DNA from: Oceanidesulfovibrio indonesiensis
GTDB lineage: Bacteria > Desulfobacterota > Desulfovibrionia > Desulfovibrionales > Desulfovibrionaceae
Direction: 5' to 3'
DNA length: 32,000 nt
NCBI RefSeq assembly: GCF_007625075.1
Contig: NZ_QMIE01000002.1
Coordinates: 155,873 to 187,872, forward strand
In this document: positions 1-32,000 of the stretch, in pieces
How the letters are laid out: every line of letters begins with the position of its first letter
How positions within the stretch are numbered: position 1 is the stretch's first letter
Notes under the pieces: generated by a model
Seen by the model: only the letters and a program-made list of their open reading frames with translations
Databases searched by the model: none
What the model was told of the DNA's origin: nothing
Program-made: the position numbers and the translations under genes

Positions 1-1
1 C

Positions 2-208
2 ACGCTGGATACTTTCGAGGTAGCCGTCTCGTCGGAGATGGATGCATCGGTACTCTCGCGCTGCATGCTCGAAAAGGCCGGCGATCCTCAGGAGCGTCTG
101 AACAGTTGGCTGGACTCAATGCAGGGACGTGTCCGCGTAGGCGTGGTGCCCAACGCGAACGCCACCTATTTTTCCCTCGCGGCCGGAGATGTCTCCGGCA
201 ACTCATAA
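2..208 (+). CDS. 3' end of a truncated CDS (C-terminus ...RVRVGVVPNANATYFSLAAGDVSGNS*); possibly a LarA/DUF2088-like protein, weakly supported
   Basis: Open frame from the window edge to TAA at 206-208, immediately upstream of the suyA-like gene. The VGVVPNANATYFSL tail loosely resembles LarA-type C-termini. It is not in the supplied ORF track because its start is outside the window. Confidence 0.4.
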   Translation, partial: TLDTFEVAVSSEMDASVLSRCMLEKAGDPQERLNSWLDSMQGRVRVGVVPNANATYFSLAAGDVSGNS

Positions 209-246
209 CGCGCAGGAATTTTACAGGAACTACACAAACGGAGGTC

Positions 247-528
247 ATGATGATTCAATTTCTCGTTCACGAGAAAGCCGACTCGGTCGGCGTGGCCACG
301 GTGGACATCAAGGCCGGCGAAACAGCCAAAGGCCTGTACATGGACACTCAGGAGCCTGTTGAGGTGAAGGCCAACGACGACATTCCTCTCGGTCACAAGA
401 TCGCCATGGTCGACCACGCTGTGGACGACGCCGTGATCAAGTACGGGCATGACATCGGCCGCGTCGTTGCCGGGATCAAGAAGGGCGACCACGTGCACGT
501 GCAAAATCTCAAGACCAAGAGGTGGTAA
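247..528 (+). CDS. suyA: (2R)-sulfolactate sulfo-lyase alpha subunit / UxaA-family SAF-domain small subunit
   Basis: 93 aa, [25 protein letters not shown]...; small SAF-domain protein directly followed by the large subunit. Start chosen at ATG 247 rather than the ORF-track start at 106. Confidence 0.8.
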
Positions 529-532
529 AACG

Positions 533-1696
533 ATGAGCCTTGGAAAAGTGAAAGGATACAGGCGCGAAAATGGCCGGGTGGGCATCCGCAACCACGTTGC
601 GATCCTGCCCCTGGACGACCTCTCCAACGCAGCCAGCGAGGCCGTGGGCAACAACATCCACGGCACCCTCGCCTTGCCCCACGCATACGGCCGCCTGCAG
701 TTTGGCGAGGACCTCATGCTCCTCTTCCGGACTCTCATCGGCATCGGCTCCAACCCCAACGTCGCCGCCGTGGTCGTCATCGGCATCGAGCCCGAATGGA
801 CCTCCATCGTGGTGGACGGCATTGCCGAGACAGGCAAGCCAGTGACCGGTTTCGCCATCGAGCGCAACGGCGACCACAAGACCATCATGGAAGCGTCCAA
901 AAAGGCCAAGGAGTATGTCCATTGGGCCTCCGAGCTGCAGATGGAGGACGTGGATCTCTCCGAGATCTGGGTCAGCGTGAAGTGCGGCGAGTCCGACACC
1001 ACCTCGGGCCTGGCCTCCAACCCCACGGTGGGCGCTGCCATCGACAAGCTCGTGGAAGCCGGCGCAACCTGCTGCTTCGGTGAGACCTCCGAGATCACCG
1101 GCGCCGAGATGGTTGCCAAAGAACGCGCGGCTACCCCTGAAGTGGGCGAGGCGTTCTATAAGATGTGGAAGGATTACAACGACTTCATCAACGAGTACAA
1201 GACCGACGACCTCTCCGGCTCCCAGCCCACCAAGGGCAACATCAAGGGCGGCCTGACCACTATCGAGGAAAAGGCCTTCGGCAACCTCCAGAAGATCGGC
1301 AAGAAGTCCAACTACGTGGGCGTTCTTGAACCGGCCGAGGCTCCTTCCGGCCCCGGCCTGTGGTTCATGGATTCCTCGTCCGCGGCCGCCGAGATGGTGA
1401 CCCTGTGCGCAGCCGCAGGTTTCGTGGCCCATCTGTTCCCCACGGGCCAGGGCAACATCATCGGCAACCCCATCGAGCCGGTCATCAAGCTGACGGCCAA
1501 CCCGAGGACCGCCCAGGACATGAGCGAGCACATCGACTACGATTGTTCCGCCATTCTCCGTGGCGAGATGACCCTGGAGGAGTCCGGCGACAACTTGCTG
1601 GACATGCTGCGCCGTACTTGCAACGGGCGTCTTACTGCACAGGAAGTGCTCAAGCATCGCGAATTCATCATGACAAAGCTCTACCGGAGCGCGTAA
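533..1696 (+). CDS. suyB: (2R)-sulfolactate sulfo-lyase beta subunit (UxaA-family large subunit)
   Basis: [60 protein letters not shown]-like [44 protein letters not shown]; this pattern is much closer to SuyB as I recall it than to altronate dehydratase. Confidence 0.82.
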
Positions 1697-1796
1697 GCCA
1701 GTGGTATCGTTCCCCCTGGTCGGCATGGCCGGGGGGAACGCGCCGCTGTTCGGAATCACACGGAATCGCCGTAAACTCTAGCCCAAGGAGCGGACC

Positions 1797-2747
1797 ATGA
1801 AAAAGTTGATCACCATGGCCCTGGCGTTCTCACTGGTGCTCGGTCTGGGTCTTGTCGCCCAGGCGGAGGATTATCCCTCCGAACCGATTACCTACTCGAT
1901 TCCTTTTAACCCGGGCGGTCAGTCGGACCTCGAGGCACGACGCCAGCAGCCCATGCTGGAGGACATCCTCGGCGTCAGCGTCATCATCCAATACAAACCC
2001 GGAGGCGGCGGCTCCGTTGGCTGGGCCGAGCTTGTTCGGGCCAAGCCGAACGGATACTTCATCACTGGCATCAACGTCCCTCACATCGTTCTCCAACCCC
2101 TGGCGCGCGGCAACGCCGGTTTCGAAACCGAGCAGATCAAGCCCATCGCCTTTTTCCAGGCCACGCCCATCGGACTGGCAGTGCTCAAGGATTCCCAGTT
2201 CCAGACTCTGGAAGACCTCGTCGAATTCGCCAAAGCCAACCCCGGCGCAATCACTGCCGGCGGCTCCGGCACATGGTCCGGCCACCACATCGCAAACCTG
2301 CAACTGCAGGAAAAGGCCGGCATCGAGCTGACTTACGTACCCCACAAGGGCGCTGCGCCTTCCGTGGCTGCGTTCCTGGGCGGCCATGTCCAGGCGTTGT
2401 GGGCCAACTCCAACGACCTCTACCAGCACAGGGATAAGATTCGCGTGCTCGGTTTCGGAACCAAGGAGCCTTTCGAGCCCATGCCCGAGGTCCCCACGTT
2501 CGAGGCGCAAGGCTATGACCTGTATGCGTCCATCGACCGCGGCGCCGGGGCTCCTCCCGGAACTCCTGATGAAAAGATCAAGGTGCTTGAGGACGCGTTC
2601 CTGAAGATCGCCAACGATCCCAAGATCAAGGAGCAGATGCTCAACGATGGTTTCGTGCCCCTTTCCATGGGGGCCGAAGAATCCGCGAAGTACATCCAGG
2701 AAAAGATCGAAGACTGGAAGCCTGTCGTGGAAAAGTTCCAGCAGTAA
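1797..2747 (+). CDS. tctC: Tripartite tricarboxylate transporter (TTT) substrate-binding protein, TctC family
   Basis: Signal peptide plus YPSEPITYSIPFNPGGQSDLEARRQQPML and YKPGGGGSVGWAELVRAKPNGYFITGINVPHI; followed by TctA and TctB. Confidence 0.9.
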   Translation: MKKLITMALAFSLVLGLGLVAQAEDYPSEPITYSIPFNPGGQSDLEARRQQPMLEDILGVSVIIQYKPGGGGSVGWAELVRAKPNGYFITGINVPHIVLQPLARGNAGFETEQIKPIAFFQATPIGLAVLKDSQFQTLEDLVEFAKANPGAITAGGSGTWSGHHIANLQLQEKAGIELTYVPHKGAAPSVAAFLGGHVQALWANSNDLYQHRDKIRVLGFGTKEPFEPMPEVPTFEAQGYDLYASIDRGAGAPPGTPDEKIKVLEDAFLKIANDPKIKEQMLNDGFVPLSMGAEESAKYIQEKIEDWKPVVEKFQQ

Positions 2748-2841
2748 GACACCTGGTCGATACAGCCGGCAGGGGGCCGTTCCCGCGGCTCCCTGCTGCA
2801 CAACAGCGAGGGAAGTGTGAACCGCACTTCCGGGAGGTCTC

Positions 2842-4392
2842 ATGTTCGATCTCGCCGTCGCAGGTCTGGAGCACGTGCTCGTTCCGGCCAACCTGCTCTT
2901 CCTGTTCATCGGTGTGTTCGCGGGCATCGTGTTCGGCGCCCTGCCCGGCTTGACCGCGACAATGGGACTCGCGCTGCTGGTGCCTTTCACCTTCACCATG
3001 GCTCCGGCTGCAGGTCTCATAATGCTTGCCGGCATCTATGTCGGCGCCATGTACGGCGACGCGGTCCCCGCCATCCTCATCAACACGCCTGGAACACCGG
3101 CGGCTATTGCAACGAGTTTCGACGGTTTCGCATTAACCCAGAAAGGCATGGCCCAGCACGGCCTGGTGGCCGCGGCCGTGGCTTCTTGTTTCGGCAGCCT
3201 GGTGGCCAACATCGTGCTGCTCACCGCAGCGCCGCCCCTGGCCGAAGCCTCCCTCAAGTTCGGGCCCCCCGAGTACTTCTGGCTCGGCGTATTCGGCCTG
3301 ACGATCATCGCGACCCTGTCCACGGGCTCCGTGCTCAAGGGCTTTCTCGCCGGCGCGCTGGGGCTGCTGCTTTCCACCATCGGCATGGCGCCCATCGGCG
3401 GCGACGTGCGCCTCACCTTCGGATTTCCCGAGATGCAGGCGGGCATCGAGCTCATCGTGGCGCTCATCGGCTTCTTCTGTCTGCCCGAGATTCTGGAAAG
3501 CGTCATCGGCAGGCGTCAGGCCAAATACACGTCCAAGAACGTGAAACCCAACTTTTCGGTTGTCTGGGAAGTCATCCGCGACTTGTTCAAACGGCCGGTG
3601 CTCATGTTCCGCTCCGCGATCATCGGCACGGTCGTCGGCTTCGCTCCGGGCGCAGGCGGCAACATAGCCAGTATGGTCTCATACAACGAAGCGTGTCGAT
3701 GGGACAAGCATCCCGAAGAATTCGGCAAGGGCACCATCAAGGGAGTCGCCGCCAGCGAGGCGGCCAACAGCGCCATGGCGCCCGGTTCTCTGGTGCCGTT
3801 GCTCACGCTGGGCATTCCGGGTTCGCCGCCGGCCGCGGTCATCCTCGGCGCGCTCATGCTCCACGGCATGCGCCCAGGCGGCGAGTTGTTCACCGTGCAC
3901 GGGCAGGTGGTGTACGCCTTCATGATGGCGCTGCTTCTCGCCGCGTTCCTCGTCACCATCATCGGCTCTTTCGGCTCCTTTGTCTTTGCGCGGATCATCA
4001 ACATTCCATCGCGCTTTCTGGCTCCGGTCATCATCTTCATGACCGTGCTCGGCTCCTACGCCATCCGCAACAATATGCTCGACGTCTGGATCATGCTGAT
4101 ATTCGGCGTGGTCGGCTTCGTGTCCAACAAGCTCAAGTTCCACCCGGCGCCCATCGTCCTTGGGTTGATTCTCGGGCCGTTCGTGGAAGAGGGGCTCGTA
4201 CAGTCCATGCTGGCAGGGCGCGCGGCAGGCGGCGTGGTGCAGTACATGGTGTTCCGGCCCATCAGCGGCGTGCTCATCACCCTCTCGGTGCTGTCCGCGC
4301 TGTGGCCCGTGTACGCGGCCTGGAAGCACAAGAGAAAGCAACGCCTTGAAGGCTGCGCCTGCGACATCGAGGAGGGACCGAAGAATGCTTAA
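2842..4392 (+). CDS. tctA: TTT transporter large permease, TctA family
   Basis: 516 aa polytopic; GLTATMGLALLVPFTFTMAPAAGLIMLAGIYVGAMYGDAVPAILINTPGTPAAIATSFDG is characteristic of TctA. Confidence 0.95.
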   Translation: MFDLAVAGLEHVLVPANLLFLFIGVFAGIVFGALPGLTATMGLALLVPFTFTMAPAAGLIMLAGIYVGAMYGDAVPAILINTPGTPAAIATSFDGFALTQKGMAQHGLVAAAVASCFGSLVANIVLLTAAPPLAEASLKFGPPEYFWLGVFGLTIIATLSTGSVLKGFLAGALGLLLSTIGMAPIGGDVRLTFGFPEMQAGIELIVALIGFFCLPEILESVIGRRQAKYTSKNVKPNFSVVWEVIRDLFKRPVLMFRSAIIGTVVGFAPGAGGNIASMVSYNEACRWDKHPEEFGKGTIKGVAASEAANSAMAPGSLVPLLTLGIPGSPPAAVILGALMLHGMRPGGELFTVHGQVVYAFMMALLLAAFLVTIIGSFGSFVFARIINIPSRFLAPVIIFMTVLGSYAIRNNMLDVWIMLIFGVVGFVSNKLKFHPAPIVLGLILGPFVEEGLVQSMLAGRAAGGVVQYMVFRPISGVLITLSVLSALWPVYAAWKHKRKQRLEGCACDIEEGPKNA

Positions 4393-4837
4393 CTCAGACA
4401 TCTTCATCAGCATCTTCTCGCTGATCGTCGCGGCCATCATCTACTTTGCAACACGCGACCTGAGCAAGTTCGGCGGCGTCTTCGTCAACTATTGCCTTAC
4501 CGTGTTCGTGGTCCTGGCTGTGCTCGTGTTCATCAAAGGACTCGTCAAGCCAGAGCGTGTCCGGTTCTTCGCATCGGTGGCAGAGCGGAACAATGTGCTT
4601 GTGGGCTTGGTTATCCTCATCATTTACCTGGCGATCATGCCGTTTGTCGGCTTCTTGCCGTCAAGCTTCCTCTTCTTCACGGTAATGACGCTCTATCTGG
4701 GCGATGAGGGCCTGACCACGCGGAACATCCTCATAAGCGTGGGGCTGGCAGTGGTCGTGGTTACGGTTTTCTACCTCGTGTTCAAACAGGTTCTGATGGT
4801 GCCGCTGCCGAAAGGCTCTCTGTTCGAGGCTGCCTGA
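4385..4837 (+). CDS. tctB: TTT transporter small permease, TctB family
   Basis: 150 aa, four predicted hydrophobic helices; overlaps the tctA stop; position in the tctCAB operon. Confidence 0.85.
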   Translation: MLNSDIFISIFSLIVAAIIYFATRDLSKFGGVFVNYCLTVFVVLAVLVFIKGLVKPERVRFFASVAERNNVLVGLVILIIYLAIMPFVGFLPSSFLFFTVMTLYLGDEGLTTRNILISVGLAVVVVTVFYLVFKQVLMVPLPKGSLFEAA

Positions 4838-5601
4838 TGGGACTCGTCGGTCTGTCGAAACTGCGCGAGGCGGCGGGGCCGGGCAGGGCATTCGGATGCT
4901 TTGCCGTACAGGACCTCGGCTGCATGGAGGCGATCCTCGCCGCCGCGCAGGACCTCGAACTGCCGACGGCGCTGTGCATCGGCCAGTCCTCCTGGACCAG
5001 CCTGGCGCCGCTGGTATCCGCATGTCGCACCGCCGCGAGCAAAGCCCAGGTGCCCGTGGCGGTGCACTTCAATCACGGCAAATCCCTGGGGAGCGTGCTC
5101 GCGGCCATCGACGCGGGCTGCACGTCCGTGATGTATGACGGCTCCGGCCTTGATCTCGAGCAGAACATCCGGAATACCCGCGAATGCGTATTGGTGGCTC
5201 ATGCGCGGGCAGTGGAGATCGAAGGGGAGATAGGCCCCCTCGGGACATTCACCCTGGACGAGGCCAGAGGGTTTGCCGAACGCACTGTGGTGGACTGGCT
5301 GGCCGTGTCCGTTTTCAGGGACTGGTCTTTCGACGAACACTTCATTAAAGAGCTTGCGGCCATCGGTCCGGGGCTGGTGCTCCACGGCGCCAGCAAGCTT
5401 GAGCCGGAAGAGCGCGCCAGGGCCATCCGCGCCGGCGTCGTCAAGATCAATGCACACTCGGAAATCGAGCGGGCCATGGCCTCCGGTTTAGAATATGCTG
5501 CCAATCATGCGCGCGCCTTCGATTCCGACTCTCTGCGCCATGCCTGCGACTGCGTGCGGCAGACCGTGAGCGATCTCATGAGGTCTTACGCACTGCTCTG
5601 A
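4837..5601 (+). CDS. Divergent class II (GatY/KbaY/FBA-like) aldolase-family protein
   Basis: GCTSVMYDGSGLDLEQNIRNTRECVLVAHARAVEIEGEIGPLG and GLVLHGASK follow the class II aldolase layout. ATGA overlap with tctB. Several canonical active-site residues are changed (see findings). Confidence 0.75.
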   Translation: MGLVGLSKLREAAGPGRAFGCFAVQDLGCMEAILAAAQDLELPTALCIGQSSWTSLAPLVSACRTAASKAQVPVAVHFNHGKSLGSVLAAIDAGCTSVMYDGSGLDLEQNIRNTRECVLVAHARAVEIEGEIGPLGTFTLDEARGFAERTVVDWLAVSVFRDWSFDEHFIKELAAIGPGLVLHGASKLEPEERARAIRAGVVKINAHSEIERAMASGLEYAANHARAFDSDSLRHACDCVRQTVSDLMRSYALL

Positions 5602-5716
5602 TTCGTCTTCCCAGCTACTGAACGAGCCGGCGAATCCCGCCGAGACTCCTACATTCCATCCCTCCCACGTTTGCGAAGGGCCGCCGGCAGTGTAACCGGC
5701 CGGCTCGCGCTTGTGT

Positions 5717-5756
5717 CGTAAAGACTGCCCCGCCGGATGCCGCGGCTGTCTTTACG
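5717..5756. repeat. Imperfect inverted repeat CGTAAAGACTGC ... GCTGTCTTTACG, 16-nt loop
   Basis: Arms 5717-5728 and 5745-5756, about 115 nt after the aldolase-like gene; could be a terminator-like stem or an operator. Confidence 0.5.
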
Positions 5757-6353
5757 CGTCAGTTCGCGCAGCGTGGCCGTGCCGGTTGTCTCCTGCCGGC
5801 AACATGGGCGCGAGCATATGACGTCATGAGAGCGAGCATCCTCGTACCCTTCGTGTGAGCGAACCGGATGGCGGGTGTTCCGGGGTCCCGATGTGCTTTG
5901 GGCCGTAACTTCCTGATGACGTTGTATTGTTTGTTTTGTGGGCAGGTGGCGTTCAGTAATCAGTGAAATCGAGAAGTATAGTTTTGTCACAAAAATGTTA
6001 TATGGCCAGTAAAAGAAATGACAAAATATGGAAAACATAACGAGAGGGGAGATTTTGGGTATGGGTGCGCTGAATATAACACGCTGTTTCAAAAAAATAA
6101 AATGCAAATTGAAATTTCCAGGAACGCTTTTTGCTCAGGTGTTGAGTATGGTTTGCCGGTAGTCTTCTGGCGGATAATAATTGGCCGGATTTTTAGTTGA
6201 AAATTCTTTCGACTAAGGCTTGGGCAGGCCAGGTGGGGTTTGGGCGGTTGTCTGCTGTTGGTTGGTTAAAATTACTTCTCAAAATTGAGAATAACAACGG
6301 CGGATTTGTTTCACGATCGTAAACACAGCATCTGTGCAAAGGAGTGGATTACA

Positions 6354-7412
6354 ATGAAACGCAGAGATTTCTTGAAAAAAGCCAGTGTCGGCGCCACTGC
6401 GGCCGCAGCAGCCACAACCGTTGCCGCGCCGTTCGTGCATGCGTCCAAGAAAACGCCCATCCGCTGGCGCCTGCAGACATATGCCGGGCCGGCCCTGGCC
6501 GAGCACGTGATCAAGCCCCAGATCGAGGCCTTCAACAAGATCGCCAATGGCGACATGGTCATCGAGCTCTACAACGCCGACCAGCTCGTGCCCACGCCCG
6601 AGCTCTTCCGCGCCATGCAGCGGGGCACCATCGACGCGGTGCAGAGCGACGACGACTCCATTGCCGCTCCTGTGGACGTCTCGGTCTTTGCCGCCTACTT
6701 CCCCTTTGCCACCCGCTACTCACTGGACGTGCCCACCCTGTTCAACCACTACGGGCTCAAGGAGATATGGGAGGAGGCATACAGCGAAGTGGACGGCGTG
6801 ACCTGGCTTGCCGCCGGTCCGTGGGACCCGTGCAACTTCGCCACCAAGTCGCCCATCAACACCCTGGACGACCTCAAGGGCAAGCGAGTCTTCACATTCC
6901 CCACCGGCGGCAAGTTCCTCCAGCGCTTCGGCGTGGTCCCGGTGACACTGCCGTGGGAAGACGTGGAAGTGGCGTTGCAGACAGGCGAGCTCGACGGAAT
7001 CGCGTGGTCCGGCATTACTGAAGACTACACCGTGGGCTGGGCGGACGTGACCGACTACTATCTGACCAACAACATTTCCGGCGCCTGGGTCGGCTCCTAC
7101 TTCGCCAACTCGGACAAATGGGAGGCCGTGCCCGATCATCTCAAGGAACTCTTCCGCGTCACCATCGACAGCTCCAACTACTACCGCATGCATTGGTACT
7201 GGTGGGGCGAGGCGCACTACCGCGTGAACGGCGGCAAGCTCAAGCTCACCACCATTCCCGAAAGCGAGTGGGACAAGGTGGAGCAGGAAGCGATGAAGTA
7301 CTGGGATGAAATTGCGGAGAAGAGCCCCCGCAACGCCAAGGTGGTGCAGATTCTCAAGGACTACGCCACGACCATGAAGAAGGCGGGCAAACCCTACAGG
7401 TACACCGACTAG
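6354..7412 (+). CDS. dctP: TRAP transporter substrate-binding protein, DctP family, Tat-type signal (MKRRDFLKKASVG)
   Basis: Twin-arginine signal; IRWRLQTYAGPALAEHVIKPQIEAFNKIANGDMVIELYNADQLVPTPELFRAMQRGTID; start ATG 6354 with AAAGGAG upstream. Confidence 0.92.
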   Translation: MKRRDFLKKASVGATAAAAATTVAAPFVHASKKTPIRWRLQTYAGPALAEHVIKPQIEAFNKIANGDMVIELYNADQLVPTPELFRAMQRGTIDAVQSDDDSIAAPVDVSVFAAYFPFATRYSLDVPTLFNHYGLKEIWEEAYSEVDGVTWLAAGPWDPCNFATKSPINTLDDLKGKRVFTFPTGGKFLQRFGVVPVTLPWEDVEVALQTGELDGIAWSGITEDYTVGWADVTDYYLTNNISGAWVGSYFANSDKWEAVPDHLKELFRVTIDSSNYYRMHWYWWGEAHYRVNGGKLKLTTIPESEWDKVEQEAMKYWDEIAEKSPRNAKVVQILKDYATTMKKAGKPYRYTD

Positions 7413-7636
7413 AAAACCTGCTGCGGCTCGCTTCCGAACGCGCATTGCAACGCCATCCCTTCCCCGGTTCCGCCGCATGGGCCGGGGAAGGCCACTTCCG
7501 ACAGCCGGCGCGGTGATCCGTACGCCGGAAGGGGAGGGGTGCGTTCTCGGAAGCGTTCCGTGCTCGGGCATGTACCTTTCCGATCACCGGGTTGCATGCA
7601 TGGGGCCCGGCAAACGCTGCCCGATCGAGGTGGAAT

Positions 7637-8173
7637 TTGTTCAAAGCAATAGTGACATTCGTTCGATACGTGGACGCCGTGAACCGCCTGGTGGGCAGGA
7701 TGGTGATGTATCTGGTGTTCCTGATGATGGCGATCCTGCTGTACGCGTCGTTGTCCAGAACAGTGCTCGACTCCCCGGTCGTCTGGGCCGTGGAGATGGC
7801 CCAGTTCACCATGGCCGCCTACTACCTGCTGGGCGGCGGCTACTCCATGATTCTCAGAGGCCACGTCCGCATGGACGTTCTCTACAGCAAGTGGTCGACC
7901 AGGAAGAGGGCGGTCGTGGATTCGTTCACCAATATCCTCCTTCTCGTTTACCTGGTCATGCTGCTGTACGGCGGCATATCCAGCACAGCCTACTCCCTCC
8001 AGTACGGTCAGACCAACTACTCCGCCTGGGCGCCGCCGCTGGCGCCGATCAAAATCATCATGGTCATCGGCATCGTGTTGATGCTGCTGCAGACAATCTC
8101 ACGCGCCATCAAGGACATCTGCAGGGCGCGAGGCGTTGATGTGGCTGAAACGTTTGGAGATTACCTGCCATGA
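7637..8173 (+). CDS. dctQ: TRAP transporter small permease, DctQ family (start TTG 7637 tentative)
   Basis: VRYVDAVNRLVGRMVMYLVFLMMAILLYASLSRTVLDSPVVWAVEMAQFTMAAYYLLGGGYSM; lies between dctP and dctM. No good ATG, GAGG upstream of the TTG. Confidence 0.85.
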   Translation: MFKAIVTFVRYVDAVNRLVGRMVMYLVFLMMAILLYASLSRTVLDSPVVWAVEMAQFTMAAYYLLGGGYSMILRGHVRMDVLYSKWSTRKRAVVDSFTNILLLVYLVMLLYGGISSTAYSLQYGQTNYSAWAPPLAPIKIIMVIGIVLMLLQTISRAIKDICRARGVDVAETFGDYLP

Positions 8174-9495
8174 GCTACGAAATGATCGCCCTGATGATGT
8201 TCTCCAGCCTGTTGCTTCTGCTTCTTACCGGGCAGCGGGTTTTCGGCGTCGTCGGATTCGTCGGAGCAATGGCCTCCCTGTTCCTGTGGGGGGACGGTGG
8301 CGCGGAGATGCCGTTCAACGCGAGCATCGTGCTCCTCAACTGGTTTCCTCTGCTGACGCTGCCCTTGTTCATCTTCATGGGCTACATGCTGTCGGAATCA
8401 GGAATCGCTAACGATCTCTACAAGATGCTGCACGTGTGGATGGGGCCGTTGAACGGCGGGCTGGCCATCGGCACGGTTGTGCTCATGGTGGCCATTTCGG
8501 CCATGAACGGTCTGAGCGTGGCGGGCATGGCCATAGGCACCAGCATAGCCCTGCCGGAGATGCTCAAGCGCGGGTACGACAAACGCATGGTCACCGGAGT
8601 CATCCAGGCCGGCAGCTCGCTTGGCATCATGGTGCCGCCCAGCATCGTGCTCGTGCTCTACGGCATGATCGCCAGGCAGCCCGTGAGCCAGCTGTGGCTC
8701 GCCGGCGTCCTTCCCGGCCTGCTGTTCGCCGGCATGTTCGTCGGCTACATCGTCATCCGCTGTTTCCTTCAGAAGGATCTCGGTCCGGCGCTGACGGTCG
8801 AGGAGCGCCAGGAGATTTCCAATCGCGAAAAATACAGGCTGTTGCGCGCCGGCATTCTGCCGCTTGCCATCGTCTTCACGGTAACCGGTCTGTTCATGAT
8901 GGGCGTGACCAGCCTGGTGGAGAGCTCGGCCGTGGGCGCCGCCGCCGCGACCCTGGCTGCCGTGGCCAAGAGGCGCCTTACCTTCAAGGTGCTGGACAAT
9001 GCGCTGCACAAGACGCTCTCGGTGAGCTGCATGTTCATGTGGATCATTCTGGCGGCGCTCTGCTTCGGCGCGGTGTTCGACGGCCTCGGCGCGGTGCACG
9101 CCATCAAGGTGCTGTTTCTGGACCAGTGGGGCCTCAGCCCGTGGGGCGTGCTCATCATGATGCAGATCACGTACATCATCATGGGCATGTTCCTGGACGA
9201 CACGGCCATGCTCGTCATCGTGGCGCCGCTGTACATTCCGCTGATCATCTCGCTGGGCTTCAACCCGGTATGGTACGGCGTTCTGTACACGGTCACCTGC
9301 CAGATCGCATATATGACCCCGCCATTCGGCTACAACCTGTTCCTGATGAAGGCCATGGCCCCCAAGGAGGTGACGCTGGTGGACATCTACCGATCCATCG
9401 TCCCATTCGTCATACTCATGATCATCGGCCTCGGCCTCGTCATGGCGTTCCCCCAGATCGCTCTGTATCTGCCGGAACTCTACTACGGGAACTGA
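8170..9495 (+). CDS. dctM: TRAP transporter large permease, DctM family
   Basis: 441 aa; FPLLTLPLFIFMGYMLSESGIA, GTVVLMVAISAMNGLSVAGMAIG and GMFLDDTAMLVIVAPLYIPLI; ATGA overlap with dctQ. Confidence 0.95.
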   Translation: MSYEMIALMMFSSLLLLLLTGQRVFGVVGFVGAMASLFLWGDGGAEMPFNASIVLLNWFPLLTLPLFIFMGYMLSESGIANDLYKMLHVWMGPLNGGLAIGTVVLMVAISAMNGLSVAGMAIGTSIALPEMLKRGYDKRMVTGVIQAGSSLGIMVPPSIVLVLYGMIARQPVSQLWLAGVLPGLLFAGMFVGYIVIRCFLQKDLGPALTVEERQEISNREKYRLLRAGILPLAIVFTVTGLFMMGVTSLVESSAVGAAAATLAAVAKRRLTFKVLDNALHKTLSVSCMFMWIILAALCFGAVFDGLGAVHAIKVLFLDQWGLSPWGVLIMMQITYIIMGMFLDDTAMLVIVAPLYIPLIISLGFNPVWYGVLYTVTCQIAYMTPPFGYNLFLMKAMAPKEVTLVDIYRSIVPFVILMIIGLGLVMAFPQIALYLPELYYGN

Positions 9496-9513
9496 TCGCA
9501 AAGACCTGCCTGA

Positions 9514-9554
9514 CGCTTCCGCATCCGCTACGCCTCTGCCCGGATGCGGAAGCG
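9514..9554. repeat. Perfect 14-bp inverted repeat (CGCTTCCGCATCCG/CGGATGCGGAAGCG) in the dctM-eutB intergenic region
   Basis: Arms 9514-9527 and 9541-9554, 13-nt loop; no following T-tract on the + strand. Confidence 0.9.
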
Positions 9555-9628
9555 CCACAGGCGAAATGTCCATACTGCGGGACCGGCGCCCCGGAAAAGG
9601 AGCGCGGGTTCAGGGGAGAACGGATACA

Positions 9629-10978
9629 ATGAGCTTGCGCGAACTCATGGCCAAGGCAACGCCGTTGCGATCCGGCGACGTGCTGGCCGGCGTGGCCGCG
9701 GCGACGGAAGAGGAGCGGGTGAAGGCTCAGATGCGGCTGGCGGATGTGCCGTTGAAGAGATTTCTCAACGAATGCGTCATCCCGTACGAGGAGGACGAGG
9801 TTACCAGGCTCATCATCGACGAACACGACGCCGAAGCCTTTGCGTCGGTAAGCAGCTTTACCGTAGGCCAACTGCGGGACTGGCTGCTCACGGACCAGGC
9901 GTGCCCCGACACTCTGGAAGCGTTGGCTGCTGGACTCACCCCGGAGATGGTCGCCGCCGTGAGCAAGCTGATGCGTGTGCAGGATCTCATTCTGGTGGCG
10001 TCCAAATGCCGCGTGGTCACGCGGTTTCGGAACACCATCGGGCTGCCGGGGCGCTTCTCCGTGCGTCTGCAGCCCAACCACCCCACGGACGACCTCAAGG
10101 GCATAGCCGCCTCCACCCTGGACGGCCTGTGCTACGGCTGCGGGGACGCCGTCATCGGCATCAACCCGGCCACGGACAACCTGGAGAACATTTCGCGGCT
10201 TCTGTGGATGCTGGACTCCATCATCCAACGGTACGAAATACCCACGCAGAGCTGCGTGCTGACCCACGTGACCACCACGGTGGAGGCCATAGGGCAGGGC
10301 GTGCCCGTGGACTTGTGCTTTCAATCCATTGCCGGCGCGGAGAAGGCCAATTCGAGCTTCGGCATCAACCTGGCCATGCTCCAGGAGGCGTACGAGGCAA
10401 CTCTCTCGCAAAAGCGCGGCACGGTGGGCGAAAACGTCATGTACTTCGAAACGGGGCAAGGCAGCGCGCTTTCGGCCAACGCACATGGCGGCGTGGATCA
10501 GCAGACCCTGGAGGCGCGAGCCTATGCAGTGGCCCGCAAATACAAGCCCCTGCTCGTGAACACGGTAGTGGGCTTCATCGGGCCGGAATACCTGTTCAAC
10601 GGCAAGCAGATCCTGCGCGCCGGGCTGGAGGACCATTTCTGCGGCAAGCTCCTGGGGCTGCCCATGGGCGTGGACGTCTGCTACACCAACCACGCCGAGG
10701 CCGACCAGGACGACATGGACACGCTGCTGACCCTGCTGGGCGCCGCAGGATGCAACTTCGTGATGGGCATTCCCGGAGCCGACGACATCATGCTCAACTA
10801 CCAGTCCACCTCCTTCCACGACGCCGCCTATCTGCGCAAGCTATTGGGATTGAAACCTGCCCCTGAGTTTTCGGAGTGGCTGGAACAGGTCGGTGTGCTC
10901 GATGCGCAAGGAGGGCTGCGGTCCATCGAAGGCGGCAATGCGCTGCTCGCGCTCCCCAGGTATCTGGAAACCACATGA
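9629..10978 (+). CDS. eutB: Ethanolamine ammonia-lyase large subunit
   Basis: LRSGDVLAGVAAATEEERVKAQ, IPTQSCVLTHVTTTVEAI, YFETGQGSALSANAHGG, NTVVGFIGPEYLFNGKQILRAGLEDHFCGKLLGLPMGVDVCYTNHAEADQ; aligns throughout with E. coli EutB as recalled. Confidence 0.96.
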   Translation: MSLRELMAKATPLRSGDVLAGVAAATEEERVKAQMRLADVPLKRFLNECVIPYEEDEVTRLIIDEHDAEAFASVSSFTVGQLRDWLLTDQACPDTLEALAAGLTPEMVAAVSKLMRVQDLILVASKCRVVTRFRNTIGLPGRFSVRLQPNHPTDDLKGIAASTLDGLCYGCGDAVIGINPATDNLENISRLLWMLDSIIQRYEIPTQSCVLTHVTTTVEAIGQGVPVDLCFQSIAGAEKANSSFGINLAMLQEAYEATLSQKRGTVGENVMYFETGQGSALSANAHGGVDQQTLEARAYAVARKYKPLLVNTVVGFIGPEYLFNGKQILRAGLEDHFCGKLLGLPMGVDVCYTNHAEADQDDMDTLLTLLGAAGCNFVMGIPGADDIMLNYQSTSFHDAAYLRKLLGLKPAPEFSEWLEQVGVLDAQGGLRSIEGGNALLALPRYLETT

Positions 10979-11790
10979 CCAAGCCGGCAGAGAACGCCAT
11001 GAAAAAGAAACAGTCACCAGTCACACCGGATGGGTGGAGCGAGCTGAAACAATTCACGGATGCGCGGATAAGCCTGGGCCGATGCGGCTCCAGCCTGCCG
11101 CTCTCCGAGGCCCTTTCGTTCCGGCTGGCTCATGCCCGGGCCAGAGACGCAGTGTGGAGCCCATTCAATGCGGAAGGACTGTCCGCTGATATCGAGGCGC
11201 TGGGGTGTCGCTGCCTGCGTCTTGCAAGCAGCGTGACGGATCGCAGTGAATACCTCACCCGACCGGACAAGGGCCGCCGGCTCGGCGAGGAATCCCGCGC
11301 GCTGCTCGAAAAAGAATCGACGGGCTATGATTTGTGCCTCGTGGTGAGCGACGGGCTATCCTCCCGCGCTATCAACGAGAATGCCGTGCCGTTTCTGGAG
11401 CGCTTTCTGCCACTGACTCGCGCGGCAGGCCTGACCGTGGCTCCAGTCTGCCTGGTGGAAAACGGCAGGGTGGCCATTGCCGACGAGGTAGCGTCAATTC
11501 TGGAAGCCAAGCTTACGGCAATCCTCATTGGCGAGAGGCCAGGCCTGAGCTCGCCCAACTCCATGGGCATTTACATGACCTACGCACCCAGGCAGGGCGC
11601 AACTGACGAAGCTCGCAACTGCATATCCAACGTGCGCCAAGGCGGCATGACCATCGAGGCCGGGGTGCAGAAGCTCGCGTATCTCATGGAAACGGCGTTT
11701 CGGATGCAAACGTCGGGCGTAGCGCTCAAGGATAAAATGTCGCCGGACTACCTGCCGTTCGGCGGATTGGACGCGGCACTGGGTCGGTAG
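10975..11790 (+). CDS. eutC: Ethanolamine ammonia-lyase small subunit
   Basis: LSFRLAHARARDAVWSPFN, YDLCLVVSDGLSSRAINENAVPFL, LIGERPGLSSPNSMGIYMTYAPRQGATDEARNCISNVR; overlaps the eutB stop. Confidence 0.95.
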   Translation: MTKPAENAMKKKQSPVTPDGWSELKQFTDARISLGRCGSSLPLSEALSFRLAHARARDAVWSPFNAEGLSADIEALGCRCLRLASSVTDRSEYLTRPDKGRRLGEESRALLEKESTGYDLCLVVSDGLSSRAINENAVPFLERFLPLTRAAGLTVAPVCLVENGRVAIADEVASILEAKLTAILIGERPGLSSPNSMGIYMTYAPRQGATDEARNCISNVRQGGMTIEAGVQKLAYLMETAFRMQTSGVALKDKMSPDYLPFGGLDAALGR

Positions 11791-12014
11791 CTGGCGGCTC
11801 CACTTTTTCTGGGGCATCCTTCCGGAAAAGGTCAACCCCTAGCATGTTTCTATGATGCGAATGGGTTACTGAGTTTTCCTGCTCCTTGGCGCGCGGTTCG
11901 GAACAGCACGCGAGATAGCTTTGAAGCCAGGCCGTTGGCGTTGTTGCGATGCGTCGTCCTGAGGAGGGCAGGGCGGCGCTTTCCGGTTCCGGAGTTGGGT
12001 ATCGGCCATGGATA

Positions 12015-12803
12015 TCAACGCGCTGTGGCCTCCTCCAGCTCCACGGCATCAGGTGATGGTGCGTGCATTCGCGACAGGAGCGCGACGGCTTCGTTGGCGT
12101 TGCGGGGCCATTGGCGTTTAAAGGCACGCTCGGCCAGGGGGAGGAACGCGGCCACCATGTCCGGGTCGAGCTGGCTGCCGGCTGCGGAGCGCAACTCGTC
12201 CAGGGCGAGCTCTATGGACATGCCGGAGCGGTAGGGCCTGTCCTGAACCATGGCGGAGAGCGCATCCGCCACGGCGAGAACGCGCGCCCCAGGCGGGATT
12301 TTACGGGCGCGCAGACCGTGCGGGTAGCCGCCGCCGTCCCAGCGTTCGTGATGGTGCAGAATCATGGCGGCAATGCCGGAATCCCCGTTGAGGGCTTTGA
12401 CAGGCGCGACGATCTGGGCGCCTATCTCCGGATGCCTGCGTACGGCGGCCCACTCCTCTTCAGTCAGGCGCCCGGGCTTGCTCAGAATGCAATCGGGCAG
12501 GCCGATCTTACCGATGTCGTGCAGATGGCCGGCTATATGGATGTCGCCGGCCCTGCGGGGTGAGAACCCGACTTCCAGAGCAAGGCAGTGGGCGATGACG
12601 GCCACTTGTTCGGAGTGGTCCTGTGTGCAGTGGTCCTTGGCGTCCATGGCGTTCCCCAGGGACTCCGCGAACTGGTGGATGGAGTGGCACAATGGGCTGC
12701 ACGGTGGAATGACCGGGTGTTCGGGCGCGCAGCGCTCGCACAGGTCGCCGCGCGATGCGGGTGCAGATCTTTCGGCCTGCGTGTCGAAGCAGTAATCTCC
12801 CAT
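12015..12803 (-). CDS. HD / HD-GYP-type metal-dependent phosphohydrolase (putative c-di-GMP phosphodiesterase)
   Basis: HSEQVAVIAHCLALEVG, IHIAGHLHDIGKIGLPDCILSKPGRLTEEEWAAVRRHPEIGAQIV, ILHHHERWDGGGYPHGLRARKIPPGARVLAVADALSAMVQDRPYR. Confidence 0.88.
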   Translation of the reverse strand: MGDYCFDTQAERSAPASRGDLCERCAPEHPVIPPCSPLCHSIHQFAESLGNAMDAKDHCTQDHSEQVAVIAHCLALEVGFSPRRAGDIHIAGHLHDIGKIGLPDCILSKPGRLTEEEWAAVRRHPEIGAQIVAPVKALNGDSGIAAMILHHHERWDGGGYPHGLRARKIPPGARVLAVADALSAMVQDRPYRSGMSIELALDELRSAAGSQLDPDMVAAFLPLAERAFKRQWPRNANEAVALLSRMHAPSPDAVELEEATAR

Positions 12804-13221
12804 GGCGAGCCTTTCTGGATAATCTTCACCAAACTGGTAGCAAAGTATTTTGAAAAAAAGGACCCGTTGTCAGATGACGTCCGGGGTCTTTATGTATTGA
12901 AAACGAGAATCAGAGTCAAGCAGTAGCTTTCTGCTGGGGAAATTCTGATTCAGGCATGGGGGGCTGAAGCTCCCGGGGAACCTGAGTGGAAAGAAAGTGA
13001 AAAACATGGTTGACAATGATTCTCAATCCCATTTATACCAGCACTACACGGTGGGCGCGCCAATGCGTCGGCCGTGTACGCCGCTCGGGGCGGCGGTCTC
13101 CGCCAGGGCCGCATCAGCCGGCAGGTGTGCGAACACCCGGGAAGTACGGGAGACCTCATCCGGTAGCGCAAACCGTTCGCGCCGCCCCGTGAAAAATCTT
13201 TACGTCGCAGGAGTTTCAGCC

Positions 13222-14502
13222 ATGTTGATGGACCCGCAACGAACCAACACGCAGACAGTCGCCAAGCGTAAACGAATTTGGGAACTCGTCGATCTCCAGT
13301 GCCCGATCATCGGCACCTGCCTGACTCTCGGCGAGTTGCGAAAAATTGCCCGCCAATCGGATGTGGAGTTTCCGGACAACGTCTCGGAGTTCGACATCCA
13401 CAGCTACTTCGTTTCCTGTTGCAAGGAGCCGTCCCGCATTGCCCGCCTCGTGACAAAAAAGCTGGACAGGAAGTATGCAGCGAAGCTCCGCCGTTACGGC
13501 TCCTGCAAGGACGACGACGCGATTCGAACTCTCTGGGTGGAGGACAGGGAACACGGCGACATCCCGGGACCGTTCTGGGCTGTCATCTCACACGCGCATA
13601 CCTCCACGCGGCTGCGCACCGAAGTCTTCGGCGAGGTGCACATGCTGTCCCATCTGGTCGGCTCGGCCAATCGCGCGGACATCCGCAGGCTCTCCGACCT
13701 TGAAGCCGAGCAGGAGCGACTGACCCACGCCATGCAGCGGATGAAAACCGTTTTCGCCGATCGCGTTCGCGCGTTGCAAGGCGAGCGGAACGCCATGGCC
13801 GACCAGGTGGATGCGCTCAAACGCGAGATGCACTTTCTCTCGACGCGCAAGGAGGACGCCGTGCCGCCCGAAAACAAAACCGGCGAAACGCTTCAGGAAC
13901 TGGAGGCGGAGATGCTCCGCCGCGAGTTGGACGAGGCGTGGCGCGAACGGAACGAAGTGTTCAAACTGCTGGAGGCCGAATCGCGGCGCCTTGAATACCT
14001 GGAGTCCGAGAACCGCGAACTCGCCGCCGAAAACAGGGTGCTCGAAGAGGAGATCGCCAGGCTGCTGGAGAAATCGTACGCGAAGTGCCCGGACGGCTGC
14101 GCAGGAAAGTGCCCCTGTCCGGATCTGTGCGGCATGTGCGTGCTCTACGTGGGCGGCCGCACCGGCCTGGTGCCGCAGTACCGCGCTCTGGTGGAATCCC
14201 GCGGGGGCACGCTCATCCACCACGACGGCGGCATGGAGGAAGCGCCCAAGCGTCTGGAAAGCGTCCTCGCCCAGGCGGACGCCGTGGTTTGCCCGGTGGA
14301 TTGTGTGAGCCACGAGGCGTGCACCATCGTGAAATCGTATTGCAAACGCGCTCTGAAACCCTGCTTCATGATGCGTACGGCCGGCATTTCCTCCCTGGCC
14401 AAAACCGTTTCCAGCCTGCCGGAGCAGTCGTGCCCCCCCAACTCGCACGCTGTATCCATCATCGGCGCCCAGGCGTCATCTACAACCGTGCAGCAGTCTT
14501 AA
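13222..14502 (+). CDS. DUF2325-domain protein with internal coiled coil and Cys cluster
   Basis: C-terminal LYVGGRTGLVPQYRALVESRGGTLIHHDGGMEEAPKRLESVLAQADAVVCPVDCVSHEACTIVKSYCKRALKPCFMMR is DUF2325-like. Preceding CPDGCAGKCPCPDLCGMC. ATG 13222 with GCAGGAG upstream. Confidence 0.78.
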   Translation: MLMDPQRTNTQTVAKRKRIWELVDLQCPIIGTCLTLGELRKIARQSDVEFPDNVSEFDIHSYFVSCCKEPSRIARLVTKKLDRKYAAKLRRYGSCKDDDAIRTLWVEDREHGDIPGPFWAVISHAHTSTRLRTEVFGEVHMLSHLVGSANRADIRRLSDLEAEQERLTHAMQRMKTVFADRVRALQGERNAMADQVDALKREMHFLSTRKEDAVPPENKTGETLQELEAEMLRRELDEAWRERNEVFKLLEAESRRLEYLESENRELAAENRVLEEEIARLLEKSYAKCPDGCAGKCPCPDLCGMCVLYVGGRTGLVPQYRALVESRGGTLIHHDGGMEEAPKRLESVLAQADAVVCPVDCVSHEACTIVKSYCKRALKPCFMMRTAGISSLAKTVSSLPEQSCPPNSHAVSIIGAQASSTTVQQS

Positions 14503-14513
14503 GGAGTTTAGCC

Positions 14514-14699
14514 ATGGTTATGCGTTCATCCATTTCGTCGGGCGGTTGCCTTCGAAAATTTTTCGACAAATCGTTGGCCGGACCGAGCACGGCGCAAACC
14601 CGAAAGGCTGCGCCGTCGGTCGGGGCGTCTTCGCAAGCCGCCTCTGCTCAGGCGCAGTGCAATGGTTGCGCGAAGTGCGTGCCTGAGCAATGCAGTTGA
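14514..14699 (+). CDS. Small (61 aa) protein with Cys-rich C-terminus, MVMRSSISSGG...AQCNGCAKCVPEQCS
   Basis: AAGGAG overlaps the stop of the DUF2325-like gene, 8 nt before the ATG; tail C-x2-C-x2-C-x4-C. In the frame of the ORF-track entry 14085..14699. Confidence 0.55.
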   Translation: MVMRSSISSGGCLRKFFDKSLAGPSTAQTRKAAPSVGASSQAASAQAQCNGCAKCVPEQCS

Positions 14700-14985
14700 A
14701 CTGAGCAGGAACAGTCTTCCTCCGCAGCAAGTGCGGGTGGAATCGGCAGGGTGTGACGGTCCGCGGCAATGGTTGCTGACACTCCATGCATGAGCCGACA
14801 CTCCGGACCGTCGAAACGACGTCGCCTCCATGGGACGGGTCGTTTCAGGAACACACGGGCCGCCTGGCTCTCCCCGGGAAAGAAGTGGTTGCACGACGGG
14901 GAGACTCCGGGCGGCCCGCTTGTTTCGGCAGGCGAGCAGGGCAACGCTACGAAAGTCCGCGCGCAGCCTTGTTCTTATTGGTCAG

Positions 14986-15288
14986 CTAAATTTCGTAATC
15001 CACCACGCGGCGCTCCGCCGCCACGGCCTTCACGAACTCCACAACCTCCAGGTGCAGGGGATGCGTAGCGTACGCCTTCAGGTCTTCCCTGGAGTCGAAA
15101 ACGCTGTAGAGAATCGCATCCGTCTGAGGCGCGGATTCGAAAACCTCCACGCCCACTTCGAGTTCGCGGATCTGCGGGATCTTCCCGACCAGCGCTTCGA
15201 GCTTTTCTTTCATCGCGGCGGCGTTCTCCGCCGGGGTGCCCTTGTCCGAATCAGTCTTCAAAGTCCACATGACGATGTGTTTGATCAT
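14986..15288 (-). CDS. Dabb-family (stress-responsive alpha/beta barrel) protein
   Basis: MIKHIVMWTLK...ALVGKIPQIRELEVGVEVFES...AILYSVFDSREDLKAYATHPLHLEVVEFVK; 100 aa. Confidence 0.88.
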   Translation of the reverse strand: MIKHIVMWTLKTDSDKGTPAENAAAMKEKLEALVGKIPQIRELEVGVEVFESAPQTDAILYSVFDSREDLKAYATHPLHLEVVEFVKAVAAERRVVDYEI

Positions 15289-15492
15289 TGTAACCTCCGT
15301 GGCGTAGTGTAGGGAATGTTGCCGGAAATGGGAATGCCGGGCGGATCGTTTTCCCGGGCACCGAACGCCGGATGGGGATGTGATGTTCGACAGGCTTTCG
15401 GCAAGCCATGTCCGGCGAGTTGTTTTCGCGAATAACGTACAGGATCCTGGACGCAGTACGGCCAGGGCCTGACATCGACTCGTAATGCAAAT

Positions 15493-16140
15493 ATGAGTTC
15501 ACGCCAATTCTTCAAAGAGATGGCCGGGACGCTCGGCCGCGAAGTTCGCAAGGCCAAGGGCGCGATCCGGGAATATGCCGCGGGACCGCACACCATCGGC
15601 ATCGGCAATCGTGAGCTGACCCGCCTCGACTCGCGTCTGGCGTCCATCATATCGGACAAAGGAGTGGAGAATCTCAAAGTCCGGCTCAGACAGGATTCCA
15701 TGCACGTCACTGGTCGGTTCACTGCGCGGGTCGGCGGCGCATTCGATGTGGACCTCGTTCCGGACGGCATTATCTGGGAGGAAGGCAACCACGTGCTGTT
15801 CTTCAGGATCGCCAGACAGGACGTGGTAATGGATGGCAGGGTGATGAACGCCTTGCAGGTTGCGGTGTCCCGCACGTGCAACGCTCTGTTCGGAGACGCC
15901 TTCCTGAACGAGAAACTGGGCGTGGTGGACAAGGACGGTCGCCTGCGCATCCCGCTGGACGGTGAGGATTCCCGGCTGGACGCCATTATCGACTCCATGG
16001 AGTTGCATTCCCTGGAGTGTGTGGACGAGCGTTTGCGCATCACTTTTTCGCCCAGGCTGAAGCAGGCCATGACGCACGCGAAAACCGTATGGCGCTGGTG
16101 GCGGGAGCGTGGAAAGCAGGACGAAACCGGCAACGTTTGA
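15493..16140 (+). CDS. Hypothetical protein, 215 aa, possible LmeA/DUF2993-like lipid-binding fold (weak)
   Basis: Coherent composition and an isolated reading frame; SIISDKGVENLKVRLRQDSMHVTGRFTARVGGAFDVDLVPDG. No confidently recognised family. Confidence 0.6.
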   Translation: MSSRQFFKEMAGTLGREVRKAKGAIREYAAGPHTIGIGNRELTRLDSRLASIISDKGVENLKVRLRQDSMHVTGRFTARVGGAFDVDLVPDGIIWEEGNHVLFFRIARQDVVMDGRVMNALQVAVSRTCNALFGDAFLNEKLGVVDKDGRLRIPLDGEDSRLDAIIDSMELHSLECVDERLRITFSPRLKQAMTHAKTVWRWWRERGKQDETGNV

Positions 16141-16578
16141 TTCCGCATCACTGCGGAAGCCTCCAGGCCGTGCCGCGCCTGGAGCGGTGCCGTCCGGTCC
16201 TCTGCCATGCCGTGCGGGCGGCGACTTACTTGTTGCTGCGCACCGTGATCCACCCCGGAACTGGTATTGTTCGGCACGAGGGCGCCGGCCACGTGCTCAC
16301 GCGCCTTTCATCGTGCAGGCTCTTCGGAGTCGAGGACGTCCTTTGGACTGTAAAGCAAGGACGCAATAATTCTCTCCACAACTCCCGGACTTCGAACGCC
16401 GGAAGGCTGTCGCGACGGCTTTACAGAGCATCGGGGCAGGATTATGAAGAAAAAAACATACCCCGAATACGACCATGCGTGAACTACAGAATTTCAAGGA
16501 CTTGCAGCACGATCTCCCAGCTCTGCCAGCTCGCGGTGCCGGAGGCTGTGAGTCTGCAGACGCCGCCCCCTGCTGAGG

Positions 16579-16603
16579 CCCGAAAACCGAGTCCGGTTTC
16601 GGG
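16579..16603 (+). promoter_or_regulatory. Stem-loop just upstream of hgcA (CCCGAAAACCG-agtc-CGGTTTCGGG)
   Basis: 10-bp stem with a single A bulge and tetraloop, 36 nt before the GTG start; no T-tract. Confidence 0.5.
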
Positions 16604-16639
16604 CTCCACGACAAGCCTGGCTATCGCATCGAGCCCTTT

Positions 16640-17653
16640 GTGGATGGCTTCCACGAGACCGCCGCAGGGCCGGCGCCGAGAGTGCGCATACGGCCGGAAT
16701 CGAGCGCCGTATGGGGAACGATCAAGGCGCGGTGCGGTCTGCGGACCAACTACAAGGTGACGCCCGGCCTGTATTGCGCGGGCTCGCCCGGGCCGGATTC
16801 GCCGGCGCTCGTCACCTGTAATTACAAGCTCACTTTCGACCACCTCCGTTCGAAACTGGATGGCATCGACGCCTGGATCGTGGTCCTGGACACACATGGC
16901 GTCAACGTCTGGTGCGCGGCGGGCAAGGGGCTCTTCGGAACGGACGAGGCCGTGGAGCGGGTGCGCAGCTGCGGCCTGGACCAGGCTGCGCCGAACGCGC
17001 CGCTGGTGTTCCCGCAGATGGGCGCCACCGGCGTGACCGGCCTGGAGGTAGCCAAACGCACCGGCCGGAAGGTTCATTTCGGTCCGCTCCGCGCAGCCGA
17101 CATCCCCCGATATATCGAGAACGGTTTCAAAGCGGACGAGTCCATGCGCCGGGTGACGTTCTCTCTGGCGGAACGCGCCGTATTGGCTCCGGTGGAATTT
17201 CTGCTTCTGGCCAAACCGCTGGCCTTCGTCGCGCTCGCCATTTTCGCGCTTTCGGGGATCGGCCCCGGTTTCTTCTCGTTGAATGGCGCATGGACACGGG
17301 GGCTGGCCGGATTCGGCGCCACGCTGCTGGCGTGCATGGCCGGCGGGGTGGTCGCGCCCATCCTGCTGCCGTGGCTTCCGGGACGTGCGTTCAGCCTCAA
17401 AGGCGGGCTCACCGGCGCGGTCTCGGGGCTGGCGGCCGTGTGGCTGTGGGCCGGAGGATTAGCAAGCGGAACTGCGCTCCTGTTGTGGTCCATGGCGCTG
17501 AGTTCCTATCTGTGCATGAACTTCACCGGTTCCACGCCTTTCACATCGCCGTCCGGCGTGGAAAAGGAGATGCGGCGGTACATGCCGTGGCAGATCGGCG
17601 CGGCCGGGCTGGCGTGCGTGTTGTGGATAGCCGCGGCTTATCTGGAGAGATGA
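16640..17653 (+). CDS. hgcA: Mercury methylation corrinoid protein HgcA
   Basis: N-terminal corrinoid domain with the signature cap-helix motif THGVNVWCAAGKG (Cys92 in this numbering) plus VTPGLYCAGSPGPDSPALVTCNYKLTFDHLRS. C-terminal polytopic membrane domain. 337 aa with GTG start, immediately followed by hgcB. Confidence 0.95.
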   Translation: MDGFHETAAGPAPRVRIRPESSAVWGTIKARCGLRTNYKVTPGLYCAGSPGPDSPALVTCNYKLTFDHLRSKLDGIDAWIVVLDTHGVNVWCAAGKGLFGTDEAVERVRSCGLDQAAPNAPLVFPQMGATGVTGLEVAKRTGRKVHFGPLRAADIPRYIENGFKADESMRRVTFSLAERAVLAPVEFLLLAKPLAFVALAIFALSGIGPGFFSLNGAWTRGLAGFGATLLACMAGGVVAPILLPWLPGRAFSLKGGLTGAVSGLAAVWLWAGGLASGTALLLWSMALSSYLCMNFTGSTPFTSPSGVEKEMRRYMPWQIGAAGLACVLWIAAAYLER

Positions 17654-17940
17654 TGCGAGATTTCAGGCATTATGATGGCGTAGCCACGCTGAACCTGAAC
17701 GAGGACGCCTGCGTGGGCTGCGGATTGTGTCCGCAACTGTGTCCGCACGGCGTACTGGCGATGGACGGGCGCAAAGCGCACATCGTGGACCTGGACGGCT
17801 GCATGGAATGCGGCGCCTGCGCCAGGAACTGCCCGGCGCAGGCATTGTCCGTAAAGCCGGGCGTGGGATGCGCTGCGTACATCATTCAGGTCTGGCTGCG
17901 GGGCACCAGATACGCCGACGCGAAATTTTCCTGCTGCTGA
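17650..17940 (+). CDS. hgcB: Mercury methylation ferredoxin HgcB (2x[4Fe-4S])
   Basis: 96 aa; CVGCGLCPQLCP and the HgcB-type CMECGACARNCP motif; extra Cys74 and terminal Cys95-Cys96. Overlaps the hgcA stop. Confidence 0.95.
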   Translation: MMRDFRHYDGVATLNLNEDACVGCGLCPQLCPHGVLAMDGRKAHIVDLDGCMECGACARNCPAQALSVKPGVGCAAYIIQVWLRGTRYADAKFSCC

Positions 17941-17990
17941 CAGGGGAGCCGTCTGGCAGCCGAAAACGGAAGTGTCTTTGATTTCAATAT

Positions 17991-18034
17991 AAACGCAAGA
18001 GGTTGCGAGTGCATGCTCACAATCCCTTGCGTTT
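17991..18034. terminator. Stem-loop between convergent hgcB and arsC (AAACGCAAG...CTTGCGTTT), flanked by TTTCAATAT direct repeats
   Basis: 9-bp perfect outer stem with further interrupted pairing; lies in the 175-bp convergent intergenic region. Confidence 0.5.
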
Positions 18035-18115
18035 CAATATGCGAATGCGGTGCTGCAATGAAGAGCAGGCGCCGCCTGCCTCTGCGCTGAACGCTCTGCC
18101 GGACCGCCCGCACCG

Positions 18116-18610
18116 TTATTCGGACGTCGCCCGACCTTTGATGTCCGCCGTGTTCCAGATGCTGTTGAGCCGCCCCTTGTTCGGGTCCTTGTACCAGGCG
18201 ACGAAGTCCTTCATGAGCGCCTTGATCTCGTCGCGTATCTCGCGGACCTTGGCGAGTTTTTCCTCGTGAGAGCCCTCAAGGGTTGACGGGTCCGGGAATG
18301 GCATGTGCAGGCGGTGCGTCATGCCCGGGAAGATGGGGCAACTGCCGCCTTCGGAATCGCTGCACACGGTGATTACGGCGCCGTAGGTATGGCCTTTCTT
18401 GAAGAGCTCGAACACGGACTGGGTCTTTTTGTCCGAAAGATCGACGCCTTCCTCCTCCATGGCCTCGACCACGAGCGGATTGATAACCCCGGGCTCGAAG
18501 CCGGCGCTCTCCGCCGTGATCTCGCCATTCGAGAGCAGTTTGACGTACTCTTCGGCCATCTGGCTGCGTGCGCTGTTGTGAACGCAGACGAACAACACGT
18601 CCTTTTTCAT
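18116..18610 (-). CDS. arsC: Arsenate reductase (LMW-PTP-like ArsC family)
   Basis: MKKDVLFVCVHNSARSQMAEEYVKLLSNG; ITVCSDSEGGSCPIFPG; first gene downstream of acr3 in the minus-strand operon. Confidence 0.9.
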   Translation of the reverse strand: MKKDVLFVCVHNSARSQMAEEYVKLLSNGEITAESAGFEPGVINPLVVEAMEEEGVDLSDKKTQSVFELFKKGHTYGAVITVCSDSEGGSCPIFPGMTHRLHMPFPDPSTLEGSHEEKLAKVREIRDEIKALMKDFVAWYKDPNKGRLNSIWNTADIKGRATSE

Positions 18611-18635
18611 GCGAATACTCCGTAAGGTTGGTATG

Positions 18636-19742
18636 TCAGGTGGTTTCCGGGGCGGGTTTGCAGGCCACATGGCACACCCCGGCTGGCGTCTCCACGGCGT
18701 ACGGGAAGAACCGGCGCTTGAAGAACAGCGCCACGTTCACCAGCCCGATGAGCACCGGCACCTCCACGAGCGGACCGATGACCGCGGCGAAGGCCACGCC
18801 GGAATCGATGCCGAAGACCGCGATGGCCACGGCGATGGCCAGTTCGAAGTTGTTCGAAGCCGCCGTGAAGGAGAGCGTGGTGGACTGCTCGTAAGTCGCT
18901 CCTGCCTTCATCGAAAGGAAAAAGGAGATGAGGAACATGACGAGGAAGTAGATGCAGAGCGGCACGGCGATATGCAGCACATCGAAGGGCAGTTCCACCA
19001 CCTTGTCGCCCTTGAGCGAGAACATGACGAGGATGGTGAAGAGCAGGAACACGAGCGTGAGCGGACTAATCTTTGGGATGAAGACCTCTTCGTACCACTG
19101 CTGGCCCTTCACCCTGAGCCCGATGAACCGGGACGCCATGCCGGCGATGAAGGGGATGCCGAGATAGATGAACACGGACTCGGCGATCTGGCCCATGGAG
19201 ATGTCCACAACCACGCCTTCCAGGCCGAACCAGCCGGGCAGCACGGTGATGAAGACCCATGCATACACCGAGAAGAAGAGCACCTGGAATATGGAGTTGA
19301 AGGCCACAAGGCCAGCGCAGTATTCGCAGTCTCCCTTGGCAAGGTCGTTCCACACGATGACCATGGCGATGCAGCGGGCCAGGCCGATGAGGATGAGGCC
19401 CACCATGTACTCGTGCTGGCCGGAGAGGAAGGTGATGGCCAGAAGGAACATCAGCACCGGGCCGATGACCCAGTTCTGCACCAGCGAGAGCCCGAGCACC
19501 TTGGCGTTGCGGAAGACATGGCCGAGTCGCTCGTACTTCACCTTGGCCAGCGGCGGGTACATCATGAGAATGAGCCCGATGGCGATGGGGATGTTCGTGG
19601 CGCCCACCTGGAAAGCGTTTATCACGTCCTGTACGCCTGGGGCGAGATAGCCGATACCCACGCCCACGAACATGGCGAGGAAAATCCAGAGGGTCAGGAA
19701 CCGGTCGAGGAACGAAAGTTTTTTGATGACGTTTTCGGACAT
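18636..19742 (-). CDS. acr3: Arsenite efflux permease, ACR3 family
   Basis: [81 protein letters not shown]. Confidence 0.96.
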
Positions 19743-19762
19743 TGTTGCTTCCTTTGATGGAA

Positions 19763-20128
19763 TTAATCACATTTCGCGGCGTCTTTCGTTTCGAAATGGT
19801 GACGAAGTCGCGATTCGTCTCCTCGGGCTTCAGGGAAATCGTGCAACGGCGAACCGGGGCCGGTGAGCATCTCCGCCACGCTGCCCGCCAAGTGGGAGTC
19901 CTGCTCGGCAAGGCGGTAGTACATCCACTTGCCGCCGCGCCGGCCGGCAACGAGTCCGGCATGCCGGAGCGTGGCGAGATGACGGGAGACGGTGGACTGC
20001 GGCATGTCCAGAGCGGCCATGATGTCGCAAACGCACAGCTCCCCGTGAGTCAGGCAGCGCAGAATGCGTAGCCTGGTGGGATCGGCCAGAGCCTTGAAGA
20101 AAAATGCGAGGGTTTCCATGTCGTTCAT
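19763..20128 (-). CDS. arsR: ArsR-family metalloregulator with ELCVCD-type motif
   Basis: [73 protein letters not shown]; start ATG 20128 preferred over the longer ORF. Confidence 0.93.
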
Positions 20129-20256
20129 TATAGTATGCGCCTTCCGGGATGGTTCTCTGGAGCGTCGTGCGCTCAAGATGGGCGTGGCACCTGCCGTGGC
20201 TGCAGATACGTGTCCCGCCCACAAGCGCCCGGAGAAGTAAAGCCGTTTATCGCATG

Positions 20257-20284
20257 ATTGTATCCGCTTATGCGGATTTGTCAA
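20257..20284 (-). promoter_or_regulatory. Predicted sigma70 promoter TTGACA-N16-TACAAT with inverted repeat ATCCGC-N4-GCGGAT in the spacer; candidate ArsR operator
   Basis: Minus strand: -35 at 20284-20279, -10 at 20262-20257, inverted repeat 20262-20277, upstream of arsR. Confidence 0.65.
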
Positions 20285-20332
20285 TGGTGTGTGTAAAGAA
20301 AGACGGCCCTCTATGCGAACGCACTTATCGCC

Positions 20333-21226
20333 TCAGCCGACAAAATCTACCAGATACTTCAAAGCCGTAAGAATGACGACGGTGGCGAGCATCCACTTGA
20401 GCGCCTGAGCGGGTACGAACTTCTGGAGGCGGGCGCCGCAGTAGGTTCCGGCCAGCCCGCCGATGCCGAAAAGAAGCCCGAGGACCCAGTCCGGCGCTAC
20501 GGAGAGATGCGGATAGAACGGCGCCAGGGCTTGATAGAACGCCACCCCGGCCACGGACGTGGCGAAGGTCGCCATGAGCGTGACGCCGGCGATGGTGTGC
20601 ACCGGAAGACCGATAATGGCCACGAGGAACGGCGCCATGATCGCGCCGCCGCCGATGCCGTAGGTTCCTCCCAAGATTCCCACGACGAGGCTCAGGGCAA
20701 AGACCGTGCGCGGCGAGCAACTGTACTTTTGGCCCTGGTACTCGTACGCGATGCTCCGCATGCACGTCTGCAGGACGTGGACTCGCGCGGACCGCGCTCC
20801 AGTTTCTCCGGCGCTGTGCTGTCCGCGTCGTTCGGCAAGCAGATTGCGCACCATCCGAGCGCCGATGAGCAGCAAGACCAGAGCGGCGAACGCCTTGAAG
20901 GACGCAGCATCCGGCAGCAAGGCAACCCGGATGATTGCCCCCGCGAAAACTCCGGGCAACGTTCCGGCGAGAACGGTCCAGGCCAGGGGCCAGACCATGC
21001 GTCCTTCGCGCACGTACTGGTACACGCCGCCGGGCGTGGCGACCACGTTGAAGAGCTGGTTCGTGGCGCTTACGGAAGGAGCGGTGTAGCCTAGAACAGA
21101 CATCTGGAACGGCAGGAGCAGAAACGCCCCGGACACGCCGCCCATGGACGTGACCAGGGAGATGCCGAATGCGACGGCGACCGGAATCCAGGGCGCGACT
21201 TCGATGCCCGCGGCTGGGAAGTGCAT
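20333..21226 (-). CDS. TauE/SafE-family (putative sulfite/sulfonate) permease
   Basis: 297 aa; VTSMGGVSGAFLLLPFQMSVLGY, SATNQLFNVVATPGGVYQYVREGRM, GILGGTYGIGGGAIMAPFLVAIIGLPVHTIAG. Confidence 0.88.
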   Translation of the reverse strand: MHFPAAGIEVAPWIPVAVAFGISLVTSMGGVSGAFLLLPFQMSVLGYTAPSVSATNQLFNVVATPGGVYQYVREGRMVWPLAWTVLAGTLPGVFAGAIIRVALLPDAASFKAFAALVLLLIGARMVRNLLAERRGQHSAGETGARSARVHVLQTCMRSIAYEYQGQKYSCSPRTVFALSLVVGILGGTYGIGGGAIMAPFLVAIIGLPVHTIAGVTLMATFATSVAGVAFYQALAPFYPHLSVAPDWVLGLLFGIGGLAGTYCGARLQKFVPAQALKWMLATVVILTALKYLVDFVG

Positions 21227-21418
21227 GCTGATTCTCTATACCTTGGTGGGGGGTATTTCAACCGGCAAAGCAATAGCCTGACGCCATAACGACTGCAGGT
21301 CGGACAGAACCTCGGTCGTACGGGAGCATGGAAGAAGCTTCAGGCAGGAAGATTGTACCGTCGCAGGAGAAGAGGAGTGAGGCGTTTGCCGCTCCAGCCA
21401 ATAGCAACGCAGTGCCCA

Positions 21419-21730
21419 TTAACGCCGCTTGGCGTGCAGGACCGTATCCACGCAATGGAAGAAGTTCAGAACGCACGGAAGCTTGAGGCGGTACCACGAC
21501 CATTTGCCGCGGCGCTCGTCTTCCACGATGCCGGCTTTCTTGAGCTGTGAAAGGTGCTTGGACACGGTGGAGATGTCCGCGCCGACAAGCTCGGTGAGGT
21601 CGCAGACGCACCGTTCGCCGCGCGATAACTCGTCCAGAATGAGCAAGCGGGAAGGATGGGCAAGCGCCTTCATGATGCGCGCGCGTTCCTCGAAAAAGGA
21701 TTTATCGGTCCGGGGAGTGAGGTCGAGCAT
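21419..21730 (-). CDS. ArsR-family transcriptional regulator
   Basis: ERARIMKALAHPSRLLILDELSRGERCVCDLTELVGADISTVSKHLSQLKKAGIVEDERRGKWSWYRL. Confidence 0.88.
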   Translation of the reverse strand: MLDLTPRTDKSFFEERARIMKALAHPSRLLILDELSRGERCVCDLTELVGADISTVSKHLSQLKKAGIVEDERRGKWSWYRLKLPCVLNFFHCVDTVLHAKRR

Positions 21731-21891
21731 GGGCATTCCTGGCATCTGTCGAAGGGATGGTTGCAATTTGCGCCAAATGTAAACGCGTGTCAAACGTTCA
21801 GTTCCTTCCGCTCGAGTGTTGAAACTCCGTGCAGCATAACTGCTGCTCGTGGGCAGGATACGGATGGTTGCCACGGACAGTCGGGCTAATG

Positions 21892-23331
21892 CTACTCCGT
21901 TGCAGGCTTGGCCTTTTCATGTCGTTTGTCCAAAACATTGGACTCGCCCTCCCGGGCCGCCTCGGCGCGGTCCTCCTGTATCTGCTCGTCCAGAAACGTC
22001 TCGCGGCTCACGTCGGCGCGTCGGGCCGACGCAGCGATATCTTCGGGACGTTTAGGCATTTCGTGTTTTTCCTCGGTTGCGACATCTTCACGCAGCAGGT
22101 GTATGTCCTGACGCGGGGCCGGCATGGCTACGCCGGCCGCATCCAGCGCCTCCTTCACGATGCGGATTGCTTCGCTCTGCACCTTGAGAAATTCATGCGC
22201 GCGCTGGTCCACCCAGCCGTGGAAGCGCACGATCACGGCGAAGTCGCTCAGAGACTCCACGCGCATGAACGGTCCCGGATTGCCCATCACGCCAGGCAGC
22301 AATGCCAGGGCCCGGCAACCGATGCGCTGCACCTCGCTCAGGTCCTCGTCGCCGCCGATTCCAACGGTGAAACTGAATCCGCGCAACGGGTTTCGCGTAA
22401 AGTTGATGATTACGCTTTCAAAGACAAAGGCGTTCGGCAGGCGCAAGTGGTTGCCGTCCAGGGTCATCAGCACGAGCTCGCGGGAGTTCATGCGCACCAC
22501 GCTGCCGGCGTGGCCTCCCACGTCCACGAAGTCGTCCACGGTGAACGGAGAGCGCAACGAGAGCAATATGCCGGCCAGATAGTTTTCCATGATGTCGCGG
22601 AAAGCGAACCCCACCGTCAGACCGAATAGGCCGGCCGCGCCGAGCACGGCGCCGGCCACGGCGGTGAGTCCCAATACTTCCAGCGCGGCGAGCAAGCCAA
22701 GGGCGAACACGGCCAGACCGAGGATCCGATGCAGGGAGCTGGCGAGCAGCGGGTTCCTGGTGAACCGACGGCCCACCCCACGCGATCGGGCAAGACCGAC
22801 TGCGAGCAGGACAAAGAGCAGCAGCACGACAAGTGCGATGACCAGGGCCGGGATGACCGCGAGCGTGTTGGACCAGAGCTCGTTCAGCGTGCGCCACAGG
22901 AAGCTGATGCGCGTAGCTGCCGCGGTGTTCAGGGTCACTTCGTCCACCACATGGACAACCCCGTCCAGTTTACGGGCAACCTCGAGGGCGGTTTCGCGAG
23001 TCGCGGCGTCCTCCGCCTCGGCCGAGAGCCAGACAACGCCGTCCTGCACGCGAACAGCCACGGTGTCGACGCCATCCATGCCGGCAAGAATGCGTTCCAG
23101 CCTGGCGCGCAGCGCTTCGTCCTCGGCAGATGGCTCCGCAGGAGCGGAGGGGACGGCATTCGGGTCAGCTGGATCGTCCGTTACCTGCGCCGGAGTATCG
23201 TCAGGCGACTGCGGTTCTGACGGTGTTTGCGCGGCTGTCGCTCCGATACACAGCGTCAGCAGCAGGACCACGGCAAGGGCGAGAACGAGTCCGGAACTGC
23301 AGGGGAGAGGTGTGGTGGCGTGTAGTCGCAT
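21892..23331 (-). CDS. MscS-family mechanosensitive channel with N-terminal BON-like domain
   Basis: Signal peptide; BON-like repeat (DDTVAVRVQDGVVWLSAEAEDAATRETALEVARKLDGVVHVVDEV); MscS core GLTVGFAFRDIMENYLAGILLSLRSPFTVDDFVDVGGHAGSVVRMNSRELVLMTLDGNHLRLPN. Confidence 0.92.
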   Translation of the reverse strand: MRLHATTPLPCSSGLVLALAVVLLLTLCIGATAAQTPSEPQSPDDTPAQVTDDPADPNAVPSAPAEPSAEDEALRARLERILAGMDGVDTVAVRVQDGVVWLSAEAEDAATRETALEVARKLDGVVHVVDEVTLNTAAATRISFLWRTLNELWSNTLAVIPALVIALVVLLLFVLLAVGLARSRGVGRRFTRNPLLASSLHRILGLAVFALGLLAALEVLGLTAVAGAVLGAAGLFGLTVGFAFRDIMENYLAGILLSLRSPFTVDDFVDVGGHAGSVVRMNSRELVLMTLDGNHLRLPNAFVFESVIINFTRNPLRGFSFTVGIGGDEDLSEVQRIGCRALALLPGVMGNPGPFMRVESLSDFAVIVRFHGWVDQRAHEFLKVQSEAIRIVKEALDAAGVAMPAPRQDIHLLREDVATEEKHEMPKRPEDIAASARRADVSRETFLDEQIQEDRAEAAREGESNVLDKRHEKAKPATE

Positions 23332-23488
23332 GGTGGGCGCTCGCTGTAACGATGGAAAGATCGGGTACTGATACGCTGATTATTCTAGCGCATTTTCGAA
23401 CCCAGTGCGAGCTTGCACCGTGCATGCTCTTCCAGCTATAGACCGGGTGCCGCTTCGGCGGTGCAATTCCCTTTTGGAGCCGACGAAA

Positions 23489-24346
23489 ATGGATCTGAAG
23501 AACATCGCCAGACTCCGGGTGACCTGCCCGGACAAGCCCGGCATCATCGCCGCAGTCACCTCGTTTCTGCACCACCACGGCGCGAACATCACCGCTCTGG
23601 ACCAGCACGCCACCGAGCCCTACGGCGGCACGCTCTATCTGCGCCTGGAATTCCAGACTCCGAACCTGGACGTCTCCGGTCCGGCCTTGGAGCGTGCTTT
23701 TCAGGATGTGGTGGCGACGCCGTTCGACATGGCCTGGGACATAACCTACGGCCGAAACACGAAACGCATGGCCATTCTGGTCTCGCGGCAGGAGCACTGT
23801 CTCATGGAGCTGCTCTGGCGGTTCGCGCGCGGAGAGCTGCCCTGCGAGGTGACCATGGTGGTCTCCAACCACCCGGACCAGCGCGAGGCCGTGGAGAATT
23901 TCGGTATTCCGTACCACTACGTGCCCGTGGACGGCGACAAGCCTGCGGCCGAAGCGCGGATGCTTGAAATTCTGGACGGGCAGACCGATCTCGTGGTTCT
24001 TGCGCGGTACATGCAGATACTCTCCGAGTCCTTCGTGGGCCACTTTCCCAACCGCATCATCAACATACACCATTCGTTTCTGCCGGCCTTTGCCGGGGCG
24101 GACCCGTATCGGCAGGCGTACGAACGCGGGGTCAAGCTCATAGGCGCCACGGCGCATTACGTCACGCCTGAGCTGGACGCCGGGCCGATCATTGAGCAGG
24201 ACGTGACTCGCGTGTCCCACCGCCATTCCGTGGAGGAACTGCGCGCCATAGGCCGTGACCTGGAGCGGCAGGTGCTGGCCCGCGCCGTGGCGTGCCACCT
24301 GGACGACAAGATTATCGTGAGCGGCAACAAGACCTGGGTGTTCTAG
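23489..24346 (+). CDS. purU: Formyltetrahydrofolate deformylase
   Basis: N-terminal ACT (RVTCPDKPGIIAAVTSFLHHHGANITALDQHAT), KRMAILVSRQEHCLMELLWR, INIHHSFLPAFAGADPYRQAYERGVKLIGATAHYVTPELDAGPIIEQDV. Confidence 0.94.
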   Translation: MDLKNIARLRVTCPDKPGIIAAVTSFLHHHGANITALDQHATEPYGGTLYLRLEFQTPNLDVSGPALERAFQDVVATPFDMAWDITYGRNTKRMAILVSRQEHCLMELLWRFARGELPCEVTMVVSNHPDQREAVENFGIPYHYVPVDGDKPAAEARMLEILDGQTDLVVLARYMQILSESFVGHFPNRIINIHHSFLPAFAGADPYRQAYERGVKLIGATAHYVTPELDAGPIIEQDVTRVSHRHSVEELRAIGRDLERQVLARAVACHLDDKIIVSGNKTWVF

Positions 24347-24482
24347 CCGCCGTCACATCGCAGTCATTGTCCTGCGGCGGCAGTTGCATGGCCGAGACTT
24401 CGCCATGCGGGGCCGGCGTTCCGAAGCGCGAGCTCACAGAGCCGGCGGTTTTGGGAAACGATAGGGATTCGGTGGTGTCGCC

Positions 24483-26660
24483 TCAGGCGGCTGTTGCGGC
24501 CAGACGCTCTGAAATGCGCTCCAACGCGGCTGCGAGCTCTTCCGCCTCCACGGGCTTGGCGAGGTAATCGTCCATGCCGGCTTGCTTGAACTCCTCCTCG
24601 TCGCCGGGCATGGCGTACGCCGTCATGGCGATGATGGGGATATCGGTGGGGAAGCCGCCTGTTGTATTCTCACGGATGGAACGAGTGGCTGACACGCCGT
24701 CGAGCTTGGGCATGTGGATGTCCATGAACACGGCGTCGAAGTGCTCAGTGGCGAGCAGCTGCAGGGCTTCTTCGCCGTCCATGGCTTCCCTGGCGTCGTG
24801 TCCGAGCTTTTGCAGCAGGCGGACGGCGTAGAAGCGGTTGACGGTTTCGTCCTCCACAACGAGGAGTTTGAGCGGCCGTTCCGACAGCTCCTGGGGTTGC
24901 GAGGGCTGATGTGCCGGGGCTGTTCGTTCGTCTTCAACCCGCTTCAGAAACACATTCACGTGGACGTCCGTGCCGCGTCCCGGCTCGCTGTCCATCACCA
25001 GCGAGCCGTCCATCATCTGCACAAGCCGTCTGACGATGGTCAGACCGAGCCCAACTCCGCCAAAACGCCGCGTGTAGGAACTGTCCGCCTGGGTGAAGGA
25101 GTCGAACACCTCGGCGAGCTTCTGGTCCGGAATGCCTATGCCCGTGTCGCTGATCATGAAATGGACAGGCACGCGCGCAGAGTCCGTGGCGAACGGCACG
25201 GAGATGTGCAGGACCACCTCGCCGGATTCGGTGTACTTCACTGCGTTGCCCACGAGATTGAAGAGCACCTGGCGCAGCCGGCCGGGATCGCCCTGGAGTA
25301 TTTTCGGTACATGCGTGTCAATCTCATACCGGAAATCCAGCCCCCTGATGGTTGCTTCCTTGCTGTAGGTGTCCACCACCGGCGCGACGACATCTGTCAG
25401 CTCGAACTCCTCGTCGGCCAACTCGAATTTGTTGGCCTCGATGCGAGAGATGTCGAGGATGTCGCTCAGGATGCGCAAGAGGTTCTGGCTGGAAATCATG
25501 GCCGTGGCGATGTACTGCCGCTGCTCTTCGTCCAGGGCCGTGGACTCCATGAGCTGGAGCATGCCCATGACGCCGTTGAGGGGGGTGCGCACTTCGTGGC
25601 TCATTGTGGCCAGGAATTCGTTTTTCACCTGATTGGCGATCTCGGCGGCGTCCTTGGCGGTGCGCAATGCCTCCTCTGCGCGTGAACGCTCGGTGAGGTC
25701 CACGCCCATGCAGGTGACCTCGACAATGCGGTCCTTGGAATCCCGGGAAAGCACATTGGACCACGCCACATTCAGTCTGGAGCCGGAGCGGGTGAGTATC
25801 TCGTTCTCGAAGGTTGATAGTTCGCCGAGCTCCTGGCGCGCCATGGTTGTTTCGAACACGTTGCGCACGGTGTCGCGGATGTCCTCGGGAATGAATGTTT
25901 CGATCCAGTCGCTTCCCAAAGCCTCTTTGCGGGTGTAGCCGGTGAGCTCAAGAAAGTAATCATTGGCGAAAGTAAGCTGGCATTTGGTGTCCAGCGAGAT
26001 GCCGATGAGCGGGATATTCTCCAGCACGTGGCGGAATTTGGATTCCGAGCGGGCCAGTGCCTCGGCCGAGCGCTTGCGTTCGGTAATGTCCCGGAAGCTG
26101 GCGAGAAGGTGGAGCTGGCCGTCGTGCCGCATGGGCGTGGCGCGATACTCGAAATGGATGGTGCGGCCGGAACCGACTCTGCCCGAGGTTTCGCCGAACA
26201 GTGCTTCCCCGTGTTGGGCCATGTCCCAGGCGTCCTGGTAGATCGAGTAGAAGGACGAACCGAAGATGTCTTTCGGCCTGGCCTGCAACACTTTTTCCAG
26301 AGGCAGTTGCAGCATCTCGCAGGCCATGGGGTTTGCGTACGCCACGGTGTCGCGGTCGGCGAATATGATCAGCGCGTCGGTGACGTTTTCCACGATGGTG
26401 CGATAGCGCTTTTCGGATTCTTCTTCGCGTTTGTGGGCTTCGACGATGTCGGACATCTGCCGGGCTGCCAGCATATAGATGAGCAGCGCCGAAAAGAGCA
26501 CGAAAAGGAGCCCCTTGAGCATCTGGTACCAGGCGATGGCCTGGGGGACGTCCGACAGCAGGTTGGCGAACAGGTCGGAGAAGATGATCCAGCAACTGCC
26601 CGCAACAGCGTAGAAGAGGGCGACCTTGAACGCGTTTCTGCGGTAAGTGTGGATCGTCAT
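24483..26660 (-). CDS. Hybrid sensor histidine kinase (2 TM, tandem PAS, HisKA, HATPase_c, receiver)
   Basis: NEFLATMSHEVRTPLNGVMGML (H box), YTRRFGGVGLGLTIVRRLVQMMDGSL (G box), KLLVVEDETVNRFYAVRLLQKLGHDAREAMDGEEAL...DAVFMDIHMPKLDG (REC). Confidence 0.94.
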   Translation of the reverse strand: MTIHTYRRNAFKVALFYAVAGSCWIIFSDLFANLLSDVPQAIAWYQMLKGLLFVLFSALLIYMLAARQMSDIVEAHKREEESEKRYRTIVENVTDALIIFADRDTVAYANPMACEMLQLPLEKVLQARPKDIFGSSFYSIYQDAWDMAQHGEALFGETSGRVGSGRTIHFEYRATPMRHDGQLHLLASFRDITERKRSAEALARSESKFRHVLENIPLIGISLDTKCQLTFANDYFLELTGYTRKEALGSDWIETFIPEDIRDTVRNVFETTMARQELGELSTFENEILTRSGSRLNVAWSNVLSRDSKDRIVEVTCMGVDLTERSRAEEALRTAKDAAEIANQVKNEFLATMSHEVRTPLNGVMGMLQLMESTALDEEQRQYIATAMISSQNLLRILSDILDISRIEANKFELADEEFELTDVVAPVVDTYSKEATIRGLDFRYEIDTHVPKILQGDPGRLRQVLFNLVGNAVKYTESGEVVLHISVPFATDSARVPVHFMISDTGIGIPDQKLAEVFDSFTQADSSYTRRFGGVGLGLTIVRRLVQMMDGSLVMDSEPGRGTDVHVNVFLKRVEDERTAPAHQPSQPQELSERPLKLLVVEDETVNRFYAVRLLQKLGHDAREAMDGEEALQLLATEHFDAVFMDIHMPKLDGVSATRSIRENTTGGFPTDIPIIAMTAYAMPGDEEEFKQAGMDDYLAKPVEAEELAAALERISERLAATAA

Positions 26661-26791
26661 GGGCAATTTCGCCTGGAGTTAGGGCACTGTAAAGTACGCC
26701 ATACTCATGACTATACATGGAATAGGAGACGACGCAAAGCGAATTGGAATTTTCGTGTAGGCGAGGAGCGGATATTGTTCACAGGAATGGG

Positions 26792-26817
26792 AAAAAGCGG
26801 GGGTGGAGCCCCCCCGC
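26792..26817 (-). terminator. Rho-independent terminator downstream of the yqaE-like gene
   Basis: Minus strand GCGGGGG-loop-CCCCCGC-TTTTT. Confidence 0.85.
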
Positions 26818-26829
26818 GAAATGCACTGA

Positions 26830-26991
26830 CTATTTCTTGGCAATGATCCAGATGGCGTGGACCAGCCCTGGAATGTAGCCGAGCAGGGTCAGCAGGATGT
26901 TGATCCAGAAGTGCTTGCCGATGCCCACCTGCAGGAAGACGCCAAGGGGCGGGATAATGACGGAAAGAACGATGCGGATGAAGTCAGCCAT
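26830..26991 (-). CDS. YqaE/Pmp3-family small membrane protein
   Basis: Translated directly: MADFIRIVLSVIIPPLGVFLQVGIGKHFWINILLTLLGYIPGLVHAIWIIAKK (53 aa). Not in the ORF track because of its length. Confidence 0.95.
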   Translation of the reverse strand: MADFIRIVLSVIIPPLGVFLQVGIGKHFWINILLTLLGYIPGLVHAIWIIAKK

Positions 26992-27201
26992 GGTCAGACT
27001 CCTTTGCTGGGATGATTATCGGGTGAACCCTGCAAGCATAGCACATCGGCGCGTAATGGAAAGGCGTTACGCCGTGCAGAACGGCGGGCAGCGCCATGCG
27101 CTGCGCCTGTCAGATCGCTCCTGCTCCCCATTGCCTGCTCCGAAGGGTTGACAAAGCATGGTGGATAAGCGCATGTGATACAAAACGTACGAGAAAGACG
27201 A

Positions 27202-27333
27202 ATGATGTTCCCGACCACGACCTGCCACCCGAACCGCCCCGCCGGCCTTCTGGCCGCGCTATCCGGCGTGCTCCTCGTAGTAGTAGTCGTAGTAGGCAAT
27301 GGTGCGTCGCGCCGTCGGGAAGCGTGTTCCTAG
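27202..27333 (+). CDS. ivbL: ilvB leader (attenuator) peptide, 43 aa, with LLVVVVVVGN
   Basis: MMFPTTTCHPNRPAGLLAALSGVLLVVVVVVGNGASRRREACS*; valine run encoded largely by GTA; resembles the E. coli IvbL VVVVRVVVVVGN run; followed by a terminator hairpin and an ilvB-like gene. Confidence 0.88.
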   Translation: MMFPTTTCHPNRPAGLLAALSGVLLVVVVVVGNGASRRREACS

Positions 27334-27357
27334 ATCGTTCTCACACACGGAATCAAC

Positions 27358-27396
27358 GAGCCCCCGTCGGTACGCGCCGGCGGGGGCTCTTTGTAT
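27358..27396 (+). terminator. Attenuator terminator of the ilvB-like gene
   Basis: GAGCCCCCGTCGG-TACGCG-CCGGCGGGGGCTC followed by TTTGTATT; 13-bp stem with one G.T pair. Confidence 0.88.
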
Positions 27397-27442
27397 TCCT
27401 CACCGGCGCATGCGGGAGCCAGACCAAGCCAGGAGGCGCCAC

Positions 27443-29206
27443 ATGCTGCACTCACCCAGTATCCGAGCGGAGGAATCGGCTGCCGCACACGCCGCCATCC
27501 ACAAACAAAGCGGAGCGGAATGCATCGTCCAAGCTCTTGAAGCGCACGGCGTGCGCACTGTTTTCGGCATTCCCGGAGGCTCCAACCTGCCTTTGTACGA
27601 AGCCCTGGGTAAGAGCGAGCGCGTACGCCACGTGCTGGTCCGGCACGAGCAGGCAGCCGGGTTCATGGCCCAGGGTGTGGCGCGGCTCACCGGCAGGCCC
27701 GGGGTGTGCATCGCCACGTCCGGCCCCGGCGCCACCAATCTGCTCACCGCCCTCGCGGACGCCGATGCCGACGGCGTTCCGGTGGTTGCCATCACAGGTC
27801 AGGTGCCGCGCGCGCTTCTCGGCACCAGGGCGTTTCAGGAGGCGGATATCACGGCCATGAGCCGGCCTGCGGTCAAAGCTTCGTGGACGGTCCGTTCCGC
27901 AGACGAACTCGTCGCATTGCTGGACAATGCTTTCGAGACGGCGGCATCGCCGCGGCCCGGTCCGGTCCTCATCGACGTGCCCAAGGACGTGCAGCTGGAA
28001 ATGACAACGAACACCCCACGCCGCGCGCACGAAAGCAGACTCGCAGACAATTGCGGACAGGCGCTGGATATGGACAGGGTCGCCCATGCAGCAGCGCAGT
28101 TGGCCGGGGCGTCCCGCCCCGTCATTCTTCTGGGGGCGGGGGCGGTGCGTTCCAACTCGGGAGACCTCGCCTGCCGACTGGCTGCGACTCTGGGAGCGCC
28201 CATGGCGGCCACGCTGCTGGGTCTGGGCGCCGTGTCGCGCGAGCATCCGGGCTTCCTGGGCATGTGCGGCATGCATGGCACGGCCGAGGCGAACAGGGCC
28301 GTTGCCGGATGCGATGTTCTGTTGAGCGTCGGCGCACGCCTGGGCGACAGGACCACCGGCCGACTCGAGGGCTTCTGCCCGCAAGCGCGCATCGTGCGCA
28401 TAGACGCCGACCCGCAGGCACGTCGATGCGACGAGGATATTTTCCTGGCCGGCGATGCCGGCGACGTGCTGGCCACGCTGTTGCCCATGCTGGAATCCAT
28501 CGGGCCACGCCGAAAACCTGGCTCGGCGTGCATCAACGGCGAGTCTGAGTTCGCGCGTAGCGGCAGCTGTCCCGATGCGGGCGACGGTCCGCGGAACGTC
28601 ATTCGCATGGCCGGCGAGATCATGGGACCGGACGCCATCGTCGTCACAGACGTGGGGCAGCACCAGATGTGGACGGCGCAGGCCTATCCGTTTGCCCGGA
28701 GCGGGCGTTGGCTCACGTCCGGCGGGTTGGGCACCATGGGGTTCGGTTTGCCGACGGCCATTGGCGCGGCCATGACCTGTCCGGGCGACAGGGTCCTGCT
28801 CGTGACGGGGGACGGCAGCCTGCTCATGAACCTGCAGGAACTGGCCACGCTGCGGGAGTCCGGGGCGGACATCGCCGTCCTGCTCATGGACAACGGCGGC
28901 CTTGGCCTTGTCCGGCAGCAACAGGACCTCTTCCACGGCGGGCGGGACGATTCTTCGGTCTTTCGCGCCGGCACGGACTTCGCAGCCGTGGCGCGGGGTT
29001 TCGGCATTCAGGCGTGGGATCTGGAAACCACATGCGACGGACCGGGAATGCTGGCTGAGGCGCTTTCGGCCCGTGGCCCCAGGCTCATTCGCGTGCCCGT
29101 GGACGAGCACGCCGCCGTCTGGCCCATGGTTCCTCCAGGAGAGGTGAACACCTGCATGCTCGATGCCGGCAAGGCAGAGGCGGCGCTCGGACAAAACCCT
29201 GCATAG
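27443..29206 (+). CDS. ilvB: Acetolactate synthase large (catalytic) subunit
   Basis: ThDP-enzyme motifs: GVRTVFGIPGGSNLPLYEAL, HEQAAGFMAQGVARLTG, GVPVVAITGQVPRALLGTRAFQEADI, TMGFGLPTAIGAA, TGDGSLLMNLQELATLRE, LGLVRQQQDLFHGG. ATG 27443 with AGGAGG 6 nt upstream. Confidence 0.92.
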   Translation: MLHSPSIRAEESAAAHAAIHKQSGAECIVQALEAHGVRTVFGIPGGSNLPLYEALGKSERVRHVLVRHEQAAGFMAQGVARLTGRPGVCIATSGPGATNLLTALADADADGVPVVAITGQVPRALLGTRAFQEADITAMSRPAVKASWTVRSADELVALLDNAFETAASPRPGPVLIDVPKDVQLEMTTNTPRRAHESRLADNCGQALDMDRVAHAAAQLAGASRPVILLGAGAVRSNSGDLACRLAATLGAPMAATLLGLGAVSREHPGFLGMCGMHGTAEANRAVAGCDVLLSVGARLGDRTTGRLEGFCPQARIVRIDADPQARRCDEDIFLAGDAGDVLATLLPMLESIGPRRKPGSACINGESEFARSGSCPDAGDGPRNVIRMAGEIMGPDAIVVTDVGQHQMWTAQAYPFARSGRWLTSGGLGTMGFGLPTAIGAAMTCPGDRVLLVTGDGSLLMNLQELATLRESGADIAVLLMDNGGLGLVRQQQDLFHGGRDDSSVFRAGTDFAAVARGFGIQAWDLETTCDGPGMLAEALSARGPRLIRVPVDEHAAVWPMVPPGEVNTCMLDAGKAEAALGQNPA

Positions 29207-29262
29207 CGCGGCATGAAAGCGATTTCGCACGTTCATGAACGTGGACATTGGCGCCACAAGGA

Positions 29263-29293
29263 AAAGGCCGTGCCGACGTTCGGCACGGCCTTT
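29263..29293. terminator. Bidirectional terminator hairpin between ilvB and peroxiredoxin genes
   Basis: Perfect 14-bp stem AAAGGCCGTGCCGA/TCGGCACGGCCTTT with a 3-nt loop. Confidence 0.88.
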
Positions 29294-29321
29294 CATTCGC
29301 ATGGATCAGGCTGCCAGCCTC

Positions 29322-29972
29322 TTACTCTTCCAGTTTCTTGTGGCAGAACCACCAGTCGTAGCACTGGAACTGGCCTGGGCGCTCCTTGGCCGTCTTCACG
29401 TCCTGGGCTGGCGGCACGATGACGCCGTCCCCTATCAGCTCGTTGTTCGGCCAGTTGGCCGGCACGGCCACGCCGTAGCGGTCCGATACCTGGAGGGCGC
29501 GGAGCGCGCGCAGAATTTCGTCCATGCTCCGGCCGATCTCCTGCGGATAATAGATGGAGAGCCGCAGCACGCCTTCCGGGTCCACAATGAACACCGCGCG
29601 GACAGTGGAGCAGCCCTTGCCTGGGTGGAGCATGCCGAGTTCCATGCCGATGCGGCCCTGGTCGTCCGCGATGATGGGAAAGGTGATCTCTTTGCCGAGC
29701 TTTTCTTCGATCCATTCCACCCATTTGATGTGCGAGAAGACCTGGTCGATGGAAAGGCCGATGAGCTTGCAGTTGAGGGCTTCGAAATCCTTCACACGCT
29801 CCTGGAATGCGAAGAACTCCGTGGTGCACACCGGGGTGAAATCCGCCGGGTGGCTGAAAAGCACGAACCAACTGCCCTTGTAATCGCTCGGCAGCTTCAT
29901 CTTGCCAAAGGTGGTGTTGACTTTAAGTTTGGGGAACTTGTCGCCGAGCAACGGCATGCTGGGCTTGTCCAT
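29322..29972 (-). CDS. Peroxiredoxin (AhpC/TSA, 1-Cys/Prx6-like)
   Basis: [18 protein letters not shown]...[52 protein letters not shown]; 216 aa. Confidence 0.94.
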
Positions 29973-30166
29973 GGGATGCCTCCTTGCGCGCGAACGCGTG
30001 TGTTGTCATGTTCGAAAAAAGTATGGTTCGAAAAACAGGGCCCGGAAGAGGTTTAGTCCGAGTATACGCGAGGAGTGCGAATAAGGGCAACGTCAATGCG
30101 GGAAATATGAGAAGTGGACCGAAAATCCGGCTTTACGCCGGGGGCCTCGCCGGTTAGGGAAAGCCC

Positions 30167-31759
30167 ATGATCGCCGGTCGTTCCTTTTCCCTGGGCCTGG
30201 CCTCCATGGTCATGGCCGGGTCCATCCTGCTCTCCCGCCTCATGGGTCTGGTGCGGGACAAGGTCATCGCCTACCATTTCGGCGCCACCCTGGAATCGGA
30301 CGTGTACTTCGCGGCCTTTGTGGTGCCGGATTTTATCAATTATCTGCTGGCCGGCGGCTACTTCGCCATCACGCTCATTCCGTTGCTCTCGGAACGGTTC
30401 ACGCTGGACGAGGAGGACGGGTGGCGATTCTTCTCGGCCGCGCTCACGTGGATAACCATCGCTATCGTGCTGCTTACGCTGATCGGCGAAATATTCGCGC
30501 CCCAGCTGGCCGAACTCGTCGCGCCGGGATTTTCGCCCGAAGCGCAGGACAAGCTCACGCTGTTTTTGCGCATCATCCTGCCCGCGCAGGTCTTTTTTCT
30601 CACGGGGTCATGCTTCACGGCGCTGCTGTATCTTCGAAAGCAGTTTCTGGTGCCGGCGCTCACGCCTCTTTTGTACAATGGCGGCATCATTCTCGGCGGG
30701 CTTGTCATGCTGGATCGCGGCATGGAGGGTTTCTGCTGGGGCGTGCTGGTCGGGTCGCTGGCAGGAAACCTGCTGCTGCCGCTGATCGCCGCAGCCGGAG
30801 GAAGCCGGCCCGAGCCGGGGGCGCCAGCAGGCATCCGCTTTGCGCCGCGACTGTCGCACCCTTCGCTTCGCACTTTCGTACTCCTGGCCCTGCCGCTCAT
30901 GATCGGCCAGTCCGTAGTAGTGCTCGACGAGCAGTTGCTGCGCATATTCGGTTCCCTGGCCGAGGAAGGCGCGGTGAGCTGGCTGAACTACGCACGCCGG
31001 ATAATGCTGGTTCCCGTGGGCGTGGTGGCCCAGGCCGCCGGCGTGGCGTCCTACCCGTTCCTTGCCGGTCTGGCTGCGCGGAAGGCGGATACGGAGTTCT
31101 CCCAGACGCTCGCCACGGCACTGCGCAACACGGCGGCGGTCATCGTGCCCGTCTCCCTGTGGATGCTCCTGGCGGCGCCGGAAACCGTTGGGCTCATCTT
31201 CATGCAGGGGCGGTTCGGCTCGGCCGATCTGTCCATCACCGCCTTCTGCCTGCGGGTGATGCTGCTGGGCGTGTTTCTCTGGGGCGTGCAGCAGGTGCTG
31301 GGTCGGGCGTTCTACGCGCGCAAGGACACCCTCACCCCATCGCTGGCAGGCACGGGTGCGACCCTGGCGGCGCTGCCTGTATACTGGCTGCTGGGGCGGT
31401 CATTCGGAGCGGCGGGCCTTGCCGCGGCCAGTCTGACTTCCGTCGGGTTGTATACGGCGGCAATGGCCGTGATCTGGCGCAGGCGGCACGGAGCCGCAGC
31501 GTTCTCCGGATTGCTCCGCACCCTGGGCGCTTCTGTGGCGGTAGCCCTGGCGAGTCTCGCGCCCGCGGCGTTCGCTCGCTGGGCAGTTGGACTGCTTGCA
31601 ATGCCGTATCATCTGGAGGCCTTCACGATGTTGTGCGCCAGCGGCGTGGTCTTCGTGGCTGTGTATATTCTTTTGGCGCGGAGGGTGGCTCCGCAGGCGG
31701 CCGCGCCGTTCGAAGCAGTGTTTCTCCGCATACGCTCCCGCGTAAGGCCGCGCGCGTAA
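30167..31759 (+). CDS. murJ: Lipid II flippase MurJ (MviN)
   Basis: LMGLVRDKVIAYHFGATLESDVYFAAFVVPDFINYLLAGGYFAITLIPLLSERF; 530 aa polytopic. Confidence 0.93.
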   Translation: MIAGRSFSLGLASMVMAGSILLSRLMGLVRDKVIAYHFGATLESDVYFAAFVVPDFINYLLAGGYFAITLIPLLSERFTLDEEDGWRFFSAALTWITIAIVLLTLIGEIFAPQLAELVAPGFSPEAQDKLTLFLRIILPAQVFFLTGSCFTALLYLRKQFLVPALTPLLYNGGIILGGLVMLDRGMEGFCWGVLVGSLAGNLLLPLIAAAGGSRPEPGAPAGIRFAPRLSHPSLRTFVLLALPLMIGQSVVVLDEQLLRIFGSLAEEGAVSWLNYARRIMLVPVGVVAQAAGVASYPFLAGLAARKADTEFSQTLATALRNTAAVIVPVSLWMLLAAPETVGLIFMQGRFGSADLSITAFCLRVMLLGVFLWGVQQVLGRAFYARKDTLTPSLAGTGATLAALPVYWLLGRSFGAAGLAAASLTSVGLYTAAMAVIWRRRHGAAAFSGLLRTLGASVAVALASLAPAAFARWAVGLLAMPYHLEAFTMLCASGVVFVAVYILLARRVAPQAAAPFEAVFLRIRSRVRPRA

Positions 31760-32000
31760 CTCGCTTTCCGGGCGTCGGGCAGGGTTGACTTGAGGCGCCT
31801 GCCCAGTTCATGGCGCACGCATGGTGCGTTTTTTCAGTCCCGCATATATTCCAGACAAATCATTGCGTGTAGCAACTGCAACAGGGGCTCCGCAAAGCGG
31901 ACCAAGGCGATAGGAAAACCGCATCCCTCAAAACAGGCAAGGCCCCAGGATGGGGCCGGTGCCTGCCGTCGTGTTCGGACGGCGGGGGAAGGGAGGGTTG

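Follow-up and report, generated by a model that had tools for sequence, protein, structure and literature searches.

The founding pair of mercury-methylation genes is that of Pseudodesulfovibrio mercurii ND132 (DND132_1056/1057), and mutagenesis of its products has identified HgcA C93 and HgcB C73, C94 and C95 as the critical residues, with C93 being required for methylation. The Co-S bond of the HgcA cap-helix cysteine has been shown spectroscopically. ND132 HgcA in its truncated form shows activity in lysates of E. coli, hence the N-terminal extension of the protein is not strictly needed for catalysis in vitro. Extended HgcA, 363-400 aa long and with PCUGP as a conserved pentapeptide, was described by Haft (bioRxiv 2022), who assigned a CU selenoprotein form to most HgcA proteins and found the selenocysteine (Sec) machinery (selA, selB, selC and selD) in 20 of the 20 species examined. 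In the same work a Sec at residue 73 was reported in about 6% of HgcB proteins, and reference data were added to the NCBI annotation pipeline. A 2026 review includes HgcA (NF040863, motif CU) among the prokaryotic selenoproteins.

The locus considered here lies in a 32-kb stretch of DNA (32,000 nucleotides), referred to as the window, from Oceanidesulfovibrio indonesiensis. Exact look-ups of HgcA (337 aa), of HgcB (95 aa), of a TctA permease encoded nearby and of the hypothetical protein encoded upstream all lead to this species, a marine, corrosion-associated sulfate reducer. The window carries an hgcA-hgcB pair on the + strand, with both open reading frames located where the initial annotation had placed them. 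The two-gene layout and the domain architecture are the same as in ND132, although the genus is a different one and the extension differs both before and after the PCUGP pentapeptide. The genes, the residues and the Sec extension have all been published, so that the locus is an already known system in a sequenced isolate. HgcA homologues number in the thousands (4866 of the scored candidates have E <= 1e-20), and the nearest are HgcA proteins of Desulfovibrionaceae and Desulfobacterota; metagenome contigs encoding a 96% identical HgcA show the same gene order as the window, and among named relatives O. marinus follows, with 78%.

Assignment of the pair to HgcA-HgcB is based on profiles, motifs and a fold match. 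HgcA scored 381.7 bits against the NCBIfam equivalog model NF040863 (E = 2.8e-114), well over the cutoff of 275 in the profile search that had been suggested as a check of the initial annotation, and the 325 positions of the profile are fully spanned by the short 337-aa form of the protein. The sole Pfam match of HgcA is CdhD, at residues 35-156, and in a sequence search of the PDB only large subunits of the corrinoid iron-sulfur protein (CFeSP) matched, through the corrinoid domain alone. The AlphaFold model of HgcA (mean pLDDT 82.7) has its long helices at model residues 197-356, and it is most similar in fold to the HgcAB model 9a0b_A, which aligns over the whole length (E = 5e-23, 48% identity). 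Next come the corrinoid domains of CFeSP, which align over about 124 residues. In the CFeSP large subunit (AcsC/CdhE; PDB 2h9a, 4djd) the corrinoid domain is homologous to that of HgcA over 124 residues, with an rmsd of about 1.9 Å and 23-25% identity, whereas the membrane domain, the NVWCAAGK cap-helix cysteine and the CU arm, all found in the HgcA of the window, are absent from it.

The NVWCAAGK motif, correctly recognized from the start as HgcA-type, occupies positions 16904..16927 (+) and fits the cap-helix consensus N(V/I)WCA(A/G)GK; its cysteine is encoded by TGC 16913-16915. The cysteine labelled Cys92 in the initial annotation is present, but its number belongs to a truncated gene model and becomes Cys147 in the 392-aa form described below. 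It is predicted to be the cobalt ligand, equivalent to C93 of ND132, which corresponds to C92 in the short form of the window. Cap-helix residues W112, C113 and A115 are invariant across 42 HgcA homologues. The C-terminal membrane domain (17174..17650, +) would be formed by approximately five helices and contains the invariant NFTGSTPFTSPSGVEKEM stretch. Its polytopic character, also proposed at the outset, is borne out by about five hydrophobic segments between residues 234 and 392 in the hydropathy profile, and by the long helices of the AlphaFold model. Among 104 hgcA loci fetched from genomes and metagenomes, an hgcB homologue is found directly 3′ of hgcA in 87. Since hgcAB is the sole known genetic marker of microbial methylmercury production, O. 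indonesiensis joins the predicted methylators, and methylation of Hg(II) by this species is a prediction from the gene content. Searches of the literature for indonesiensis with hgcA or methylmercury, and for Oceanidesulfovibrio with mercury, found nothing relevant.

The hgcB gene extends over 17650..17940 (+) and encodes 96 aa if translation begins at ATG 17650; NCBI starts it at ATG 17653, which gives 95 aa. Its product scored 119 bits against NF040864 (cutoff 99, E = 6e-35) and matched the Fer4 families of Pfam. The features from which a ferredoxin had been read are all there, namely two CX2CX2CX3CP motifs for [4Fe-4S] clusters, CVGCGLCPQLCP at 17710-17745 (+; Cys 21/24/27/31 in the 96-aa numbering) and CMECGACARNCP at 17800-17835 (+; Cys 51/54/57/61 in the same numbering), an additional Cys74 encoded by TGC at 17869..17871 (+), which is a cysteine and not a Sec, and the terminal Cys95-Cys96 pair, encoded by TGCTGC at 17932..17937 (+) just before a TGA. 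The overlap between the end of hgcA and the beginning of hgcB was likewise confirmed at 17650-17653, the hgcA stop TGA 17651-17653 overlapping both ATG 17650 (as ATGA) and ATG 17653 (as TGATG). An open reading frame from the first of these codons does exist, as annotated, but the NCBI start at ATG 17653 has the better spacing from the GGAG at 17644-17647. With this start, Cys74 becomes Cys73 and the cysteines of HgcB are numbered 73, 94 and 95, identical to those of ND132, the terminal pair being C94/C95. The claim that the cysteines sit on or next to the key positions of ND132 is therefore upheld, since HgcA C93 and HgcB C73/C94/C95 are the residues that mutagenesis found critical.

The gene model for hgcA was the part of the initial annotation that had to be changed. 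The short coding sequence, 16640 (GTG)..17653 (+; 337 aa), is also that of GenBank (TVM19312.1, 'hypothetical protein DPQ33_02835'). Translation of the same frame upstream of GTG 16640 gives MRELQNFKDLQHDLPALPARGAGGCESADAAPC-TGA-GPKTESGFGLHDKPGYRIEPF-V..., that is, an ATG at 16475, 33 codons, a TGA at 16574-16576 and 21 further codons, and apart from this TGA the frame is unbroken from ATG 16475 to the stop at 17651-17653. The start at 16640 is hence 165 nt, or 55 codons, too far downstream. The corrected hgcA (16475..17653, +) has 392 codons plus the stop, UGA would specify Sec34 and the catalytic cysteine is residue 147, and its product falls within the range of lengths reported for extended HgcA. 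The MRELQxFKDLQ N-terminus is kept in relatives L044, L046 and L001, a conservation that supports ATG 16475 as the start of the gene. No obvious Shine-Dalgarno sequence precedes this ATG. A scan of 15900-18300 detected no sigma-70 promoter, and terminator-like sites in the same interval (5 versus 2.1 expected) were unconvincing, with none located directly after hgcB on the + strand.

The codons around the TGA read APC-UGA-GP (16565-16582), placing a putative Cys33-Sec34 pair (TGC-TGA, 16571..16576, +) at the centre of a PCUGP pentapeptide. Together, the APCUGP and the 392-aa length would fit the description by Haft exactly. The ND132 extension reads MAPPDVPARDDAPCUGPRPDPRAGVFEKPGYAVEPFV, and that of the window ...ADAAPCUGPKTESGFGLHDKPGYRIEPFV. 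Many HgcA homologues of about 400 aa carry ...EVCCGSPPGPQSSRHEKPGYRLLDFV..., and the pair in the window aligns to the CCG motif of these proteins; in P0010, P0012 and P0036, all from Desulfobacterota, the second cysteine of CCG falls on the TGA, and the spacing from the dithiol to KPGY is identical. These Cys-Cys long forms share the N-terminal arm with the protein of the window, although their sequence is CCGSPPGP...EKPGY as compared with CUGPKTES...DKPGY, identity elsewhere is 53-58%, and the position of the UGA is occupied by a cysteine codon that is not followed by a structured segment.

The 21 codons from the UGA to GTG 16640 (16577..16639, +; GPKTESGFGLHDKPGYRIEPF) contain no ATG, GTG or TTG. 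Comparison with L046 and with L002 revealed 7 differences in each case, all at the third position and all synonymous, and with L001 there are 6 synonymous changes and 1 non-synonymous. The synonymous-only differences from L046 and L002 indicate that this segment, despite having no start of its own, is under purifying selection as protein. In 34 of the 104 loci the in-frame stop that most closely precedes the corrinoid domain is a Cys-TGA, and it is never TAA or TAG; the 34 include L061, an apparent chance Cys-TGA with no upstream open reading frame. Another 28 loci have Cys-Cys at the position of the UGA. The Cys-TGA loci come from several phyla, and gene callers split relatives in the same manner, L046 having a 33-aa open reading frame ahead of hgcA. 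A tRNA scan for selC found no tRNA gene within the 32-kb window.

Twelve nucleotides after the UGA starts a SECIS-like hairpin, GAGUCCG-GUUU-CGGGCUC (16589..16606, +), with a stem of 7 bp and an apical loop that begins with G and includes U. The hairpin is kept in 7 distinct, related Desulfovibrionaceae sequences, its stem lying within conserved coding sequence. In these, 95.9% of the cells are paired, and sliding the 3′ arm by 1-3 columns lowers this figure to 8-59%. In two pairs both members have been replaced (G-C to A-U and A-U to U-G), a covariation that was reached by 18 of 500 shuffles. Other Sec-type lineages have hairpins of their own at the same distance from the UGA. Moreover, Sec loci show more structure than Cys loci in the 42 nt downstream, with a mean z relative to shuffles of -1.41 versus 0.05 (Mann-Whitney p = 4.5e-5, uncorrected for phylogeny). 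These data lend moderate support to a bacterial SECIS hairpin downstream of the UGA, given a sample that is small and made up of related sequences. A longer hairpin of 12 bp, with a bulged A and an AGUC loop, overlaps the conserved one (16577..16605, +) and was considered as an alternative SECIS. In the window, as in L044 and L045, this structure has the minimum free energy, and a shorter version exists in L005; it is probably non-functional, since it is missing from the predicted folds of L001, L002, L003, L004 and L046. An Rfam scan of the whole window at the gathering threshold gave no match. Rfam is not known to include a bacterial SECIS family, and this result is thus uninformative with respect to the SECIS.

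Taking into account that: (i) the codons following the UGA are under selection as protein; (ii) the Cys-TGA is distributed over many loci; (iii) the hairpin is placed downstream of the UGA, and (iv) the N-terminus is conserved, we propose that the UGA is translated through and that hgcA is likely to encode a 392-aa selenoprotein with a Cys33-Sec34 pair. The whole locus would very probably be a chromosomal hgcAB operon, in which decoding of the hgcA UGA is aided by a hairpin, hgcB is coupled to hgcA and the mechanism is of the ND132 type. In the model, Sec is inserted at the UGA 16574-16576 with the help of the hairpin 16589-16606, yielding an HgcA composed of the N-terminal PCUGP arm, a corrinoid domain of CFeSP type and a five-helix membrane domain. 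Translation of hgcB would be coupled to that of hgcA, and its product would be a ferredoxin with two [4Fe-4S] clusters, one additional cysteine and a C-terminal Cys-Cys. Cys147 of the NVWCAAGK cap helix would ligate the corrinoid cobalt from below. As proposed from the work on ND132, the [4Fe-4S] clusters of HgcB would reduce the corrinoid to Co(I), S-adenosylmethionine would methylate the cobalt, and the methyl group would pass to Hg(II) held by the HgcB thiolates. To these steps we add that the N-terminal Cys-Sec pair may capture Hg(II) or hand it over.

A different outcome of the same decoding event can be envisaged, in which the locus gives rise to two HgcA products, the full-length Sec protein in the presence of selenium and SelB, and a short form, started at GTG 16640, when decoding fails, with selenium tuning which form is made. 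GTG 16640 is a possible start, the HgcA of O. marinus (P0002) has an ATG three codons earlier (MEPFVDGF), and the activity of the short ND132 protein implies that such a product could be functional. However, no Shine-Dalgarno sequence is evident before GTG 16640 (CGAGCCCTTTGTG), and the first possible start shifts between relatives, as is expected if gene callers take the first available codon. We consider a regulated short form unlikely. The UGA could also be an ordinary stop, HgcA being then the 337-aa protein from GTG 16640 and the upstream sequence an untranslated relic of an ancestral N-terminus rich in Cys. This is how GenBank and the gene callers of metagenomes annotate it, and it agrees both with the complete coverage of NF040863 by the short form and with the catalytic activity of short ND132 HgcA in E. 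coli lysates. A relic, however, would not show synonymous-only changes over 21 start-less codons, nor would it keep PCUGP with UGA in 34 loci without a single UAA or UAG, or maintain, through compensatory changes, a hairpin spaced from the UGA like a SECIS, which makes termination at this codon very improbable. Finally, the idea that these genes encode a paralogue of HgcA-like or CFeSP type that does not methylate, either a fused HgcAB-like protein or a part of acetyl-CoA synthase, draws on the homology of the corrinoid domain to CFeSP and is effectively refuted by the scores of HgcA against the HgcAB-like fusion model NF043039 (176.2 bits, and 54 bits for HgcB, where 285 are required) and the model of CdhE gamma (63.1 bits, through the corrinoid domain only, where 306 are required), both below cutoff (placement among such proteins had been named as a refutation of the initial annotation), and by the presence of NVWCAAGK and of the transmembrane domain in an HgcA encoded separately from HgcB. 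The fusion has the corrinoid and ferredoxin domains in common with the pair in the window, although it joins them in a single polypeptide.

The 95-aa HgcB has an exact match in the NCBI record WP_144301671.1, 'mercury methylation ferredoxin HgcB', and the proteins encoded by neighbouring genes have WP_ numbers, whereas the 337-aa HgcA has a GenBank accession and no WP_ one. This hints that RefSeq may have re-annotated hgcA already. An exact look-up of the 392-aa product, with X at the Sec, had no match in the protein collection. The commonly used 337-aa model leaves out 55 residues including the Cys-Sec pair, and surveys, primers, trimming of HMMs and expression constructs based on it miss them. 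The annotation offers a practical lesson and nothing new in principle.

With regard to function, it is possible, and we suggest it tentatively, that HgcA physiologically acquires Hg(II) at the Cys-Sec arm, and that the supply of selenium, acting through UGA decoding, sets the amount of full-length enzyme in O. indonesiensis and in other 'short-form' methylators. If this were the case, biochemical and structural studies of truncated HgcA (337/338 aa) would have missed some of the mechanism, and the enzyme itself would contribute directly to the antagonism between selenium and mercury that is observed in the environment.

Downstream of hgcAB, and convergent to it, lies an ars operon consisting of arsR (19763-20284), acr3 (18636-19742) and a low-molecular-weight arsC (18116-18670). 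Published work has linked hgcAB to an ArsR-like regulator, reported in ND132 to control hgcAB transcription, whereas in the window the arsR-acr3-arsC genes are downstream and convergent. In the relative L001 the same three ars genes immediately precede hgcAB and are co-oriented with it, and many other loci have ArsR-family genes just upstream of hgcA. Beyond the arsR-acr3-arsC operon of the window there are tauE and then a second arsR. GC content is even across the 32 kb, with no sign of a mobile element. Upstream of hgcA, an open reading frame of 215 aa that belongs to no family (15493-16140) is preceded, further away, by genes for a Dabb protein, eutBC and TRAP and Tct transporters.

The pentapeptide PCUGP, which in the window surrounds the proposed Sec34 codon of hgcA (UGA at 16574-16576), has been reported as invariant on the basis of 20 proteins (Haft, bioRxiv 2022). 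This motif is not universal, since in nine of the fetched hgcA loci the Cys-UGA pair lies in a different context, either KAC-U-TPKE or (S/N)C-U-VIE. Five of these loci (L027, L029, L033, L034 and L077) belong to Clostridium/Hathewaya, the others being L020, L057, L064 and L094; those that carry a name are assigned to Clostridium, Hathewaya and Syntrophomonas, all of them Firmicutes. In all nine the N-terminal arm is very short (10-15 residues), and about 17-20 nt past the UGA there is a small hairpin whose loop is rich in purines. A further arrangement is found in locus L026 (6046-6110), where the frame reads SSQGTT-TGA-CSVKETQL and the Cys follows the UGA instead of preceding it. Here a Met-initiated ORF lies upstream of the UGA, and a hairpin of about 8 bp, GGAGACUC-AGUU-GAGUCCUCC, starts about 14 nt downstream of it; the region may represent a variant ('UC') of the selenocysteine site in HgcA.

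The nucleotides directly after the UGA (16577-16605) can, in O. indonesiensis and the relatives closest to it, fold alternatively into a longer hairpin of 12 bp, in competition with the conserved SECIS-like stem at 16589-16606; formation of this longer hairpin is not predicted in most of the other relatives. Severing of the frame at the UGA leaves its mark on annotation. In locus L046, metagenome gene callers placed a separate 33-aa ORF (1462-1563) directly before hgcA, and this ORF is the N-terminal piece of the HgcA selenoprotein. A free-standing short ORF in that position is a recognisable sign that hgcA has been mis-annotated.

Downstream of hgcAB, and convergent to it, the minus strand carries an arsR-acr3-arsC operon (18116-20284), with arsC of the low-molecular-weight phosphatase type. 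The same three genes, 74-89% identical to those of the window, occur in the Desulfovibrionaceae MAG locus L001 (3894-5881), where they stand immediately upstream of hgcA and co-directional with it; the ars block has therefore undergone inversion or relocation with respect to hgcAB. About 25 other loci have an ArsR-family gene closely preceding hgcA. After the ars operon of the window, on the same strand, come a TauE/SafE-family exporter (20333-21226) and a second ArsR-family regulator (21419-21874), the latter 76% identical to the ArsR that in L046 stands divergent, upstream of hgcA.

On the plus strand, 335 nt upstream of hgcA, lies a 215-aa ORF (15493-16140) without a Pfam family, entered at NCBI in versions of 215 and 206 aa. 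Its counterparts beside hgcA are restricted, among the loci compared, to the closest relatives L044 and L045. About 5 kb upstream of hgcA, also on the plus strand, eutB and eutC (9566-11790) adjoin TRAP (DctP/DctM) transporter genes. They encode ethanolamine ammonia-lyase, another corrinoid-dependent enzyme; their closeness to hgcA is probably coincidental.

At the start of hgcB, two neighbouring ATG codons (17650-17655) follow a GGAG (17644-17647) at distances of 2 and 5 nt, respectively. NCBI places the start at the second, giving a 95-aa product whose Cys numbering is identical to that of the founding HgcB of strain ND132.
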